This document shows, piece by piece, positions 1 to 64,000 of a stretch of 64,000 nucleotides of DNA. The notes below the pieces were generated by a model, which was not told the DNA's origin, did not search any database, and saw only the letters and a program-made list of their open reading frames with translations. The position numbers and the translations under genes were made by a program. The stretch is from Deltaproteobacteria bacterium (lineage in GTDB: Bacteria; Myxococcota; Kuafuiibacteriia; Kuafuiibacteriales; Kuafuiibacteriaceae). The DNA lies in NCBI GenBank assembly GCA_040218735.1, contig JAVJQW010000043.1, positions 96,001 through 160,000 on the forward strand, written 5' to 3'. How positions within the stretch are numbered: position 1 is the first letter of the stretch; every line of letters starts with the position of its first letter.

Positions 1-333
1 GATCTGCTGTTCGACGACGTCGTCGTCGAGTGTGCCGGGGAAGAGGAGCAGCTCGGTGTTCGCCGCGCGGATCAGCGCGCCGCGGCGACCGGTCTGCGGA
101 TGGGACCAACGACGGTCGACGGTGATGCGGTTGTCGGGCGACAGGGTGTGGATGCGCCACCGGCCGGCGTCGATCAGCACCAAGAAGTGACGAGGTGCGA
201 TGTGGCGATCGTCGAGTACGAGATCGTTGTCGCGCGCGGCACCGACAGAGATGCGCTTGCGGACGGTCCTGAGCACGGCACCCTTGTTGGCGCCCTTGAG
301 CACCGCCAACGAAAAGGGTTTTGGCTCGCTCAT
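1..333 (-). CDS. FHA-domain protein (partial, runs off the window start)
   Basis: Manual translation from ATG at 333 gives MSEPKPFSLAVLKGANKGAVLRTVRKRISVGAARDNDLVLDDRHIAPRHFLV, an FHA-like pattern (vG...dNDlvL.D..i...H). Not in the ORF track because it is truncated. Confidence 0.65.
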   Translation of the reverse strand, partial: MSEPKPFSLAVLKGANKGAVLRTVRKRISVGAARDNDLVLDDRHIAPRHFLVLIDAGRWRIHTLSPDNRITVDRRWSHPQTGRRGALIRAANTELLLFPGTLDDDVVEQQI

Positions 334-464
334 CGACCCACCCGGGCAGTTCCCGGCGCGAAAAAGCCTAGCCCGCTCGCCCACCGCCAGCAACAATCCG
401 ACGCGGTCGTGACGGTTCGAGGCTCGCCATGGACTCGATCGCGGATACGGGTTAGGGGGAAGAC

Positions 465-1073
465 GTGCATCGAACCGCGCGTTTGGGGACGTTCGTGGGC
501 GCGCTGCTCCTCGCAGGCTTCGGCTGCAGCAGCGTCTGTCCGGCCATCCCCCAGGCCGAAAAACAGACCTTCCTGTCCGTCCGGCCAGAGGAAGGCGGCT
601 ACGTCATCGGGGCCAACGACGAGCTCCAGATCGAGGTCTGGCAGAACACTCAGCTGACCCGCCGCGTCCGCGTCCGGCCCGACGGCCGAATCACGCTGCC
701 GCTGGTGAACGACGTCCAGGCCGCCGGGGACACGGTCCCGCAGTTTCAGAAGCGCCTGACGGAGGCCCTGAAGCACTACATCAAGGACCCGATCGTCAGC
801 ATCACGGTCAGCAACTTCAGCCAGAAGCAGATCTTCATCCAGGGCCAGGTCCGCAACAGCGCCGCCTACGGCTACACGGGTGACATGCACCTGCTCCAGG
901 CGCTGACCATCGCGGGGGGCGCTTCGCCGTTCGCGGAGGGGTGCGCGGTCATCGTGCGTCGCAAGGGCGAGGAGTTCGTCCGGTACGACGTCGAGCTGAT
1001 GCCGATCATCTCGGGCGAGAACCTGAAAGAAAACATCTCGCTCCAGCCGAACGACGTCGTTACCGTTCACTGA
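465..1073 (+). CDS. Polysaccharide biosynthesis/export lipoprotein (Wza/OPX-like, PES + SLBB domains)
   Basis: Lipobox LLLAGFGC; YVIGANDELQIEVW..VRPDGRITLPLVNDVQAAG motif; C-terminal LQPNDVVTV. Confidence 0.9.
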   Translation: MHRTARLGTFVGALLLAGFGCSSVCPAIPQAEKQTFLSVRPEEGGYVIGANDELQIEVWQNTQLTRRVRVRPDGRITLPLVNDVQAAGDTVPQFQKRLTEALKHYIKDPIVSITVSNFSQKQIFIQGQVRNSAAYGYTGDMHLLQALTIAGGASPFAEGCAVIVRRKGEEFVRYDVELMPIISGENLKENISLQPNDVVTVH

Positions 1074-2609
1074 GTGCTTCTCCAGCGCACGCCCTTCGCC
1101 CTGCTCGCGGCCGCGATGTCGGGCGCGTTCTACTTCCTCGGCTTCGTCGGCTTCGACATCTGGCCGCTGATCTTCATCTTCTGCGTCCCGGTGCTCCTCG
1201 CGCTGCGCGGGACGACGACGCGTCGCGCGCTGCTGCTCGGCGCGACCGCCGGCTTCGTCGCGAACCTCGGCGGCTACTACTGGGTCATCCACCTGCTGAA
1301 GGAGTTCGCCGGGCTGCCGCTGCCGCTCGCGCTCCTGGGGTACGTGCTCCTGTGTCTGTACCAGGGCTTCCTGGTCGGGCCGGTGATGGCGCTGGTGCGG
1401 ATCGCGGATCGGGATCTCCTTATCCCGCCGATCGTCGCGCTCCCGATCGCGTTCTGCGCGTTGGAGTGGGGCTACCCGCTCCTGTTCCCGAGTTACATCG
1501 GCAATGCGCTGTACCTCGCGCCGGTCCTCACGCAGACCGCCGACCTGTTCGGCATGTACACCCTCACCGTCCTGATCTGCGTCGTGAACGGCGCGATCTA
1601 CGCGGTGCTGACGTCGCGCCTCGACCGCGCGCCGCTCCCGATCAAACCGGCGATCGCCGGAGCCGTCGTGCTGGTGCTCTCCGTCGTCTACGGCTTCGTC
1701 CGCCTCGGGCAGGTCGAGGACACGATCACCTCCGCGCCCAAGTTGAAGACCGCGATGATCCAGACCAACCTCGGCGCGCGCGACAAAGCCGAGAAACGCA
1801 GTGAGTTCATCCGGCGCCACCAGGCGATGTCGCGCGAAGCGGTTGCCTCTCACCGCGACCTCGATCTGATCGTGTGGCCGGAGTCCGCGTACAACCGCTG
1901 GATCCCGCGCTCGACGGAGAACCTCAAGCTCGTCACCGGCGACCTCGGCGTCCCGCTGATCTTCGGCGCGCTGACCTGGGAACAGGGGCCCGACAAGGAG
2001 CGCTTCACGTACAACACCGCCGTCGCGACGTCCTCGACGGGCGCGGTGCTGGAGTACTTCGACAAGATCGAGCTGCTGATGTTCGGCGAGACGATCCCGC
2101 TGATCGAGACGTTCCCGCAGATCAAACGCTGGTTCCCGCGCAGCTCCACGTTCACGCGCGGCACGAACTTCTCGTCGTTCGAGATCGCCGGGACGACCGC
2201 GCTCCCGACGATCTGCTACGAGGACATCATCCCGTCGATCGTCCGCCGCATCTACAACCAAGGCGGCGGCGCCGAGGTGCTCGTGAACATCACGAACGAC
2301 TCCTGGTACGGCGACACCCACGAGCCGCTGATCCACCTCGTGCTCGCGACATTCCGGAGCATCGAGACGCGGCGCGCGATGATCCGCTCCACCAACACCG
2401 GCATCAGCGCGTTCATCGATCCCGCCGGACGCATCACGAAGCGCACGGGCCAGTGGACGAAGGAGATCCTCGTGCACGACGTCCCCCTCGTGAAGGACGG
2501 CGGTCGCACGGTCTACATGATCGTCGGCGACGTCGTCGCCTACGCGTCGGCGCTGCTGGTCGTCGTCGGGTGGTTCATGGCCCGACGAGCTCGCCGGCGT
2601 AGACGTTGA
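1074..2609 (+). CDS. lnt: Apolipoprotein N-acyltransferase
   Basis: Multiple N-terminal TM segments; nitrilase-fold motifs IVWPESA, FDKIELLMFGE, ICYED, NITNDSWYG, RSTNTGISAFID. Confidence 0.95.
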   Translation: MLLQRTPFALLAAAMSGAFYFLGFVGFDIWPLIFIFCVPVLLALRGTTTRRALLLGATAGFVANLGGYYWVIHLLKEFAGLPLPLALLGYVLLCLYQGFLVGPVMALVRIADRDLLIPPIVALPIAFCALEWGYPLLFPSYIGNALYLAPVLTQTADLFGMYTLTVLICVVNGAIYAVLTSRLDRAPLPIKPAIAGAVVLVLSVVYGFVRLGQVEDTITSAPKLKTAMIQTNLGARDKAEKRSEFIRRHQAMSREAVASHRDLDLIVWPESAYNRWIPRSTENLKLVTGDLGVPLIFGALTWEQGPDKERFTYNTAVATSSTGAVLEYFDKIELLMFGETIPLIETFPQIKRWFPRSSTFTRGTNFSSFEIAGTTALPTICYEDIIPSIVRRIYNQGGGAEVLVNITNDSWYGDTHEPLIHLVLATFRSIETRRAMIRSTNTGISAFIDPAGRITKRTGQWTKEILVHDVPLVKDGGRTVYMIVGDVVAYASALLVVVGWFMARRARRRRR

Positions 2610-3393
2610 GGTTGCCGCCGCGCACGAACCCGACGAGCCCCATGTTCGACGCGTTCGCGAGCTGCACCGCGAGGCTCGACGGCGCGCTCACCGCGGCCAC
2701 CGTCTGAATCCGCGCGACGAGCGCCTTCTGGATGATCTCGAACGACGTTCGTCCCGACACCATCAGCGTCGCGCCCCTCAGCGGGAGCAGCTCGCGCATC
2801 ATCAGGAAGCCGACGCACTTGTCGACGGCGTTGTGCCGGCCGACGTCCTCGCGCGCGACGACGAGCTGCCCGTCCGCGTCGAACACCGCCGCGCCGTGCA
2901 GGCCGCCGGTCGAGTCGAAGACCTGCTGCGCGGCGCGCAGGCGATCCGGGAGCGGGAGGATCCTGTCCGCGACGATCTCGGGCGCGCGCTCGAAGGGCGG
3001 GGCGTTGCTGTGCAGCGCCTCGATGCTCCGTTTGCCGCAGACGCCGCAGCTCGCGGAGGTGACGGTGGCGCGCTCGGCGCGACGCTGACCGAGGAGGGCC
3101 TCCGCGCTCTCGCGGACCGAGCCGATCAGCCGCACCTCGACGATGTTCTCCGGCTCGTCGGCGTCCGCGCTCGTGCAGTGGCGGATGCTCTCGAGGTCGT
3201 CGCTGCTGCGGATGATCTCCTCGGCGCACAGAAACCCGGCGGCGAGCTCCATGTCGTGTCCGGGCGTGCGCATCACGACGGCGAGGGCCTCGCCGTGCAG
3301 GCGGATCTCGAGGGGCTCCTCGGCGGCGACGGTGTCCGAGCGGGACAGGTAGCCGCCGTCCTGGAGGGCCTGCACACCGACGTCGTGCGTCAT
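2575..3393 (-). CDS. fdhD: Formate dehydrogenase accessory sulfurtransferase
   Basis: EEPLEI, MRTPGHD.ELAAGF, SASCGVCG, TGGLHGA, REDVGRHNAVDK, SGRTSFE, SAPSSLA. Start is 3393 or 3405. Confidence 0.93.
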   Translation of the reverse strand: MTHDVGVQALQDGGYLSRSDTVAAEEPLEIRLHGEALAVVMRTPGHDMELAAGFLCAEEIIRSSDDLESIRHCTSADADEPENIVEVRLIGSVRESAEALLGQRRAERATVTSASCGVCGKRSIEALHSNAPPFERAPEIVADRILPLPDRLRAAQQVFDSTGGLHGAAVFDADGQLVVAREDVGRHNAVDKCVGFLMMRELLPLRGATLMVSGRTSFEIIQKALVARIQTVAAVSAPSSLAVQLANASNMGLVGFVRGGNLNVYAGELVGP

Positions 3394-3478
3394 GGAGAGC
3401 GGCATGGTCGTCAAAGCGTAGCGAGGCCGATTCGCGCTGGCAAAACGCGATCGCACTTTGCTACGACCGCCGGACTTC

Positions 3479-4822
3479 ATGGTCTCAGCAGCCCAGACGT
3501 CGGCACCCGCCGGCGCCAGCAAGATGCCCAAGGGCATCCCGTTCATCATCGGCAACGAGGCCGCGGAACGTTTCTCCTACTACGGGATGCGCGGCATCCT
3601 CGTCGTCTTCATGACGCAGTACCTCCTCGACCAGTCGGGGGCGCTCGCGGTCATGCCCGAGGCGGAGGCGAAGGGCTGGTACCACACCTTCAGCTCGGCG
3701 GTGTACGCGTTCCCGATCCTCGGCGCGCTCCTGAGCGATGCGTGGCTCGGCAAGTACAAGACGATCCTCGGCTTCTCGATCATCTACTGCCTCGGGCACC
3801 TCGCGCTCGCGCTGGACGAGACGCGCATGGGGCTGTCGGTCGGATTGGGGCTGATCGCGCTCGGGTCGGGCGGGATCAAACCGTGTGTGTCGGCGTACGT
3901 CGGCGACCAGTTCGGGGAGGGCAACCAACACCTGATGAGTCGGGTGTTCAGCTGGTTCTACTTCTCGATCAACTTCGGCTCGTTCTTCGCGACGATGCTC
4001 ACGCCGTGGCTCCTCAAGAACTACGGCCCGCAGGTCGCGTTCGGCGTGCCCGGCGGCCTGATGCTGCTCGCGACGATCATCTTCGTGATGGGCACGAAGA
4101 GCTACAAGAACGCGCCCCCGAAGGGGATGCAGTTCGTGAAGGAGGCCTTCAGCCGCGAAGGCCTCGTCGCGATCGGCAAGCTCGCGTTGGTGATGTTGTT
4201 CCTCGCGCCCTACTACGCGCTCTTCGAGCAGCAGGGCTCGTCGTGGATCCTCCAGGCGAAGCAGATGGACCTCTCGCTCCCGCTCGTCGGCGAGCTGCTC
4301 CCGTCGCAGATCCACTCCGTGAACCCGCTGCTGGTGATGGTCTACATCCCGCTGTTCACGTACGTGGTGTACCCCGCGTTCGAGAAGTTCTGGCCGTTGA
4401 ACCCGCTGCGGAAGATCGGGCTCGGGTTCTTCGTGGTGGCGTCGTCGTTTGCGGTCTGCGGCTTCGTCGAGACCATGATCGCGGGGGGCGCACGGCCCTC
4501 GATCTGGTGGCAGCTGCTCGCCTACGCGCTGATCACCGCGGGTGAGATTCTGATCTCCGTCACCGCGCTGGAGTTCTTCTACACGCAGGCGCCGCGCAAG
4601 ATGAAGTCGGCGATCATGTCGATCAAGATGTTCTCGGTGTCGCTCGGCAACGGCGTCACGGCGGTGGTGAACTTCATGATCCTGAACGACGACGGCTCGT
4701 CGAAGCTCCCCGGCGCGACGTACTTCTGGTTCTTCGTCGGCATGATGGTGCTGACGGGGGTGTTGTTCATCCCCGTGGCGAAGGCCTACGAGATCAAGAA
4801 CTACATGCAGGAAGGCGAGTAG
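3479..4822 (+). CDS. POT/PTR2-family proton-dependent oligopeptide transporter (MFS)
   Basis: ExxERFSYYG motif (EAAERFSYYGMR), GGIKPCVSA..GDQF, FYFSINFG; many TM segments. Confidence 0.95.
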   Translation: MVSAAQTSAPAGASKMPKGIPFIIGNEAAERFSYYGMRGILVVFMTQYLLDQSGALAVMPEAEAKGWYHTFSSAVYAFPILGALLSDAWLGKYKTILGFSIIYCLGHLALALDETRMGLSVGLGLIALGSGGIKPCVSAYVGDQFGEGNQHLMSRVFSWFYFSINFGSFFATMLTPWLLKNYGPQVAFGVPGGLMLLATIIFVMGTKSYKNAPPKGMQFVKEAFSREGLVAIGKLALVMLFLAPYYALFEQQGSSWILQAKQMDLSLPLVGELLPSQIHSVNPLLVMVYIPLFTYVVYPAFEKFWPLNPLRKIGLGFFVVASSFAVCGFVETMIAGGARPSIWWQLLAYALITAGEILISVTALEFFYTQAPRKMKSAIMSIKMFSVSLGNGVTAVVNFMILNDDGSSKLPGATYFWFFVGMMVLTGVLFIPVAKAYEIKNYMQEGE

Positions 4823-5895
4823 TGCGCCGCGCGGCGATCGCGCTGCTGTTCGCCGCCGGCTGCGCGCCGCAGGCCGCCATCCCCTACGACCTGGCGCGGG
4901 TCGAGACCGCGCCTTCGCCGCGTCACGATCGCGTGATCGCGATCCTGCCGCTCGAGGACGGCCGCAAGGTGAACGAGGCGCCCGACAAGAAGGGGCGCTT
5001 CGTCTACAACCGCACCGAGTACGCCGGGACGCGCCTCGACGATCTCCCCGGCAACCCGATGTGGCGCGTGACGGAGGTGCTCGGACAACACCTCGCGCGG
5101 ACGAACCACTTCGCGAAGGTGCTGCTCGTGTTGAGCCGCGACCAGGCGCCGGAGGCGGACCTGTTCCTCACCGGGACCGTGCTGCGCGCGCGCGGGTACG
5201 TGGAGGCCAACGCGCCCGACAAGAAGTCGGGGCGCCCCGAGAACGAGCGGAAGATCCTGTCGGAGGTGCTGCTCGAGGACCTGCGCATCGTCGATCGCGA
5301 GGGGCGGCGGCTGATGGACGTGAGCGTGGGGTGGTCCTCGACGTCGAAGGAGCTCGTGCCCGAGGGGCAGACGATCGACCCCTGGCGGGTGCTCGCGAAG
5401 TCGATGCGCGTGGCGATCACCGACTTCGCCGACGTGATCGCGAAGGCGGATCTCTCGGGGGCGTTCGTGGTGGAGGACGAGGTGGCGATGACCGACACCG
5501 CGACCACCGGCTTCGCGGCGCTGGAGGGGGCGACACCTTCGGGGTGGAAGTTCACGGCGACGTCGTCGACGTCGGCGCCGATCGGGTGGACCGGCAAGCC
5601 AGCTTGCAAGCAGGTTCGCTTTCAGCAGCGGCAGACCGTGCGCTTTCACCGCTTCCTCGGCCCGTACCGTCCAAGGGTCGTGGTGTGGTCGTGCCCGGAC
5701 ACGGTCGCGTTTTCGTACGACGCGAAGGCGGACTTCCCGGCGAAGTTCGTGGGGACGCGCGGGCGGGCGCGGTTCTTCGTGCACCGGGTGGGCGAGAGCA
5801 ACTGGCCGAAGGCGGAGGAGCAGGTGAGGACGCGCCTCGGCGCGCGACAGCCGCAGCGCAGGCACGTCTTCGAGCTGCCGGCCGCTCCCCCCTGA
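4822..5895 (+). CDS. Hypothetical lipoprotein
   Basis: Lipobox LLFAAGC; overlaps the transporter stop by 1 nt; host-like codon usage. Confidence 0.75.
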   Translation: MRRAAIALLFAAGCAPQAAIPYDLARVETAPSPRHDRVIAILPLEDGRKVNEAPDKKGRFVYNRTEYAGTRLDDLPGNPMWRVTEVLGQHLARTNHFAKVLLVLSRDQAPEADLFLTGTVLRARGYVEANAPDKKSGRPENERKILSEVLLEDLRIVDREGRRLMDVSVGWSSTSKELVPEGQTIDPWRVLAKSMRVAITDFADVIAKADLSGAFVVEDEVAMTDTATTGFAALEGATPSGWKFTATSSTSAPIGWTGKPACKQVRFQQRQTVRFHRFLGPYRPRVVVWSCPDTVAFSYDAKADFPAKFVGTRGRARFFVHRVGESNWPKAEEQVRTRLGARQPQRRHVFELPAAPP

Positions 5896-5900
5896 CATGG

Positions 5901-6035
5901 TCAGTTACACGCGATCGCGAGGTCCAGCTCGCCGATCATGTGTCCGCGCGCGGGGCTGTCGAAGAAGCCGGAGACGGCGATCGACTTGTTCGTCGGCAGG
6001 CCGCCGTAGACGGTCGAGCTCTCGATGTTGGCGGT
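5901..6035 (-). pseudogene. Probable 3' gene remnant
   Basis: Frame TANIESSTVYGGLPTNKSIAVSGFFDSPARGHMIGELDLAIACN* has strong GC3 bias but is preceded by an in-frame TGA with no start. Confidence 0.35.
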
Positions 6036-6223
6036 TCACGCCGGGAGGAGGGGGAGGAGGAGGCGAGTCGAGTCAGCGTCATGTAGCGGCATATGCCGCG
6101 GCATGTGGGGATCTCAAGCCTCCACCAGGCCCGCAGGGGGCCGTTTGACGCCCCGACGATGCGCAATTGATGCCCTTCCGACTATCTCTGAACCCTTGAT
6201 GGTGGCAAGAACAGGGCCAGCGC

Positions 6224-7375
6224 ATGTCGTCGGCGGCGGGAGCGTTTGGGCGGTACGAGCTCGTTCGCAAGATCGCGGACGGAGGCATGGCCTCCATTTA
6301 TCTCGCGACGACGCAGGGGCCCGGTGGCTTCGCCAAGCCGTGCGTGATCAAACGCATTCGTCCTGAATACTCCGCGGCACCAAGCTTCCGCGAGATGCTC
6401 GTGCGCGAAGCCAAGGTCGCCGCGCTCCTCAGCCATCCGAACATCGTCCAGGTCTTCGACTTCGGTGAGGTCGACGGCGAGTACTTCCTCACGATGGAGT
6501 ACGTGGAAGGGATGCCGCTCTCGCGCCTCATTACGCGCGAGTGGCGAGCCCAGCGCAGGCTGCCCATCCCCGTCGCGTTGTCGGTCGCGCTCGAGATCGC
6601 GCGTGCGCTCGAGTACATCGCGGTTGGCGTCACGGTCGACGGTCAGCTCACGAAGATCGTCCACCGCGACGTCTCGCCGAGCAACGTGCTCGTCGCCACC
6701 ACCGGCGCGGTGAAGCTGACGGACTTCGGCATCGTCAAGGTGCTCGAAGCGTCCGCCGCGACGGTCGCCGGCGTCATCAAGGGCAAGTACGCGTACATGT
6801 CCCCCGAGCAACTGGGAGGTCGCGCGCTGGACATCCGATCCGATCTCTTCTCGTTGGGCGTCGTCCTGTTCGAGTCGTTGACCTCCAAGCGGCTCTTCCG
6901 ACGTCCGGACGTGGCCGCGACGATCGCGGCCGTGCTCGGTGCGCAGGTCCCGGCGGTGTCGTCGCTCGTGCCCGAGGTGCCGCCCGAGGTCGACGCGATC
7001 GTCGCGCGGGCCCTCGCCAAGGATCCGGATGCTCGTTACGCGCACGCATCCGATCTCATCGCGGATCTCGAAGCGGCCCTCGCGATCCTCCCGGACCAAC
7101 GCCACGCGGATCGTCAGCGCGCCGAGGTCGTGAACCGCAACGTCGTCGGACGGGACATCGACGTCGACGACACCGTCTCGACGACACCCTCTCCGCTGGG
7201 CGACGCGCTCCTGGGGGACGTCCCCCTCGTCGCGGAGCCCCTTTGGCCAGGCACGGTCGTGGCCGCATTCGAATCCGACGATGTGAGCGCGGGTGGCGCG
7301 TCTTGGTGGATGTTGGCGGCCGTACTCCTCGCCGCCGTCATGTCCCTCGCGTTCTGGCTGTTCGTCCTCGACTGA
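6224..7375 (+). CDS. Hanks-type Ser/Thr protein kinase with C-terminal TM helix
   Basis: IADGGMASIY, CVIKRI, HRDVSPSN, DFG, GKYAYMSPEQ, SDLFSLG; hydrophobic C-terminus. Confidence 0.95.
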   Translation: MSSAAGAFGRYELVRKIADGGMASIYLATTQGPGGFAKPCVIKRIRPEYSAAPSFREMLVREAKVAALLSHPNIVQVFDFGEVDGEYFLTMEYVEGMPLSRLITREWRAQRRLPIPVALSVALEIARALEYIAVGVTVDGQLTKIVHRDVSPSNVLVATTGAVKLTDFGIVKVLEASAATVAGVIKGKYAYMSPEQLGGRALDIRSDLFSLGVVLFESLTSKRLFRRPDVAATIAAVLGAQVPAVSSLVPEVPPEVDAIVARALAKDPDARYAHASDLIADLEAALAILPDQRHADRQRAEVVNRNVVGRDIDVDDTVSTTPSPLGDALLGDVPLVAEPLWPGTVVAAFESDDVSAGGASWWMLAAVLLAAVMSLAFWLFVLD

Positions 7376-7394
7376 CTCGCTTTGGAGGCTTGCG

Positions 7395-8774
7395 ATGCAC
7401 ACATCTCAGTTTGCCCAACCCCGACCACCTCCACCGAAACGTCCGTGGGCCGCGATCGGTATCGTCTTCGTGCTCGTCGTCGTGCTCGCGAACTTGGTCG
7501 GCTACATGCTGTACCGAGACCGCGGTCGAAAACCTGCGACGGAGCCGGTGGCTGCCGTCGAGGCACCGCCCGTCGCGCCGACCAACGGCGAGCAGGACGT
7601 CTCGGTCACCGCGCTCGCCAAGGAGCAGAGGCGGGAGGGGGTCAAGGCGCTGCGCGCCGGAAACTACACGCGCGCGATCGCGAACTTCGAGGCGGCGCTG
7701 AAGCTGGACCCCGAGCTCGAAGACACACTGACGCTGAGGGAGGTCGCTCAGCGGCTCGAGAAGTCCGTGCCCGAGGACGAGGCCGCGGCGCCGGCGCCGC
7801 CCGCGCCACGGCCGACGGTCAACAGAACGACACGTCCGAAGCGGCGCGAGTCGCGCCGTGTTCGCGAACGGCAGGCGCCACCGCCGCCGGTCGTCGTCGC
7901 GAGGGCGGACGTCGAAGAGCCGGACCCCGAGCCGGAGCCCGAGCCCGTCGCGCCGCCTCCGCCGCCCCCTCCGCCTGCGCCGCCGCCGGCGGAGTCGTCG
8001 AGCTCCGAGTTGGAGTCGGACGAGCGTCTGAACCTGGTCGCGCTGGTCGACCGGAACGTCGTCGACGATACCGTCCCGCCGGAGACGCCCAAGCCGGCGC
8101 GCGTCGAGCCGGCGCCGGCAGGACGCGAGGAGGCCGTGCGTCCGAGCAGCGGCGGGTCGCCGCGCCTGGTGGTGTTCTGGCCGGGGCGCTCGAGCGCCGC
8201 GCTCGCCGGGACGCTCCGTCCGGCGATGTCGGGCGTCGAGGTCGTGGTCACGTCGGAGAAGGCGTCGCTCCGAGCGGCGCTGGAGGGCGGCGCGGACGGG
8301 CTGATGGCGTCGCCGTCCGTCCTGCGGACGTATGGGCTCTCGGGGGCGATGACCGGCGCGAGTGAGGATGGCGGGCGCTACGTGGTCGCGTCCCTCTCGA
8401 ACGCGCTCACCAACGACGCGCTGCGCGGGATGACCGTCGGCATCGTCGACGAGCTCGGTCGCAGGGGCATGAAGTCCCTCGTCGCGAAGCTCCTCGGGGG
8501 GACGTCGCCGCGCCTGCGTCGGGTGACGAAGGTGGAAGACCTCTTGCCGCTGCTGCAGTTCTCGATCGCCGGCGCGGTGATCGTGCGGCAGCGCGACCTC
8601 GAAGGTTTGCGGTCGCGGACGGAGCAGAAGCTCTACACCCGCGTGTTGTCCAACCACAGCGAGCCCCTCGTGGTCGGGTTCGTGGAGGGTGGGCGTCGGT
8701 CGGTCGTCGAGCGCGCCGTGCGATCGATGAGCCCGGCGGCGCGGTCGAGTCTAGGAGTCGAATCGTGGCGATGA
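7395..8774 (+). CDS. Membrane-anchored protein with TPR, Pro-rich linker and putative periplasmic-binding-like domain
   Basis: GGAGG RBS at 7384; N-terminal TM; TPR (GVKALRAGNYTRAIANFEAALKLDP); poly-Pro linker; C-terminal alpha/beta domain (RRVTKVEDLLPLLQF). Confidence 0.7.
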   Translation: MHTSQFAQPRPPPPKRPWAAIGIVFVLVVVLANLVGYMLYRDRGRKPATEPVAAVEAPPVAPTNGEQDVSVTALAKEQRREGVKALRAGNYTRAIANFEAALKLDPELEDTLTLREVAQRLEKSVPEDEAAAPAPPAPRPTVNRTTRPKRRESRRVRERQAPPPPVVVARADVEEPDPEPEPEPVAPPPPPPPPAPPPAESSSSELESDERLNLVALVDRNVVDDTVPPETPKPARVEPAPAGREEAVRPSSGGSPRLVVFWPGRSSAALAGTLRPAMSGVEVVVTSEKASLRAALEGGADGLMASPSVLRTYGLSGAMTGASEDGGRYVVASLSNALTNDALRGMTVGIVDELGRRGMKSLVAKLLGGTSPRLRRVTKVEDLLPLLQFSIAGAVIVRQRDLEGLRSRTEQKLYTRVLSNHSEPLVVGFVEGGRRSVVERAVRSMSPAARSSLGVESWR

Positions 8775-9775
8775 CGAAGCGTCTTGCGTGGTTGATGGTG
8801 TGCTCGGGCCTGACGGCGTGCTCCGCGTCGTCGAAGCGGACGAGCGCCTTCGAGGATGTCGCGGTCGAGCCCCGCAGACCGAACCTCCCGGCGATCGTCG
8901 CGTTGATGCCGGACAGCCCTTCGGCGCGTGCGACGTACGACGGCATCGTCGAGGAGCTCGCGGAAGAGTACGACGTGCTCCCGCGGTTCATCGAAGAGGA
9001 CGCGCCGACGAGCGCCATCGCCGGGATCTTCGCCGCGGACCGCCCCTCCGCCGTCGTGTTGATGAACAACCCGACGGTTCGGCTCTACCGAAAGTTCCAG
9101 CGCGAGTCGTCGGCCGCCGAGCGAAGGGTGCCGGCCGTGGCGGTGTTGACCTCGTTCCTGCGGGAGTCGAGCGGTGGCATCGACAACCTCACCGGCATCG
9201 TCTACGAGGTCCCGCTCGTCACGAGCATGGTCAACCTGCGCGCGCTGCTCGACCAGCCCGTCAAGAAGGTCGGCGTGCTGCACCGGGCGTCGTTCGCTGC
9301 GTTCGTCGAGGAGCAGCGTCGGCTGTGCAAGGCGGAGGGGTTCGAGGTGGTCTCGCTGGAGGTGTCGGGCGACAACCGCGCGGAGATTCGCAACGGGCTC
9401 CGGCGGCTCCGCGAGGACAAGGCCGTCGACGCGATCTGGGTGCTGAACGACAACGTGCTGTTGGACCGCGACCTGTTGCTCCGCGGTTGGCTTCCGGGGC
9501 TCAGGGGGAACAAGACGCCCGTCGTCGTCAACGTGAGCACACTCGTCTCCGAGCGGGTGGACTTCGGGACCTTCGCGGTCGTCCCGGATCACCGGGCGCT
9601 GGGGACGCAGGCCGCGCAGATCCTCCTGGGCGTCGCGGAGTCGAATTGGCGGGTCCCGTCGGGGAGCTTCGAGTTTCCGCTCTCGGTTCAGAAGGTCCTC
9701 GACATCGGGTTCGCGCGAGAGAACCTGCGCGTCACGGAGCGTGAGCTCGCGACGATCGATCGGCTGGTGCAGTGA
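8771..9775 (+). CDS. ABC-type substrate-binding-like lipoprotein (ABC_sub_bind-like)
   Basis: Lipobox SGLTAC; LTGIVYEVP...KKVGVLH...VDAIWVLND...PDHRALGTQAAQI pattern; ATGA overlap with the upstream gene. Confidence 0.75.
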   Translation: MTKRLAWLMVCSGLTACSASSKRTSAFEDVAVEPRRPNLPAIVALMPDSPSARATYDGIVEELAEEYDVLPRFIEEDAPTSAIAGIFAADRPSAVVLMNNPTVRLYRKFQRESSAAERRVPAVAVLTSFLRESSGGIDNLTGIVYEVPLVTSMVNLRALLDQPVKKVGVLHRASFAAFVEEQRRLCKAEGFEVVSLEVSGDNRAEIRNGLRRLREDKAVDAIWVLNDNVLLDRDLLLRGWLPGLRGNKTPVVVNVSTLVSERVDFGTFAVVPDHRALGTQAAQILLGVAESNWRVPSGSFEFPLSVQKVLDIGFARENLRVTERELATIDRLVQ

Positions 9776-11832
9776 TGAGATTCGGGATCGTGTTTGCGTT
9801 CCTCTTGCTGGCCGAGGTGGCGATCGCGCAGCCGGCGGCGCCGATCGACGAGAGCCAATTCGAACAGCTGAACCTGGATCGCCTCCTCCAGATGGAGGTC
9901 TCCGTCGCGTCGCTCCGTTCGACGACGCTCCGGGAGTCACCGGGCATCGTGACGGTGATCAGCCGCGACGAGATCATCAGCTCGGGCGCGCGCGACCTCG
10001 TCGACGTGTTGATGATGGTGCCGGGGCTGTTCTTCGCGGTCGACGTGCAGGGCGTCGTGGGGATCGGCATCCGCGGCCAGTGGGCGCACGAGGGCAAGCT
10101 GCTGCTGATCGTCGACGACCAAGAGATGAACGAGCTGGGTTACCAGACGCTCGCCTTCGGGCATCACTATCCGGTCGAGGCGATCGAACGGATCGAGATC
10201 ATCCGTGGCCCGGGCTCCGCCATCTACGGCGGGAACGCGGAGCTCGGCGTCATCAAGGTCACCACGCGGCGCGGCGACACGCTGCGCGGGGCGCGCGCGG
10301 CGGCGCGGTACGCGACGCCCCGACGCTTCTACGCGAGCGACGGTGACAAGCTCGGGCTCGCGGACGTCACGGTCGAGGTCGGCGACGGTGACGACGACTT
10401 CGAGTGGTCCGTCTCGGGCCTCCTCGGTCGGAGCACGCGGAGCGACGCGCTGTACACGGCGATCGACGGCACCGAGCTGCAGCTCGGCGGCATCTCTCAG
10501 ATTCGCCCCGGTTTCCTCAGCGCCGGCGTTCGTTTCAAGCGAACGAGCGCGAGGCTCATCATCGATCGGTACGGACTCGACAGCCGGGACGCGTTCGACG
10601 CGCCGTCGGAGCTTACGCACCCGTATCGTCACGCCGGGCTCTACGCGGAGGTGAAGTCGGCGTTGGAGCTCGCGCCCGGGTTCACGCTGACACCGCGCCT
10701 TACGTACAAGCAGCAGCAACCGTGGTTCACGCCCGCCACGAACGACGAAGGGCTCGCGGACCAGCTCGACTACTTCCTGTTCCTCCGCCAGACGTACCAC
10801 CGCTACCTGGCGGGCGCGACGGTGAGCTGGGACGCGTTCGACACGGCGAACCTCGTGTTCGGCGTGGAGGCGTTCTACGACTACGCGGTCGCGAACGCCG
10901 TCGACGATCCGGACGCCTTCCAGGAGAACCTCTTCGTCGACGACGACGGCAACGACGTCAGCCGCCTCGACTTCTTCACGACGGCGTTCTTCGGACAGCT
11001 CCTGTGGCCGACGCCCTACGTGAACATCACGGCGGGTGCGCGCATGGAGATCCACGACAAGTTCGGGTTCGCCGCGGTCCCGCGGCTGGCACTGACGCGT
11101 GTGTTCGACTTCGGCCTGCACGCGAAGCTGCTCGCGGCGCAGGCGTTCCGGACGCCTTCGTTCCAGAACACGAGCCTCGAGACCGCGATCGATCCCGACA
11201 ACGTGATCGGGCGCGAGCGGACGTCGGTGCTCGAAGCGGAGGTCGGGTACCAGTTCCCGTTCGGGATGCGCGTCACCGCGAATGGCTTCTACACGCGCAT
11301 CGACGATCCGCTGATCTACGTCTACGACGAAGACCTCGACGAGGAGTCGTACTTCAACCGTGGGACGAGCGCGACGATCGGTGCGGAGCTCGAGGTTCGC
11401 CAGCGGCTCGACAACCTCAACGCGATGCTCACGTACTCGCACTACAGCAGCGCGGGGACGCCGATCGAGGACTACGACGTCGAGCCCGGGAACGCGCTAC
11501 TCGGAGCGCCGCGGCACAAGATCACCGCGCGCGTGGCGTACGAGCCGATCCGCGACCTGTTCATCACGCCGTCGCTGTGGTGGCTCATCGATCGGTACGC
11601 GGTGGTGAACGAGGACGAGGACGATCCGGTGAAGCTGTCGAGTGAGCTGGTCATCGGGCTGGCGGTGACGGCGCGGAACCTCGGCGTGGAGGGCTTGGAC
11701 CTGACGCTCGCGGGACACGACCTGCTCGACACGGTGGCCCAGTACCCGCAGCCCTACCGGGGTTATCACTCGCCGCTGCCGGGGCAGGGGCGCCAGTTCA
11801 TGCTGCGCCTCGCGTACGAGTACGGTCGCTGA
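9772..11832 (+). CDS. TonB-dependent receptor
   Basis: Signal peptide; plug domain (LLQMEVSVAS...ESPGIVTVISRDEIISSGAR...IERIEIIRGPGSAIYGGNAELGVI); C-terminal barrel strand GRQFMLRLAYEY. Confidence 0.93.
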   Translation: MMRFGIVFAFLLLAEVAIAQPAAPIDESQFEQLNLDRLLQMEVSVASLRSTTLRESPGIVTVISRDEIISSGARDLVDVLMMVPGLFFAVDVQGVVGIGIRGQWAHEGKLLLIVDDQEMNELGYQTLAFGHHYPVEAIERIEIIRGPGSAIYGGNAELGVIKVTTRRGDTLRGARAAARYATPRRFYASDGDKLGLADVTVEVGDGDDDFEWSVSGLLGRSTRSDALYTAIDGTELQLGGISQIRPGFLSAGVRFKRTSARLIIDRYGLDSRDAFDAPSELTHPYRHAGLYAEVKSALELAPGFTLTPRLTYKQQQPWFTPATNDEGLADQLDYFLFLRQTYHRYLAGATVSWDAFDTANLVFGVEAFYDYAVANAVDDPDAFQENLFVDDDGNDVSRLDFFTTAFFGQLLWPTPYVNITAGARMEIHDKFGFAAVPRLALTRVFDFGLHAKLLAAQAFRTPSFQNTSLETAIDPDNVIGRERTSVLEAEVGYQFPFGMRVTANGFYTRIDDPLIYVYDEDLDEESYFNRGTSATIGAELEVRQRLDNLNAMLTYSHYSSAGTPIEDYDVEPGNALLGAPRHKITARVAYEPIRDLFITPSLWWLIDRYAVVNEDEDDPVKLSSELVIGLAVTARNLGVEGLDLTLAGHDLLDTVAQYPQPYRGYHSPLPGQGRQFMLRLAYEYGR

Positions 11833-11835
11833 GCT

Positions 11836-12234
11836 TCAGTCGGCGCTCGCGATCATCACGTCGGGGCGCTCGGGGACCATCATCACGGACAGCGTGATCT
11901 TGTCGTCGCCGGTGCGGTACTTCAGCGCGACGGGGTTGCCGAGGCACTCGGCGATGTCGGCGCGCGCGGTGCAAGTCCAGCGGACGACTTCGTTCGAGCC
12001 GGAGACGGAGCGGGCGACGAGGATCGCGTCGGCGCCTTCGGGGAGCGCGGCGGAGGGCGCGCTGAAGACGGCGCTGGCCTTCTTGCCGGTGCGGACGCGC
12101 TCGATGACGTGGGCCTCGTGGTAGCGGTCGGCGGCGACGGCGGTGGTCTTGGCGTCGTCGGCGAGGGCGACGTTGGCGGAGAGGACAGCGGCGGTGAGGG
12201 TGGCGAGGGCGGTCAGCGTCTGGTTCGTGTTCAT
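11836..12234 (-). CDS. Small secreted protein, copy 1 (132 aa, two Cys)
   Basis: Signal peptide ending ALA-DD; 121/132 aa identical to 13036..13434. Confidence 0.85.
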   Translation of the reverse strand: MNTNQTLTALATLTAAVLSANVALADDAKTTAVAADRYHEAHVIERVRTGKKASAVFSAPSAALPEGADAILVARSVSGSNEVVRWTCTARADIAECLGNPVALKYRTGDDKITLSVMMVPERPDVMIASAD

Positions 12235-12246
12235 GCCCTCTTGCAA

Positions 12247-12263
12247 AGCAACGGGCGGGCCAA
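12247..12263 (-). promoter_or_regulatory. Sigma54 (-24/-12) promoter, copy 1
   Basis: Minus strand TTGGCCCGCCCGTTGCT = GG-N10-GC; identical in both duplicates. Confidence 0.75.
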
Positions 12264-12300
12264 CTTCTGCGGACGTGGTTTCGGGGGGTTAGGGGCCGCG

Positions 12301-12323
12301 TGTCACCGCGGAGGGCTGTGACA
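12301..12323. promoter_or_regulatory. Palindromic putative enhancer (UAS) TGTCAC-N11-GTGACA, copy 1
   Basis: Perfect 6-bp inverted arms conserved in copy 2, while the spacer differs at 2 positions. Confidence 0.6.
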
Positions 12324-12361
12324 GGCTTCCGCGCGGCACCGCGACCGCTGAGACACACACG

Positions 12362-12841
12362 TCAGGAGGCGGCGCGGGGGGCGAGGGGGTGGTCGAGGCC
12401 GGCCTTTTCGCGGAGGTCGTGGCACTCGTTGCAGCGGCAGTAGCGCATGACGTCGTCGGGGTGGATGCCCATCTCGCCCTTCCGCGCGAGGGTGATCGCG
12501 CGCTTGTACTCCTTGCAGCGGCGCGGCTCGGGCGGCTTGAGCGCGTCGATCTCCTGGGCGAGGCGCTTCATGGCGTTCTTCACCGAGCGCTCCGGCGCGG
12601 GCTCGAAGGCGCCGAGCACGGCGTCGATCTGCTCGAGCGCCTTCTCCGCCTTCTTGAGCAGCACGCGGATCTGCTTCGCTTCGTCCTCGCTGCGCTTGGG
12701 TTTGTCGCGCTCGAACCGCGTCGGCTCGGCGGGCGCTTCGGCCGCGGGCGCCGCGGATCCCTCGGGATCCTTCGCGGCCGCTTCGACCTTCGGCGCGGCG
12801 GGCGCCTTCTTCGACTTGGACTTCTTCTTGGACGTAGCCAT
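12362..12841 (-). CDS. Hypothetical protein with Lys-rich N-terminus, coiled coil and Cys/His cluster
   Basis: MATSKKKSKSKK...; C-terminal RRCKEY...IHPDDVMRYCRCNECH; host-like codon usage. Confidence 0.75.
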   Translation of the reverse strand: MATSKKKSKSKKAPAAPKVEAAAKDPEGSAAPAAEAPAEPTRFERDKPKRSEDEAKQIRVLLKKAEKALEQIDAVLGAFEPAPERSVKNAMKRLAQEIDALKPPEPRRCKEYKRAITLARKGEMGIHPDDVMRYCRCNECHDLREKAGLDHPLAPRAAS

Positions 12842-13035
12842 GGCGTCGCGCACGTTCGAACACGGGCGCGACGCCCGCGTAAAGGAGTACCTTCGTGGGA
12901 GGCGAGCCGTACGTGCCGACCTGGTCGACCACCTGCTCAGCGTTCTCGGTCTCCCGTGCCTCGCGCGTAGCGGCGGTGCGCGCCTCGGCGGAGCTGCGGT
13001 CGCGACCGCGTCACGGATGCGCTCTAGAGCGACCG

Positions 13036-13434
13036 TCACTCCGCGCTCGCGAGCATCACGTCGGGGCGCTCGGGCACCATCACCACGGACAGCGTGATCT
13101 TGTCGTCGCCGCTTCGGTACTTCAGCGCGACGGGCGTGCCCAGGCACTCGGCGATGTCGGCGCGCGCGGTGCAAGTCCAGCGGACGACTTCGTTGGAGCC
13201 GGAGACGGAGCGGGCGACGAGGAGGGCGTCGGCGCCCTCGGGGAGCGCGGCGGACGGGGCGCTGAAGACGGCGCTCTCCTTGGTGCCGGTGCGGACGCGC
13301 TCGATGACGTGGGCCTCGTGGTAGCGCTCGGCGCGGACGGCGGTGGTCTTGGCGTCGTCGGCGAGGGCGACGTTGGCGGAGAGGACAGCGGCGGTCAGGG
13401 TGGCGAGGGCGGTCAGCGTCTTGTTCGTGTTCAT
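13036..13434 (-). CDS. Small secreted protein, copy 2
   Basis: Paralog of 11836..12234. Confidence 0.85.
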   Translation of the reverse strand: MNTNKTLTALATLTAAVLSANVALADDAKTTAVRAERYHEAHVIERVRTGTKESAVFSAPSAALPEGADALLVARSVSGSNEVVRWTCTARADIAECLGTPVALKYRSGDDKITLSVVMVPERPDVMLASAE

Positions 13435-13446
13435 GCCTCCCTACAA

Positions 13447-13463
13447 AGCAACGGGCGGGCCAA
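13447..13463 (-). promoter_or_regulatory. Sigma54 (-24/-12) promoter, copy 2
   Basis: TTGGCCCGCCCGTTGCT on the minus strand. Confidence 0.75.
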
Positions 13464-13499
13464 CTTCGGCCGACGTGGTTTCGGGGGTTTAGGCGCGCG

Positions 13500-13522
13500 T
13501 GTCACTGCGGACGGCTGTGACA
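13500..13522. promoter_or_regulatory. Palindromic putative UAS, copy 2
   Basis: TGTCACTGCGGACGGCTGTGACA. Confidence 0.6.
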
Positions 13523-13590
13523 CGCGGTCTCGCGAGGAGCACAGGGGCACCCAGACACCCCCGTCGGGATCGTGCCATAACCTTGATGTC

Positions 13591-14697
13591 TTGAAACGGC
13601 TGCTCGTCGCGATCGTCGCAACCGCTCCCATGGCGTTCGTCGCCGACGCGTCGGCGCACTTCAGCCGCTTCCTGGTCGCCGGGAACGTCGTCGTCGCCCG
13701 AGTGGTCGACGTGCCCGCCGAGCCGGGCACGCAACAACATCCACCGCAGGTCACGATCGAGATCGAGGAGGTCCTGCGCGGTGACTTGGAGCTCGGTCGC
13801 GTTGTCGTCACGTGGGGCCCGAACCGGCGCGGCTCGATGTGTGGCAGCGGCCCTCGCGGGGAGCGCGATCGCTTCGGTTCGTGCGCGCTTCAGCTACCTC
13901 GGGTGGGCTGGAGGATGATCCTCGGCGTGAATCATCGCGAAGGTCAGCTCCAGGTCGCTCCTGAGCCGCGCTTCGGGTTCAGCGACAAGGCCCGCGCCCT
14001 CTTCGTCGAAGAGATCGAGCGGCAGGCGGGCATCGAGCGTCAGCAGGCCAAGCGACTGGCCGAAGGACGCGCGAGCTGGGCCGAACAGGCGGAGCGTATC
14101 GACATCGAGCCGCTGCTTCGGGACAACGACGTCGACGTCGTCGTCCTCGGTCGATTCACACCACACGCGAGTAGCCCACGGTCGGCGAGGTTCGAGGTGG
14201 TTCGGCCTCTGCTCGGGGCGTACGACGGCGACGACGCCGATGGCCTGAGTTTCCGCGACGGGTACTTCGATGGCACGCCGGGGCGTGAGTACATACTCCT
14301 CCTGCGGGCGGACCGGACGTCCTTTGGAGGCCGCTACCAAACGCAGTACGTCCCCGCGGTTCCCTTCACCCACTTCGCCCTGCCGGCCACGTCTGCGAAC
14401 CTCGCGGCGGTCTCGATCTCGGCGGCCCCGCCGCGCGAGGACCTGTGTGCGACTCGCGACGCTTTCTCGCGCCACAGTGTCGGCTCCAGCGTTCGCCGTT
14501 CGGCGAGCGGTGACACCCGGCAGTATTCGCCGTGGGAGCTCGACGGAGCTCAGATCGTGGACATCGTGCCGATCGATACGTCCGCGAGCACGATGTACCA
14601 AGTGCGCTACACAAACGGCGCGGTCCGCATGATTGCGAGTCGGCCGCCGAGTGAGATCCTCGAGCGCCTTCGGTCCAAGAGGACTGGACGTCGGTAG
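13591..14697 (+). CDS. Hypothetical secreted protein
   Basis: Likely TTG start giving MKRLLVAIVATAPMAFVADASA signal peptide; two similar beta-rich segments (VVARVV..IEIEEVLRG and VVLGRF..FEVVRPLLG). Confidence 0.6.
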   Translation: MKRLLVAIVATAPMAFVADASAHFSRFLVAGNVVVARVVDVPAEPGTQQHPPQVTIEIEEVLRGDLELGRVVVTWGPNRRGSMCGSGPRGERDRFGSCALQLPRVGWRMILGVNHREGQLQVAPEPRFGFSDKARALFVEEIERQAGIERQQAKRLAEGRASWAEQAERIDIEPLLRDNDVDVVVLGRFTPHASSPRSARFEVVRPLLGAYDGDDADGLSFRDGYFDGTPGREYILLLRADRTSFGGRYQTQYVPAVPFTHFALPATSANLAAVSISAAPPREDLCATRDAFSRHSVGSSVRRSASGDTRQYSPWELDGAQIVDIVPIDTSASTMYQVRYTNGAVRMIASRPPSEILERLRSKRTGRR

Positions 14698-14724
14698 TAA
14701 GAAGCGCGACGGCCTGCGGCGCGC

Positions 14725-16824
14725 TCACTTCTTCTTCAGCTTCTTGCTCATCTCGTACTGCGCGCCCGGCTCCGGCTCGAACGAGATCGTCTTTCGGTAG
14801 CCGCGCTTGAAGATGCGCACCGTGTTCTTCTTCTCGTCGAGCTTCAGCCCGCGCACCGGTACGCGGCGCTTCAGAAGGCGCCCGTTCACGCGCACGCGGG
14901 CGCCGCGCGGGTAGGTGACGTCGAGCGTCGCGGGCAAGGGGGCCGGCGGGGGCTCCTCGACGACCGGGGGCTCCTCTTCGACCGGCGGCGGCGCCTCGAC
15001 CTCCTCCGCGGGTGGCGGCGCGAGCTCCACCGGTGCGGCCTCGACCGGCTTCGGCGGATTCGCTTCGGTGGATTCCACTCGAGCGATCGCCTCGGGCGCA
15101 TCCTCCGGCTCCTCCGGTATCAGCGCCTGTGCCCCCAGCGTCAGCAACACGCCGAGCGCCAGGCCACCCACGAACACCAGCGCCGTCTTCCCTCCGCGCG
15201 AGCGCAGGTCCGGGAGCGGCTCGTCCGGCACCGACAGCGCCGACAGATCCAACGACGCCGCCGACGTCGACGGCGCCATCGGAGGCACCGACGGCGCACG
15301 GTCCGGCGCCTTCAACGCTTCGGCCGACTGTCGCGCCTGCAGCCACGCCAGCACCGACAACGCCTCGTCCACCGACTCGTTCGGCCCCTGGATCTCGGAC
15401 ATCGGCGCGTCGACCGGCTGCCCCTTCACGATCTGCGTGGGTCCCGCGCCCTGCGCCGACGCTGCGGCCAACGCGAGCGCCTCCGCGGAGGGCACCGACG
15501 GGTCGTCCGTCGGCTCGGGGATGGGCGGCGGCTGCACCTGACCGACCCCCTCCTTACGCGCGCGACGCATCACGTCCGACTCGTGACGCGGCCGCTCGCG
15601 GATCAGCTCCGTCCCCAGGAACCGCTGCTCCGACAGCTCGCTCTCGTACGGCTTCGCGGGCGGCGGCGCCTCCGGCGGGGCGGGCGACGCGGGCTGGTAC
15701 CCGTGCACCGTCGCCACCTCCGACTCGGTCTTCTCCGGCACACCACCCGGCGACGCGATCCCCGCCGGCGCCGCCTCGTAGCGCGCGAGCGGATCCTCCG
15801 CGTCGGCGAACAGCTGCGAGACGTACGCGCCGACCTGCGCTCGGTCTGCGCGCCCGCCCGGGAGCAGACGCATCGCGGCTTCGAGCTGCTCGTGGAACTC
15901 CGACGCGCTCTGGATTCGATCCGGCGGCTTCGACTCCAGCGCGCGATCCAGCGTCTGCACCAAGAGCGGCGCGCGGAAGTCGAGGACCTCCTCCAGGCTG
16001 TCGCGGTTACCGTTCACGATCGCATAGAGCGTCTTCGGCACCGACGCCCGATCGAACGTCGGCTTGCCGGTGAGCATCTCGCAGATCACCGACGCCGCGG
16101 AGAAGACGTCGGAGCGCGGCGTCGCGGCCTCGCCGAGGATCTGCTCGGGCGACAGGTACCGCGCCTTGCCCTTCACGATGCCGACCGTCGTCGACACCGC
16201 CGACATCTGCGACTTCGCGATCCCGAAGTCCGTGAGCTTCACGTCCCCGTCGAACGACACCAGCACGTTCCCGGGCGTCACGTCGCGGTGCACGAGGTTG
16301 AGCGGCGTCCCGTCCTCGAGCTGGAACGCGTGCGCGTACGCGAGCCCCTCCAGGACGTCCGCCATGATCTGCAGGACGACCGCCGCCGGCATCTGCGTCC
16401 CCAGCTCCTCGTTGCGCGCGAGGATCTGCTGCACGTTCCGGCCGCGGACGTATTCCATGGCGAGGCACGGCGCCCCGTCGATCACCGGCATGTCGAAGAC
16501 CCGCACGATGTTCGCGTGGTCCAGCTTCGACATCACCGCGGCTTCGGAGTGGAACATCGAGACGTACTTCTCGTCGTCGAGGAGGTCCGCGAGGAGCCGC
16601 TTGAGCACCACGTAGGCGGAGTCCTGCCCCGGCGCGGTCATCTCCGCGAGGAACAGCTCGCCCATCCCCCCGCGGTCGATCGGTGCCAGGAGGCGGTACC
16701 GCCGGCCCTCGTCGCCGCGCCCCAGGGCGCCCACGCTCAGGCTCTTGCGGGGCAGCAGGACCTGGTCGTCCATCAGGCTGCTGGGCGCCACGCCCAGGTC
16801 CCCGCTCGATGGTCCCGCCGACAT
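14725..16824 (-). CDS. Hanks-type Ser/Thr kinase with TM and C-terminal PEGA-like domain
   Basis: IDRGGMGELF, VVLKRL, HRDVTPGN, DFG, GKARYLSPEQ. Start is 16824 or 16773. Confidence 0.93.
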   Translation of the reverse strand: MSAGPSSGDLGVAPSSLMDDQVLLPRKSLSVGALGRGDEGRRYRLLAPIDRGGMGELFLAEMTAPGQDSAYVVLKRLLADLLDDEKYVSMFHSEAAVMSKLDHANIVRVFDMPVIDGAPCLAMEYVRGRNVQQILARNEELGTQMPAAVVLQIMADVLEGLAYAHAFQLEDGTPLNLVHRDVTPGNVLVSFDGDVKLTDFGIAKSQMSAVSTTVGIVKGKARYLSPEQILGEAATPRSDVFSAASVICEMLTGKPTFDRASVPKTLYAIVNGNRDSLEEVLDFRAPLLVQTLDRALESKPPDRIQSASEFHEQLEAAMRLLPGGRADRAQVGAYVSQLFADAEDPLARYEAAPAGIASPGGVPEKTESEVATVHGYQPASPAPPEAPPPAKPYESELSEQRFLGTELIRERPRHESDVMRRARKEGVGQVQPPPIPEPTDDPSVPSAEALALAAASAQGAGPTQIVKGQPVDAPMSEIQGPNESVDEALSVLAWLQARQSAEALKAPDRAPSVPPMAPSTSAASLDLSALSVPDEPLPDLRSRGGKTALVFVGGLALGVLLTLGAQALIPEEPEDAPEAIARVESTEANPPKPVEAAPVELAPPPAEEVEAPPPVEEEPPVVEEPPPAPLPATLDVTYPRGARVRVNGRLLKRRVPVRGLKLDEKKNTVRIFKRGYRKTISFEPEPGAQYEMSKKLKKK

Positions 16825-16906
16825 CTGCGCCAATCCTATAGGGAGTGGACCGGCTCGGCGACAATCGGTCTTGCGTCGGCGCGGCGCTGCGTGGCTTGCT
16901 CGATGT

Positions 16907-18142
16907 ATGGCCACCGAAGTGATGCCCGGGAACGACCTGATCTACGACTGGAACGAGATCGACCGTCGGGGCCCGGTCCTCAAGAAGAAGCCGGAGTTCG
17001 ACGACGAGACGCTCCGCGACGGCATCCAGTCCCCGTCCGTCACCGACCCGTCCATCGAGGACAAGCTGAAGATCCTCCACCTCCAGGCGAAGATCGGCGT
17101 CACCACCAGCGACATCGGCCTCCCGGGGGCCGGACCGCGCGCCTACAACGACGTGCTGCGCCTCGCGCAGGAGATCGCCAACCAAAAGCTCGACATCCAG
17201 GCCAACTGCGCCTGCCGCACCGTTCAGGCCGACATCGCCCCGGTCGTCGACGTCAGCCAGAAGGCCGGCATCCCGATCGAGGTCTACACCTTCATCGGCA
17301 GCTCCCCGATCCGCCAGTTCGCGGAGTCGTGGACCGTCGACCACATCCTCGAGACCAGCGAAGCGGCCATCAAGTTCGCGGTGGGCGAGGGCATGGACGT
17401 CGCGTACGTCACCGAGGACACCACGCGCAGCCACCCGAAGGACCTCGACCGCCTCTTCCGCCACGCGATCGACTGCGGCGTGAAGCGCCTCGTCCTCTGC
17501 GACACCGTCGGCCACTCCACGCCGGACGGCATCTTCAACCTCATCCGCTGGACGAAGGGCCTCATCGCCGGGATGAACGTCGACGTGAAGATCGACTGGC
17601 ACGGCCACAACGACCGCGGCCTGGGCGTGACGAACGCGATCATCGCGCTCGAAGCCGGCGCTGACCGCGTCCACGGCACGTGCCTCGGCATCGGCGAGCG
17701 CGTCGGCAACGCGGCGCTCGACCAGGTGCTCGTGAACCTCAAGCTCCTCGGCCACCTCGAAAACGACCTCACGTCGCTCCTCGAGTACTGCCAGACCGTG
17801 TCGCGCGCGTGTGACTGGCCCATCCCGCGCAACTACCCGCTCGCCGGGACCGACGCCTTCTGCACCGCGACCGGCGTGCACGCCGCCGCGATCGTGAAGG
17901 CCTTCGACCGCGACGACACCTGGCTCGCCGACCGCGTCTACTCCGGCGTCCCCGCCGGCCTGTTCGGCAAGGAGCAGGAGATCCAGATCGGGCCGATGAG
18001 CGGCATGTCGAACGTGCGCTACTGGCTGAAAAAGCGCGGCCACGAGTTCGACAAGGAGCTCGGCAAGAAGATCCTCGACAAGGCGAAGCAGTCGGCGCGG
18101 ACCCTCACGGACGACGAGATCCAGGCCGTCATCGACGCCTGA
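16907..18142 (+). CDS. LeuA-family (DRE-TIM) synthase: isopropylmalate/homocitrate/citramalate synthase-like, no regulatory domain
   Basis: DETLRDGIQ, LCDTVG, WHGHNDRGLG, GIGERVGN motifs. Confidence 0.9.
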   Translation: MATEVMPGNDLIYDWNEIDRRGPVLKKKPEFDDETLRDGIQSPSVTDPSIEDKLKILHLQAKIGVTTSDIGLPGAGPRAYNDVLRLAQEIANQKLDIQANCACRTVQADIAPVVDVSQKAGIPIEVYTFIGSSPIRQFAESWTVDHILETSEAAIKFAVGEGMDVAYVTEDTTRSHPKDLDRLFRHAIDCGVKRLVLCDTVGHSTPDGIFNLIRWTKGLIAGMNVDVKIDWHGHNDRGLGVTNAIIALEAGADRVHGTCLGIGERVGNAALDQVLVNLKLLGHLENDLTSLLEYCQTVSRACDWPIPRNYPLAGTDAFCTATGVHAAAIVKAFDRDDTWLADRVYSGVPAGLFGKEQEIQIGPMSGMSNVRYWLKKRGHEFDKELGKKILDKAKQSARTLTDDEIQAVIDA

Positions 18143-18906
18143 TGCGCGCGTTCCTCGCCGCCGCCGTGCTGCTCGCGCCGTCGTCGGCGTGGGCGTACGA
18201 GTGCACGGTCGTCGAGGACGATCCGGACATCCCGGTCACCTGGCCGCAGCGCGCGGTCGCCTACGCGGTCACCGAGTCGCTCGGGCTGTCGTTCAGCGAT
18301 GTTCAGGCGGCCTTCGGCGCGTGGGAGGACGTCCCCTGCTCCGACATCACGTTTTCGTTCGAGGGCGTCGTGGAACGCGACGCGGCGAGGCAGGTGCTCG
18401 TCGACTCCGTCACCGAGGGCTGGGACGACTCGGCCTCGGACGCGGTCGCGCTGACCACGCTGCAGTACGAGCTGAGCAACGGGCGGATCCGCACGGCCCG
18501 CATCGAGCTCAACTTCGACGACTTCATCCTCGGCGACACCACCAGCGAGCTCTGCGACGCGCAGGGCCGGCTGCACGACCACCGCTCCGTGCTCACCCAC
18601 GAGGTCGGCCACCTCCTGGGCCTCAGCCACACCCAGAGCTACTCGGGCGCTCCGACCGATCCCACGATGGCCCCGCGCGTCGACCCTTGCGACGCCTCGA
18701 AGCGGGATCTCGCGCCGGACGACGTCGAGGCGATCTGTGCGCTGTATCCGGTCGGCGCGCGTGGGGCTTGTCACGGCCGCGCCGTGCGCACGGGCGGGGA
18801 GGAGGGCGGCGGCTGCACCACGACGGGCGTTCGACCCGACTTCGCGGTCCTCGCGTTGTTGCTCCTCGGGCTGAAGACTTGCCGAAAGCCTCGGTCCGGG
18901 GGATAA
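18142..18906 (+). CDS. Matrixin-family (M10) zinc metalloprotease with MYXO-CTERM-like tail
   Basis: Signal peptide; HEVGHLLGLSH; Met-turn PTMAP; GGGC..G followed by a hydrophobic and basic tail. Confidence 0.88.
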   Translation: MRAFLAAAVLLAPSSAWAYECTVVEDDPDIPVTWPQRAVAYAVTESLGLSFSDVQAAFGAWEDVPCSDITFSFEGVVERDAARQVLVDSVTEGWDDSASDAVALTTLQYELSNGRIRTARIELNFDDFILGDTTSELCDAQGRLHDHRSVLTHEVGHLLGLSHTQSYSGAPTDPTMAPRVDPCDASKRDLAPDDVEAICALYPVGARGACHGRAVRTGGEEGGGCTTTGVRPDFAVLALLLLGLKTCRKPRSGG

Positions 18907-18930
18907 CCGCCCTCGGACAGGGGCCGGCTG

Positions 18931-20535
18931 TTGTTCAATCATCCGTTCGCGCTCGAGCTGGCGTACATCGCCGTAGAAGAAGCGATCCGCCTCGGCGCTT
19001 CATACGCCGACGCCCGGTACGAGTACCGTCAACACGAGGACGTCACCACGCGTAATGGTGCGCTCCATCAGGCAGGTGCCTACACCGAGCGCGGGCTCGG
19101 TCTGCGGGTGCTGGTCCACGGAGCGTGGGGTTACGTCGGTGTCTCCGAGCCGAATCGCCACGACGTGGCGGTGAGCGCGCGTCGGGCCGTGGAGCTCGCG
19201 CGGGCGACGGCGATCGTCCAGGAGCACCCCGTCGCGCTGGTCGACAACGCGCCGCAGCGCTCCATCTACCGCACGCAGATCAAACGCGATCCGCTCGCCG
19301 TCCCGCTGGAGGACAAGGTCGAGCTGCTCTTCTCGATCGACGAGAAGCTCCGCAAGAACGACAAGATCGTGCTCGCAGAGGGCAGCTTCTCCGCCCACCG
19401 GCAGCGCAAGGTGTTCGTCAGCTCCGAGGGCGCCGAGCTCGACCAGGAGCTCGTGTACACCGGCGTCGGTTACCGCGCCGGCGCGTCGGACGGCGACGAC
19501 CTGCAGTTCCGCTCCTTCCCCGCGCCCGGGCGCGGGACCTTCATGGGCAAGGGCTGGGAGCTCGTCTCCGAGTCCGCGTTGCTCGACAACGCCGAGCGTG
19601 TCGCTGAGGAGGCCGTCGCGCTGTTGTCGGCCGAGGCGTGTCCGGCGGGCAACATGGCGCTGGTCCTCACCGCGGACACCGCCGCCCACCAGCTCCGTCA
19701 CACCTGTGCGCAGCTCCTCGAGCTCGACCGCGTGCTCGGCTACGCGCGCAGCGAGAGCGGCGGATCGATCATCACCACCGACCGCCTAGGCAGCGAGAAG
19801 TTCGCGAGTGACCTCGTCACGATCTACGCGGACGCACGCGAGCCGGGCGGCGCCGGCACCTTCGGCTACGACGACGAGGGCGTGGAAGCGCAGCGCGTCG
19901 ACCTCGTGACCGACGGCCGGTGCACCGGCTTCCTCTCCAGCCGCGAGTCCGCGTTCCGCGTAGGGCTCGAGCGCTCGCAAGGCAGCATGCGCGCGGCGAG
20001 CTGGGGGCACGCGCCGTCGGTGCGTGTCACGAACGTCTCGTTGGCGCCCGGCAAGGGCGGCGACCTGGACGCGATCATCTCCGACACCGAGGACGGCATC
20101 CTGATGGACACCGGCTCCTCGTTCTCGACGGACGGCGACGGTCGGACCTTCGTCACCACGACGGAGCAGGCCTGGCGCATCAAGAACGGCAAGCGCGCCG
20201 GGCTGCTGAAGAACCCGAGCTTCTCGGGCGACACCCTCGGCGTCTGGCAGAACGTGGACGTCGTCGGCGGGCAGGAGGCTTGGCAGTTCTCCGGCTCGCT
20301 CGACCAGACGAAGGGGCGGCCGCTGCAGATCGTCCCGGTGGGCCACGGCGCGCCGCCGATTCGAATCTCGGACGTGCAGATCGGCGTGGTCCCCGCGGGG
20401 ATCGCGGTGGTGCCGAACGGCGAGCGCATCGAGACCATCGGCGGCAAGTCCGGCGGCGGTCGGCGCTCGAGCAAGCGTCGCGGCGGTAAACGTCGCGGGA
20501 CGCGCAAGCGCACACGAAAGAAGGACACCAAGTGA
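18931..20535 (+). CDS. tldD: TldD-family protein, apparently lacking catalytic residues
   Basis: GLRVLVHGAWG, ELDRVLG, GTFGYDDEGV, RVTNVSLAPG; the HExxGH position reads RHTCAQ. Confidence 0.85.
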   Translation: MFNHPFALELAYIAVEEAIRLGASYADARYEYRQHEDVTTRNGALHQAGAYTERGLGLRVLVHGAWGYVGVSEPNRHDVAVSARRAVELARATAIVQEHPVALVDNAPQRSIYRTQIKRDPLAVPLEDKVELLFSIDEKLRKNDKIVLAEGSFSAHRQRKVFVSSEGAELDQELVYTGVGYRAGASDGDDLQFRSFPAPGRGTFMGKGWELVSESALLDNAERVAEEAVALLSAEACPAGNMALVLTADTAAHQLRHTCAQLLELDRVLGYARSESGGSIITTDRLGSEKFASDLVTIYADAREPGGAGTFGYDDEGVEAQRVDLVTDGRCTGFLSSRESAFRVGLERSQGSMRAASWGHAPSVRVTNVSLAPGKGGDLDAIISDTEDGILMDTGSSFSTDGDGRTFVTTTEQAWRIKNGKRAGLLKNPSFSGDTLGVWQNVDVVGGQEAWQFSGSLDQTKGRPLQIVPVGHGAPPIRISDVQIGVVPAGIAVVPNGERIETIGGKSGGGRRSSKRRGGKRRGTRKRTRKKDTK

Positions 20536-21872
20536 GGGCCAAGGAAGAAGCGTTCCGGATCCTCGAGGCGGCGCTCTCGATCGCGTCGACGGGTGTCGAC
20601 GAAGCCGAGGTCAGCCTGGGCGGGGGTGAGCTGGGGATGACGTCCTTCGGGCTCAACCAGCTCGGCCCGGCGATCGACCACGCGCACGAGGTGCTCGCGA
20701 TTCGGGCGAGCAAGGACGGGCGGATGTGCCGCGTCCAGACGAACGACCTCAGCACCTCCGGCATCAAGGAAGCGGCCCAAGAGGCGCGCACCAAGGTCGA
20801 CCACCTCCCAGCCGCCGCGAAGGGCGCGGGGCTCCCGGAGCCTCAGAGCTACGAGCTCACCGAGGCGTACGACCCGGAGACCGACGCCACGAAGACCCTC
20901 GACCGCACGATGCTCGCGTCGCGCGCGTTGATGGCGGCGCACAAGGGTGACCTGTACGCGTCCGGCCTCGTCGCGGTGCGCCGCGGCTCCGTCGGGCTCG
21001 ACGGCAGCCCGGGGACCTACGCGGTCGCGAACACTCGCGGCCTCCTTGCGTATCACCCCGCCACGCGCGTGACCTACTCGGTCGACATGTCGCGGTCGGG
21101 AGGGCTCAACGGTTTTGCCGAGGACGAGTCGTACTCGATCTCCGGCATCGACCCGCAGCAGCTCGTCTCCACCGCGGTGAAGAAGGCTTCGCTCGGCGCG
21201 GAGGCGCAGCGCATCGGCCCCGGCGTCTACACCGCGGTGCTGGAGCCGGCGGCGGTCGGCGCGTTGATGGTGTACCTCGGGCGCACCGCCGGCGCGGCGC
21301 GGATGCACGCGGGTGCTTCGTTCCTGTCCGGGCGCATCGGCGAGAAGATCGCGGACGCCTCGGTCACGATCATCGACGACTACGCGCACCCGCTGCTCCG
21401 CGGGACGCCGTTCGACGTCGAAGGTGTCGCGCGGATGCGCGTGCCGATCATCGAAGAAGGTGTCGCGAAGGGCCCCGTGTACTCGTGGGACAGCGCGATT
21501 CGCTTCGAATCGCAGGCGACCGGACACCGCGTGGTGGATCCGTACGACGGCGAGGTCGAGCACGCCCAGAACCTCGTGATGAGCGGCGGCGACGCCACGT
21601 TCTCGGACCTCCTCGGCGGCGTGGAGTCCGGCGTCCTGATCGGACGCATCACCAACGTCACGCTCCTCGACCCGCGCCGGCTGATCGTCACCGGCATGAC
21701 TTCGGGCGGTTTCTTCCTCGTCGACCACGGTGACCTCACGGTGCCGCTGTCGAACATGCGCGTGACCGTGAGCCTCCTGGATCTGCTCGCGGGGATCGAA
21801 GGCATGACCGGGTCCGCCTGGGCCGAAGGCAGCGTCGTCCCTGCGCTCCGCGCGCAGATCCCGCTGACGTGA
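20532..21872 (+). CDS. TldE/PmbA-family protein
   Basis: PGVYTAVLEPAAV, PFDVEGV, NLVMSGG, TGMTSGGFF; GTGA overlap with tldD. Confidence 0.85.
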   Translation: MRAKEEAFRILEAALSIASTGVDEAEVSLGGGELGMTSFGLNQLGPAIDHAHEVLAIRASKDGRMCRVQTNDLSTSGIKEAAQEARTKVDHLPAAAKGAGLPEPQSYELTEAYDPETDATKTLDRTMLASRALMAAHKGDLYASGLVAVRRGSVGLDGSPGTYAVANTRGLLAYHPATRVTYSVDMSRSGGLNGFAEDESYSISGIDPQQLVSTAVKKASLGAEAQRIGPGVYTAVLEPAAVGALMVYLGRTAGAARMHAGASFLSGRIGEKIADASVTIIDDYAHPLLRGTPFDVEGVARMRVPIIEEGVAKGPVYSWDSAIRFESQATGHRVVDPYDGEVEHAQNLVMSGGDATFSDLLGGVESGVLIGRITNVTLLDPRRLIVTGMTSGGFFLVDHGDLTVPLSNMRVTVSLLDLLAGIEGMTGSAWAEGSVVPALRAQIPLT

Positions 21873-22966
21873 CTGCCGTCGGCGCGGTGGTCTCGGCCAT
21901 CGTCGCGCTGCTCTGGCTCCTCCTCCTCATTACCGGTCTGCGCGGCGCGAAACGAACGCCCGTCGTCGGCCCCGTCGAGGGCGAGGTGTCGGGCGTCGCC
22001 GCGTTCATGCCCGCGCGCAACGAAGCGGAAGTGATCAAACAGGCCGTCGATGGGTTGCGGACGCAGGCGCCGCTGGTGGTGATCGACGACCAGTCCACCG
22101 ACGGCACGCGTGAGGTGCTCGCGGGGATCGCGGGGATTCAGATCGTGGAGGGCACCGGCCCCGGCGAAGGGGAGTGCGGCAAGCCCGCGGCGCTGCTGCG
22201 CGGGTACGAACACGTCGCGGACGACGCACGTTGGCTGCTGTTCGTCGACGCCGACGTCATCCTCGAACCGGGCGCGGTCGCGGGGTTGGTCGCGCACGCG
22301 CAGGAGGTCGGCGCCGACGCGGTGACGGTGCTGCCGCGGCTCACGCTCACGACGCCGATCGAGAAGATCGTCATGCCTTCGATCGGCGCGCTGATCGTCG
22401 CCCAGTACCCGCCCGCGGCGGTCGCGGATCCGTCGAGCCCTGTCGCGTTCCTCAACGGCCAGGTGATCCTCGTCCGGCGTGAGCTGTACGAGCACATCGG
22501 CGGGCATCGTGCGGTCATCGCCGACGTGCTCGAAGACGTCGCGCTCGGTCGGCACCTGAAGCAGGCCGGGGGGAAGCTGTCGGTGGTGGACGGTCGGAAG
22601 ATCGCGCGCACGCGGATGTACGACGGCTGGCGTGAGCTCCGCGAGGGCTGGACGAAGAACCTCTACCTCCTCATGGGATCGAGCGCCTCGCGCACGGTGG
22701 TCTGGGCGCTGCTGTCCGTGGTGCTCGGAGGCTCGGGTTGGCTCGCGTTCGGCGTGGCGGGGTGGCCGTTCGGCGTCGCCACCTTGCTCTGGGCGGTGAC
22801 GGTGCAAGTCACCTTGCGCCGCACCGGGAGTGTGTCGCCGTGGTGGGCGATCTTCGCGCCGCTTGGCGCGGCGGTGACGGCGTTCCTGCTCCTGGAGAGC
22901 CTGTGGCGCCACCGCGGGGGGCGCTCCGTGGCCTGGAAGGGCCGAACCTACGGTTCGACGCGGTAG
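21869..22966 (+). CDS. Family 2 glycosyltransferase (HpnB/CrtQ-like, membrane-bound)
   Basis: PARNEA, IDDQSTDGT, GKP.A, FVDAD, NGQ, EDVAL, RMY.GW....EGWTKN; C-terminal TMs. Confidence 0.9.
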   Translation: MTAVGAVVSAIVALLWLLLLITGLRGAKRTPVVGPVEGEVSGVAAFMPARNEAEVIKQAVDGLRTQAPLVVIDDQSTDGTREVLAGIAGIQIVEGTGPGEGECGKPAALLRGYEHVADDARWLLFVDADVILEPGAVAGLVAHAQEVGADAVTVLPRLTLTTPIEKIVMPSIGALIVAQYPPAAVADPSSPVAFLNGQVILVRRELYEHIGGHRAVIADVLEDVALGRHLKQAGGKLSVVDGRKIARTRMYDGWRELREGWTKNLYLLMGSSASRTVVWALLSVVLGGSGWLAFGVAGWPFGVATLLWAVTVQVTLRRTGSVSPWWAIFAPLGAAVTAFLLLESLWRHRGGRSVAWKGRTYGSTR

Positions 22967-23952
22967 CTCTTGGCGGTGTCCGGGTCGATGTCGACGCGAA
23001 CGCGGCGGTCGATCCCCAGCTTGGCGTTCACGGCGCGTAGCTCGACGCAGCCGGACGGGAGCTCCGCCGCGATCGAGGGGCCGCGGCCGAGGCGACGGGC
23101 GCCGAGGAAGAGCTCGTAGCGGTCGCTGGTCTCGAGCGTGACGCTGGTGATGATCGTCTCGTCGAAGAGGCAGGGCGGCGTGCGCGAGACCTGCACGAAG
23201 GCATCGTCCTCCGGCGCCTTCTTCGCGAGGGCTTCGGAGCGCGGCGCGACGTTCTCACACGCGGCGGAGCGGCGCCCGGGGGACAGCGCGACGTCGAGGT
23301 CGCAAGCCTGCTTGCAGAGGTGGTCTTCACCCTCAGCGCACATGCGTCGCCACTCGGCGAGCTGTTGACGGTGGAGGTCGCTGACGTCTTCGATCTCCCC
23401 GGGATCGAAGTCGACGATGATCGACTTGAGGCGGTTCGGTTCGATCTTCGCGCGGTAGTCGATGCACTTGTACGTGTTGCAGAACGTGATGCGGTGGGTG
23501 CCCGCCGGAATGTTCGACGCGATGAACGGGCCGTCGCCCTTCTCGATCTTGCGCCAACCGAGGCGCTTGGCGTCCACCGTCGCTTCGACGGGGAACGTCT
23601 GGACGATCAACGCGCCCACGCCCTTCGACGCCTTGGGTTTCACGACGCCGACGGGGATGGGCTGCCACGCTTGGAGGTGGTGCACGACGACGTTCCCGAG
23701 CACCACGTCGACCGACGCGCGCTGCGGCTCGTACCCCTCGCGGCGCGCCGTGACCCAGTAGCGGCCGGCCTCGAGGCCGCGAAACAGGACGCCGTCGCCC
23801 CCGTCCGAGACGTGGGTGCCGACGCCTTCCAGCTCCACCGAGATCCCCTGGCCGGCTTTGACTTGGAGGTAACCCAGCGGCGCCGCCTGAGCGGTTCCGG
23901 CGGCGAGGAGGACGACAGTCGCGAGGGGCACCCAACGCAAGACGCGGATCAA
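22948..23952 (-). CDS. Secreted PEGA-like repeat protein
   Basis: Signal peptide; repeated beta-sandwich motifs (LEAGRYWVTARREGYEP, IPAGTHRITF). Confidence 0.65.
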   Translation of the reverse strand: MIRVLRWVPLATVVLLAAGTAQAAPLGYLQVKAGQGISVELEGVGTHVSDGGDGVLFRGLEAGRYWVTARREGYEPQRASVDVVLGNVVVHHLQAWQPIPVGVVKPKASKGVGALIVQTFPVEATVDAKRLGWRKIEKGDGPFIASNIPAGTHRITFCNTYKCIDYRAKIEPNRLKSIIVDFDPGEIEDVSDLHRQQLAEWRRMCAEGEDHLCKQACDLDVALSPGRRSAACENVAPRSEALAKKAPEDDAFVQVSRTPPCLFDETIITSVTLETSDRYELFLGARRLGRGPSIAAELPSGCVELRAVNAKLGIDRRVRVDIDPDTAKSYRVEP

Positions 23953-24016
23953 TGTAGTCGGGCCCCCTCGGGGCAGGCAACCAAAGTGCCGACGGTCACC
24001 CCGGGCGCGGGTGTGG

Positions 24017-25774
24017 TCACCGCGAGGACTTCTTCTTCTCGAGCTCTTCGTGGAGGTCCGAGACGAGCCGTTGGCGGCTGTGCACCCGCGTGGCGAAGTC
24101 GTCCGCCTCCAGCGGCGTCCCGCCGGCCGGCGTGAGGGAGGTCTGGGTCTCCAGCTCGACCCAGGTCGGCTGGTCGTCCGAGCCGAACTCCTCGCGGAGG
24201 GCCTTCAGCTCGTCCTCGTTGACGGACGACATACGCGTCGTCTCCTCGTCGTCGTGCTCCGTGTTCTCGGACGGGAGGGCGAGCTCGGCGGCGAGCCGGC
24301 CGGTGAACAGCGGGTCCTTCGTCTTCGACGGCGCGGGCGGCGCCGCCCCGAGCTGCGACGCGATGCGCGTCTCGGCCGAAGCGTGCGCGGCGGCTTGGGC
24401 GGGATCCGAAGGGCCACGGTGCCACGGGTGCTGGTGGATCGGCATCGCCTCGTAGGACGGCGTCGACACCCCGGAGTTGGGGCGCTCGACGTCGATGACC
24501 GCGTCGCCGGGCATCTCAGAGACCTCCTCGAGGACGTCGTTGTCGTCGAGCATCACCGTCGCCGACTTCGAGCGCCACGGATCCTCGGTCTCGTCGAGGG
24601 GGGAGAGCGCCGCGTGGGAGTCGGTCGCGCCCATCGGTGCGGAAGGGAGCTCGCCGACGTCGGGCGTCGAGCGCCGCACCTCGCGGAGCCGGCGGTCCAG
24701 CGAGCTGGCTTCGTCTTCGCGGCCGGCCTGTCGGAGCACCCGCGCGCCGAGCTCGAGCGCGGCTTCGTGGTTGGGGTTCGCTTTGAGGCACGCGAACAAC
24801 GCGCGGTCGCGTGCGGCGGTGTCGCCGGTGTCGTCGTGCAGCCGCGCGAGCTGGAACCAGAGGCGGGTCGCCTCGCCGGTGATGCCGAACGCGAGGCACG
24901 CGTGCGCGGAGACTTCGAGCGCCTGCGGATCCGACGGAGCCTCTTTGAGGAGCTTCGTGATCTCGGTGACGGCTTGCCCGCGCTGCCCGAGCTTGGTTCG
25001 TGCCTTCACGAGCTCGATGCGCGCGGGGACGACCTTGTCGTGCGCGCCGATCTGTTCGAGCGCGCGGAGCAGTGACTCGAGGACCCGCACCTCGTCCGGG
25101 AACTTCTCGTAGAACGGAACGAGCAGCGCGAGCGCTTCGCGGCTGCGGCGGTGCGCCATCAGGATCTCCGCGAGGTCCACGCCGACCTCGGGATAGTCAC
25201 CGGCGATCTCCGCCGCGCGGAGCAGGAGCGGCGCGATGTCGACGCCGCGTTGGTCGAGGCGCGCGCTCACGCGTTTCCAGGTCTCGACCGCTTCCTTCAC
25301 GCGGCCCGACTCACCGAGCGCGGTCGCGTGCTGCGTCGCGAGGTCGAGGTCGTCGGGCTGGAGCGCGCACAGCTCGTCGAGCGCCCAGACGCGGCGGCGG
25401 TCGCCCGACGCGCGCGCGACGCCGATCAGCTGGCGCAGCACGGGCTCGAGCTCGCGTGTGTTGCCGAGCATCTTGAGGCACTCACCCATGCGGAACAGGA
25501 TGTCGGGTTCGTTCGGGCTGACCGTGTTGGCCGCCTTGAGCATGCGGTAGGCGCCGAGCACTTCGTTCTGCCGCGTGAAGATCGCGGCGGCTTTGTTGAA
25601 GTGGTGGAACGCGCGCTCCTGATTCCCGGAGAGGCGGTAGGCCTCCGCGACCCGGCCGCGGATCTCGGCGTCGTCGGGGCGGTCGGACAGGAGCATCCGC
25701 AGGCGTTCGATCGCCTGCGCGTACCGACCTTTGCGGAGCAGCTCCTCCGCGAGCTCAAGGTCGAGCTGCGACAC
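24017..25774 (-). CDS. Tetratricopeptide repeat protein with acidic disordered C-terminus
   Basis: Multiple TPR-like helical repeats (AEELLRKGRYAQAIERL...PDD). Confidence 0.8.
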   Translation of the reverse strand: MSQLDLELAEELLRKGRYAQAIERLRMLLSDRPDDAEIRGRVAEAYRLSGNQERAFHHFNKAAAIFTRQNEVLGAYRMLKAANTVSPNEPDILFRMGECLKMLGNTRELEPVLRQLIGVARASGDRRRVWALDELCALQPDDLDLATQHATALGESGRVKEAVETWKRVSARLDQRGVDIAPLLLRAAEIAGDYPEVGVDLAEILMAHRRSREALALLVPFYEKFPDEVRVLESLLRALEQIGAHDKVVPARIELVKARTKLGQRGQAVTEITKLLKEAPSDPQALEVSAHACLAFGITGEATRLWFQLARLHDDTGDTAARDRALFACLKANPNHEAALELGARVLRQAGREDEASSLDRRLREVRRSTPDVGELPSAPMGATDSHAALSPLDETEDPWRSKSATVMLDDNDVLEEVSEMPGDAVIDVERPNSGVSTPSYEAMPIHQHPWHRGPSDPAQAAAHASAETRIASQLGAAPPAPSKTKDPLFTGRLAAELALPSENTEHDDEETTRMSSVNEDELKALREEFGSDDQPTWVELETQTSLTPAGGTPLEADDFATRVHSRQRLVSDLHEELEKKKSSR

Positions 25775-25841
25775 CGCCGTCGAGCATAGGCCCTGTGGTG
25801 GTGTGAGTCGATTCCGAGGTCGCGCTCCGCGCGAAAACGCC

Positions 25842-27656
25842 TCATTCGCGGCGCACGATGACCTGTTCGCGCTCGTAGTCGGCGATCACCTTGAGCCGGG
25901 TCCCGCCTTCGATGCGGATACGCTTCTTGACCGTAGGGATCGTCCGACGCAGGGAGCCCGGCCGTTCGATCGGGGGGCAGCTCGTCCCCTCGATGACCAC
26001 GACGTGGTCGCCGGCGGCGATCTGGTGGTCGAAGGACGGTGTCGAGCGCGCGATGATGTTGCCGTCGAGCGAGACGCGGCTCGAGCACGAGCGGGTCCCG
26101 AAGGCGACGTGCGCAAACGCTTCGCGCTCCACGGTGCGCGGGGGGGCCTTCGTGGGCGGCGGCGCCCGGACCTTCGCGGGCGGCGGCGGCGGTGCCTCGG
26201 CGACGGTCGCGGTCTTGGTGGGCGGCGGGGCGACGACCGTCGGCGGCGGAGGGGGATCGCGCCGAGTGATCGGCTCGACCGGGGGCGGGTCGAAGATCCC
26301 GCTCCGGTAGGCGACGACGCCGGCCAGCACCAGCACGAGCAGCACGGCGGAGGCCAGGACCCACCGCGATCGGTCGGGCTGGGTGGGCAGGTGGTCCAGC
26401 GTCAGCGGATCCGGGGGCTCGTCGGGTGTGGCGGGCCGGCGTTCGTCGACCACCCGCGGCGGTATGGCGGGGCGCTCGACGACCGGGTGGCGCGCGAGCT
26501 GCGACGGTGATTCGGCGGACGTCGGCTTCGGCGCAAACGCGGAGGGGCGCTCCGACGGTGGCATCGGTTCCGTCGACGGCGGGAGCGGCCGCGCGCGGAC
26601 GACGTCGCTCGGCGCGCGCGCGATCGTCTCCTGCTGTCCGGACGTGGAGATGGCCTCGCGGATCGCGTCGTCCAGCTCGACCGTGGAGGGCAGGGCCTTC
26701 TGCGCCTCCGTCGCCTTCGTGGCCTTGCGATCCATCAGCGACGCGACGAGGCGCCCGACCGACACGGGCGTCACGTCCGGGTACCGCGCGTAGCGGATGT
26801 GGCCGATGCGGCGCGCGAGCTCGGCGGCGGTCTGCACGCGTTCGTCGGGGTTGCGGGTGAGCGCGGCGAGCACGACTTCGTCGATCTCGCGGGGTACGTC
26901 GAACGCGAGCGTCGATGGCGGCGCGATGTGGTGTCGTCGCATCCGCTCGCGCGTCTCTTGGTCGTCGGGGCGCCAGAAGAGCGGCTGGTGGGCGAGGAGC
27001 TCCCAGAGCAGGAGGCCGGCCTGGTAGACGTCGGTGCGTGCGTCGATCGCACGCCCGGTCGCCTGCTCCGGGGACATGTAGCCGGTGGTGCCCTTCACGA
27101 CGCCGGCGCGGGTCTTGGGCATCGCGGCGAGGCGGGAGGCGGTCTTGGCGATCCCGAAGTCGAGGATCTTCACGTCGCCCTCGCGTGAGACGAGGACGTT
27201 GCGCGGGTTGAGGTCGCGGTGGACGAGGCCGAGGGGGAGGCCGTCGGCGCCGACCTTGCGGTGGGCGTAGTCGAGGCCCTTGGCGACCTCCTCGGTGATG
27301 AACAGCGCGGCGCCGACGTCGATCTTCACGCCCGCGGCGGTCGCTTCCTGGACGAGCGTGAACCCGTCGAGCCCGTCGACCAGCTCCATCGCGATGAAGT
27401 AGGTGCCGTCGACGCGACCGAGCTCGTAGATGCCGACGATGTTGGCGTGGGTGAGGCTGACCGCGATCTTCGCTTCGGTGACGAAGCTCTGCACGAACTC
27501 GGGGTCGCGCGCGTACTGCGGAAGGATCTGCTTGATGACGAGATCCTTCTCGAACCCGTCCGCGCCATAGAGCTTGGCGGCGAAGACCTCAGCCATGCCG
27601 CCGACGGCGATGCGGCGGGTGAGGAAGTACTTACCGAACGTCGTGGGTTGGAACAC
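25842..27656 (-). CDS. Hanks-type Ser/Thr kinase with TM and C-terminal PEGA-like domain
   Basis: FGKY...IAVGGMAEVF, LVIKQI, HRDLNPRN, DFG, GTTGYMSPEQ; GTG start at 27656. Confidence 0.93.
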   Translation of the reverse strand: MFQPTTFGKYFLTRRIAVGGMAEVFAAKLYGADGFEKDLVIKQILPQYARDPEFVQSFVTEAKIAVSLTHANIVGIYELGRVDGTYFIAMELVDGLDGFTLVQEATAAGVKIDVGAALFITEEVAKGLDYAHRKVGADGLPLGLVHRDLNPRNVLVSREGDVKILDFGIAKTASRLAAMPKTRAGVVKGTTGYMSPEQATGRAIDARTDVYQAGLLLWELLAHQPLFWRPDDQETRERMRRHHIAPPSTLAFDVPREIDEVVLAALTRNPDERVQTAAELARRIGHIRYARYPDVTPVSVGRLVASLMDRKATKATEAQKALPSTVELDDAIREAISTSGQQETIARAPSDVVRARPLPPSTEPMPPSERPSAFAPKPTSAESPSQLARHPVVERPAIPPRVVDERRPATPDEPPDPLTLDHLPTQPDRSRWVLASAVLLVLVLAGVVAYRSGIFDPPPVEPITRRDPPPPPTVVAPPPTKTATVAEAPPPPPAKVRAPPPTKAPPRTVEREAFAHVAFGTRSCSSRVSLDGNIIARSTPSFDHQIAAGDHVVVIEGTSCPPIERPGSLRRTIPTVKKRIRIEGGTRLKVIADYEREQVIVRRE

Positions 27657-27825
27657 GGCCGAGCGCGCGGTGCGCGAGCGAGAGCATGCCACCCCCCGTG
27701 AGGCTTCGCGACGTCCTGGCTCCCAACCTCAAGGAAATCCGCCAAACAGACTGTGAGGTCTTTTTGGGGCTCCAGCGCTCGGAACGTTTGTCGAACGCCC
27801 GCCGGCCCGCTAAGAGCATCACGCT

Positions 27826-29061
27826 TTGTTCGTTCAGGAGATGCAGTGGCGCGGTCTCGTCAAACAGCTCAGTCACGACGGGCTCGACGAGGTGATGGCG
27901 AAGGAGAAGATGCGGGTCTACAGCGGCTTCGATCCGACCGCGTCTTCCATGCACGTCGGCAACCTCATGCCGACGATGGCGCTGCGGCGCGCCCAGCTCG
28001 CCGGGCACCACCCGATCGTGCTCGTCGGCGGCGCCACGGGGATGATCGGCGACCCCAGCGGCAAGTCGTCGGAGCGCAACCTCCTGGACATGGAGACGCT
28101 CGAACGGAACGTGGAGGGGCTCTCGAAGCAGTTCTCGCGCTTCATCGACTTCGACGACGCGACCCTCGTGAACAACTTCGACTGGTTTGAGGGGATCGGC
28201 TACCTCGAGTTCCTCCGCGAGGTCGGCAAACACTTCTCCGTCAACGCGATGATCGCACGCGACTCCGTGCGCACGCGCCTCGAGGAACGCGAGCACGGGA
28301 TCTCGTACACCGAGTTCTCGTACATGCTGATCCAGGCGTACGACTTCTGGCACCTCTACAAGGAGCACGGGTGCAAGCTGCAGCTCGGCGGGAGCGAGCA
28401 GTGGGGCAACATCGCCTCCGGCATCGACATCATTCGTCGACTCGGCGGGGGGGAAGCCTACGGCATGACGTTGCCACTCCTCCTCGACGCGTCCGGAAAG
28501 AAATTCGGAAAGAGCGAAGAGGGGGCCGTCTGGCTCGACCCCGATCGCACGTCGCCCTACGACTTCTACCAGTACTTCCTGCGCACCGATGACCGCGACG
28601 TCATCCGCGTGCTGCGCTACCTCACGACGCTGGAGCGCGAGAAGATCGACGAGCTCGAAGAGCGCCACGCCGCCGCGCCCGAAAAACGCGAGGCCGCGCG
28701 CGAGCTCGCGCAGTGGATGACCGCGCTCGTCCACGGTGAGGACGAGGCGAAGCGCGCCGAGGCGAGCGCCAAGGCGCTGTTCGATCCCAACGCAAAGGGT
28801 GACCTCCCGCCGGGGACCCCGACCTACGCCTGCGAGGCGAGCAAGCTCGAAGCGGGGTGGCCGCTAGTCGACGCCATCGTCGAGAGCGGCCTCCTCCCGT
28901 CCAAGGGCAAGGCGCGCAAGGCGATCGAGCAGGGCGGGATCTACGTCAACGGCGAGCGCCAGACCGATACGGCGCGTACGCTCACGACCGCCGACGCCGA
29001 AGGCGGCGACGTCCGCCTCCGCCACGGCAAGAAGAACCACATGGTCCTGCAGCCGTCCTGA
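27826..29061 (+). CDS. tyrS: Tyrosine--tRNA ligase
   Basis: YSGFDPTASSMHVGN (HIGH), QLGGSEQWGNI, KFGKS (KMSKS), C-terminal S4 domain. Confidence 0.97.
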   Translation: MFVQEMQWRGLVKQLSHDGLDEVMAKEKMRVYSGFDPTASSMHVGNLMPTMALRRAQLAGHHPIVLVGGATGMIGDPSGKSSERNLLDMETLERNVEGLSKQFSRFIDFDDATLVNNFDWFEGIGYLEFLREVGKHFSVNAMIARDSVRTRLEEREHGISYTEFSYMLIQAYDFWHLYKEHGCKLQLGGSEQWGNIASGIDIIRRLGGGEAYGMTLPLLLDASGKKFGKSEEGAVWLDPDRTSPYDFYQYFLRTDDRDVIRVLRYLTTLEREKIDELEERHAAAPEKREAARELAQWMTALVHGEDEAKRAEASAKALFDPNAKGDLPPGTPTYACEASKLEAGWPLVDAIVESGLLPSKGKARKAIEQGGIYVNGERQTDTARTLTTADAEGGDVRLRHGKKNHMVLQPS

Positions 29062-29076
29062 GCGAGATCGCCCGGC

Positions 29077-30234
29077 TCAGCTACGTCGGCGCGGCCCGAG
29101 GTGCGGGTGCGCGTGCGCGAACTCCTCGAGGGTCGATGTATCGAGGCCGGTGCCGCGCGTCCTGAATCGTCGCAGGCGCGGGAGGCGCGCGACCGCCCCG
29201 AGTGTCGCCTCCGAGATCGGCGTCTCGTCGATGAACAACCGTTCGAGTGTCTCGGCGGCCGACGTGAGCAGGGCGATGAATCGCGCCTCGTCGATCTCGG
29301 CGAACGCCACGGTGAGGTCTCGAACGCCGGTGCAGCGCTCCACGCCCCGCGGGACGACCGGGGCGCTCAGCGAAACACGACCGAGCCCCGTGAGGTCGAT
29401 CGGACCCGAAGTCTCGAGGTCGTGCGCGGACGCGAGCTCGAGATCCGCGAGGCGCGGCATCGCGGCCCGAAAGCCGCGGACGTCGTCGAGCGCGTTCGGC
29501 AGGTCGCGGAGCACGAGCCATTCGACGTTCGGGAGCGCACGCCTCGGCGTGAGCACGAACGAAGGAATGTCGCCGCACGTCACCCAGACGAAGCTCAGTC
29601 GCGGTACATCGGCCAGCGCATCCAGCCGACGAACTTGCGTGTGGCTGAGTGTCAGGTGCGTGAGGTTCTCGAAGCCGAGCCCGTCGAGCTGGTCCTCAGC
29701 GAAGTCCGAGCCCTCGAGTCGAAGCGTCTGCACCTTCGAAGCGTGGCGTCGAATGCGCTCCAGCTCCTCGAGGGAGGCGCACGCCTTCCTGAGGTGCAGG
29801 CTGAATCGAACGCCCTCCTCGTACTCGGGGGGCAGCGCCGGTCCGAGGACGTGAAACGGCGGGCGGCCCTCCTGCTGGTGATAGAGGCGCGCGTCGTCGT
29901 CCGTGAAGCGCCCGCAGACGGTGAGCTCGACGATCGTGTGCGCGTCCGTCGCGTCCTCGACGGACACGTTGATCCACTCCGGGATGCGCCCGTCGCGATA
30001 GAGCGCAGCGAACGCGGTCTCGGCGTCGACGTCGGCGAGCTCGGCGCGCCGCTCGGGCGCGGAGTCCTCCGGATAGAGCCTTACGGTCTCGTCGGCGTGC
30101 CCGTCGTAGGAGGCGTTCAGCTCGACGCGGAAGCGAACGGCGTCGGGGAGCGGTTCTTCGATGTACTCGCGCGCGAAGTCACGCGCGCGCGTGTAGGCGG
30201 CGACGAACCGGCGTCGGAACTCGTCGCGCTCCAC
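29077..30234 (-). CDS. Hypothetical protein with C-terminal leucine-rich repeats
   Basis: LxxLxL repeats (VQTLRLEG, LTHLTLSHT, LADLELAS, LERLFIDETPI, LPRLRRF) after an N-terminal domain of about 140 aa. Confidence 0.7.
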   Translation of the reverse strand: MERDEFRRRFVAAYTRARDFAREYIEEPLPDAVRFRVELNASYDGHADETVRLYPEDSAPERRAELADVDAETAFAALYRDGRIPEWINVSVEDATDAHTIVELTVCGRFTDDDARLYHQQEGRPPFHVLGPALPPEYEEGVRFSLHLRKACASLEELERIRRHASKVQTLRLEGSDFAEDQLDGLGFENLTHLTLSHTQVRRLDALADVPRLSFVWVTCGDIPSFVLTPRRALPNVEWLVLRDLPNALDDVRGFRAAMPRLADLELASAHDLETSGPIDLTGLGRVSLSAPVVPRGVERCTGVRDLTVAFAEIDEARFIALLTSAAETLERLFIDETPISEATLGAVARLPRLRRFRTRGTGLDTSTLEEFAHAHPHLGPRRRS

Positions 30235-30283
30235 GGCGCTACCGTATCACGCGCTCGATCCGTCGCGGCGAGCACGGACGCGA

Positions 30284-33200
30284 TCAGCGGAGTCGGTTGA
30301 GCACCACCGCGTGGTCCCCGCCGATCTCCACCCGAGCGCCCGTCGGCGCGAGGTCGCCTTCCTCGTCCACCGTGAACGTCGCGGTCTCGGTCGCCGAAAT
30401 CCCGAAGATGACGGAGCCCGTCTCGTCCACCGCGATGTCCGTCAGGCCGCCCGTCGGCAGGCCCTGCACGCGGGTGTCGTTCGGATCCTGATCGATCGCC
30501 GTCAGGCTGCCGTCCGCTTCGATGCGGTACACGAACAGCGCGCCGGGCGTCGTCTCGCCGCGCGGCGAGCGTGAGTCCGCGGAGACGAACAACCACGATC
30601 CCGACAGCGTCATCGTCACCGGGTTCGCGCCCGTGTCCATCGCGTCCCCGAGCGGGCTCAGCGTCCCGAAGTCCGGGTCCGCCGAGAACGTGCGGACGTG
30701 CCCGTCGTTCGTCAGCACGTAGACCCGATCGTTCGCCGCGTCGATCGCTACGTCGATCACGTTGTCCAACGAAGGCACGGTCGAGGATGCTCCGAGGGGC
30801 GCGCCCGGCTGGCCGCGGTCGATCGACAGCACCGACAGCTCCCGGTCCTCGGTGATCGCGTAACCCCAGCGCCCGTCGTCGTGTACGAAGATCCGGGTGA
30901 GGTGCCGGTTGCTCGCATTGCGGCGCCGCATCTCGAGACGCCCCGGCGCCGCGTCGCGGTTCAGATGGAAGCTGTACGTCCCGCCGTACTCGTTGTCGCC
31001 GTTGTGATCGACGCACCAGACGTACTCCCCGAGCGGGTCCACCACCACGGAGCGGTCATCCTTCTGTCCGCGCCCCGACTCCTCCGGCTGCACGAACGGG
31101 TTCACGGTGAGCGCGTTGGTCTCGGCGTCGATGTCGAACACCTGGACGAACTGCGAACCGTTGCGCCCCGTCGAGACCATAAGATGCCGTTGGTCCGGCG
31201 TCATCGCGAGCTCTTGGCGCTCACCGGTCCCCGGCATGTCCATCACCGAGCCCATCGTGAGCGCCCCGTCCGCCCCGACCTCGATCGCCCGCAGCGCGAA
31301 CCCGTCCGTCACGTACACGGCGACCGGCACGCTCGTCAGCAGCGGCGAGCACTCGCCGTTCTCCTCCGCGCTCCGCGCGTCGAGCGGCGACGCTTCACAC
31401 CGGTCAGAGGTCCCGTCGTCGTCGGTGTCCGGGTTGTTCGGGTCCGTCCCCATCGCACGCTCCATCGCGTCGTCGAGGCCGTCCTCGTCCGCGTCGTCGC
31501 GGCGCGGGTTCGATATCACGCGGTAGGCGACGTTCGCCTCCGTACCCTCGTCGTCGTAGGCGATCGAAACGGTCCACCCGTTCTTCACCTCGACGAAGTC
31601 GGAGAGCCCGTCGCCGTCCGAGTCGACCGCGTCGTCCGAGGTCCCGTACAACCCTTCTTCGCGCTCCATCAGCCCGTCACCATCCGCGTCGCGCACGTAG
31701 ACCAAACGCACCTCGTCGCCCGCGTACAGACGCACGTCCTCGAACGGTAGGTCGGCCCGCGCCTCCGACGGTCGCTTCACGTAGATGATCCAGAACGCCT
31801 GCGGGTCCCCCGCGACGCCCATCGCCGGCTCGCCGCGGTCGTCGGAGCGTTCGTTCGCGTACGAGCCGAGCGTGCGCTCGATGGCGTGCAGCTCCTCGAC
31901 CATCACGGTCTCGCCTTCCTCGGTGCGGCGCTCCACGGCGCGTGTCTCGTACGGGACGCCGAGCACGTCCTTCAGGAGCGTCCCCATCCGAATCCCCGCG
32001 AACTCGCCGTCGTCGGTGCGGTCGACGTTCGTCGCGACCTGGAAACGCTCCACCGGCTCGCGTCCCGTGTCGATCACGAGCGTCGCGGTGCGGTTGTACG
32101 TCTCTTCGACGAGGAAGTCGTAGCTGACGCCGTCGCGATCCTCGAGGTCGAACTCACCCGGGCTGAAGAACAACGCCTCGGGCCGCGCCAAGAACTCCTT
32201 GATGAGGTCCGCGTTCACGTCTTCGTTCGACATCGAGATCAACACCGAGCTCCCCGCTCCGCTCGGCGCCAGCGTGAAGACGCGGTTGCCGTTCTCGTCG
32301 AGCTGCCCGCCGTCGTCGACCGTCAGCGTCCCCACCGTGCGGAACGTCCCGCCCCCGAGCGGTGCGTCTGGGCTCGGCGACGCCGCCCACTGCATCATGG
32401 TGATCGACGGGTTCACGAGCTCCACCGCCGAGATCCCCGTGTTCACGAACCGGAACGCCATCCGCACCTCACCGCGCGACGTCTTCTCTTCGTTGATCTG
32501 CGTGTCGCGTCGGTACTCCGACGAGGTCCGCGTCGCCGACTGCGATGACGCCGTGGTGAGCGTCGTCGACGTGGTGTTCACCGTCTCCGGCGTCGCGTCC
32601 GCACACAGCTCCGTGTCCGAGAGGCCCGTCGCCTTCAGCACGGAGCCGGCCGCCTCACCGACCAACCCGACCGTCTCCTTCAGCGCGTTCGGATTGTCCT
32701 TGTCGAACTTCACCTCGCCGCCGCTCTTCGCGGAGTCACACGCCGCGGACCGACCGAGCTCGAGCGCCTTGCCGCCGAAGAACTTGAGCGCGCCCGCCTT
32801 GCTGAACTCGAGGTCGTCGAAGAACCCTTCGCCGCCGGAGGAGGCCGCGGTCGTGACCGCCGTGCTCTCCATGTCGCTCCGCTCGGTCGAGCTGGAGTTC
32901 GTCGTCGAGTAGACGCTCCCGTATTCGACCTCGCTCCGATCGCCGGTCAGGTATTCGACGCGAAGTCGGATGTCGATGTCGCCAGCCGACACCATGTCGA
33001 GCTGCGGGATCTCGGCGACGCGCGGGTCGCGGTTCGTCACGTCGCGCTCCTCGCGGTCGTCGAGCCCGTCCCCGTCCGTGTCCGCGAGCGTCGGCGACGT
33101 CCCCGCCGCGACCTCCGCGCCGTCGAACAGCGCCGCGACGGGGAGTGTGGTGTCGTCCTCGTCGAGCGCGTCACCGTCCGAGTCGACGCTCGAGAGGTTC

Positions 33201-33544
33201 GACCGGTAGCGGTACTTCTCCTCGAAGTCATCGAGCTGGTCACCGTCGGTGTCCGCGAGCGTCGGGTCACTGCGCTCCGCAAGCTCGATGTCGTCGGTGA
33301 GCCCGTCGCCGTCGGTGTCGGCGAGGGTCGGGTCCGACACGACCTTGCGCCGTGTGACGAACTCGGCGCCCGCCGCGAGGCCGTAGCCGAGCTCGTCCAC
33401 GACGACCTCCCAGCCGGCGAGCTCGATCGCATCGGTGAGCCCGTCGCCGTCGGTGTCGACGGTGGCCGGGTCGTTCGCGCCGCCGCCGCAGGCGAGCGCG
33501 AGCGCAAGCAACAAGAAGGTCGGAGTGGTTCGGGTGATCTTCAT
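30284..33544 (-). CDS. Lipoprotein with Ca-binding DxDxDG repeats, binary-toxin-B/protective-antigen-like core and C-terminal beta-propeller (1086 aa)
   Basis: Lipobox LALAC; DTDGDGLTDAIELAGWEV; RDPRVAEIP; RFVNTG...V.P; RTATLVIDTG..VERFQVA; lactonase-like blades at the C-terminus. Confidence 0.75.
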   Translation of the reverse strand: MKITRTTPTFLLLALALACGGGANDPATVDTDGDGLTDAIELAGWEVVVDELGYGLAAGAEFVTRRKVVSDPTLADTDGDGLTDDIELAERSDPTLADTDGDQLDDFEEKYRYRSNLSSVDSDGDALDEDDTTLPVAALFDGAEVAAGTSPTLADTDGDGLDDREERDVTNRDPRVAEIPQLDMVSAGDIDIRLRVEYLTGDRSEVEYGSVYSTTNSSSTERSDMESTAVTTAASSGGEGFFDDLEFSKAGALKFFGGKALELGRSAACDSAKSGGEVKFDKDNPNALKETVGLVGEAAGSVLKATGLSDTELCADATPETVNTTSTTLTTASSQSATRTSSEYRRDTQINEEKTSRGEVRMAFRFVNTGISAVELVNPSITMMQWAASPSPDAPLGGGTFRTVGTLTVDDGGQLDENGNRVFTLAPSGAGSSVLISMSNEDVNADLIKEFLARPEALFFSPGEFDLEDRDGVSYDFLVEETYNRTATLVIDTGREPVERFQVATNVDRTDDGEFAGIRMGTLLKDVLGVPYETRAVERRTEEGETVMVEELHAIERTLGSYANERSDDRGEPAMGVAGDPQAFWIIYVKRPSEARADLPFEDVRLYAGDEVRLVYVRDADGDGLMEREEGLYGTSDDAVDSDGDGLSDFVEVKNGWTVSIAYDDEGTEANVAYRVISNPRRDDADEDGLDDAMERAMGTDPNNPDTDDDGTSDRCEASPLDARSAEENGECSPLLTSVPVAVYVTDGFALRAIEVGADGALTMGSVMDMPGTGERQELAMTPDQRHLMVSTGRNGSQFVQVFDIDAETNALTVNPFVQPEESGRGQKDDRSVVVDPLGEYVWCVDHNGDNEYGGTYSFHLNRDAAPGRLEMRRRNASNRHLTRIFVHDDGRWGYAITEDRELSVLSIDRGQPGAPLGASSTVPSLDNVIDVAIDAANDRVYVLTNDGHVRTFSADPDFGTLSPLGDAMDTGANPVTMTLSGSWLFVSADSRSPRGETTPGALFVYRIEADGSLTAIDQDPNDTRVQGLPTGGLTDIAVDETGSVIFGISATETATFTVDEEGDLAPTGARVEIGGDHAVVLNRLR

Positions 33545-33555
33545 CCTCGAACCGG

Positions 33556-33581
33556 GTGCGAACGCAGCCCGTTTCGTGGCA
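33556..33581 (-). promoter_or_regulatory. Putative ECF promoter TGCCACGAAAC-N11-GCAC upstream of the PA-like gene
   Basis: Same boxes and spacing as 35405..35430; an A-tract lies just upstream. Confidence 0.65.
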
Positions 33582-33612
33582 CGCCGTCGGCGATTTTTTT
33601 CGCGGTCTGTGG

Positions 33613-34647
33613 TCAGGCGGCGCGGGCGCGCAGGACCGCGGCCTCGCGGAGCACCAGGTCCGTGCGTTTGTAGTCGGTCACGAGGTCGACGAAGAGGCGG
33701 TCGGAGCCTGCATCCCGCGGCCGCATCCCGGTGGGGAGCAGCTCCGCGACGAGCAGCTTGTCCTCCCAGCGGCGCAGGAAGTCGTCGGCCGCGTAGACCT
33801 CGCCGCTCTGTCCGTCGACGATGAACGTCTGGTGGATCGATGCGTCTGCGCCGACGCTGCGGTGCGGCGTCACCACGTTGAGCAGGTGGCACGTCTTCGT
33901 GCCGTCCGCGTCGATGCCTTCGAAGGACAACACCGCACGTTCGCCCGGTTGGAGCTCCGCGATACGGTCGCGCAGCGACGCCGACACGCCGCTCCGCTCC
34001 GCGACGGGGGAAAGCCACCGATGATCGAAGTCGTCCGCGAACCCGGTCGGGACGCTCGCCCACATATCGGACTCCTTGGACTGGAAGAGCTCCACGGCAT
34101 CGCGCGGATGCCCGAGCCGATTCGCCACCTCCCAGATGGAGTAGTCCCGGGCGTTGTGCCGGGCCATGACGCGGATCGCGGGGAGCTCGGCCACGGCGCG
34201 CATCGCCGCCTCGACCTCCGTCGTGCCTCGGGAGAAGTCGGCGCTCCGCAGCGCTTCCACCGCCGCGGTGATCGTCGGGCGCCCTGCGTCGATGAGCGCT
34301 TCGAACGTGACCCGTTCGTCGCGGAGCGCGATCAGGTCCGGGTTCGTTTCGTCGGCGTCGATCAACTTCGCGAGCACCTCGGGGTCCGCGAGCTCGGCGG
34401 CGACGCCCGCGTCGTCATCCGCGTACGCGTCGAGCCGTTCGCCGCGCGCCACCGCCGCCCCGAGCCCTGCGAGGCGCTGGTCGACCGCGATCGAGCACTC
34501 ACTGCAGTTGTGCGTGGAGCGCTCCGGGTTCACGAACAACTGATTGGAGCCGAGCGACGAATAGACGAGCGCGAGCTGCTCTTCGAGTGTGCGTTCGTCG
34601 TCGAACCGCCGTGCGACGAGCTGAGGGATCTGCCCCGGGCTCCGCAT
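33613..34647 (-). CDS. Papain-fold toxin-like protein (Tox-PL/glutamine deamidase-like)
   Basis: NCSECSIAVDQRLAG, CHLLNVV and FIVDGQSG motifs give a Cys-His-Asp triad; no signal peptide. Confidence 0.7.
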   Translation of the reverse strand: MRSPGQIPQLVARRFDDERTLEEQLALVYSSLGSNQLFVNPERSTHNCSECSIAVDQRLAGLGAAVARGERLDAYADDDAGVAAELADPEVLAKLIDADETNPDLIALRDERVTFEALIDAGRPTITAAVEALRSADFSRGTTEVEAAMRAVAELPAIRVMARHNARDYSIWEVANRLGHPRDAVELFQSKESDMWASVPTGFADDFDHRWLSPVAERSGVSASLRDRIAELQPGERAVLSFEGIDADGTKTCHLLNVVTPHRSVGADASIHQTFIVDGQSGEVYAADDFLRRWEDKLLVAELLPTGMRPRDAGSDRLFVDLVTDYKRTDLVLREAAVLRARAA

Positions 34648-34734
34648 GTTTGGCGGGCTGCGTTGGCCGTAGTCGGTTCGGTGCTCGGGGCCTCCCGCGA
34701 GGCGCGTCAGGTCGTGGGGCGGGGCGGGTCTGTC

Positions 34735-35388
34735 TCACCGAACTCGGAGCGGGATCCTCGCAACGACCTCCCATTCGGTCGCGAGCTCCAGCTCCAGCAA
34801 CCCCGGTTGCAGCACCCCCGCGTCGACCTCGACGATCAGCGGCGCCTTCTCGGGGCGTTTCACCGATGCGGTCCACACCGCGCGGTCCCCGGCGCGCAGG
34901 GTCGCGACGAACGACGTCGCGCGCACCGTCGACTCGAACGTGACGACGAACCGCACCGGGCCGCCGCCGTCGATCACCTTCGGAGCGGCGTCGGCGCGGT
35001 AGGTGTTCGGGGCGAGGTTCACCATGGTCGGCTCCTTCGGGAGCACCACGAGCGCGACCACCGCCGCGGCCGCCGCGAGCCCGAGCACGCCGAGCCACTG
35101 CCACTTCGCTCGCGGGGCCTCGCGGGGACGCGCGTCGGCGCGACCCTCCAACGCCTCCGCGAAACCGAGCTCGTCCGCCCACGCGCGCTCGTCCTCGATC
35201 TTCTTCGCGACGATGGCCCGTTCGTCCGCCGGGAGCGTCCCGTCGCGGTAGGCCTGCACGAGCTGAGACCGCAGCGCACGCACGGCGTCTTGGGTGTCGT
35301 CGGCCAGGAAGGCGGCCTCCTCGACCGCATCGTGATCCTCGGGGGACAGCCGCCCGAGGACATAGGCGCGCAGTTGTTCGGGGTTCAT
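34735..35388 (-). CDS. Anti-sigma factor (single TM plus extracytoplasmic domain)
   Basis: LRAYVLGRLSPED..AVEE...LVQAY..G.L...ER N-terminus typical of CHAT-linked anti-sigmas; ATGA overlap with the sigma gene. Confidence 0.78.
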   Translation of the reverse strand: MNPEQLRAYVLGRLSPEDHDAVEEAAFLADDTQDAVRALRSQLVQAYRDGTLPADERAIVAKKIEDERAWADELGFAEALEGRADARPREAPRAKWQWLGVLGLAAAAAVVALVVLPKEPTMVNLAPNTYRADAAPKVIDGGGPVRFVVTFESTVRATSFVATLRAGDRAVWTASVKRPEKAPLIVEVDAGVLQPGLLELELATEWEVVARIPLRVR

Positions 35389-35999
35389 GGCGTCTCACCC
35401 TCCTGTGCGTCGCCGCCTTGTTTCGTGGCAGATGTTTCGTCACGAAGTCGTGATTCGATGCACCGCTTCAGGCGAACCCTGAGACGCGCCGCGCGACTCC
35501 TCAGGTTCACCTCGGTGAGGCCGAGGTCCTCCGCGAGCGCGCGACGGTGTCGTGTCTTCTCCCGCCCGACGAGCCCCCGGTGGTATTCGAGGAGCACGCG
35601 CCGTTCGGCGTCGTGCATGCCTTCGAGGCAGCCGTCCATCGCGGCGAGGAGGCGCTCGCGCTCTGCGGCGTCATCGTCCTCGCGCACGGACGGCGTGCCG
35701 AGCGGCTTCGTCCGCTGGTCCTCGCGGCTCGCCTCCAGGGCGACGAACCGCGCGACGCCCAAGACGTAGCGCAGCGGATCGGGGTGCTCGACCTCGAGCC
35801 CCTCTTCCAGTTTTCGCGCGACGCGGTCGAGCGTCTCGTCGGCGAGCGCGGGGGGATCGGCGAGCGCGCGGCACTCGAAGAGCGTGACGAGGCGATCGTG
35901 CACGCGTCGGTACGCGTCGCCGACGGACTCGTCCGGACCGCGCCCCAGCATGTCGGCGAGCGCGCGCCACCGATCCGCGTCCAGCGTGCCCGAGGCCAC
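35385..35999 (-). CDS. ECF sigma factor (CHAT-associated type)
   Basis: Region 2 LADETLDRVARKL...YVLGVAR; region 4 CLEGM...ERRVLLEY...LAEDLGLT..NLR.RA.RLR..LKRC. Confidence 0.85.
   Translation of the reverse strand: MASGTLDADRWRALADMLGRGPDESVGDAYRRVHDRLVTLFECRALADPPALADETLDRVARKLEEGLEVEHPDPLRYVLGVARFVALEASREDQRTKPLGTPSVREDDDAAERERLLAAMDGCLEGMHDAERRVLLEYHRGLVGREKTRHRRALAEDLGLTEVNLRSRAARLRVRLKRCIESRLRDETSATKQGGDAQEGETP
35405..35430 (-). promoter_or_regulatory. Putative ECF promoter TGCCACGAAAC-N11-GCAC at the sigma 3' end, upstream of the anti-sigma
   Basis: Identical boxes and spacing to 33556..33581; followed by a GGAGG RBS. Confidence 0.65.
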
Positions 36000-36050
36000 G
36001 GTGTCGTCTTGTCAGAGGATCGGACCTGCGCACAACATCTGTCCCGAGAG

Positions 36051-38714
36051 ATGCCCGCTGCCCGGTGGATCCTGCTGGCGCTCGCGCTAGCGGGGTGCCG
36101 CGAAGCGAAGCGTGCGCCGCCCGACGCCGGGATCGAGCTCGTACGGACCTGGTCGGGCCGGCTGAGCGGGTCGCAGCCTCTCCACCTGGACGTCCCGAAG
36201 GGCGCCGCCGTGGAGGTGGTGGTCGAGCAGCGCAGCGCCGACGTCGCGCTGGTTTGGGGGGGCGAGCGGATCGACCGTGTCGCGGGGCCCCGAGGCGACG
36301 AGCGGTGGGGCGGGCGCGCCCCGGACGGTGTCTTCGTCCTCGAGAAGGCGCACCCGAGGTTCGACAACGGCGAGGTGCGTCTTCACGTCGTCACTGGGAC
36401 ACGCGCGGAGGCCCGCCTGGAGCTGCACCGTGTGCTGCGCGCCTACGAGACAGGCACCGCGACCGTCGCCGCGTCGTGGCGTGCGCCCGACGACGAGACG
36501 GAAGCGGAGCTCACGCTCGCGGAGGCGGTGTGGCGGTGGGAACGTCGCGAGGTCGAGCTCGCGCAAGCTGGATTGCAGAGCGCGATCGAGCGCGCGAAGT
36601 CACGCCGGGACATCGCCGCACGCGCCCACGCGCGGCTCGGCGACATCGCGTACTTCCTGGGCGATCTGGAGGCGGCCAAGACCCACTTCGACGAAGCGCT
36701 CCGTGGCGCGCTCGCGATCGACGCGGCGACGATCGAGCTCCAGGCCCGCATCGGCGTCGCAGCCGTCCACTCTTCGAAGAACGAACACGACGAAGCGCTC
36801 GCGGTCTTGGAGCACGTCGCCGCGATCGCCGAGGGCGTCGGCGACGACTATTCGCTGGCAATCGCCTACGACCTCACGGGGACGATCTACTTCCGGCTCG
36901 GCGAGTCCCGGCAGGCGCGGAGGTACTACGTCGACAGTCACGACGCGCTCGCGCGTCTGAACGCGACCCAGGCGCAGGGGCGCGTCCTCCACAAACTCGG
37001 GCTGCTCGCGCGGGAGCTCGAAGACGACATCCCCGCTGCGCTCGACGCGTTCGACCGCGCGCTGCCCATGTTGGAGGACGCGAAGAGCGTCGAGGGGGAG
37101 GCGCTGGTACACATCGACCGCGGCCTCACGTGGTTCCTCCGCGGAGAGCGTGACGCCGCGAAGAAGGCGCTCGAACAGGGTTACGCGCTCTCCAAGAGGT
37201 ACCGGATTCAACACCTGCACGGTCGCGCGGCGTGGGGCCTCGGCGTGTTGGCCAACGCCAACGGTGATCACGAGGCTGCGGTCGAGCGCTTCGAGGAGGC
37301 GGTCGAGAAGTTCGACGCCGTGCAGGACGCGATCTACGAGGCGCGCGCCGAGGGCGGGCTCGCGCAAGCCTGGCGCTCGCGGGGCGGCGCGAAGGAGGCG
37401 CTCGAACACGCGCAACGAGCGGTGGCCCTCGCGGAGTCCGTGCGCGCTCGCGTTCGCGCGCCGGACCTGCGGACGAGCGCGTTCGCCGACGTACGTCGGA
37501 CCTACGAGCTCCTGCTGGCGCTGCGAATCGCGACGGGGGCGTCACCGCTCGAGACCCTCCGCGTGAGCGAACGTGCGCGCGCTCGTTCGTTGTTCGAAGC
37601 GCTGCAGCGCGCGCGGGTCGCCGATGTCGCGCTGCGATCCGCGATCCCGGATCTCTCGGTCCCCGATCTCACCCGCCGCCTCGGCCGCCAAGGTGCCCTG
37701 GTCGAGTACTTCCTCGCGGAGCCGCGGAGCTGGGCGTGGGTCGTCGACGCCGACGGTGTTCGTCGCTACGAGCTCGCGGGGCGCGCGAAGATCGAGGCTG
37801 CGGTGCGCGCGTGGCGGGACGCGATCGAGGCGCGAGGCCCGGAGGTCGACGCGCTGGGCGCTCCGTTGTCTGCACTGATCGGCGCACCGCTGGCGAAGGC
37901 GCCTCGGGACCTCTGGATCGTCCCGGACGGCGCGTTGCACTACGCGCCCTGGGCGGCGTTGCCCGACGGTGACGGACGCGCGCTGGTGGAGCAGCACATC
38001 GTACGCCTCGCGCCGAGCGCGGCCTTTGCTTCGCGTCCCGCGAGGCCCATGCCCGAGGCGCCGAGGATCGCCATCGTCGCCGATCCGGTGTTCAGCGCCG
38101 CGGACCCCCGCCTCGAGACCCCCGACCCGGCGGCGGATGTACCCTTCGCGCGCCTCGGGTTCGCGCGAAGTGAAGCCGACGTGATCGCGAGCCGTGCGAA
38201 GGGACGCGCCGATCGATGGCAGGGGGTCGACGCCAACCTCGCGCTCGTCCGCGGAGGCGCGTTCGCGGGGCGGGACATCCTTCACTTCGCGACGCACGCC
38301 GTCGTCTCTCCCACCTCGCCCGAGCGCGCCGCGTTGATCCTGTCGCTGGTCGACGCGGACGGGACGTCACGCGAAGGCGCGCTCACGCTCGCGCATATCT
38401 ACGACCTCCAGCTCGACGCCCGGCTCGTCGTCCTCAGCGCGTGTGAGACCGCGCTCGGTGAGCACGTGCGCGGGGAGGGGCTCCTCGGTCTGGGGCGCGC
38501 GTTTCTGTTCGCGGGGAGTCACTCGGTGGCGTCGAGCCTGTGGCGGGTCGATGACCGCGCGACGTACCAGCTCATGTCGCGGTTCTACGCGGAGCTGCTC
38601 GGGACGCACTCGGACCCGGCTCGGGCCCTGCGCGCGGCGCAACTCGGCCTGCGCGCCGATGAACGGTACACGCACCCTCGTGACTGGGCATCGTTCCTCG
38701 TCGTCGGGCGCTGA
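36051..38714 (+). CDS. TPR-CHAT (caspase-HetF) protease, lipoprotein
   Basis: Lipobox LALAGC; TPR array; SERARARSL; VPDGALHY.PW.AL; ILHFATHA (His) and VVLSACETALG (Cys); HPRDWASF. Confidence 0.93.
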   Translation: MPAARWILLALALAGCREAKRAPPDAGIELVRTWSGRLSGSQPLHLDVPKGAAVEVVVEQRSADVALVWGGERIDRVAGPRGDERWGGRAPDGVFVLEKAHPRFDNGEVRLHVVTGTRAEARLELHRVLRAYETGTATVAASWRAPDDETEAELTLAEAVWRWERREVELAQAGLQSAIERAKSRRDIAARAHARLGDIAYFLGDLEAAKTHFDEALRGALAIDAATIELQARIGVAAVHSSKNEHDEALAVLEHVAAIAEGVGDDYSLAIAYDLTGTIYFRLGESRQARRYYVDSHDALARLNATQAQGRVLHKLGLLARELEDDIPAALDAFDRALPMLEDAKSVEGEALVHIDRGLTWFLRGERDAAKKALEQGYALSKRYRIQHLHGRAAWGLGVLANANGDHEAAVERFEEAVEKFDAVQDAIYEARAEGGLAQAWRSRGGAKEALEHAQRAVALAESVRARVRAPDLRTSAFADVRRTYELLLALRIATGASPLETLRVSERARARSLFEALQRARVADVALRSAIPDLSVPDLTRRLGRQGALVEYFLAEPRSWAWVVDADGVRRYELAGRAKIEAAVRAWRDAIEARGPEVDALGAPLSALIGAPLAKAPRDLWIVPDGALHYAPWAALPDGDGRALVEQHIVRLAPSAAFASRPARPMPEAPRIAIVADPVFSAADPRLETPDPAADVPFARLGFARSEADVIASRAKGRADRWQGVDANLALVRGGAFAGRDILHFATHAVVSPTSPERAALILSLVDADGTSREGALTLAHIYDLQLDARLVVLSACETALGEHVRGEGLLGLGRAFLFAGSHSVASSLWRVDDRATYQLMSRFYAELLGTHSDPARALRAAQLGLRADERYTHPRDWASFLVVGR

Positions 38715-38761
38715 GCGGGTCGAGTAGCGCTGGCGGTGACGGCGGCCTAACATCACGCCCC

Positions 38762-40660
38762 GTGCGACGCCTCGCACCGCTGTTGATGTTCGCGACGGTC
38801 GCGTGTTCGTCGAAGCTCGCGCTGGACGTGCGGCTGACGATGGCGCTGCGTCCCGATCCCTTCGAGGACGTCGCGACCGTCAGACTTCGCGCGCTGGAGG
38901 GGGGCCGCCTGGTCGACGTCGGCGAGGGCCGCTGGGACCAGGGACCCCTCGACCTTCCCACGCTGGTGTCGCCCGAGGCGTCGCGGTTCGTGATCGAGGG
39001 CCTCTCGGAAGACGGGCGTGTGGTCTCTTCCGGCGCGTCGGGTGAGCTCGATCTGCTCACGGCGCCGCCCGAGGAGGGGCTCGACATCGTCTTCACGCGG
39101 GTGGGGGTGCTGAGTGTCCTCGACGATCTGGGCACCCCCCGCATCGGGGGCCGCGTCGTCGAGCTCGACGACGGGACGCTCCTCGTCGCGGGGGGCGTCG
39201 ACGAGAGCGGTTGCGCGCGCGAGGACACCGAGATCTATTCAATGGACGGCGCCCGCCTCGAACGTGGACCGCCGCTGGTCGGAGGTCGCGTCGGTGATTT
39301 CCACCTCCTCGCGCTCGGCGACGCGCGGTCGGTCGTCGTGGGCGGAGAGGCGGCGCCGGGTTGTGGTGAGGCGGTCGCGGCGAGCGATGTCGTGGTGTTC
39401 GATGGCCGCTCGGCGCGCCGCGTCCAGGCGCCTGGGTTCAACCTTCGTGGTGCGAGCTACGCGGTCTCGTCGGCGACGGAGATCGCCGCCGCCGGCGGGG
39501 AAGGGGACATCGTCTCGCGCACCGAGGTGCTCCGCCTCGACCTCGGCTCGGAGTCCGTGCGGTCCATCGGCACGCTGGACGCGCCGCGCGCGTGGGCGCA
39601 GGGCGTCGTGGTGTCCTCGGGGCGCATCGCGCTCCTCGGGGGACAGGCGCAGCGCGACGCGGCGACGGCGCTCGACTCCACGTCCGTGTTCGTCCCCAGC
39701 CGTGGTGCGGCGCTCGACGAGCGCATCGGTCTGGGGCGTCCGCTCATTGCGCCGGCCGCGTGGCGCACGGTGGCCGGCGGCGTCGTCTACGCGGCGGGGC
39801 GCTCCGCGACCGGTGAAGGCCACGCCGAGGTTCGGATGTTGGTGGTGAAGACCGAGCGCGACTTTCCGCTGGGGGATTCGACGTTGGTGACGTCGGTGTC
39901 GTCGACGGTCTCGGACGGGCGCTTCGTCGATGTCGGCGACGGGAGTGTGTTGCTCCTCTCCGACGAGCGCGCCTTCTGGGTGCAGACGTTACCGCGACGC
40001 GCGCGCTCGCTCGACGCCGAAGGGGCCGCGCTCCTCGGCGGAGGGCGTGTCGCCGACGGACGTGTCGTCCTCCGCGCTCGCGACGGTCGTTACTTCTCGT
40101 TCAACCCGGGGCTGTCCGTGCTCGGCGTGCTCGCGCGTCAGGGTCGGCTCGCCGTCGACGAAGGCGAAGTGCTCGATGGTGTCGGCATCGGCGTGGTGCC
40201 GCGACGCCCGGACGCTTGGCAGCTGACGACCGAAGGTTTGGTCGTGACCCAACCCGATGCGCTCGAAGGTGAGGTGCGACCGAACGAGTGGGCGGTGTTT
40301 GCGCAGGACACGCAGCTCGACTTCGAGGTCGCGTTCGACATGCGCCTCACGGCGAATGCGCGCGCGGCGCTGCTGTTCGGTCTCGAGGATCAGCGCTTCG
40401 ATCACGTCGTGCTCGGGGCACGAATCTCGGCCCATCGTCAGGACACGATCCTCGACTGCCCGACCGTCGAACGCCCCGAGCTGGCGAACGGCGCGTTTCA
40501 CCGTATTCGGGTGACGCGCTCCGGCGAGACGATCACCGTCGCCGTCGACGGCGCCAACGTGTTCGGCTGCGCGTTGCGTTCGCCGCGCGTGGGGCGATTG
40601 GCGCTCGGCGGCGTGTCCGGCGTGGTGGCGTTCGATCGTGTCGCGTTCGAGGCGCTGTGA
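38762..40660 (+). CDS. Kelch-like propeller lipoprotein with C-terminal ConA/LamG-like domain
   Basis: Lipobox ATVAC; repeated GG Kelch motifs; C-terminal FHRIRVTRSG..ITVAVDG...GRLALG. Confidence 0.72.
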   Translation: MRRLAPLLMFATVACSSKLALDVRLTMALRPDPFEDVATVRLRALEGGRLVDVGEGRWDQGPLDLPTLVSPEASRFVIEGLSEDGRVVSSGASGELDLLTAPPEEGLDIVFTRVGVLSVLDDLGTPRIGGRVVELDDGTLLVAGGVDESGCAREDTEIYSMDGARLERGPPLVGGRVGDFHLLALGDARSVVVGGEAAPGCGEAVAASDVVVFDGRSARRVQAPGFNLRGASYAVSSATEIAAAGGEGDIVSRTEVLRLDLGSESVRSIGTLDAPRAWAQGVVVSSGRIALLGGQAQRDAATALDSTSVFVPSRGAALDERIGLGRPLIAPAAWRTVAGGVVYAAGRSATGEGHAEVRMLVVKTERDFPLGDSTLVTSVSSTVSDGRFVDVGDGSVLLLSDERAFWVQTLPRRARSLDAEGAALLGGGRVADGRVVLRARDGRYFSFNPGLSVLGVLARQGRLAVDEGEVLDGVGIGVVPRRPDAWQLTTEGLVVTQPDALEGEVRPNEWAVFAQDTQLDFEVAFDMRLTANARAALLFGLEDQRFDHVVLGARISAHRQDTILDCPTVERPELANGAFHRIRVTRSGETITVAVDGANVFGCALRSPRVGRLALGGVSGVVAFDRVAFEAL

Positions 40661-40822
40661 CCCTCGATGCAGGTCGATGTCGGATAGTTTGCGAGCGCCC
40701 GTGCACTTTTGGGGCACCTCGACCATGCAAATGCCTCAGTTTGTGACGTTTGCTAGGATAAACGCGAATTCTGTTTATCTCACCTCGCGAATACCTCTGG
40801 ACCCTGGGAATCTAGACATCCG

Positions 40823-42196
40823 GTGTCCGTGGCCGATGCGGCAGCGCGAAGCGATGCTTCGCCCCCACGTGTCCTCGTGGCCGAGGACGACGAGCGCCTC
40901 GCGCGGCTCGTTGCTGCGCGTTTGGTGCACGGTGGCTTCGAAGTCGACTGCGTTTCGGACGGGTTGGCTGCGCTCGAAACAGCGCGTCAGCATACCCACG
41001 GGATACTCGTCCTCGACTATCACCTGCCGAAGCTCGACGGCATCGGCGTGCTCGAAGCGCTCGACGGTCTCGAGGATCGCCCCGCCGTCATCTTGATGTC
41101 TGGTTTCCTCGACGTCGAGCAGACGTTGGAAGCCCTTCGCCTGGGCGCCGCCGAGGTGTTGGAGAAACCGTTCGACCCCGCGCGTCTTTGTGAGGTGGTG
41201 CGATCGGTCGAGCTGCGCGCCAATGACGCGACGCAGGATCTCGTGGCCGACGCGAGCGTCGAGTACTTCGGCGCGTCTGCGCACGCGCGTGCCGTTCGTG
41301 ATCACATCGTGGCCGTCTCGCAATATCCGGAGCTCCCGGTGTTGATCGTCGGTGACACGGGCACGGGCAAGGAGGTCGTCGCGAAGTCGATCCACGCGAT
41401 GCGCGACGGCGACGATCCGTTCGTCGCGATGAACTGCGCGGCGATCACGGACGAGCTGTTCGAGAGCGAGCTCTTCGGTCACGAGGCCGGTGCCTTCACC
41501 GGCGCCGGCGCGCGTCGCGTCGGTCTCCTGGAATCCGCCAAGGGCGGCACCGTCTTCCTCGACGAGATCGGCGAGATGCCGCTGACGCAGCAAGCCAAGT
41601 TGCTGCGCGTCCTCGAGGACCGATCGTTCCGCCCCGTGGGCTCGAACCGCGAAGTGCCGCTCCGCGCACGAATCGTCAGCGCGACGAACCGCGACGTGTC
41701 GGGGGAGCAGCCGGGCGTGATGCGATCCGATCTGTTCTTCCGGCTCGCCGGGTACACGATCCGGCTCGAGCCGCTGAAGACCCGACGCGAAGACATCACG
41801 GTCCTCGCCGAGCGGTTCGTTCAAGACTTCATCAAGCGCTATGCGTCGTCCGATCGTGAGCTGTCCGCGCTCGCGCTCGACGTGTTGCGAATGCACGACT
41901 GGCCCGGCAACGCACGTGAGCTCCGCGCGGTCATCCAGTTCGCGTGCATCCTCGCGACGGACGGCGTCATCGGCGTTCGGCACGTCATCGAGGCCCTGCG
42001 TTCTCGCGGGGTCACGAAGACCGCGGCGACGGCGGAGCCCACGGATCGCGGTGACGTCGGGCTCCGCGAGATGGAACGCCAGCGGATCGCCACCGTGTAC
42101 GCGGAGTGCCGCGGCAACGCGAGCCGCGCCGCCCGCAAGCTCGGCATCCCGCGCTCCACGCTCCGCGACAAACTCGAGCGGTACGGCATCAGTTAG
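40823..42196 (+). CDS. Sigma54-dependent response regulator (REC-AAA+-HTH)
   Basis: VAEDDE..LDYHLP; GDTGTGKE; ESELFGHEAGAFTGA; WPGNAREL; Fis-type HTH. Confidence 0.95.
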   Translation: MSVADAAARSDASPPRVLVAEDDERLARLVAARLVHGGFEVDCVSDGLAALETARQHTHGILVLDYHLPKLDGIGVLEALDGLEDRPAVILMSGFLDVEQTLEALRLGAAEVLEKPFDPARLCEVVRSVELRANDATQDLVADASVEYFGASAHARAVRDHIVAVSQYPELPVLIVGDTGTGKEVVAKSIHAMRDGDDPFVAMNCAAITDELFESELFGHEAGAFTGAGARRVGLLESAKGGTVFLDEIGEMPLTQQAKLLRVLEDRSFRPVGSNREVPLRARIVSATNRDVSGEQPGVMRSDLFFRLAGYTIRLEPLKTRREDITVLAERFVQDFIKRYASSDRELSALALDVLRMHDWPGNARELRAVIQFACILATDGVIGVRHVIEALRSRGVTKTAATAEPTDRGDVGLREMERQRIATVYAECRGNASRAARKLGIPRSTLRDKLERYGIS

Positions 42197-42199
42197 TCG

Positions 42200-43228
42200 T
42201 CAGTTCTGCGCGCCGAGCGCCGCGGTCACGCGGCTCAGCTCCAGCCGCTGCATCCCGATCGTCGTGTTGGTGGGCGAGAACACCGACATCACGATGCGGT
42301 CGTTGTTGATACACCGCATGAGGACGACCTGGTCGCGTCGGGTCAGGACGATCTCCTCGACCGTATCGCCGAGATCCATCGTAGCGACCGCCGAGCACTC
42401 CGCTCGGTAGAGCGCGATGACGAGCTGCGCGAGCTCGTCGAGCCCCTCGCAGTCCCCTTCCGACCAAAGGATCTTGCCGGTGTCCGCCGTGATCTCCGCG
42501 ACGGCGTCGGCGCCGTGGGGGAACGGGGCGGTGAAGTCGCGGGCCTCGTTCAGCTCCAACCCCGACTCGTCGCGAATGCGCATCGACTCCATGATGAGGA
42601 AGCTCATCGACGTATCGATGGTCTGCTCGCCGGAGGCGAAGAGGCTCGAGATGGTGATCGCCGGTGCGTTCCAGCCGATGATCTCGAGCGCTGCGGCTTC
42701 GCCGACCTCTTCGCCGAGTTTCGCGTGGATCAGCGCGCCGTCACGGATGTGGAGTCGGCCGCGGCGCTCGCCCGACTGCACGGTCAACGTGCAGGTCTTC
42801 CGCTCCATCTCGATGATCTGGAGGAACGAGGCGAGGCTGATGTTCCGAACGTGTCCGCGCACGCCGCGCGCGACGGCTTCGAGCAGACGCTCCAGCACGT
42901 TCGGAATGTCGAGCGGCTTCGTGAAACACTCGATCGCCCCGAGGCGGTCGAGCCGCTCCACCGACGCCTGGTCCGGGAAGCCGGTCATCGTGAACACCGG
43001 GACGTGCGGCGCGTTCGACACGATCCACGCGAGGAGCTCGAAGCCGTTCATGCCCGGCATCTGCAGGTCCGTGAGCACCAGATCGACCGGCGTCGACGCG
43101 AGGAGCTCCAACGCCTGCGACCCGTCGGTCGCCGTCACGACCGAGAGATCGCTTCGACGCACCGACAACGTGCGCGCGAGCGCTCGCAGCTGCGCGGGGT
43201 CGTCGTCGATGAGCAACAGACGCGTCAC
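42200..43228 (-). CDS. Response regulator REC + DUF4388/PATAN-like + roadblock-like domain
   Basis: LIDDD..TDLQMP..KP; GHVRNISLASFLQIIEMERKTCTL..G.LIHA; C-terminus resembles 44415..44777. Confidence 0.85.
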   Translation of the reverse strand: MTRLLLIDDDPAQLRALARTLSVRRSDLSVVTATDGSQALELLASTPVDLVLTDLQMPGMNGFELLAWIVSNAPHVPVFTMTGFPDQASVERLDRLGAIECFTKPLDIPNVLERLLEAVARGVRGHVRNISLASFLQIIEMERKTCTLTVQSGERRGRLHIRDGALIHAKLGEEVGEAAALEIIGWNAPAITISSLFASGEQTIDTSMSFLIMESMRIRDESGLELNEARDFTAPFPHGADAVAEITADTGKILWSEGDCEGLDELAQLVIALYRAECSAVATMDLGDTVEEIVLTRRDQVVLMRCINNDRIVMSVFSPTNTTIGMQRLELSRVTAALGAQN

Positions 43229-44220
43229 ACGCCGTCCCCCCGAGGTAAGTAGAAAGCGAACGACGCGCCGCTGGTCGTCGGCTCCAACGTCAACGCACCG
43301 CCGAGGCTCTCGGCCGCTTCCTTAGCATTCGTGAGCCCCAGGCCCGTACCCTGTTCACGCGTCGTGAAGAACGGAAGGAATATCGATTCACGCAGCGGCG
43401 CCGGAATGCCGGGGCCGTCGTCGACGACGCGGACGCGAACGAATTCCGTGTCGGGGATGTCGGGGAGCGGCGCGCGCTCCGCTTGCACGTGCACGTGGGT
43501 CGCGTTGCTCGAAGCCTCCGCGGCGTTCAGCAGGAGGTTCACGAGCACCTGCTCGATCGTCAGCGAGTTGCCCCGCACGCAGTCGGCGTCGTCCGCGACG
43601 TCGATCGTCAGCTCGTGTTCAGCCTTGTGGTAGACCGCGCGCAAGAAGCCCGACGCGCGGTTGAGCGTCTCGCGCAGCGACACCGGCACCGAGACCGTCG
43701 GGCCGAGTCGGGCGTAGTCGAGGAGCCCGTCCACCGTCCCCTGCAACCGCCGCGTCGCGGCCACGACGTCCTCGGCCGTGTCGCGCACCTGCTCGGGCGA
43801 GAGCGAGCCTGACGCCACGGCGAGGTAGTCCGCGCTGTACATGATGTTCGCGAGGGAGTTGCGAAGGTCGTGGGCGATGCTCGCGACGAGGCGACCCGTC
43901 GCCTCCAGGCGCTGGCGATGGAGGCGCTTCGAGGTCTCGACGTGTTTGTCCGAAATCTCGTTCATCAGGAGGAGGTAGTCGTTGCCCGTGCGATAGCGTG
44001 TGCAACCGAGTACATCGAGGCACTCGCGCGAGCGCCACTCGATGGCGTGACCGACCGGGACACGCTCCAGGGAACGCCACAGATCCGATGGCAACGGCCC
44101 GGGGACGTCGTCGATCGCACCGAGGCGGATGAGCATGTCCCGGCCCATCGGCGTCCCCGCAATCGCATGCCCCGCCCGCGAGCACAACGCGAGCGGCGCT
44201 TCGATGCGTTCGAAGTCCAT
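43225..44220 (-). CDS. Cytoplasmic sensor histidine kinase
   Basis: H-box IAHDLRNSL; N-box QVLVNLLLNA; DDGPGI; PFFTT..GTGLGL; no TM. Confidence 0.92.
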   Translation of the reverse strand: MDFERIEAPLALCSRAGHAIAGTPMGRDMLIRLGAIDDVPGPLPSDLWRSLERVPVGHAIEWRSRECLDVLGCTRYRTGNDYLLLMNEISDKHVETSKRLHRQRLEATGRLVASIAHDLRNSLANIMYSADYLAVASGSLSPEQVRDTAEDVVAATRRLQGTVDGLLDYARLGPTVSVPVSLRETLNRASGFLRAVYHKAEHELTIDVADDADCVRGNSLTIEQVLVNLLLNAAEASSNATHVHVQAERAPLPDIPDTEFVRVRVVDDGPGIPAPLRESIFLPFFTTREQGTGLGLTNAKEAAESLGGALTLEPTTSGASFAFYLPRGDGV

Positions 44221-44358
44221 CGCGACCCATGAACACAAGATTCGTTCCCGTCGATGCCGGCGGAGGATCGTCGCGGGAGGTGGCGGATACCGCCACCGGA
44301 TCGGCGGCATTCGCCAGGTCCCGTCGGCGCGGTGTGACCGGCGGACGTGTTCGCGGTG

Positions 44359-44374
44359 TGGCCCACCCGTTGCA
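44359..44374 (+). promoter_or_regulatory. Sigma54 promoter for the roadblock gene
   Basis: TGGCCCACCCGTTGCA = GG-N10-GC, about 40 nt before a GTG with a GGAGGAG RBS. Confidence 0.7.
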
Positions 44375-44414
44375 CTTCGGCTGATGCACACCCGATTCGA
44401 GGAGGAGAACGAAC

Positions 44415-44777
44415 GTGGCCAATATCAATGAATCGCTCACCAACGTCCTAGAGCTGGATGGCGCCATGGGCGCGTGTGTCGTCGACAGCGGCAGCGGGAT
44501 GATGCTCGGGGCTCAAGGCGGTGGGCCCGTCAACCTCGAGGTCGCGGCCGCCGGGAACACGGAGGTCGTCCGCGCGAAGCGCAAGACGATGAACGCGCTC
44601 GACCTGAACGACGACATCGAGGACATCCTCATCTCGCTGGGGCGTCAGTACCACCTCATCCGTCCGCTCAGCCGCAACAACGCGCTGTTCATCTACCTCG
44701 TCCTCGACAAGAACAAGGGGAACCTGGCGATGGCGCGGATGAAGCTCGCCGCGATCGAAAAGGAGATGGTGCTGTAG
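44415..44777 (+). CDS. Roadblock/LC7-like protein
   Basis: LDGAMGACVVDSGSGMMLG...LEVAAAGNTEVVRAK...IEDILISLG.QYHLIRP...NLAMAR. Confidence 0.85.
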   Translation: MANINESLTNVLELDGAMGACVVDSGSGMMLGAQGGGPVNLEVAAAGNTEVVRAKRKTMNALDLNDDIEDILISLGRQYHLIRPLSRNNALFIYLVLDKNKGNLAMARMKLAAIEKEMVL

Positions 44778-44794
44778 CGCCGCGCAGGTAGCGC

Positions 44795-46153
44795 CTAGCT
44801 CGGGGGCTTCGCGAGCCCGTGTTTGCGGAGCAGCCCGCGCAGGTGCTTGCGATCCATCGACGCCAGGCGCGCGGCCTTGCTGATGCTCCCGTCCGCGCGC
44901 GCCATCAACCAACCCAGATAGCTGCGTTCGAAGTCGTGCTCCCAGCCCTGTTTGTGCTCGGAGAACGAGCGCTCCGGGTCGAACACCAGCGTCTGTTCGA
45001 GGGACGGCCCTTCGAACATGTTGTCCGCCGTCGGCAACATGAAACGCGCGACGCCATCGCCCGTCGCCGCGAGCCACAGCCCCCGTTCCACGGTGTTCTT
45101 CAGCTCGCGGACGTTGCCGGGCCAGTCGTGTGCGAGGAGGCTGTTCACCTCGTTGGGATCGATCCGGGCGCGGTGACCGGTGCGCTCCGCGAAGGCGGCC
45201 ACGAACGCGTCGATCAGCAGCGGGATGTCGTCGCGTCGCTCGCGGAGCGGCGGCATTCGAATCGGCACCACCGCCAGGCGGAAGTAGAGATCCTCGCGGA
45301 ACCGACCGCGCTCGACCTCTTCCTCCAGGTCGCGCTTCGTCGCGGCGACGATGCGGACGTCGACCGAGATCGTGCTGCCGCCACCGACGCGTCGAATCTC
45401 CCGGTCGTCGATCGCCCGAAGCAACTTGGGTTGCACGTCGAGCGGGAGCTCACCGATCTCGTCGAGGAACAGCGTGCCGCCCTTGGCGCGCTCGAAGGCG
45501 CCCTCGCGTGACTCGTCGGCGCCGGTGAACGCGCCGCGCTCGTAGCCGAACAGCTCGGCCTCGATCAGCGAGGGCGCGATCGCCCCGCAGTCGAGCGGGA
45601 GGATGCCGCGGTCCTTGCGGCTCGACGCCTCGTGAATCGCGTTGGCGAGGACGTCCTTGCCGGTGCCCGTCTCGCCGAGGAGCAGCACGGTCGCGTCGGT
45701 CGGCGCGATCGCCTCCACCACGCCGAACACCTCGCGCATCGGCAGCGACGCGCCGCGCGCACGACCGAAGTGGTCCGCCGTCGACGGGAGCACCGTGGTC
45801 ACGTCGGACTCGTCCGACAGCCGGAGCTCCACGTCGCCAAGCGCGAGCGTCGAGCCGGGCTCCAACACACCCTCGTGGACGATTCGGCCGTTGAGGCGCG
45901 TTTGCCCGCCGGAGCGATCCGTCACGCGGATGCCCGAGTTGTCGGTCATGACCTGCAGCTCGGCGTGGTCGTCCGCGACCCCCTCCAGCACGATCGTGTT
46001 GCGGTCGTCCGCGCCGATCGTGAAGACCCGACGCGCGACGTCCAGGACCAGCTCTTCGCCCTTCTTGGGGCCGGTCAGCACGATCAGCCGCGGGTGCTCC
46101 AGGCGGATCCGCTGCTGCACGAACGCCGTCTTCGGCCCGGACTTGGCCCCCAC
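44795..46153 (-). CDS. FHA-domain sigma54 enhancer-binding protein
   Basis: N-terminal FHA-like domain; GETGTGKD; [13 protein letters not shown]; FREDLYFRL; WPGNVREL; HTH. Confidence 0.93.
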
Positions 46154-46236
46154 GCTGAGACGCTACCACCGACCGCGACCCCGCCAAAGATCTGCGCATC
46201 ACGCCCAGGCTTGGCCGGTCCGACCCGGGCTGCTAG

Positions 46237-47802
46237 ATGCCAGGAGCTGTGGTCGACGTCCTCCTCGTCAACCCCTACGTGCTCTCGCGCCACGAGCCGC
46301 GCAAGGCGTCGTACCGTCCGTATCCGCCGATCGGGCTGATGTACCTCGGCGCGGTGCTGCGCGAGCACGGGTACTCCGTCGAGATCTACGACGGCACCTT
46401 CGAGACGTCGCCGGATCAGATCCGCGCTCGGCTCCGGACCGGTCCGCGCCCGCGCGTCGCCGGCATCTTCGCGATGAACTCCTTCCGCGACGACGCCCTC
46501 GCGACGATCGAGCTGCTGAAGGAGCAGGGCGTTACGGTGCTCGCCGGCGGGCCGGACCCGTCGATCTACGACGAGGAGTACCTCGCCGCAGGCGCCGACG
46601 TCGTGGTGCGCGGGGAGGGCGAAGTCGCGATCCTCGAGATCCTCGACGCGCTCGACCTCCGGCCGGGCGGGAGCGACGACCGGCGCGCGGACGTCGAGCG
46701 CCTCGATCGGATCCTCGGTGTGTCGCGCCTCGACCGCGATGCGAAGCTCGTCCGTGTGGAGGACCGGCCGGCGTCCAAGACGATGGACGACCTGCCGATG
46801 CCCGCGTACGACCTCGTCGATCTGCCGCGCTACGTGAGCGAGTGGCGCCGCGTGCACGGGTACGCGTCGATTCAGTTCATGACCTCGCGCGGGTGCCCGT
46901 TCTCCTGCACGTGGTGCGCGCGGCCGATCTTCGGACGCAAGTATCGGCAGTACTCCCCCGAACGCGCCGTCGACGAGATCGAGCACCTCGTCAACACCTA
47001 CGGCGTCGACCACCTCTGGCTGTTCGACGACACCTTCGTCGTGCGGCGCGCGTGGGTCGAAGCGTTCTGCGACGCGATCGTCGAGCGCGGCGTGAAGATC
47101 CGCTGGGAGTGCCTCGCCCGCGTCGACCTCACCGACGAACCGCTCCTCGTGAAGATGAAGGCGGCGGGCGTGGAGCGCATCAACTTTGGCTTCGAGTCCG
47201 GCTCGCAACGTGTGCTCGACCGCATGAAGAAGGGCACGACCGTCGAGGACGCACGCCGCGTCGCCGACGCCATGCATCGCCTCGGCATCACCATGGGCGG
47301 CTACGTGCTGATGGGGTACCCGGGCGAGGAGTGGGGCGACATCGAGAAGACGATCGACCTCGTCACCAGCATCCAGCCCGTCGACTACTCCACCAGCGTC
47401 GCGCTGCCGATGCCCGGCACCGAATTCTTCACCCTCGTGCGCGACATGATGCTCGCCGACAACGACTGGGCGAAGGAGGACGCGGACGCCGTCATCTGGG
47501 ACTCGCCGTACTCGCGCGGCTTCTACCGCCTCGTCGAATCGCTGATGCACGCCGAGTACGACCTCGGCCTCGAGTTCTCCGTCCGCCGCTACGTGAAGTC
47601 GAAGGTGCTGCGCGGGATGCTCGGCGCGATGCGCGTCGCGACCACCAAGCGCGGTCGCCTCGACAGCTACCGCGGCGACCGTTTCCGCGGCTGGGAGGGG
47701 ATGCGCACCGCCGAGAAGTCCGCGCGTCACCGCGCCGGTCACCGGCGGCGCGCGGAGCGGGAGCGCGAGGAGCGCAAGGTCGCGCTGAAGGTCATCTCGT
47801 GA
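46237..47802 (+). CDS. B12-binding radical SAM protein
   Basis: YPPIGLMYLGA, GGP, VVRGEGE, TSRGCPFSCTWC (CxxxCxxC), FGFESGSQRVL, MGYPGE. Confidence 0.93.
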   Translation: MPGAVVDVLLVNPYVLSRHEPRKASYRPYPPIGLMYLGAVLREHGYSVEIYDGTFETSPDQIRARLRTGPRPRVAGIFAMNSFRDDALATIELLKEQGVTVLAGGPDPSIYDEEYLAAGADVVVRGEGEVAILEILDALDLRPGGSDDRRADVERLDRILGVSRLDRDAKLVRVEDRPASKTMDDLPMPAYDLVDLPRYVSEWRRVHGYASIQFMTSRGCPFSCTWCARPIFGRKYRQYSPERAVDEIEHLVNTYGVDHLWLFDDTFVVRRAWVEAFCDAIVERGVKIRWECLARVDLTDEPLLVKMKAAGVERINFGFESGSQRVLDRMKKGTTVEDARRVADAMHRLGITMGGYVLMGYPGEEWGDIEKTIDLVTSIQPVDYSTSVALPMPGTEFFTLVRDMMLADNDWAKEDADAVIWDSPYSRGFYRLVESLMHAEYDLGLEFSVRRYVKSKVLRGMLGAMRVATTKRGRLDSYRGDRFRGWEGMRTAEKSARHRAGHRRRAEREREERKVALKVIS

Positions 47803-48824
47803 AGGCGATCGTCGAGCGTGTAATCGAAGGCGTCGCGCGTGCGCGCGCACCGAAGGAGCCGCCGGTCCCCGCGGGCCCGATCGTCGACGGCCGCGACAAC
47901 CTGGAGCGACCGGCCTGTCCGCTGTGCGGCAACACCCGCGCGAAGCCGCTGGTCGTCGCGCGCGACACCTGGGTCGAGGGGCACGACACGTACTCCGTCG
48001 TGCGGTGCGAGGTCTGCGCGCACCGCTACACGACGCCGCGCTTCAAAGAGGCGTGTAAACACCTCGCCTTCGAGGGCGACTACCCGTTCTACACGCGGGC
48101 GCGCGAGGTCCGCGGCGGCCGGCGCGTGGATCGTGCCGAGGCGCGTCGGCCGTTCGAAGGCCGCGCGGATCGGCTGCGCGCGACGACGTCCCAGGCGGGG
48201 CGTGTCCTCGACATCGGCTGCGGCGACGGCTTCTTCCTCGACGCGATGCGCGTGCGCGGATGGTCGGTCGTCGGGACGGACGTCGAGGCGGACGTGGTGT
48301 GGCACGCCAACGAGGTGCTCGACATCGAAGCCTCCGTCTGCGACCTCGAGCGCGACCCGCTCCCGGAGGGACCGTTCGAGGCGGTCACGATGTGGGGGGT
48401 CCTGCAGCTGCTCTACCGTCCGCAGCGCGCGCTGGAGCAGGTGCGACAGCTCCTCACGGACGACGGGATCCTCGCGATCGGCGTGTCGAACATCGACAGC
48501 ACGGGCGCGCGGCTGTTCGGGCCCCGCTGGCGGGGCCTCGGGGTCCCTCGGCACCTGTCCCACTTCACGCCCAACACCCTGGAGCGCCTGCTGGCGTGGT
48601 CGGGGTTCGAGGTCGTGCACGTGCACCACGAGACGCCGCGCTGGATCGTCGCGCATTCGGCGGATGACGCGCTCGTGGGGCCTGCGTCGCGCCTCGCGAA
48701 GGCGGCGTTGGTCCCGGCGCTCGGTGTGGCCGGGCGCACGCGCTACGGGGACACGATGGAGGTGTACGCCCGTCGTATTTCCCAGTCGGGTTCGCACGCC
48801 GCTACAATGAACGCGACGCCGTGA
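47799..48824 (+). CDS. Class I SAM-dependent methyltransferase with N-terminal Zn ribbon
   Basis: GTG start overlapping the upstream stop; CPLCG..VRCEVC; VLDIGCGDG; PRHLSHF. Confidence 0.88.
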   Translation: MKAIVERVIEGVARARAPKEPPVPAGPIVDGRDNLERPACPLCGNTRAKPLVVARDTWVEGHDTYSVVRCEVCAHRYTTPRFKEACKHLAFEGDYPFYTRAREVRGGRRVDRAEARRPFEGRADRLRATTSQAGRVLDIGCGDGFFLDAMRVRGWSVVGTDVEADVVWHANEVLDIEASVCDLERDPLPEGPFEAVTMWGVLQLLYRPQRALEQVRQLLTDDGILAIGVSNIDSTGARLFGPRWRGLGVPRHLSHFTPNTLERLLAWSGFEVVHVHHETPRWIVAHSADDALVGPASRLAKAALVPALGVAGRTRYGDTMEVYARRISQSGSHAATMNATP

Positions 48825-50038
48825 ATCTCATCGCGCTCGCCATCCCGGCCTTCTTCCTGTTCATCGCCATCGAGCTGGTGGCGGCGAAGGTGATGAAGCG
48901 CGACGTCTACCGGTTCAGCGATTCGATCGCGGACCTGTCGTGTGGTGTCACGCAGCAGGTCGTGACGGTGTTCCTCGCGCTCGTCACGGTCGCCGGCTAC
49001 AAGACGCTTCAGTCGAGTTTCGGCTACTTCGAGATCCCGACCGACGCGTGGTGGGCGTGGCTGTTGTGTTTCCTCGGCGTGGACCTCTGCTACTACTGGT
49101 TCCATCGCCTCAGCCACGAGATCGCGTTTCTGTGGGGCGCGCACGTGGTGCACCACCAGAGCGAGGAGTACAACCTGACTGTCGCGCTACGGCAGTCGGC
49201 GTTCCAGCCAGGCTTTTCGTGGCTGTTCTATCTGCCGCTCGCGTTGCTCGGCTTCCCGCCGCTGATGTTCTTCACGGTGGCGGCGCTCAACACGCTCTAT
49301 CAGTTCTGGATCCACACGCGACTCATCGGGCGCATGGGTCCGCTGGAGTGGATCATCAACACGCCGTCGCACCACCGCGTGCACCACGGGCGCAACGCGC
49401 AGTACATCGACCGCAACCACGCCGGCTCGCTGATCATCTGGGACAAGCTGTTCGGGACGTTCGAGCCGGAGGGTGAAGAGGTCATCTACGGCGTGAACGA
49501 CGCGATCGATAGCTACAGCCCCATCTGGGCGAACTTCCACTACTACGTGCACACCTGGCGCCGCGCGCGTGCGTTCCCGCGGGTGTGGGATCGCGTGAAG
49601 GTCTGGTTCATGTTGCCGGGCTGGACGCCCGAGGGTGTCGCGAAGGCCGAGGGCCGCGCGCTCACCGAGCCGAAGTACGACCCGCCCGCGGAGCGCCGGA
49701 CGATTGGCTACGTGCTCGGGCAGTTCGCGTTGTTGGTGGGGCTCACGGTCGGCTACTTGTTCTTGCGCCCTTCCGAGGTCGGCTGGGCGCCGAAGATCCT
49801 GCTCGGCGTCTTCATCGTCTTGTCGGTCACGACGTTCGCGGGCCTCCTCGAGTCGCGCCGCTGGGCGCGCACCGTGGAGCTGCTGCGCCCGACCGTGCTG
49901 GTGATCGGCGCCGTGGTGTTCGTCCCCGACGCGTACGTCGCGGTGGAGTACGCCGTGCCCGCCGTGCTGTACGTGGTGCTGAGCGCGGTGGTGTTGCTGA
50001 CCCGCCGCGGTGAAGCCGCGGCGACCGTACGGGCTTAG
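48821..50038 (+). CDS. Sterol desaturase / fatty acid hydroxylase family (alkylglycerol monooxygenase-like)
   Basis: His boxes YYWFHRLSH, HVVHHQ, WIHT, HHRVHH; WDKLFGTF. Confidence 0.92.
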   Translation: MNLIALAIPAFFLFIAIELVAAKVMKRDVYRFSDSIADLSCGVTQQVVTVFLALVTVAGYKTLQSSFGYFEIPTDAWWAWLLCFLGVDLCYYWFHRLSHEIAFLWGAHVVHHQSEEYNLTVALRQSAFQPGFSWLFYLPLALLGFPPLMFFTVAALNTLYQFWIHTRLIGRMGPLEWIINTPSHHRVHHGRNAQYIDRNHAGSLIIWDKLFGTFEPEGEEVIYGVNDAIDSYSPIWANFHYYVHTWRRARAFPRVWDRVKVWFMLPGWTPEGVAKAEGRALTEPKYDPPAERRTIGYVLGQFALLVGLTVGYLFLRPSEVGWAPKILLGVFIVLSVTTFAGLLESRRWARTVELLRPTVLVIGAVVFVPDAYVAVEYAVPAVLYVVLSAVVLLTRRGEAAATVRA

Positions 50039-51203
50039 GAACAATGCCGTTCACTTGGCAGACGGACATGCCTCGAGCTCCCAGCAGGCGGCGAGGGGAC
50101 GCCTCGAGGTAGGGCAGCGCGCCGGCGCCGCGGAGCGACTCGTCCCTCGTGCGCCGTTTCGCCGGGCTGGTGAAGGCGGGGTCCGCGGAGCGCAGTGCTC
50201 CGAAGGAGGGCCGCGCTCTCGAACACCGGCTGGTATCGCTCTCACGAACTGCCCTCCGCGCGTGACGGCGGCGTCGGATGCGTTTCACGCCGAGGACGCT
50301 CGGGACACGCGCCTTGCCTAGGCGGGTAGAGCGGCGCTCGTGAATCCTGCGAGCGATGAAGGCGCGACCCAACACCTCCCGCGCCGCGTGAAGGTTGTGC
50401 GCGCGACATAGCAATCGCAGCTCGCCGACTACGCTCTTGGCGCCTAGCGCCCGCCCGCCGACATGATCGAATTCGAGGTTCGACCGTTCGCTGCATCGCC
50501 GACCGTCCGAGCTCACGTACGTGCACTGCGCGCCGTCGCGCTCCACCACCGCGCGCCGCGTCGCCGCCGAGACGTACGCTGCGCCCGCGGGCGCATCCTC
50601 GGCGGGTCTCGATCGCGGACGACTCGTCTTTCCGTTCTTTCTCCGCTCCAGCTTCTCAACGTAGAGCGCGAGCGCCGCTTCGAAGATCTCCCCGATGTCC
50701 GTCCCGGGCGGGGTGAGCTCCTTCGCGCGATCCAAGAGCGCCTTCGCTTTGGCGCTCCCGTCGAAGTGAAATGCGAACGTGCCCGGCGTCGCGGCCTCGA
50801 CGCGGTCTTCGGAGCTCTTCGCGCCCGGGAACTCGGTGGCGATCAGCATCTCGATCTCCGCCTTGGACTTGTTCCGCGCTTGCTCGACGACGCTGTGGGC
50901 GTTGTCGTCGTTCATGAACTTCGAGAGCTTGGCAACGCCGGTCATGTGCAGCTCCCCGGACGCGAGCAGCGGGAACACCTCGGGCACCCGATGCGCCGCG
51001 CGCACCACGGCGACGCGCCGGCACGCCTGGTCCTCGGTCAGCCCGAGCCCCTCCACGCAGAACCGAAACAGCGAGCTGAAGCCGCGCTCGACGTACAGCT
51101 TGCGCCGCTCGATCTCCGCCATGAACCGAAGCGCCTGGACACCGCTCTCTCGCTCCGTTCGCAGCGCATCGCGAAGTCCGCTCAAGAGATCGTTCTGGTT
51201 CAT
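49827..51203 (-). CDS. DUF222-like + HNH endonuclease (myxobacterial multi-copy type)
   Basis: AEIERRKLY..GFSSLFRFC..LGL.E..A.RR; ATRRAVVERDGAQCTYV..DGRRC....LEFDH...LRLLCRAHN. The 3' end of the ORF is probably a non-conserved extension. Confidence 0.82.
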   Translation of the reverse strand: MNQNDLLSGLRDALRTERESGVQALRFMAEIERRKLYVERGFSSLFRFCVEGLGLTEDQACRRVAVVRAAHRVPEVFPLLASGELHMTGVAKLSKFMNDDNAHSVVEQARNKSKAEIEMLIATEFPGAKSSEDRVEAATPGTFAFHFDGSAKAKALLDRAKELTPPGTDIGEIFEAALALYVEKLERRKNGKTSRPRSRPAEDAPAGAAYVSAATRRAVVERDGAQCTYVSSDGRRCSERSNLEFDHVGGRALGAKSVVGELRLLCRAHNLHAAREVLGRAFIARRIHERRSTRLGKARVPSVLGVKRIRRRRHARRAVRESDTSRCSRARPSFGALRSADPAFTSPAKRRTRDESLRGAGALPYLEASPRRLLGARGMSVCQVNGIVPKPVRSPRLHRGGSATPPRSAPRTARRARRTPPRRTRRGRTPRRRSPARSGAAAPRCAPSGATRGGPRTS

Positions 51204-51527
51204 GCAAGACAGGTTGCAAGCGCTGGACCCCATACATCGAAGATATCATCGACCCCTTCAGACGCGATTCGCCGTGCCCCGAGGATGACAGTCCGAGATC
51301 CGCGTAGACGCATCGCTCGGACCGTCAGCGCCCAAAGTCGACTCGAAGGTCAAAAAAGGTCGAAACGCACTGCGTTCGTCGACCAGAGGGCCCGGACAGG
51401 GCCTCGAAATCCGTCAACCCCCGAGAAAGAAAAAGAACGACCGCAAGTCAACTTGCGCGCCCCATCTGGCCATTTCCCCGTACCCAGCCGGCGAACCTCA
51501 CACGTGCATCGTAGCCCCGACCGGCGC

Positions 51528-52740
51528 CGGCGCACGGAACCGCCGCACCGAACGGCCGCACCGAACCTCCGCACCGAACCGCCCCACCGAACGGGCGCAC
51601 CGAACCGCCGCACCGAACCTCTGCACGGAACCGGCGCACCGAACCGCCAAACCGGAACAGCGCAGCGAACCGCCGCACCGAACGTCCGCATCGAACCTCC
51701 GCATCGAACCTCCGCACCGCACCGCCGCACCGAACCGGCGCATCGAATCTTGGCATCGAACCGGCACGCGCAGGCGGCGCACGGAACCGGCGCTTCGAAC
51801 CGCGACACCGAACGGGCGCACCAAAGCGGCGCACGGAACCTCCGCACCGAACCTCCGCACCGAAGCGGCGCGCCAACCGGCGCACTGAACCTCCGAACTG
51901 AAGCGGCGCACGGAAGCGGCGCACCGAACCGAACCGGAACGCGCAGGCGGCGCACGGAACCGGCGCTTCGAACCACGAAATCGAACGGGCGCACCAAAGC
52001 GGCGCACGGAACCTCCGCATCGAACCGCCGCGCCGAAACGCCGCGCCAAACCGCCGCATCGAAGCGCGCACACCGGCGCACGGAACCTCCGAACGGAAGC
52101 GGCGCACGGAAGCGGCGCACCGAACCGAACCGGCACGCGCTGGCGGCGCACGGAACCGGCGCACCGAACCGCGGCATCGAACGGGCGCACGGAAGCGGCG
52201 CACGGAGCGGCGCGCGGAACCTCCGCATCGAACCGCCGCATCGAACCGCCGCATCGAACCTCCGCACCGAAACTCCGCACCGAAGCGGCGCGCCAAACCG
52301 GCGCGCCAAACCGGCGCACTGAACCTCCGAACGGAAGCGGCGCACGGAATCGGCGCACCGGACCGAACCGGAACGCGCAGGCGGCGCACGGAACCGGCGC
52401 TTCGAACAACGACATCGAACGGGCGCACCAAAGCGGCGCACGGAACCTCCGCATCGAACCTCCGCACCGCACCGCCGCACCGAACCGGCGCATCGAAATT
52501 CGGCATCGAACCGGCACGCGCAGGCGGCGCACGGAACCGGCGCTTCGAACCGCGACATCGAACGGGCGCACCAAAGCGGCGCACGGAAGCGGCGCGCGGA
52601 ACCTCCGCACCGAACCTCCGCGCCGAACCGCCGCACCGAATGGGCGCACCAAAGCGGCGCACGGAACCTCCGCATCGAACCGGCGCACGGAAGCGTCGCT
52701 CGGAAGCGTCGAACCGTCTCCCCAAACCGTCTCACCGAAC
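51528..52740. repeat. Degenerate 13-bp tandem satellite (consensus near GAACCKSCGCACS), about 90 units
   Basis: GAAC recurs at 51537, 51550, 51563, 51576 and onward; 13-aa periodicity in all translated frames; T-poor plus strand. Confidence 0.95.
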
Positions 52741-53156
52741 CAGCGCGGCATCGAGCGACCCTCCTTGCACGAAGCGAGAACCTTCGAGCCCCGTGAGCGA
52801 CGAAGGGATGGCCGCGGCGCGCGGGCCTCCGCGGGATCCAATCTGGCGTCTCCAATGACGGCGAGGCTCCGGCCGTCCCTCGCCAACAGAAGGCCGGACC
52901 GCACCTCCGACTTCGGCCGGAAGCCTTCTGTGACTCGTTTCGCAATCTTCCCCCAGGAGCGTTCGATGCAGTCCCGGTTCGCTTCGATATTCGGGCGTAT
53001 CTCATCAGCGAGCGGGGCAGTGCGGCCGTCGCGAATCGGGAGGGCGCCTGTGCGTCCCGATTGCCAACCGCCCCAACGCTCTCCGCTACGCGCACGGCGA
53101 ACGGGCGAAGGCAGGGCCCGCCAGGTGGACCAAGTCACCCCGAGCCGATCACGGCA

Positions 53157-53813
53157 TTACGCAGACAGACGCGCCGGCAACGAAGCCGGGGTGTTGGCGC
53201 GCGCGCCGTCGCGCTCCAGCAGCACGTTCGACCCTGCGCCGCAGCCGATCACCGAGCGCATGGTGTCTTCGACCGACGCATCGATCTCCTCCACGCGATC
53301 GGGCGGGAGGTGGAAGATGTTTCCCGAGGTCGGGTTGGGGCCGGTCGGGACGAAGACCGAGTACCAGCCGTTGCGGTGGCGGTCGGTGACAAACGCGGTC
53401 ATGAGCGCGTCGCCGTAGGGGCGGACCAGCGCGACGGAGGTGAACGGTGACTTCTCGCGCCCGATGAGCTGCACGATCGTCTCCTTCACGAGCCGGTAGC
53501 CGGGGATGCCGTGCAGGATCTTCATCTCCAGGGTTTCGTGCAGGAACCGACCGAGCTGCGTTCGGACGATCACCCCGGTCAGGAAACACGCGGCGACCAT
53601 GACCGCGAGCACGACGATGATCGCGACGTACTCACGGAGCTCGGTCCGCGCGACGAGGACGTTCGTGAAGGGGCGGACGATGGTGCGTAGCAGATCGAAG
53701 ACCCACGCGCCGACCGCGAGGAGGACGCCGATCGGGAGCAGGACGCCGACGCCGCCGAGGAGAGAGGTGCTGAGGAACGAGCGTGCGCGACTCACTCGAT
53801 CAACGGTGGTCAC
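53157..53813 (-). CDS. DUF502 membrane protein
   Basis: GGVGVLLPI, two TMs, IPGYRLVKE, VFVPTGPNPTSG. Confidence 0.88.
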   Translation of the reverse strand: MTTVDRVSRARSFLSTSLLGGVGVLLPIGVLLAVGAWVFDLLRTIVRPFTNVLVARTELREYVAIIVVLAVMVAACFLTGVIVRTQLGRFLHETLEMKILHGIPGYRLVKETIVQLIGREKSPFTSVALVRPYGDALMTAFVTDRHRNGWYSVFVPTGPNPTSGNIFHLPPDRVEEIDASVEDTMRSVIGCGAGSNVLLERDGARANTPASLPARLSA

Positions 53814-53864
53814 CGATTCTCGGGCGTCACCCCCCGCGTTCGATCTCACGCCCAACGCAGGGCG

Positions 53865-55688
53865 TCACGGCGTGACGTTCAGCGTGACGTCGTTCGCGAC
53901 CGACGCCGAGAGGACCACGCCGTCGACGGTGACCTCGACGGCGTCGTTGGCGCGGCGCGCCGAGAAGGCGGGCGCGTCGTCGAGCGTGAGCGCGGTAACG
54001 AGGAGCCCGCGGTCGATCGTCTGGCGGAGGACGACCGTGTCGCGCGGGATCGCGACGCGGTTCGTCGGGTAGGTGAAGCCGAGGAGCGAGGGGTCTTCGC
54101 GTCCGCGTGCGACGGTGAGGGAACCAGACGTTGCACTGCCGTCGCGGATCGTCACGCGCACGCCGTCCGCTGCTGCGACGAGCGCGTCGCCGGCGTCGCG
54201 GGTGCTGAGCGAGGCACCGAGGTGAAGGTACCGCGTGAACGTTCGCGGCGCGTTCGCGGCGACGTCGTCGACGATCACCAGCGCTTCGTTCGGGCGGTAG
54301 AACCAGAAGCGTCGGTGCGTGACGCCCTGCGCGAGCAGCAGCGGGTTGTCGGCGACCAGGACGTACCACCCCGCCGCCTCGGCGCCGCCCACGAGGCCGC
54401 TGCCGTAGGCGTCTTCGTCGGTCGCGCCGAACTCCGAGTCGTCGACGGTCAGCACGCTGTGGGCGCGCGTCGACAACGCGTAGTCGCGTCCCGGCTCGCC
54501 GGGGTAGTAACCGTAGCGGCCTGTGTCGCTGATGATGCGGACGCCGCGCTCGAACCACGCGAAGGTCCCGTCGTCGCGTTGTTTGTGGACGCGCGAGTGG
54601 AACTGCGCGGTGACCGCGAGGAGCGAGTCGCCGTCGCGCGCTACGCCGTAGCCGGTCCGCTCGAACGTCGCGAGGCCGTTCGGGGGCGGTGCGTCGAGGA
54701 CGACGTCCGGTTGTGGCGCGATCCGGTGGGAGTCACCGAACTGGACGAGGTCGCCGTCCGTCCCGACGAGCCACATCCCGGCGTCCCGTCCGCGTTCGAA
54801 CAGCTCTTGGAGCTCGGGGGCGAAGCGGCGCGCGCGTTCGAGATCGCGAAGGACGAGGAAGTGGTACCAAGGCGTGTGCTCGCGGAGGAGCGCCTCCTCA
54901 CCCAGCAGCACGAACGCGAGCGGTGTGATGCGTTCGGCGGCGGTGCTTCGGTACGTCGCGGCGCGCGGCAGCATCGGGAGCTGGAGCGCGAGGAGGCCCA
55001 AGCCGACGTCGTGGGTCGCGGCGAGGTTCGTGAGCGCGTAGCGCGCGGTGCCCTCCTCGAGGAAGTCGCCGTGGAAGACCATACCCTCCCAGAGCACCGC
55101 GGCGTCTTCGGGGGTGAGGACGCCGTCCATGACCCCGGCGCGGAAGATGTACGCGAGGTAGGCCGCGCGGAACGAGACGGCGGAGCCGTTCCAGGCGAAC
55201 TCACTCTGGCCTTCGAAGGGGGTTCGGTAGGTCTCGATCCAGTCGACGGCCAGCGCGATCGCGAGCGGGAGGCCATCTGGGTTCTTTCCCGTCGCGTGTC
55301 CGACGAGCAGCGGCGCGAGGCCCCACCACGCCTGGAGGCCGAGGCGGTAGACGCGATCGTTGAACGGATCTTGCTCCCAGTCGAAGGGGAGGGTGAGCTC
55401 GATCGGGAGCCCGAGCAGGACGGCGGTGCCGGCGACGGCGTCGTCGATCTCTTGGTCCGTGTACGTGAGGCTCGGGACGAAGAGCGGCTCGGGGGCGCCG
55501 AGGGCGCGGATGTCGGCGAACGCGTCGTCCCCGGAGAAGTCCGGGATGGGGAGCGTCGGGCCGGGCGGCGGCTCGAAGGTCGGCGGCGTGGGGCCGGGCG
55601 GCGGCTCGGACACGGGGTTCGGCGCCGGCTCGGGCGCACGACACGCCACGAGCAGCATCGACAACACCCAGCCGGTCGATCCGCGCAC
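53865..55688 (-). CDS. Heparinase II/III-family lipoprotein
   Basis: Lipobox LLVAC; EHTPWYH, QFGDS, HKQRDDG, DTGRYGY, STRAHSVLTVD. Start uncertain. Confidence 0.8.
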   Translation of the reverse strand: MRGSTGWVLSMLLVACRAPEPAPNPVSEPPPGPTPPTFEPPPGPTLPIPDFSGDDAFADIRALGAPEPLFVPSLTYTDQEIDDAVAGTAVLLGLPIELTLPFDWEQDPFNDRVYRLGLQAWWGLAPLLVGHATGKNPDGLPLAIALAVDWIETYRTPFEGQSEFAWNGSAVSFRAAYLAYIFRAGVMDGVLTPEDAAVLWEGMVFHGDFLEEGTARYALTNLAATHDVGLGLLALQLPMLPRAATYRSTAAERITPLAFVLLGEEALLREHTPWYHFLVLRDLERARRFAPELQELFERGRDAGMWLVGTDGDLVQFGDSHRIAPQPDVVLDAPPPNGLATFERTGYGVARDGDSLLAVTAQFHSRVHKQRDDGTFAWFERGVRIISDTGRYGYYPGEPGRDYALSTRAHSVLTVDDSEFGATDEDAYGSGLVGGAEAAGWYVLVADNPLLLAQGVTHRRFWFYRPNEALVIVDDVAANAPRTFTRYLHLGASLSTRDAGDALVAAADGVRVTIRDGSATSGSLTVARGREDPSLLGFTYPTNRVAIPRDTVVLRQTIDRGLLVTALTLDDAPAFSARRANDAVEVTVDGVVLSASVANDVTLNVTP

Positions 55689-55818
55689 GCCTCCAAGACG
55701 ATGACGGCTCGGCGCGGTCTTTGTCACGGTCCTGCGGCGCATCCGGCCCCTCGGGGAGGCGAAACCAACGATGAGGAAAAAGAGTTCCCACGGATTTGGT
55801 CGGTGGGGTCACACCGGC

Positions 55819-56973
55819 ATGACGCTCCGATTCCCCGCTCTCCTGCTGTTCAGCGCCCTCGCGGCGTGCGGCGGTCGCACGCCGATGACCGACCTCACCA
55901 TGCCCGCCGGCGAGGACGAAACGACGGTGACCACGTCGCGCTCGGCGCTGCGCTCTCCGGTCGTGGCGATCGACACCAGCGGTCGCCGGATCCTCGCCGC
56001 GATCGACACGGTGGCCCGCTGGCCGACCTTCGTGGAATCCGACGGCCTGGAGGTCCCGTTCCCTCGCCTCGCGGGGGTGGAGGGGGAGACGACGGATCTC
56101 GCGATGGTGGCCGGGCCGAACGGGCTCGTGCACGCGGTGTGGACCACGGGGCGCGCGCTCTACTACGGCCGCCTGCATCCGGACGGCGCGGGCCGCAGCG
56201 AAGCCGTTCGCCGGCTGCAGGACGAACGCGCGTCGGCGCCGACGCTCGCCGTCTCGGATTGGGGTGACGTGTTCATCGTGTTCGTCGATGGGCACATCTC
56301 GCGCGAGCCGAACATCTTCGTGTCCACGTACCGCGGCAGCGTGGAGCAAGGCTTCGCGGGGCCGATGCGGGTCATGCCCGAGTGCTGCGACACGTGGACC
56401 GGCGACGCGTGGTACGCGAGCATCGGCACCGTCCGCTACGACGGCGGGCTCGTGCGCTTCGGGTACAGCTGGGGTGACCAGGGTGGCGGCTGGTCGTCCT
56501 ACGTCGAGCAGGGGCGCGGCTTCTACGAGTACGGTCGCGTCGAGAGCGCGGGGTACGCGGACCACGCCGGGGCGATCATGCCGCCGGGGCTCCCGGGGCT
56601 CCTCACGCTCAACCTCGAGCAAGACCGCTTGCAGCTGACCTCGTTCGGTCGTGTCCCGCAGCCGACGACCGTGCTCGAGGCGCCGGGCCTCGGGACAACG
56701 CACGTCGCGCAGGACGAGGTCGGGCAGAAACACGTCGTCGTGACCGAGATGAGCGACGAGCGGCGCGACATTCACTACCTCCGCGAGTACGAGGCTGGCC
56801 GGTGGTCGAAGCACATCCTCGTCGGCGCGGCGCTGGACCAGACCCTGGAGCTCACGCCGCGAGCGGGCGGGCTCGTCGTGACGGATACGCGTGTCTACGT
56901 CCCGTACACGGTCTACGACGCGGATCGCGAGCCGGTCTCGATCGCGGTGGCCGACTTCCGCAAGGCGAAGTAA
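55819..56973 (+). CDS. Hypothetical lipoprotein (beta-propeller/BNR-like)
   Basis: Lipobox ALAAC; repeated P.lAv...G.vhvvw blades. Confidence 0.7.
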   Translation: MTLRFPALLLFSALAACGGRTPMTDLTMPAGEDETTVTTSRSALRSPVVAIDTSGRRILAAIDTVARWPTFVESDGLEVPFPRLAGVEGETTDLAMVAGPNGLVHAVWTTGRALYYGRLHPDGAGRSEAVRRLQDERASAPTLAVSDWGDVFIVFVDGHISREPNIFVSTYRGSVEQGFAGPMRVMPECCDTWTGDAWYASIGTVRYDGGLVRFGYSWGDQGGGWSSYVEQGRGFYEYGRVESAGYADHAGAIMPPGLPGLLTLNLEQDRLQLTSFGRVPQPTTVLEAPGLGTTHVAQDEVGQKHVVVTEMSDERRDIHYLREYEAGRWSKHILVGAALDQTLELTPRAGGLVVTDTRVYVPYTVYDADREPVSIAVADFRKAK

Positions 56974-56982
56974 CGAAGAGCC

Positions 56983-57465
56983 ATCGACAAGGACGCGCTC
57001 ACGCAGCTCTACCGGGAGTACGGCCCGGTCGTGTATCGCCGGGCTCGGTTCCTCCTCGACAGCGACGAGGAGGCCCGGGATGCGATGCAGGAGGTCTTCC
57101 TGCGCGTGGCGCGTTCCCATGACACCTTCCGGGGCGACGCTCCGGTATTACACTGGATGTATCGCGTGACGACGAACCTGTGCCTCAACCGACTGCGCCA
57201 AGCGAAGCGGCACCCGGTCGTGCACGATCCGGAGGCCGTGCGGCGGCTGACGATCGACGCCGACGATCCGGCGGATCGGCAGGCGGTGCTGTTCGTGTTG
57301 TCGCGGTGCGACGCGCTCACGCAGTCGATCGCGGTGCACTACCACCTCGACGGGATGAAGATGGAGGAGGTCGCCAGCGTGGTCGGATGCTCGCGCAAGA
57401 CGGTGGGCAAGAAACTCGCGGCGTTCTCGGAGCGCGCACGACGGTTGTTGGAGGACGCGCGGTGA
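56983..57465 (+). CDS. ECF sigma factor
   Basis: LYREYGPVVYRRA..EARDAMQEVFLR..WMYRVTTNLCLN; DGMKMEEVA.VVG.SRKTV. Similarity begins at an ATC (56983); the first canonical start is GTG 57031. Confidence 0.88.
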   Translation: MDKDALTQLYREYGPVVYRRARFLLDSDEEARDAMQEVFLRVARSHDTFRGDAPVLHWMYRVTTNLCLNRLRQAKRHPVVHDPEAVRRLTIDADDPADRQAVLFVLSRCDALTQSIAVHYHLDGMKMEEVASVVGCSRKTVGKKLAAFSERARRLLEDAR

Positions 57466-58121
57466 CGGAGCACCTGAGTGACCTCGCGCTCGACGCGCTG
57501 AGACGGACCGGCGTCACGGACGGCGCTGACCACCTCGAGACCTGCGCGCGCTGTCGTTCGCGACAGGCGGCGCTCGCCGCAGAGGACGCGGTCTTCGAAG
57601 CGCGGTTCGTGCCGGAGCAACTCGCGGTCGACACACTCGCGGCCGCGGAGCGTCCGGTGCGTCGGTGGTGGCCGCGGATCGCCGTGGCGGCGGCTGCGTT
57701 TGCGGCGGTGGTGTTCGTGGTGTGGCCGCGCGGGACGGACGTACGGACGAAGGGCGCCGCGGACGTGGTCGCGCTTCACGTGTTGGACGGCGATCGCCGC
57801 GCGCCGGTGCTGGGCCCCGTCGATCCGCGCGCGCGCCTCGCGGTGCAGGTGCGCGGCCCCGGCTTCGCGCGGGTGCTCTGGGGCAGCTCCCCGGGCCGGT
57901 GGGATGCGCTGTTCCCGGCCGCCGACGCGAGGGCCTGGCGGGTAGAGGCGAACAGCTGGCTGCCGAACGAGGTGGTGCTGGACGGGGCCCCCGAGACCGA
58001 GGCGCTTGCGGTCGTGGTGTGTGACGAGGCGTTTTCGGACGCCGTCGCGCGCGAGCGGTTGGAACCGAACGCCGAGCTCGACGGCTGCCGAGTACAGCGG
58101 GTGACGATCGAGAAGCGATGA
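57462..58121 (+). CDS. Zinc-binding anti-sigma factor (HxxxCxxC) with TM and extracytoplasmic domain
   Basis: EHLSDLALD...DHLETCARC; TM; RTKG motif; GTGA overlap. Confidence 0.85.
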   Translation: MTEHLSDLALDALRRTGVTDGADHLETCARCRSRQAALAAEDAVFEARFVPEQLAVDTLAAAERPVRRWWPRIAVAAAAFAAVVFVVWPRGTDVRTKGAADVVALHVLDGDRRAPVLGPVDPRARLAVQVRGPGFARVLWGSSPGRWDALFPAADARAWRVEANSWLPNEVVLDGAPETEALAVVVCDEAFSDAVARERLEPNAELDGCRVQRVTIEKR

Positions 58122-59653
58122 GACGCTGGATGCTCATGGCGAGCGTCGCGACGGCGGCGCTGGCGACCACCTCGACGGCGCGCGCCTCGGACGCGCGGGT
58201 GGGCATCTTCGTCGGCAGCAACGGCGCCCCGTCGGGGCGGTCGCCGCTCCTCCACGCGGAGGCCGACGCCGCGCGCATGCGTGACGCGTTCGTGGAGCTC
58301 GGCGGGATCGAGCCGCGGGCCGCGCACCTCATCCGCGGGCCGGACGCCGAGCAGATCCTCGCGATGATCGAGCGCGCGGGGCGCGGCGCGAAGATGCTCG
58401 TCTTCTACTACTCGGGGCACGCCGACGAACGCGCTCTGCTCCTGGAGGGGTCGCAGCTTTCCTTCGCCGATCTCACGGAGGCGCTGGAGGCGACGGGCGC
58501 GCAACTCAATTTGCACATCGTCGACGCGTGTCGATCCGGAGCGCTCACGCGGAAGGGAGCGTCGCTCGGCGATCGACTCCAGCTCGCAGCGGAGGAGTAC
58601 GGCGAAGGCAAGGTCGTCATCACCTCCAGCGCCGAGTGGGAAGACTCGCTGGAGAGCGACCGCCTCGGCGGCTCGTTCTTCACGCTCCACATGGCGACGG
58701 GGCTCCGGGGCGCCGCCGACGCGGACGCCGACGGACGCGTGACGCTCGACGAGGCCTATCGCTACGTCTACGGGCGTACGGTCCAGAGCACCCTCGCGAG
58801 CGGCGGCGGCGTGCAGCACCCGACCTTCCGCTACGATCTCTCCGGGCGCGGCGACCTCACGCTCACCTGGCCCAACCGCGCGCGGGGAGTACTTCGGTTC
58901 CGCGACGGCGACTACGCCGTGACAGAGGCGGTCACCGGGCGCCTCGTCGCCGAAGTCGCCACGCCGGGCGCTGCGATCGGTCTCGCGCCGGGGCGCTACC
59001 ACGTCGTGCGCCGCGCGCGCGACGCGTTGTTCTCGGGCCACGTCGAGATCGCGGCCGGGTCGGACGTCCGGGCCGAGGACATACTCGAGGAACGCACTAC
59101 GTACGCGCGGCTGGTGCGCAAGGGCCGCCCCGACGGTCCGGTGCTCTCCCACGCGTTGCGCATGCAAGTTGGCTTGCGCGGCCGCATTGCTTCGGGGCTG
59201 GAGGCAGCGCCGATGTTTCGTGTCGGCTACGAGCTCGTCCTGCCGTGGCTCTCGGTGATGCCGTACGTCGGCGTGACCACGTCCGTCGGCTTCGACACCC
59301 CGCGGCTCTCGTACCGGACCAACGAGCTCGGCCTGGGGATGCTCGTCAGCCGCGCCATCGACTTCTCCTACGTCACGCTGCGCGGCGGCCTCGGCGCGGA
59401 GCTGGTGCGTCTCGCCCAGTCCGAAGCCGAGGGCCGCGAGCCCGACCGGCGCAGCTGGGGCCCCGCGTTCGTCGCGCACGTCGCGGTCGAGTCGGCGCCG
59501 ATCGCGGACGTCGTCACGTTTGCGCTCGTTACGGAGGCGTCGCTCTACGCGTATGCGTCGTCGGAGGCGACGGTCGCTCCCGACGTCGAGGAGGGGGCCA
59601 TCGTCACGCGTCCCACCTATCGCGCTCTGCTCGCGCTGGGGTATCACTTCTGA
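58118..59653 (+). CDS. Secreted caspase-family (peptidase C14) protein with C-terminal beta-barrel-like region
   Basis: Signal peptide; FYYSGHAD (His), VDACRSG (Cys); GSFFT..L.GAAD.D.DG.VTL.EAY; ends ALGYHF. Confidence 0.9.
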   Translation: MRRWMLMASVATAALATTSTARASDARVGIFVGSNGAPSGRSPLLHAEADAARMRDAFVELGGIEPRAAHLIRGPDAEQILAMIERAGRGAKMLVFYYSGHADERALLLEGSQLSFADLTEALEATGAQLNLHIVDACRSGALTRKGASLGDRLQLAAEEYGEGKVVITSSAEWEDSLESDRLGGSFFTLHMATGLRGAADADADGRVTLDEAYRYVYGRTVQSTLASGGGVQHPTFRYDLSGRGDLTLTWPNRARGVLRFRDGDYAVTEAVTGRLVAEVATPGAAIGLAPGRYHVVRRARDALFSGHVEIAAGSDVRAEDILEERTTYARLVRKGRPDGPVLSHALRMQVGLRGRIASGLEAAPMFRVGYELVLPWLSVMPYVGVTTSVGFDTPRLSYRTNELGLGMLVSRAIDFSYVTLRGGLGAELVRLAQSEAEGREPDRRSWGPAFVAHVAVESAPIADVVTFALVTEASLYAYASSEATVAPDVEEGAIVTRPTYRALLALGYHF

Positions 59654-60315
59654 TGATGCGTCGGGTCGTGCTCTTTGTGTCGCTGCTCGCGGCCTGCGGC
59701 GATCCGCTCGTCACGGAGCAGTACGCCGGGACGCCGACGTTCGAGATCGCGGGCGCCATCGTGCAGGCCAACGCGCGTATCCCGGCGAGCCACGGTGTGG
59801 CGAGCGCGCGCCTGTTCTGGATCGGCGCCGCGTCGTTGGACGGCGAGCAACCCGCCGAGCTCGGCGCCGGGTTCGCGGAGTTCTCGATGACGCTGTTCGA
59901 CCCACCGCCCCCCGCGGCGGCGGCGTTCTCGGACCGCGTCGACGTCGGGACGCTCGGCATCGCGGTCGTCGCGGTCTACGCCGACACCAACGACGATGCG
60001 CTCTTCGATCCCGAGGTCGACCGGCTGCTCGGCGCGAGCGCGCAGCACGTCGTCGTCTACACCAGCGACGGCGTCGACGCCGAAGACCCCGCGCACGCCT
60101 TCCTCGGCGCGTTGGAGCGCGGCTACCACGTCTTCGAGCACGACCGCGCGAGCACCTGCCGGTTCGTGCTCGCCGCCGACTGTGCGCCCGAGGGCGGCCT
60201 CGTACGCAGCGAGGACACCGGCGACGTGACGCTCACGCTGTGGGCCGAGCCGGGCGACGTTCAGGTCCCGGCGCCGGCGTTGGACGCCGACGTCAGCATC
60301 TGGTCCGCGCCGTAG
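59653..60315 (+). CDS. Hypothetical lipoprotein
   Basis: MMRRVVLFVSLLAAC lipobox; GDPLV..Y.G.P motif; TGATG overlap. Confidence 0.78.
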   Translation: MMRRVVLFVSLLAACGDPLVTEQYAGTPTFEIAGAIVQANARIPASHGVASARLFWIGAASLDGEQPAELGAGFAEFSMTLFDPPPPAAAAFSDRVDVGTLGIAVVAVYADTNDDALFDPEVDRLLGASAQHVVVYTSDGVDAEDPAHAFLGALERGYHVFEHDRASTCRFVLAADCAPEGGLVRSEDTGDVTLTLWAEPGDVQVPAPALDADVSIWSAP

Positions 60316-60350
60316 GCCGCGGGCCGGGCGAATCGCGTAGAGTAGGGCGC

Positions 60351-62054
60351 ATGGCTCGCCGCGCCGCGCTCCTGTCGCTCGCCTTCGCGCTCGCCTGCGC
60401 CAACCCCGAAGAGGAGGAGCCCGTGCGACGCGACGCCGGCCCGGACCGCGACGCGGGTCGCGTGCGCGATGGCGGCCCACGGGATGGTGGCGCGCGCGAC
60501 GGCGGTTCGCGCGACGGCGGTTCGCGCGACGCCGGCTCCCGGGACGGTGGCGAGCTCGTCGTACCCGTGAGCCTCGCGTACACCGCCGCGGATGAAGTCG
60601 GCCTCCGCGCGCTCTTCGTGACCGCGTCCTCGACGACCAGCTACGAGGTCACGCCGACGCTCGCGGGCGGTCCGACGATCGACAGCAAGGGGGGCCCGAC
60701 CGGCTCTGGGGTCTTCGGCTTCGAGTGGATCGAGTATGGCGACGGCCTCATCTACGAAGCGCAGCAGGACACGTACGACCGCCGCGAGATCTACTTCGCG
60801 TTCCACCCGAACGCGCGCTCGGAGCGCGTGACCTACAAGCAGAGCCGCAGCGACGCCGACGGTCCGACGAGCGGGTTCGGCCTCTTTCCGACGGGGCGGT
60901 GGCACTACTTCTATCAAATCGATCAGAGCCGGACGAACTTCTACATCCGGCACTCGGGAACCTCGACCGCCTCACGTCGACTCAACCGCGGGACGGTGCT
61001 GGGCCTCTCGATCTCCTCGGCCGACTACGTCGCGTACCAGGACATCGTCGTGGGCGGCCCGAGCGACGATCGGGATCTGTGGGTCGCGTCGCCGAGCGCG
61101 GAGCCGTTCCGCGTCAACGCCGGCGCCAACGTCGGCTTCGGGGGCTCGATGGCGTGGGCGCCGGGCGGGCGCGAGATCGCGTACAACGCCGACGAGAGGT
61201 TCAGCCGCGTCTTCGAGCTGTATCGCTACGACGTCACCTTCGGCGGCGCCGGCGCGCGGGAGCTGATGTTCTCACCGATGCAGGCGAACGCGGACGTCAC
61301 CGTGGGCCAGGGGTCGGTCCAGTACTCGCCGGCCAACACCCATCTCGCGTATCTCGCCGACGCCGACACCGACGAGCTCGTCGAGCTGTACGAGATCGAT
61401 CTCACCGAGTCGCCGCCGCGTACGCAGCACAAGATCAGCGGCGTGTTCACGGCGGGCGCGGACGGCGTGGACCGCTTCGACTACAGCCCGGACGGGACCT
61501 ACGTGGCGTACGTCGCGGACGTCGACACCCTAGGGCTCGGAGAGCTGTACGTCGCGCGCTCCGGGATGCAGGAGGCGGTACGCATGCACCCCGCGCTCGC
61601 GGCGGGTGAACGCGTCATCGGGGAGCGCTGGCTCGAAGATGACCGCATCGCGTTCATCGTGTTGGGCAACGGCGCCCGCCGCGCTTTCGTCGCGGACCTC
61701 GCGACGTTCCCACCCGGCCCCGCGACCGAGCTTTCGAACCCGCCGTTCCAGTTCGCCGCGGCGAACCGATCGCCGTCCGGCCGCTACGTCGTCTACGTCG
61801 ACGACGCCTCGCCGCGAAACCTGTGGATGACGGACCTCACGGCGACCCCGCTCACGCAAACGATGGTGATCGCGAACGCGACGACATGGTGCTGGAGCTT
61901 CGATGACCAGCTCGCGGTCATCACGCAGCCGGACGGCGGCGACCGGACGCGCCTCGAGCTGATCCGCGACGTCGCGGCGCCCGCGCCGGTGTGGATCCGG
62001 ACGCCCGACGATCTCAACGTGCTGAATTGTAAGTTCGCACCCGAAGGGGAGTAA
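60351..62054 (+). CDS. Lipoprotein with RDGG repeats and TolB/PD40-like propeller
   Basis: Lipobox ALAC; repeats WAPGG.EIAY.AD...FELY, YSPAN..LAY.ADAD...VELY, YSPDG.YVAY.AD...GELY. Confidence 0.8.
   Translation: MARRAALLSLAFALACANPEEEEPVRRDAGPDRDAGRVRDGGPRDGGARDGGSRDGGSRDAGSRDGGELVVPVSLAYTAADEVGLRALFVTASSTTSYEVTPTLAGGPTIDSKGGPTGSGVFGFEWIEYGDGLIYEAQQDTYDRREIYFAFHPNARSERVTYKQSRSDADGPTSGFGLFPTGRWHYFYQIDQSRTNFYIRHSGTSTASRRLNRGTVLGLSISSADYVAYQDIVVGGPSDDRDLWVASPSAEPFRVNAGANVGFGGSMAWAPGGREIAYNADERFSRVFELYRYDVTFGGAGARELMFSPMQANADVTVGQGSVQYSPANTHLAYLADADTDELVELYEIDLTESPPRTQHKISGVFTAGADGVDRFDYSPDGTYVAYVADVDTLGLGELYVARSGMQEAVRMHPALAAGERVIGERWLEDDRIAFIVLGNGARRAFVADLATFPPGPATELSNPPFQFAAANRSPSGRYVVYVDDASPRNLWMTDLTATPLTQTMVIANATTWCWSFDDQLAVITQPDGGDRTRLELIRDVAAPAPVWIRTPDDLNVLNCKFAPEGE
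60429..60551 (+). repeat. Coding 15-bp-type repeat encoding RD(A/G)G(S/P/A)
   Basis: RDAGPD RDAGRV RDGGP RDGGA RDGGS RDGGS RDAGS RDGG. Confidence 0.85.
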
Positions 62055-62109
62055 CCGCCGAGGGAAACCGTAGGGAAGGTCTCGCCCCGGCCGGCGTACT
62101 CCTACTCCT

Positions 62110-63129
62110 GTGCAAGCGGTGTTCGAGATACGGACCTACTGGCATGGCGACCTCCTGGAGGTTGCCCACACCCCCTCGGCCACGGAGGGGCGCCGCGAGG
62201 AGGGCCCGCTGACGGTCGTCGTCGAGCGGGTCAAACGCACGCTCCCCAGGCCCCTCGCGCTCCCGGCCGACTACGCGTTCGCGCGCGTGCTGTGCCTCAC
62301 GGCCATCGTCGAGCTCGTGCTCTTCGGCGCCTTCCTACTCACGCCGAAGAACGACCTGCTCTACGTGCTCGGAGATGAGCTCGGGACCATGAAGTCGCTG
62401 CCGGGGCCCGACTGGGTCGGTCACACCCGCCACGCGATCTTCGCGGGGCCGTCCGGGACCCCCGACGGCGGCGGCGGCGGCGCTCGACGCCGCGGGCCGC
62501 TCTTGCGCTCTCCGCCCGGGTCGCGAACCTACCAGCGCCCCGAGGTCCCGAAGGGGCTCCTCGCGATGCTCGCGACCTCGAAGGTCGACTCCAAGATGTG
62601 GTCTGCCTTTTCCGTGAGCAGCAGCGGCGTCGAAGGCGGCGTCGAAGCCGGCGTCCTCGGCACGCTGGTCGGCGGCTCCATCGAGAACACCTACGGATCG
62701 GGTGGCCTCGGCCTGCGCGGCACCGGCCGCGGCGGCGGCGGGACCGGCGAAGGGGTCATCGGCCTCGGGTCTGTCGGCGTCATCGGGCGCGGTGCGGGCG
62801 GCGGCGGCGTGGGTTATGGCCGCCTCGGCGGCCTGGCCAAGAAGCGCAAGAAGCGCAAGGACGACCCCAACACCCGCGTCGTCTACTGCAAGGAGATCGT
62901 CGACTTCGTCCTCGAGCTGATGCCCGACGACGGCGACGATCGCCCCTCTCGCGCCGCCCTCTACCGCACCTGCCGCAGCACCGTCGGCACGACCGCGATG
63001 GAAGGCATGACCTGCATCGGCAAGGCGAAGGACGAACACGACGGGCGCATCGAGCTGCTGCTCCGTTGCGGCGACAAACTCCCGAAGCGCTTCAAGGATG
63101 CGCTGAAGAAAGAAGGCATGCGCGAGTGA
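62110..63129 (+). CDS. Membrane protein with AgmX/GltG-like Gly-rich linker and Cys-containing C-terminal domain
   Basis: YWHGDLLEVAH N-terminus; TM; GGLGLRGTGRGGGGTGEGVIGLG linker. Confidence 0.6.
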   Translation: MQAVFEIRTYWHGDLLEVAHTPSATEGRREEGPLTVVVERVKRTLPRPLALPADYAFARVLCLTAIVELVLFGAFLLTPKNDLLYVLGDELGTMKSLPGPDWVGHTRHAIFAGPSGTPDGGGGGARRRGPLLRSPPGSRTYQRPEVPKGLLAMLATSKVDSKMWSAFSVSSSGVEGGVEAGVLGTLVGGSIENTYGSGGLGLRGTGRGGGGTGEGVIGLGSVGVIGRGAGGGGVGYGRLGGLAKKRKKRKDDPNTRVVYCKEIVDFVLELMPDDGDDRPSRAALYRTCRSTVGTTAMEGMTCIGKAKDEHDGRIELLLRCGDKLPKRFKDALKKEGMRE

Positions 63130-63132
63130 CGC

Positions 63133-64000
63133 TCACGCGTCGAGCCAGAGGTCGTGCGCCCGGCTGCTGACGGGGGCGACCGTCAGCGTCTGTCCGTCCC
63201 AGACCAACGCCGACTCCGCGAGGTTCACCGTTGGGCACACGTGCTTCGGAACGAGCCGGACCGCGGTGCCGAGCGGGAGCGGCGCCCCGTCGACGCGACA
63301 CGGGAGGTGCTCCTCGCTCGGCGTCAGCGCGGTCAGCTCCGGGTGGTCGAGTACGGCCGCGCACGGATCGCCGGCCGCGGCGTCGATGGCCTTGCTCCCC
63401 GCGTCGAGCGTGAGCATCCCAGGCGCCGGGTGACTCACGACGCGCGCGACCACCTGCGCCGCGGACTCGAAGTCGAGCTCCTCGCAGGTGTCGGTGCGCA
63501 GGTCGTCGTAGACCACCGTGCCCGGTGAGACGCGATGGGCGGCGGACAGCGTCGTGAACGGCTCGTACGTGAGCGCCGCGGCGAACGACGGGGTTCCGCT
63601 CGTGACCAGCTCGGGCACGACGAAGCGCTCTTCGAGGCGCAACATCGTCGCCATCAACGGTTCGTAGGCGGCGCGGCACTGCGCGCGTCGCGCTTCCGTA
63701 GAGCCAGAGTGCACGTGACCTTCGTAGGCGTGAACACCGAGGAAGCGATGTCCGGCCGCGTTCACGATGCGTTCGATGGTCTCCACCCGATCCACCGGGA
63801 CGCCGGTGCGGTTCATGCCGACGTTCACGTCGACGAACAGCCCCAGCTCCGAGGGCACCGCGGAGGCGTGGTCGGCGTCCTCCGTGAGCACCGAGAGTCG
63901 GACGCCCCGGTGCTTGCGCGCGAGTGTGGCGAGTCGTTGGAGCGCCGGTCCCTGGTGCGGATACGCGACGAGCACGTCCGCGCCGTCGTCCACGACCGAC
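63133..64000 (-). CDS. PLP-dependent alanine-racemase-fold enzyme (D-threonine aldolase/DSD1-like), partial
   Basis: DVLVAYP, VDVNVGMNRTG, GVHAYEGH, TSGTPS, SPGTVVY.D, LDAGSKA, SEEH, PKHVCPTVNL. Confidence 0.88.
   Translation of the reverse strand, partial: SVVDDGADVLVAYPHQGPALQRLATLARKHRGVRLSVLTEDADHASAVPSELGLFVDVNVGMNRTGVPVDRVETIERIVNAAGHRFLGVHAYEGHVHSGSTEARRAQCRAAYEPLMATMLRLEERFVVPELVTSGTPSFAAALTYEPFTTLSAAHRVSPGTVVYDDLRTDTCEELDFESAAQVVARVVSHPAPGMLTLDAGSKAIDAAAGDPCAAVLDHPELTALTPSEEHLPCRVDGAPLPLGTAVRLVPKHVCPTVNLAESALVWDGQTLTVAPVSSRAHDLWLDA

Follow-up and report, generated by a model that had tools for sequence, protein, structure and literature searches.

The question raised by this locus was whether a protein that resembles the anthrax protective antigen (PA) and carries a predicted lipid anchor is related by descent to the PA family, and if so, what such a protein might do. 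The window, as the whole analysed stretch of 64,000 nucleotides is called here, encodes at 30284-33544 on the minus strand a predicted lipoprotein of 1086 amino acids. The longest open frame extends over 30284-34063 on the same strand; comparison with the homologues favours the ATG at 33544 as the start. The protein is made up, in this order, of TSP3 repeats, a core of approximately 445 amino acids, TSP3 repeats again and a lactonase-type seven-bladed propeller (Table 1). The host genome is GC-rich and myxobacterium-like. PA-type pores are textbook protein-translocating toxin channels, and domains 2-3 of PA constitute its oligomerisation and pore-forming module. With PA63, CDTb, Ib, C2-II, BecB and the Bacillus proteins Vip1/Vpb1 and Vip4/Vpb4 the window protein shares a collinear order of parts: Ca domain, R-x-P-L/V-A-x-x-P linker, domain 2 (which contains a Ser/Thr-rich hairpin and R-x-x-N-x-G), domain 3.

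Table 1. Features of the lipoprotein gene and its neighbours (window positions; residues are those of the encoded lipoprotein)
Feature	Position	Strand	Remarks
Signal peptide and lipobox	33488..33544	-	residues 1-19; predicted lipidated Cys C19
N-terminal Ca-binding TSP3 block, counterpart of PA domain 1'	33035..33466	-	residues 27-170
PA-like core, homologous to domain 2 and, over at least its first half, to domain 3	31700..33034	-	residues 171-615; hhalign, Foldseek
Ser/Thr-rich stretch at the position of the PA membrane-insertion hairpin	32468..32953	-	residues 198-359; hhalign
Subfamily-specific insert at the hairpin tip, with C269 and C314	32591..32839	-	residues 236-318, 83 aa; hhalign
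FRFVNTG, the motif best common to the PA family	32435..32455	-	residues 364-370
Second TSP3 Ca-binding block, followed by the Cys pair C716, C732	31379..31699	-	residues 616-722
Seven-bladed lactonase-type beta-propeller	30287..31342	-	residues 735-1086; stop codon 30284-30286
385-aa leucine-rich-repeat (LRR) protein	29077..30234	-	49 nt after the lipoprotein stop; LRR_4 E 1.4e-4, below cut-off
344-aa papain-fold Tox-PL1/Gln_amidase-like protein, membership uncertain	33613..34647	-	68 nt upstream of the lipoprotein gene
zf-HC2 anti-sigma-like protein	34735-35388	-	zf-HC2 4.8e-5, above cut-off; overlaps the 204-aa protein
Unclassified 204-aa protein	35385-35999	-	no Pfam, no PDB match

An earlier note on this DNA had proposed homology to PA from collinear motif matches, and profile-profile comparison bore this out. 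When 73 family members were compared by hhalign with seven B components of the PA family, a match at 96.8% probability (P 2.3e-10, 245 columns) was obtained between residues 170-529 and residues 279-561 of the PA precursor. Mapped on PA, this match covers Binary_toxB_2 wholly and Binary_toxB_3 by half. A local re-run gave a probability of 97.4% (P 8.9e-12, 183 columns) for a segment starting after the insert and lying fully outside the Ca repeats; both P values are well beyond chance. A search with the A4 profile found PA63 at E 0.0014. The majority residue was identical in eight of the 20 aligned columns that are invariant in the PA family. The motif pairs RDPRVAEIP/RHPLVAAYP, FRFVNTG/IRYVNTG and RTATLVIDTG...VERFQVA...LKDVLG/TTARIIF...VERRIAA...LKIAFG, all suggested in the earlier note, were placed opposite each other (posterior 0.99 for A487 in the last pair), while the VRLYAGDEVRL pair fell outside all alignments obtained. 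Within FRFVNTG, residues R365, N368 and G370 align with the invariant R, N and G of the PA family (posterior 0.92-0.93, as for the motif itself); N368 is invariant in 73/73 members, and at the other two positions R365 and G370 predominate.

The AF2 model, which covers residues 20-735 (pLDDT 85.6, pTM 0.82), pointed in the same direction. Among the Foldseek matches listed, 30 of 30 were chains of PA, CDTb, Ib, Vip1 or Vip4 (E 2.8e-9 to 4.9e-7), making the PA family the only fold family recovered there; in the window protein as in the PA family, the core is followed by a binding domain of its own. Superposition on PA63 was the test set in the earlier note: Foldseek probability was 1.00 at E ~3e-9, but in these multi-domain alignments TM-scores were 0.21-0.39 and rmsd values 8-18 A, and therefore no close superposition was demonstrated. 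Nor did the Binary_toxB families of Pfam recognise the protein above cut-off. PA matches PA14, Binary_toxB, Binary_toxB_2, Binary_toxB_3 and PA_Ig-like, whereas the window protein matched none of them above cut-off and was missed by the _2 and _3 models; the models of domain 2 (PF17475) and domain 3 were unmatched even at E up to 10, PA scoring 3.5e-153 with PF17475 in the same run. The 25 Pfam families listed for 35 family members included no model of PA domain 2 or 3. As the core escapes every Pfam and NCBIfam model (0 NCBIfam families on it), the genes are annotated only by their repeats or C-terminal domain. From the profile comparisons we conclude that the core is truly, if remotely, homologous to domains 2-3 of PA and of the binary-toxin B components.

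The core was common to at least 608 clusters, mostly from Planctomycetota, Myxococcota and Deinococcota. It defines a large, unnamed family present in many environmental bacteria, well beyond the few Gram-positive pathogens known for the PA machinery. These hosts belong to Gram-negative-type phyla, whereas the 203 records with tblastn relatives of PA among 72,556 plasmids were all from Bacillus, Clostridium, Clostridioides, Brevibacillus or Enterococcus. The accessible part of PMC11359772 places PA-type pores in Bacillus and in the clostridial binary toxins, and the term 'Gram-negative' does not occur in it. The idea that PA had been 'recast' as a one-off in this genome had to be given up, as a lipobox, flanking TSP3 repeats and an exchangeable C-terminal domain are typical of the clusters. 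The C-terminal domains vary among modules typical of surface binding; those of 35 members included Laminin_G_3 (6), Beta_helix (6), Chlam_PMP (6), PKD_4 (4) and Lactonase (2), and TIG domains were also found in relatives at the position of the propeller. The two-Cys insert and the propeller alone are restricted to a subfamily. The insert subfamily comprises the protein of this window and those of metagenome-assembled genomes labelled Myxococcota ('Deltaproteobacteria'), Hahella, Gammaproteobacteria and Bdellovibrionales. The core was present in seven of 31 related genomes. The lipoprotein has two full paralogues, and their neighbours are unrelated.

The N-terminus MKITRTTPTFLLLALALAC terminates in a lipobox. 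Together with the n-region, which contains K/R, and the hydrophobic core before it, LALAC19 forms a predicted lipoprotein signal (residues 1-19); the lipid-modified residue is presumably C19, by the lipobox rule. This Cys is at least 90% conserved in an alignment of 30 relatives, and 65 of the 107 family members beginning with M have a lipobox-like motif. The predicted anchor, a feature foreign to the PA family, takes the place of the PA20 prodomain as had been suggested: neither PA14 nor PA20 was found in the window protein by a Pfam library with which PA itself scores PA14 at 8.6e-34. The Ca repeats come directly after the lipobox, only ~10 residues separating the lipid-bearing Cys from the first repeat, and in contrast to the PA family there is no proteolysed pro-domain or activation site.

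The sequence scan located DxDxDG motifs at 30, 76, 155 and at 619, 641, 684, 706 (TSP3_bac 1e-9), so the Ca-binding repeats flank the core on both sides, as claimed earlier. Where the PA family has one Ca domain there are five Ca repeats, and the second block, after the core, is likewise a departure. The N-terminal block was modelled with pLDDT 96-98. The Ca domain of Binary_toxB (PF03495) was placed on residues 30-85 below cut-off, at E 0.24 and 0.16 (12 bits, cut-off 25), and matched eight of 35 family members (best 1.4e-5); PDB profile searches matched C2-II chain 2j42 over its Ca domain (E 0.016 and 0.0045). Repetition of the Ca motif makes the pairing proposed for it ambiguous: the weak Pfam placement agrees with the proposal, but hhalign put the PA motif on the third repeat. 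Myxococcus CglD (a gliding adhesin) and MtsD (cell cohesion) are likewise lipoproteins with many DxDxDG TSP3 repeats. Their NCBIfam models were the sole named families to match the protein, on TSP3 repeats only, and they matched 29/35 (CglD) and 15/35 (MtsD) family members. The CglD equivalog model (NF033765) aligned with residues 617-737 instead of the full length and scored 69.5 bits (cut-off 400). Neither model touches the PA-like core, and the VWA/integrin-like half of CglD, as described in the accessible part of bioRxiv 10.1101/2023.10.19.562135, has no counterpart here.

The Ser/Thr-rich stretch is 162 aa long in this protein; in 53 other members it is Cys-poor and 87-124 aa long, similar to the 74-89 aa of the PA family by a comparable cut. 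This short form accounts for 53 of the 70 members covering the hairpin region, three further members being truncated. Alternating patterns could be seen by eye in the short-form stretches, and the A4 profile reached into the stems of beta-pore toxins, natterin-like ones among them (E 0.02-0.05). AF2 confidence over the stretch was low. A shuffle test of beta-amphipathicity was significant in four of 53 short-form and none of 17 long-form members; as all six PA-family controls failed too, the test was without power.

The insert of about 85 aa with two Cys that had been noticed between the Ser/Thr-rich strands was recovered as an hhalign insertion relative to the PA family, at the hairpin tip. 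It opens with the conserved, amphipathic-looking GGEGFFDDLEFSK and was found in 17 of the 73 aligned members (the long form), 16 of which have two Cys and the remaining one three. Among 80 related loci it was complete in five and partial in two. AF2 predicted helices in the insert, partly at pLDDT 80-90. In two members, P0081 and P0042, the hairpin tip holds a hydrophobic stretch that looks helical. The earlier note saw in the insert a possible disulfide-clamped cap, to be cut or rearranged before pore formation. An insert of this size would be hard for a simple beta-barrel to carry across a bilayer, which counts against a pore.

The phi-clamp Phe of PA is F427 in mature numbering. According to the accessible part of PMC11359772 its equivalents are F455 in CDTb and F454 in Ib, and the Phe ring is critical for cargo translocation. 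In the profile-profile alignments the clamp loop of PA fell in a gap of ~13 residues (posterior ~0.2), and the family alignment contained no conserved aromatic between TLAPG and DVNA. A PA-only alignment disagreed, setting F451 (F in 58/73 members) opposite the clamp Phe. Going by the better-supported alignment, with this one dissenting, the loop that characterises the PA family is probably deleted here.

The C-terminal domain matched Pfam Lactonase (PF10282; 1.4e-6, 28.2 bits, cut-off 21.7), PDB profiles 1ri6, 3fgb and 6nau at ~1e-12, and propeller structures by Foldseek (5.6e-14, TMt 0.69-0.78). These searches agree with the earlier assignment of a lactonase-like propeller replacing domain 4 of PA, which is Ig-like and binds the receptor. 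The likeness to the YbhE/6-phosphogluconolactonase group extends over the C-terminal 350 aa by Pfam, PDB profile and fold; unlike those proteins, the propeller is here a C-terminal module of a predicted secreted lipoprotein. A binding role appears as likely as catalysis.

In the Clostridium and B. cereus loci compared, ADP-ribosyltransferase genes adjoin the B gene. No such conserved enzymatic partner was found in 80 loci of the core family, which differs in this from the PA family. The gene upstream of the lipoprotein gene encodes a protein without a signal peptide. It matched Pfam Gln_amidase at E 0.0074, below cut-off, and resembled Gln_amidase/SpvD/DUF1561 clusters (Atlas features 0.91, structure TM 0.40-0.47); NC at 47-48, H254 and D278-x-Q280 fit the NC-H-DxQ signature quoted in the accessible part of PMC3482391. 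It was found in two of 31 related genomes, and its single paralogue, on contig C66, has no family gene beside it. Neither a Tox-PL1-like gene beside the core family nor the LRR protein was found in any of the 80 related loci, and no secretion-system genes were conserved near family members there.

We give about an even chance to the reading that the protein is surface-tethered, oligomerises and perforates membranes of other cells. It would be an outer-membrane or surface lipoprotein of a distant branch of the PA/binary-toxin B superfamily, its surface exposure being assumed, and once concentrated on the surface it could assemble into rings like PA63. The hairpin region would then be extended as a stem into a membrane. 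With the lipid anchor at the N-terminal 'cap-top' end and the hairpin and binding domain at the opposite end, the stem would point away from the producer. It would act in trans, against prey or a neighbour, either from the cell or from outer-membrane vesicles, the target being chosen by the propeller. In the subfamily, the beta-turn of the hairpin would be replaced by the 83-aa, probably helical two-Cys module, which would either engage the membrane as a tip or serve as a latch. Because the phi-clamp loop seems missing, we would expect the pore to be lytic or to form a leak, and not to be a protein translocase. A wider proposal is offered only tentatively: a phylum-spanning branch of the PA superfamily acting as cell-tethered, contact-dependent perforators, in which the ring hangs by its cap from the outer membrane or vesicles, the C-terminal targeting domain is swappable, an ECF sigma/kinase pair is the switch, and in the subfamily a disulfide-stapled helical tip makes a hybrid device. 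Such a combination of beta-stem and alpha-tip for insertion is not known to be described for any pore-forming protein.

The pore might be absent altogether. If the protein were a surface adhesin or matrix scaffold like CglD and MtsD, the core would hold the TSP3 blocks and a propeller used for binding apart, as a rigid spacer rich in beta structure. This is a serious but rather doubtful alternative, which draws on the NCBIfam matches, on the interruption of the hairpin by the insert and on CglD being a Ca-dependent adhesin lipoprotein (accessible part of bioRxiv 10.1101/2023.10.19.562135). However, those matches are confined to the repeats and score far below cut-off, and a spacer would need neither the PA-length Ser/Thr-rich hairpin kept in most members nor the conservation pattern, the most conserved columns of the family being those that are also invariant in the pore module of the PA family. 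It is hardly credible that the likeness to PA comes from composition and repeats (TSP3/EF-hand-like Ca motifs, Ser/Thr-rich low complexity) and not from common descent. Single-sequence and shallow-profile searches did recover the Ca domain only, PA matches with the A2 profile were non-significant (E 0.9-3.7), the A4 profile found PA63 (E 0.0014) in a match of high composition bias, and the TM-scores are low; against this stand the 183-column hhalign match outside the Ca repeats, with its matching invariant residues, and the uniformly PA-family chains among the Foldseek matches listed.

The gene order invites comparison with a two-component A-B toxin, in which the lipoprotein would translocate the Tox-PL1-like protein as its enzymatic cargo, with the LRR protein as a possible immunity factor. 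Genes for an A-like, a B-like and a small cytoplasmic protein follow one another on the same strand, 68 and 49 nt apart, the upstream protein has the signature mentioned above, and F451 might be a clamp residue. We consider this improbable, as the presumed enzyme has no signal peptide, is rarer than the core in the related genomes and has its paralogue apart from the family, the neighbours of the lipoprotein paralogues are unrelated, both partners are missing from the related loci, and the better-supported alignment deletes the clamp loop. Equally far from our preference lies a cis channel, in which the oligomer would insert its hairpins or helical tips into the outer membrane of the producing cell itself to form a conduit, for which lipoprotein channels such as CsgG and secretins anchored by amphipathic helices are models. 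Most family members look like lipoproteins, the insert begins with an amphipathic-looking helix, and P0081 and P0042 have their hydrophobic stretch at the tip. In PA-type pores, however, the N-terminal domain and the stem tip are at opposite ends, and with a tether of ~10 residues anchor and stem could therefore hardly lie in one membrane, to go by PA geometry. The variable, lectin-like C-terminal domains also fit a role in recognising targets better than one as a housekeeping channel, and no secretion-system genes were conserved nearby in the related loci.

A lipid-anchored core without pro-domain or A partner would hint at the origin of the PA machine or at a non-pathogenic role for it. The family would also supply natural variants without a phi clamp or with helical hairpin tips for testing prepore-to-pore conversion, and, if the perforator reading is right, a candidate effector of contact-dependent killing.

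An ECF sigma factor (PF07638) and a Ser/Thr kinase were encoded within 8 kb in 27 of the 80 loci, the sigma gene lying within 600 bp in 13; no such neighbours were found in L012-L017, the loci closest to the window gene. Many such pairs are unstudied in Planctomycetota, and the core family would give them a candidate output. In the window, the 204-aa protein may be the sigma factor partner of the zf-HC2 protein; we only infer the name 'sigma factor', because no Pfam or PDB match was found. The ECF/kinase pairs of the family suggest a regulated, weapon-like context, and an anti-sigma gene lies upstream in the window.

The lipoprotein gene lies in an open frame that runs from 34063 to 30284 on the minus strand of the window. 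The ATG at 33544 was taken as the start codon because the part of the frame 5' of it is rich in Arg and Pro and runs into the adjoining gene; translation from this ATG yields a protein of 1086 amino acids. Its N-terminus, MKITRTTPTFLLLALALAC, is a signal peptide with a terminal lipobox, as the earlier note had claimed, and the lipobox Cys is kept in at least 90% of 30 relatives. Cysteines occupy positions 19, 269, 314, 716, 732 and 844. The G+C content is 67-72% across the whole window, and the assembly of the source genome comprises 11.6 Mb in 70 contigs.

In Pfam searches the lipoprotein matched the bacterial TSP3 repeats (1e-9) and, at the C-terminus, a lactonase-type propeller (1.4e-6, above the cut-off), which agrees with the propeller proposed earlier from the sequence. 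The Ca-binding domain of anthrax protective antigen (PA) and the binary toxins gave a sub-threshold match to residues 30-85 (E 0.24). The profile search against the Binary_toxB families, put forward in the earlier note as a check, gave no match above the cut-off, and residues 20-735 did not match Binary_toxB_2, Binary_toxB_3 or PA_Ig-like at E values up to 10. As a positive control, PA from pXO1 was compared with the same library and matched PA14, Binary_toxB, Binary_toxB_2, Binary_toxB_3 and PA_Ig-like. Since the PA-family models were not matched by the lipoprotein, it is not a member of the family as those models define membership. The NCBIfam models CglD and MtsD matched the repeats at residues 617-737 (69.5 bits against a cut-off of 400). 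The repeats being the sole matching part, membership in CglD/MtsD was rejected. Sections of the CglD preprint (bioRxiv 10.1101/2023.10.19.562135) describe a TSP-like Ca domain joined to an integrin-like VWA half; the latter belongs to CglD and has no counterpart in the lipoprotein. The core shared by the lipoprotein and its relatives (residues 171-615, hereafter the family core) is covered by no Pfam or NCBIfam model.

Relatives were collected by a word-indexed search with residues 170-640, which found 36 among 8000 scored candidates, and by exhaustive phmmer comparison with 1.84 billion cluster representatives, which found 608 at E<=1e-3, 342 at E<=1e-10 and 94 at E<=1e-30; the portion conserved in the latter relatives corresponds approximately to residues 320-640. 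A single-sequence search of the PDB gave a weak propeller match and nothing else, and a search of the ESM Atlas with the core gave no usable match. Two profiles of the relatives (A1 and A2) detected the PA Ca domain alone or gave non-significant PA matches. A 35-member profile (A4) matched PA63 chains (E 0.0014-0.0068) and C2-II (E 0.0045). When a 73-member alignment (A3) was compared by hhalign with PA alone, the match was scored at 84.9% (P 6.4e-6, 246 columns); with an alignment of PA and six natural B components from plasmids it rose to 96.8% (P 2.3e-10, 245 columns). Lipoprotein residues 170-529 were paired with residues 279-561 of the PA precursor, i.e. with the whole of Binary_toxB_2 and half of Binary_toxB_3. 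A local re-run, in which the match states were fixed to the first sequences, gave 97.4% (P 8.9e-12) over 183 columns, all located past the insert and none in the Ca repeats. At 8 of 20 columns invariant in the PA family the majority residue of the new family was the same; these include R365, N368 (73/73), G370, A487 and A504. The likeness to PA, previously recognized from shared motifs, was upheld by the alignments, and the sequence comparison argues strongly for remote homology of the core to PA despite the negative family models. In locus L011 (B. mycoides plasmid p371) two EndoU-domain genes, not an ADP-ribosyltransferase gene, precede a Bacillus PA-family B-component gene according to the record annotation.

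The AlphaFold2 model of the whole lipoprotein was mediocre (pLDDT 73.8, pTM 0.46). Foldseek matched it mostly to propellers, and also to the Ib pore, the PA channel and CDTb at 2-6e-9. Modelling of residues 20-735 with the 73-member alignment was confident (pLDDT 85.6, pTM 0.82), with low-confidence parts at model residues 198-246 and 285-304 in the hairpin/insert region. All 30 PDB matches listed for this model were PA, CDTb, Ib, Vip1Ac or Vip4Da2 (E 2.8e-9 to 4.9e-7, probability 1.00). A close superposition on PA63, proposed as a check, is not shown by these matches: TM-scores were low at 0.21-0.39 and rmsd values were 8-18 A. These values probably reflect alignments that span several domains, together with the additional repeats and the hairpin.

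The hairpin stretch was measured from the conserved VEY to the G-x-R-x-x-N-x-G motif in the 73 aligned members, three of which are truncated there. A short form of 87-124 residues, free of Cys apart from one Cys in one member, was found in 53 members; by eye these stretches resemble amphipathic beta-hairpins. The comparable cut in six PA-family proteins measures 74-89 residues. The long form (17/73, including the lipoprotein) has 160-174 residues and two Cys, or three in one member; it opens with a highly conserved start, GGEGFFDDLEFSK-G-A-(I/L)-K-F-F-G-G-K, after which the stretch that separates the two Cys is variable. In an intermediate form the conserved start is present and the Cys are absent. 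The two-Cys insert of about 85 residues described in the earlier note was recovered by hhalign as an insertion of residues ~236-318 at the PA hairpin tip, carrying C269 and C314, and AlphaFold2 predicted helices in it, in part with pLDDT 80-90. A shuffle test of the amphipathic moment was significant for 4/53 short and 0/17 long forms but also for 0/6 PA-family controls, hence it had no power; one further control lacked the anchor motif. Two members, P0081 and P0042, carry a hydrophobic, transmembrane-helix-like stretch of 25-30 residues exactly at the hairpin tip; this makes three kinds of tip in the family, the others being the beta-turn and the Cys-stapled insert.

Species-representative genomes were scanned with alignment A1, whose scan patterns were TSP3-like and may bias the sample towards sequences sharing them; 283 relatives were found. 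Among the named cultured species with relatives are Saccharospirillum salsuginis KCTC 22169 and Deinococcus marmoris PAMC 26562. By record title, the best 80 loci belong to Planctomycetota (40), Myxococcota (11), Deinococcota (9), Gammaproteobacteria (6), Acidobacteriota (3), Gemmatimonadota (2), other groups with single records (7) and a further 2. The full insert was present in 5 of the 80 loci (labelled Deltaproteobacteria bacterium, with MYXO in the isolate name, Gammaproteobacteria, Hahella, Bdellovibrionales and 'bacterium'), its first 36 residues in two more, and the propeller in 3. C-terminal domains in 35 members included Laminin_G_3 (6), Beta_helix (6), Chlam_PMP (6), PKD_4 (4), lactonase (2), dockerin (2) and TIG (1), and the Binary_toxB Ca domain was detected in 8 of them (best 1.4e-5). 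Under a strict pattern, 65 of the 107 members starting with M have a lipobox-like motif; the remainder are in part apparent lipoproteins missed by the pattern and in part proteins with an ordinary signal peptide. Seven of 31 genomes (the source genome and 30 relatives) contained the core. Besides this gene, the source genome encodes two full paralogues, at 47% and 44% identity, plus one distant paralogue. One paralogue (contig C18, 388922-392017; locus L104, 6875-10135) is flanked by a penicillin-binding-protein 2-like gene on one side and mreC/mreB-like genes on the other, names assigned by eye from the N-terminal sequences alone. Two core-matching ORFs occur in 14/80 loci, one of which resembles a frameshift split. 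Tandem family genes, which could encode hetero-oligomer partners or be simple duplicates, were seen in L029, L034, L035, L040, L041, L043, L046, L053, L055, L058, L072 and L082, labelled Myxococcota, Deinococcales or Planctomycetota.

Clustering was applied to the ORFs lying up to 8 kb from the 80 loci. Of these loci, 40 contain a Ser/Thr kinase cluster, and 27 of those 40 also contain an ECF sigma cluster, which was not found without the kinase; one representative of each matched Pkinase (4.8e-58) and PF07638 (1.9e-60), respectively. The sigma gene lay less than 600 bp from the family gene in 13 loci and was divergent in 9 of these. This suggests that a poorly studied ECF sigma/kinase pair regularly has the PA-like lipoprotein among its outputs. 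The 27 loci, within L022-L091, are mostly planctomycetal, and in them the genes are often arranged divergently within 200 bp (e.g. L082:6781-7377, L038:6342-7043). A CarboxypepD_reg protein is encoded 3' of the family gene in nine loci. In the window the order is an unclassified 204-aa protein, a zf-HC2 anti-sigma-like protein, a 344-aa Tox-PL1-like protein, the lipoprotein and an LRR protein.

Genes neighbouring the lipoprotein gene in the window
Feature	Position	Strand	Detail
LRR protein, 385 aa, weak LRR matches, no signal peptide	29077-30234	-	49 nt 3' of the lipoprotein gene
Tox-PL1-like protein, 344 aa, no signal peptide	33613-34647	-	NC at 47-48, H254, D278-x-Q280
zf-HC2 anti-sigma-like gene and upstream 204-aa gene, 4-nt overlap	34735-35999	-	
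CHAT-domain protein with TPR repeats	35547-38714, probable start 36051	+	CHAT 7.4e-62

Beyond the observed architecture, PA homology and family traits, a mode of action can be proposed from the behaviour of PA-type proteins. Domains 2-3 would mediate oligomerization, the hairpin region would be extended as a stem, and the protein would act in trans on a target, since its lipid anchor lies on the side of the cap; the propeller would choose the target and the insert may serve as membrane-engaging tip or latch. We give this proposal as a whole an even chance. Such an assembly would more likely be a plain pore than a translocase, because passages of PMC11359772 describe the phi clamp as the constriction critical for cargo unfolding and passage, and the clamp may be absent here. 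In the profile-profile alignments the loop with the PA clamp Phe is unpartnered, the family being about 13 residues shorter there (posteriors ~0.2), and the family helix V-N-A-x-x-I-K-x-F-L corresponds to the next helix of PA (posteriors 0.45-0.8). No conserved aromatic residue was found between TLAPG and DVNA among the family members. The PA-only alignment disagrees, placing F451 (Phe in 58/73 members) opposite the clamp Phe, so that we only lean towards absence.

That the protein is instead a non-lytic adhesin is unlikely, though this reading deserves some weight. A genuine A-B toxin formed with the product of the upstream Tox-PL1-like gene is improbable: this protein has a papain-fold signature, divided by an insertion of ~200 aa, and the ESM Atlas places it next to Gln_amidase, SpvD and DUF1561 clusters, but none of the four window neighbours recurs in the 80 related loci or beside the paralogues. 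The Tox-PL1-like protein has one paralogue (contig C66) and was found in just 2 of the 31 related genomes. A channel acting in cis is slightly more improbable still, and a chance resemblance to PA, given the alignments, is very improbable. Within the PA superfamily the lipoprotein represents a distant branch that is deployed differently, outside the binary-toxin B family as its models define it. In the open-access literature searched no description of PA-like lipoproteins or of PA homologues outside Firmicutes was found; such descriptions may exist elsewhere.

The LRR gene may be co-transcribed with the lipoprotein gene, and an immunity-type role of its product is speculation. The 204-aa protein matched nothing in Pfam or the PDB; if it is the cognate sigma factor of the zf-HC2 protein, it is very divergent. 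A paralogous pair of these two genes is located on contig C66. The CHAT gene is divergent from the putative sigma/anti-sigma pair. Within its frame, a Met at 36051 precedes a lipobox-like LALAGC, so the protease-like product may be a lipoprotein too.

Follow-up and report, generated by a model that had tools for sequence, protein, structure and literature searches.

REP13E12 of Mycobacterium tuberculosis is a repeated element of roughly 1.4–1.8 kb. Insertion sequences of the IS5 and IS630 groups encode DDE transposases and target CTAG/YTAR or TA. MIRU-VNTR loci are an example of bacterial minisatellites (VNTR), and TIGR-Tas loci contain units of about 36 nt with paired spacers, together with a Tas protein that carries a Nop domain. 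In one published account, "REP13E12/HNH endonuclease/DUF222" is named among repetitive elements (PMC10589994).

Here, we analyzed a 64,000-nt stretch of DNA (the window) in which a degenerate 13-bp tandem array lies upstream of an HNH nuclease gene. We found that no other gene is present in the selfish multicopy element to which it belongs, which measures about 1.8 kb and has terminal inverted repeats of about 30 bp. The array is probably a by-product and not the nuclease's working partner. The features of the locus are listed in Table 1.

Table 1. Features of the element copy in the window and of its flanking genes.
Feature	Coordinates	Strand	Evidence
Fatty-acid hydroxylase (desaturase-like) host gene	48821..50038	+	PF04116, E 1.1 × 10−29; codon-position GC 0.62/0.42/0.93
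Element 3' untranslated arm, opening with terminal inverted repeat CAATGCCGTTCACTTGGCAGACGG... (+ strand)	50042..50319	-	blastn; terminal repeat
HNH nuclease gene, conserved core 51203-50320 (294 aa)	50320..51233	-	Paralogues; PF01844 on homologues; AF2 model; dN/dS
Proximal 5' untranslated arm, common to other copies	51234..51534	-	blastn; 5'-arm alignment; terminator-like matches
Degenerate 13-bp tandem array, ~90 units, higher-order blocks	51527..52741	. (unit given on +)	TRF; unit list; flat codon-position GC; no Pfam match
Unique tail, array to DUF502 stop codon	52742..53156	-	blastn to C53, C32, C8
DUF502 host gene	53157..53855	-	PF04367, E 1.1 × 10−11

Sequence Features of the Array

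TRF reported an array of period 13 at 51527–52692 (89.0 copies, 69% matches, 5% indels, score 654), and overlapping period-13 rows carried its tail to 52741. When the array was split at its GAA anchors, 93 anchors gave 92 intervals, most often of 13 nt (49 intervals), followed by 12 nt (10), 14 nt (8) and 26 nt (5). The unit reads GAAC-NNNC-GCAY-S and has four variable positions of low diversity. The strand bias was strong along the array, with AT skew from 0.44 to 0.78 and GC skew from −0.06 to −0.31. Its near end lies 324 bp upstream of the start at 51203 of the minus-strand HNH gene. These results agree with the original prediction of a strand-biased satellite of about 90 units of some 13 bp, built on GAAC with fixed and variable positions and lying about 325 bp upstream of the gene.

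Three blocks of 143 nt, at 51868, 52064 and 52302, form a higher-order structure and were 91–92% alike. This is the sole long period-13 array in the whole 11.6-Mb genome, where the remaining 12 period-13 rows with a score of at least 50 had 2.2–6.0 copies each, and it had the top score of all arrays with a period of at most 20. Head-to-tail units and non-coding composition are features that it has in common with minisatellites; copy-number change of the VNTR type was shown for a sister 9-bp repeat (see below).

A CRISPR array, which has constant repeats and unique spacers of about 25–40 nt, was ruled out by the anatomy of the 13-nt unit, as predicted. A TIGR array was ruled out by the same anatomy, by the period of 13 and by Pfam and fold searches, in which the Nop domain was not found. 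An Rfam scan of 49500–53500 at E ≤ 1 gave no match, HEARO included, and the array folded no better than its shuffles on either strand (z 0.17 and 1.72).

The HNH Gene and Its Protein

The HNH gene starts with an ATG at 51233 or 51203. In the window copy, a frame change within the C-terminal tail has removed the stop that is usual in the family, and the frame is open to 49827, where the original prediction had ended the gene. The codon-position GC of this tail is flat (0.65/0.73/0.77, compared with 0.68/0.49/0.85 in the core), and the ORF of other element copies stops about 330 aa in. The end at 49827 is therefore an artefact of the open frame, and conserved coding sequence ends at about 50320.

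The gene had been described as DUF222-like/HNH, and the HNH part of this description is supported by its homologues. The window protein itself reached neither Pfam threshold: it matched no family at E ≤ 0.01, and at E ≤ 10 it gave only a chance SCA7 row. PF01844 was found on 33 of 47 aligned homologues (E ≤ 0.01, best 1.2 × 10−6) and on 55–76% of the members of the top Atlas clusters. For the DUF222 part, PF02720 was found on two of the 47 homologues (best E 1.7 × 10−4) and on 23% of the members of one Atlas cluster (score 0.96).

Residues C227, C237, C266, H269 and N270 were invariant in the 47 sequences, and H247 was at least 90% conserved. The AF2 model (pLDDT 92.8) has strands at 244–247 and 262–265, followed by a helix at 267–278. 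Alignment and model together place Cys4 zinc ligands and a catalytic His/Asn in a beta-beta-alpha core. The best Foldseek rows were McrA HNH enzymes, which were weak (E 0.026–0.4), and nothing in the PDB was matched at E ≤ 0.001. The N-terminal domain showed weak likeness to ParB/KorB DNA-binding folds (E 0.6–2.3), and the HNH region showed weak likeness to the IscB model (E 4 × 10−4 to 2 × 10−3, where the model cut-off is 175 bits). RuvC, like Nop, was not found in the Pfam and fold searches of the protein and its homologues.

A Multicopy Element with One Gene

The nhmmer census gave 24–35 hits per profile position, which corresponds to about 25–35 element copies in the genome. Using tblastn and blastn, we found about 30 paralogues of the HNH protein with about 90% amino acid identity and sharp common borders. 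Two copies were assembled whole. The genome is a draft of 70 contigs broken at repeats, and 35 of its 140 contig ends fall inside element copies; thus, the element causes a quarter of the assembly breaks.

The core of the terminal repeat occurs 52 times in the genome, 43 times within known copies. Of these 43 ends, 32 had YTAR no more than 10 nt outside them, and in 26 the offset was 3; among random windows, the share was 0.4%. The ends adjoin CTAG, CTAA or TTAG, and in a genome of 70% GC, these sites are mostly stop codons. The flanks of one copy (C33) read CCGCTAGCG and CCGCTAACG. Dispersed copies, sharp shared ends and terminal inverted repeats, by which insertion sequences are recognized, were all found here, so the earlier suggestion that the nuclease gene belongs to a mobile or selfish element was correct. 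No transposase of the DDE, HUH, serine, tyrosine or DEDD type was found; the HNH protein is the only conserved ORF and has no match to a Pfam transposase family. A search of the genome for other insertion sequences with the same terminal repeat, which could supply a transposase in trans, found none, and nine stray matches look like chance.

The median dN/dS was 0.18 over 21 pairs of seven copies, which indicates purifying selection. The window copy had a dN/dS of 0.15–0.21 against other copies and a larger dS (0.25–0.33). Other Myxococcota also have related families of many copies, and in one family the copies are 98–99% identical.

In the window, the hydroxylase and DUF502 host genes are convergent, and the element occupies the space between their stop codons. 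The TAG stop of the hydroxylase gene (50036–50038) is 3 nt from the 3' terminal repeat, which is common to both ends of the element family. In blastn, alignments with other copies start exactly at 50042 in at least 13 cases, and more start within a few bases. The proximal 5' arm carries hairpin and T-run sites at 51457–51442 and 51377–51363, plus a conserved TTGACG box. A sigma-70 promoter scan gave 0 sites, and three terminator-like sites were no better than shuffles. In an empty-site comparison, the hydroxylase orthologue of a same-genus genome (G001) is cut by a contig end, the gene in G006 is without synteny, and that in G004 is at a contig edge.

The Array Junction and Sister Arrays

Most blastn alignments that reach the array end at 51533–51534, and one continues to 51546. 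The array starts where the window copy departs from the family consensus (51534), and other copies run on for about 300 nt past this junction. Beyond the array, 52805–52838 and 52863–52902 resemble the canonical distal 5' arm weakly and collinearly. The blastn matches of the tail (to C53, C32 and C8) had E-values of 1.2 × 10−4 and 1 × 10−3 in the 470-nt search and of 3.0 genome-wide, and 3 of 13 copies outscored all but 2–3 of 300 random windows. A profile search for the distal arm beyond the array found nothing, and the 5' terminal repeat, sought in 53070–53165, gave scores within background. Because the similarity is weak and the 5' terminal repeat is not recognizable, the window copy may be a truncated one that abuts an unrelated satellite.

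Three other copies carry arrays of other units, of 9 bp (C21), 40 bp (C52) and 67 bp (C64). All four arrays are in untranslated arms. Their sites differ (profile positions ~93–201, ~263, ~1527 and ~1658), and no common motif was seen. In C21, 36 units of 9 bp lie between profile positions 93 and 201, where ordinary copies have one to about four units. The 40-bp unit of C52 is a sequence that the element itself has at this site, with a match to canonical positions 1640–1686 (score 49, shuffle maximum 33). These two sister arrays arose in situ. When aligned to the canonical element, the 13-bp unit scored 16–25, which is within shuffles, and the 9-bp and 67-bp units were also within shuffles.

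We counted 71 long arrays in the genome, and four of them abut element copies, compared with 0.67 expected (an expectation over coding and non-coding DNA together). Eight of the long arrays have a non-triplet period, two of them being CRISPR, and three of the eight abut the element. Thus, the idea that array and nuclease form one element is supported as to place, by the exact junction at 51534, the weak collinear similarity beyond the array and this enrichment; its other part, a shared function, is not.

The 13-mer outside the Window Copy

Such arrays were absent from the remaining ~25–30 element copies. In four other genomes, none of 30 homologue loci had one, and the multicopy homologous elements of G003 and G036 had none in 27 loci. 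Canonical elements do not contain the core of the 13-mer, and 15 of the 17 other homologue loci that we checked lack it as well. Besides the metagenome contig L188, it occurred as a single plus-strand copy at one homologue locus and a single opposite-strand copy at another. On L188, two same-core units lie about 280–290 bp upstream of an HNH homologue, and their orientation relative to the gene is opposite to that in the window.

For the scan of genome collections, the 13-bp repeats in question were of the kind GTTCGGTGC-N4. None of the 66 genome loci with same-core arrays had an HNH homologue within 2.5 kb, and among 121 metagenome loci, 1 did. Same-core repeats adjoin unrelated genes in other phyla. 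At 10 loci in other genomes, the 29 ORFs on either side included no common neighbour. A scan of viral contigs for the 13-mer pair gave 0 matches. Two outcomes that had been named as speaking against the original prediction were both observed: same-core arrays occur without HNH genes, and HNH homologues lack arrays. An iteron or protein-binding array, in which the same unit is found at each copy, was ruled out because this unit is present at one copy only.

Origin of the Array

It is rather likely that the array expanded by slippage and unequal exchange in the unconstrained untranslated arm of an old element copy and has no role of its own. The copy in the window is old and diverged and is wedged between the two host stop codons. 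A short local duplication may have occurred in its distal 5' untranslated arm, upstream of the hairpin/T-run and the TTGACG box. No other stretch of the family is as prone to insertions and deletions, and four copies have deletions in this arm. Replication slippage and unequal exchange could have turned it into about 90 diverged units with higher-order blocks, and about 85 nt of the arm would have been replaced by the array. Such an array may persist because the arm of a dead element is unconstrained DNA. Unequal exchange or block duplication is suggested by the 143-nt blocks, which are far more alike than the single units (69%). Since the 13-mer has no match in the canonical element, its in-situ origin rests on the continuity of the junction and on the analogy with the two sister arrays; the slippage mechanism and neutrality are likewise inferred. 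However, the enrichment of arrays at the element exceeds what simple neutrality obviously predicts.

The main rival to slippage is repair of breaks made by the nuclease, which is unlikely but has several results in its favor. It supposes that the HNH enzyme nicks or cuts in or beside the arms and that error-prone repair lays down tandem copies. The arrays would then be specific to the element, as the nick-and-repair products that the original prediction listed among its alternatives. The enrichment described above fits this supposition, as do the confinement of all four arrays to untranslated arms, the HNH gene, which copies with arrays keep intact and under selection, and the deletions that several copies have in the 5' arm. 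However, the four sites differ and have no common motif, the G003 and G036 elements lack arrays, and C21 can be explained without a nuclease by slippage at an existing 9-bp repeat. Template switching and microhomology-primed re-synthesis are repair routes that may be considered in this connection.

That the array works with the nuclease, as binding sites for the N-terminal helical domain or as the template of a repetitive RNA partner, seems very improbable. In favor of this view, the array has a fixed place with respect to the gene, the unit alternates between constant and variable positions, the N-terminal domain is weakly ParB/KorB-like, and L188 has its two units at a similar place. However, the L188 units are oppositely oriented, and the unit is present at only one of about 25–35 copies, is only 69% self-alike, and has neither a folding excess nor an Rfam match. 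Its core is absent from canonical elements and most other homologue loci and is found beside unrelated genes in other phyla. In addition, no two of the four arrays have the same unit, period (9, 13, 40 and 67) or position. This part of the original prediction is not supported.

We give hardly any credence to the view that the array, or most of its length, came from short-read mis-assembly. The draft is indeed broken at repeats, and joints in short contigs of two public runs (X2 and X3) skip 467 and 789 nt within the array; however, these joints have sides under 30 nt and are flagged unreliable. Both junctions are bridged (51099/51108–51631/51619 and 52652/52653–53400) by contigs of run X1 with 0 differences and of X2/X3 with 16–21 differences, the latter from another study, and X4 bridges the distal junction. 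Altogether, contigs of three studies bridge the junctions. The array edges are no assembly artefact, and the array length is as given by the draft assembly. Moreover, single units (69% alike) have diverged far enough for their placement, and between the higher-order blocks the difference is 8–9%.

The idea of a coding repeat, which the original prediction considered unlikely, can be dismissed. The array is crossed by open frames, namely all three of the minus strand (e.g., 51350–53095, 581 aa) and, over most of its length, one of the plus strand, but this is because one strand has no T and the other no A. A period of 13 does not preserve the reading frame from unit to unit, the GC content of the codon positions is flat in all frames (0.67–0.73, compared with third-position values of 0.85–0.93 in neighbouring genes), and none of four array ORFs has a Pfam match.

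Implications

The satellite alone is a curiosity, and the element is the more interesting object. It does show that bacteria, too, can produce 1.2 kb of tandem repeats with higher-order blocks, as in a eukaryotic satellite, and that this can happen in a mobile element's dead arm. The element is compact, of high copy number and bounded by inverted repeats, and its only gene encodes an HNH nuclease under purifying selection. A bolder proposal, which we regard as a long shot, is that the HNH protein itself moves the element, which would represent a class of insertion sequences not described so far, with a single gene, terminal inverted repeats as boundaries and no DDE, HUH or recombinase enzymes. 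This class would insert beside CTAG-type stops and would have expanded independently in several Myxococcota, and nicks in its own arms would have seeded the four satellites. Our literature search found no mechanism of transposition in which an HNH enzyme does the work. If the HNH protein moves the element, this would be a new transposase chemistry, and it would offer an explanation for the long-unexplained repeats of the REP13E12 type.

Comparison with Known Systems

Like TIGR-Tas, CRISPR and IscB-omega (HEARO) loci, the window has a gene with an HNH domain that adjoins a repeat array or non-coding region. Unlike them, it has no guide-length spacers, and Nop, RuvC and the Rfam HEARO family were not found. 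The element is similar to IS5/IS630-type insertion sequences in its compactness, terminal inverted repeats, many copies and YTAR at both ends, but the HNH protein takes the place of a DDE transposase as the only conserved ORF.

REP13E12 is close in other respects: it is also a repeated element of roughly 1.4–1.8 kb whose sole gene combines an N-terminal helical domain with a C-terminal HNH nuclease, and DUF222 was found on a few homologues of our protein and in one related Atlas cluster. However, our element belongs to a different phylum, has a far higher copy number, and differs in its clear terminal inverted repeats with CTAG/CTAA/TTAG at both ends and in a protein that falls below the DUF222 and HNH thresholds of Pfam. 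The array, finally, is like bacterial minisatellites in its non-coding head-to-tail units, and the 9-bp sister repeat varies between copies from one to about four units to 36. Compared with the usual 13-bp bacterial repeats, it stands out by its length (about 90 units, 1.2 kb) and degeneracy and by its location in the arm of a mobile element.

The HNH Gene and Its Multicopy Element

A tblastn search of the window's own 11.6-Mb draft genome found about 30 copies of the HNH core at about 90% amino-acid identity, many broken by contig ends. When 49500–53300 was used as a blastn query, common sharp borders appeared: many alignments began exactly at 50042, and many stopped at 51533–51534. Extending a complete copy gave a family unit of about 1.8 kb. 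The profile derived from the copies detected 73 pieces in the genome, any given position being covered by 24–35; only two copies were assembled whole, and 35 of 140 contig ends fall in the element. Both ends carry an inverted repeat of about 30 bp (...CCGCTAAGTGAACGGCATTG reading outward). Its 20-nt core was located 52 times genome-wide; known copies account for 43 of these, and no other element in this genome had the same core. CTAG, CTAA or TTAG lies outside 32 of 43 element ends (exactly 3 nt away in 26), and sites of this type were contained in 0.4% of random 10-nt windows. For the window copy, the fatty-acid hydroxylase gene supplies this site with its TAG stop codon.

The HNH protein is the sole conserved ORF of the element (median dN/dS 0.18 in 21 pairs from seven full-length copies). 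The copies of the window and of contig C21 are the most diverged (dS 0.25–0.35). The proximal 5' arm, common to other copies, has two hairpin and T-run sites and a conserved TTGACG box. Beside several element ends, a repeated element of about 79–80 bp (MITE/REP-like, GGCCATAACGG...CAGCCTAG) is tandemly stacked and apparently uses the same CTAG site for insertion. The period-79/80 "arrays" reported by Tandem Repeats Finder (TRF) at element copies are this small element, and were rejected as sister arrays.

HNH matches were present in seven of the 41 genomes searched, the window's own included (40 pieces in G036, 13 in G003, three in G030 and one in G001, of the same genus). In G003 and G036, the gene sits in shared units of about 1.5–1.6 kb, the 3' ends of which likewise finish beside CTA(G/A). 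The G003 copies are mutually 98–99% identical, and this level of sequence identity suggests recent activity.

In the window copy the frame is shifted after about residue 300 and the family stop is lost (49827–50319, − strand). The open frame running on to 49827 was rejected as coding because codon-position GC is flat in this tail (0.65/0.73/0.77, versus 0.68/0.49/0.85 in the HNH core) and intact paralogues have a stop at about 330 aa. The shifted frame continues through the terminal repeat and then antisense into the hydroxylase gene. The window protein had no Pfam match at threshold; among 47 aligned homologues, PF01844 was found in 33 and DUF222 in two, with four cysteines, H269 and N270 invariant. 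The AlphaFold model is confident (pLDDT 92.8). Its C-terminal part is structurally closest to McrA-type HNH enzymes and its N-terminal part to ParB/KorB-type DNA-binding domains, all of these matches being weak. Atlas clusters were consistent with an HNH nuclease.

Features of the window, of its genome (C, contigs) and of other loci (L)
Feature	Location	Strand	Unit and copies
HNH gene	start 51233 or 51203, conserved core to ~50320	−	
Complete element copies	C29:143932-145730; C33:76221-78023		
Stacked 79–80-bp repeated element	C4:161899-162254; C42:353456-353691; C14:782-936 (outside window)		
Copies with distal 5'-arm deletions	C52:1-807; C9:780375-781042; C20:285991-286505; C67:1-773		
Homologous multicopy HNH units	L033-L038 (G003); L013-L027 (G036)		
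Sister array	C21		9 bp ×36, 98% match
Sister array	C52		40 bp ×25
Sister array	C64		67 bp ×11.4
CRISPR-like arrays	C27:59-1743; C29:22-1567		73–76 bp
Non-triplet array	C28:114074-114406		16 bp ×20.7, 92%
Non-triplet array	C18:329930-330124		14 bp ×13.7
Non-triplet array	C41:85203-85548		58 bp ×5.9
Non-triplet array	C60:189411-189879		89 bp ×5.4
Same-core 13-bp repeats	L047, L050, L080, L097, L044, L085, L089, L093, L103, L105		

The 13-bp Array and Its Position

TRF detected period 13 at 51527–52692 (89.0 copies, 69% matches, 5% indels, score 654), extended to 52741 by overlapping period-13 rows; the array thus exists where the original prediction placed it. From the limits of the HNH gene, its near end lies 324 bp upstream, in agreement with the predicted gap of about 325 bp. 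The predicted strand bias was also borne out, the + strand being rich in A and C (AT skew 0.44–0.78). Splitting at GAA gave 93 anchors, and the 92 intervals included 49 of 13 nt, ten of 12 nt, eight of 14 nt and five of 26 nt; the consensus is GAAC-NNNC-GCAY-S. Three 143-nt blocks, at 51868, 52064 and 52302, are 91–92% alike, versus 69% match for single units, and a block of about 130 nt at 51706 is repeated at 52456. The array has the best score among period ≤20 arrays in 11.6 Mb, and the 12 period-13 rows elsewhere in the genome have 2.2–6.0 copies each, with no second long one.

The array lies upstream of the hairpin and T-run sites and the TTGACG box. Because other copies run about 300 nt further past the equivalent of 51534, the window copy leaves the family exactly at the array start. 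Nothing beyond the array matched the whole-element profile, and no 5' terminal repeat was recognisable there; the window copy could accordingly also be read as a truncated one adjoining an unrelated satellite. Three of 13 copies (C53, C32, C8) aligned beyond the array better than all but 2–3 of 300 random genomic windows. Small-word blastn gave two collinear same-strand matches (copy 184–217 to 52838–52805, copy 114–156 to 52902–52863), with E = 1.2 × 10−4 and 1 × 10−3 in a 470-nt search versus 3.0 genome-wide. From this weak evidence past the array, the window copy reads as an old one with a decayed distal arm and the array within. Within the element, it is the distal 5' arm that is prone to indels; deletions in this arm, which holds the window and C21 arrays, remove about 90 nt common to three copies and about 117 nt in one.

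Sister Arrays and Origin

TRF showed long arrays of other periods adjoining three further copies (C21, C52 and C64). The C21 array is internal to its copy (profile positions 13–93 on one side, 201–1559 on the other), and ordinary copies have one to about four units of the CGGCCCGCG-like 9-bp repeat at this site. The C52 unit aligns to the canonical 3' arm at 1640–1686 (score 49, versus a shuffle maximum of 33). Against the canonical element, neither the window unit nor the C64 unit matched significantly.

Four of 71 arrays ≥300 bp adjoin the element, versus 0.67 expected from its footprint over all DNA, coding included. Eight arrays have a period not divisible by 3, of which three adjoin the element and two are CRISPR. 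Period 73–76 arrays at two contig starts, with CTTCCCGACCGCGACGCGGTCGGGCTCCGTTGAAGC as their constant part, resemble CRISPR arrays. Four further tandem arrays away from the element have periods of 16, 14, 58 and 89 bp, which are not divisible by 3, so these arrays are presumably non-coding.

We consider it probable that the array began in the distal 5' arm of an old copy, where the sequence is not under constraint. A local duplication would have arisen there, and slippage and unequal exchange would then have enlarged it. The main rival, that the arrays are repair scars left by the element's own nuclease, would account better for the enrichment; however, the four array sites differ from each other, and we regard it as rather unlikely.

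Association with the Nuclease

The proposal of a single selfish element made up of nuclease and array was upheld in part: one copy of the element that carries the nuclease gene most likely contains the array, and a role for the array as a working partner of the nuclease found no support. Long short-period arrays did not recur at 30 HNH-homologue loci in four other genomes, where the biggest repeats were 131 bp ×2.3, 69 bp ×1.9 and 45 bp ×2.5. Canonical elements lack the 13-mer core, as do 15 of the 17 further homologue loci that were checked; besides the metagenome contig L188, one locus had a single +-strand copy and another a single opposite-strand copy. The array folded no better than shuffles on either strand (z = 0.17 and 1.72), and no Rfam family matched.

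When one genome per species was scanned for paired cores at 13-bp spacing, 66 loci were recovered, the majority in Actinomycetota; none has an HNH homologue within 2.5 kb, contrary to the proposed tie to HNH genes. Eleven are 13-bp arrays of about 5–13 copies, with the same 9-nt core (GTTCGGTGC) and four variable bases, in unrelated phyla and beside mutually unrelated genes; the unit at one of them, L047 in a 'Deltaproteobacteria' MAG, is identical to the window consensus. A rough estimate suggests that same-core repeats may be commoner than chance. Metagenome contigs added at least 121 paired-core loci, mostly two-copy duplications among the matches listed. Among these matches one contig (L188:653-674) has two units about 280–290 bp upstream of an HNH homologue (945–2048; 36–39% identical), immediately ahead of a T-run and a TTGACG box resembling those of the window element and in opposite orientation to the gene; this association is probably a coincidence.

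A functional array is very unlikely. An assembly artefact is more improbable still, since contigs of the probable source run, with 0 differences, and of two further studies span the proximal and/or distal junction, so the edges are not artefactual. Least credible is a coding repeat, which the original prediction also took to be unlikely, because the long open frames through the array are artefacts of its base composition.

Comparison with Known Systems

As a by-product, the array is of modest interest, and the HNH element is the part that deserves attention. Some DDE insertion sequences use CTAG or TA as target; they are alike in ends and target preference, but the element here is without such a transposase. 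In the available part of the literature on REP13E12/DUF222 repeats and HNH-bearing multicopy insertion sequences, no transposable element with HNH alone is described. The element here resembles the mycobacterial REP13E12/DUF222-HNH repeats in its protein and in its one-gene repeated unit; these repeats are named in PMC10589994.
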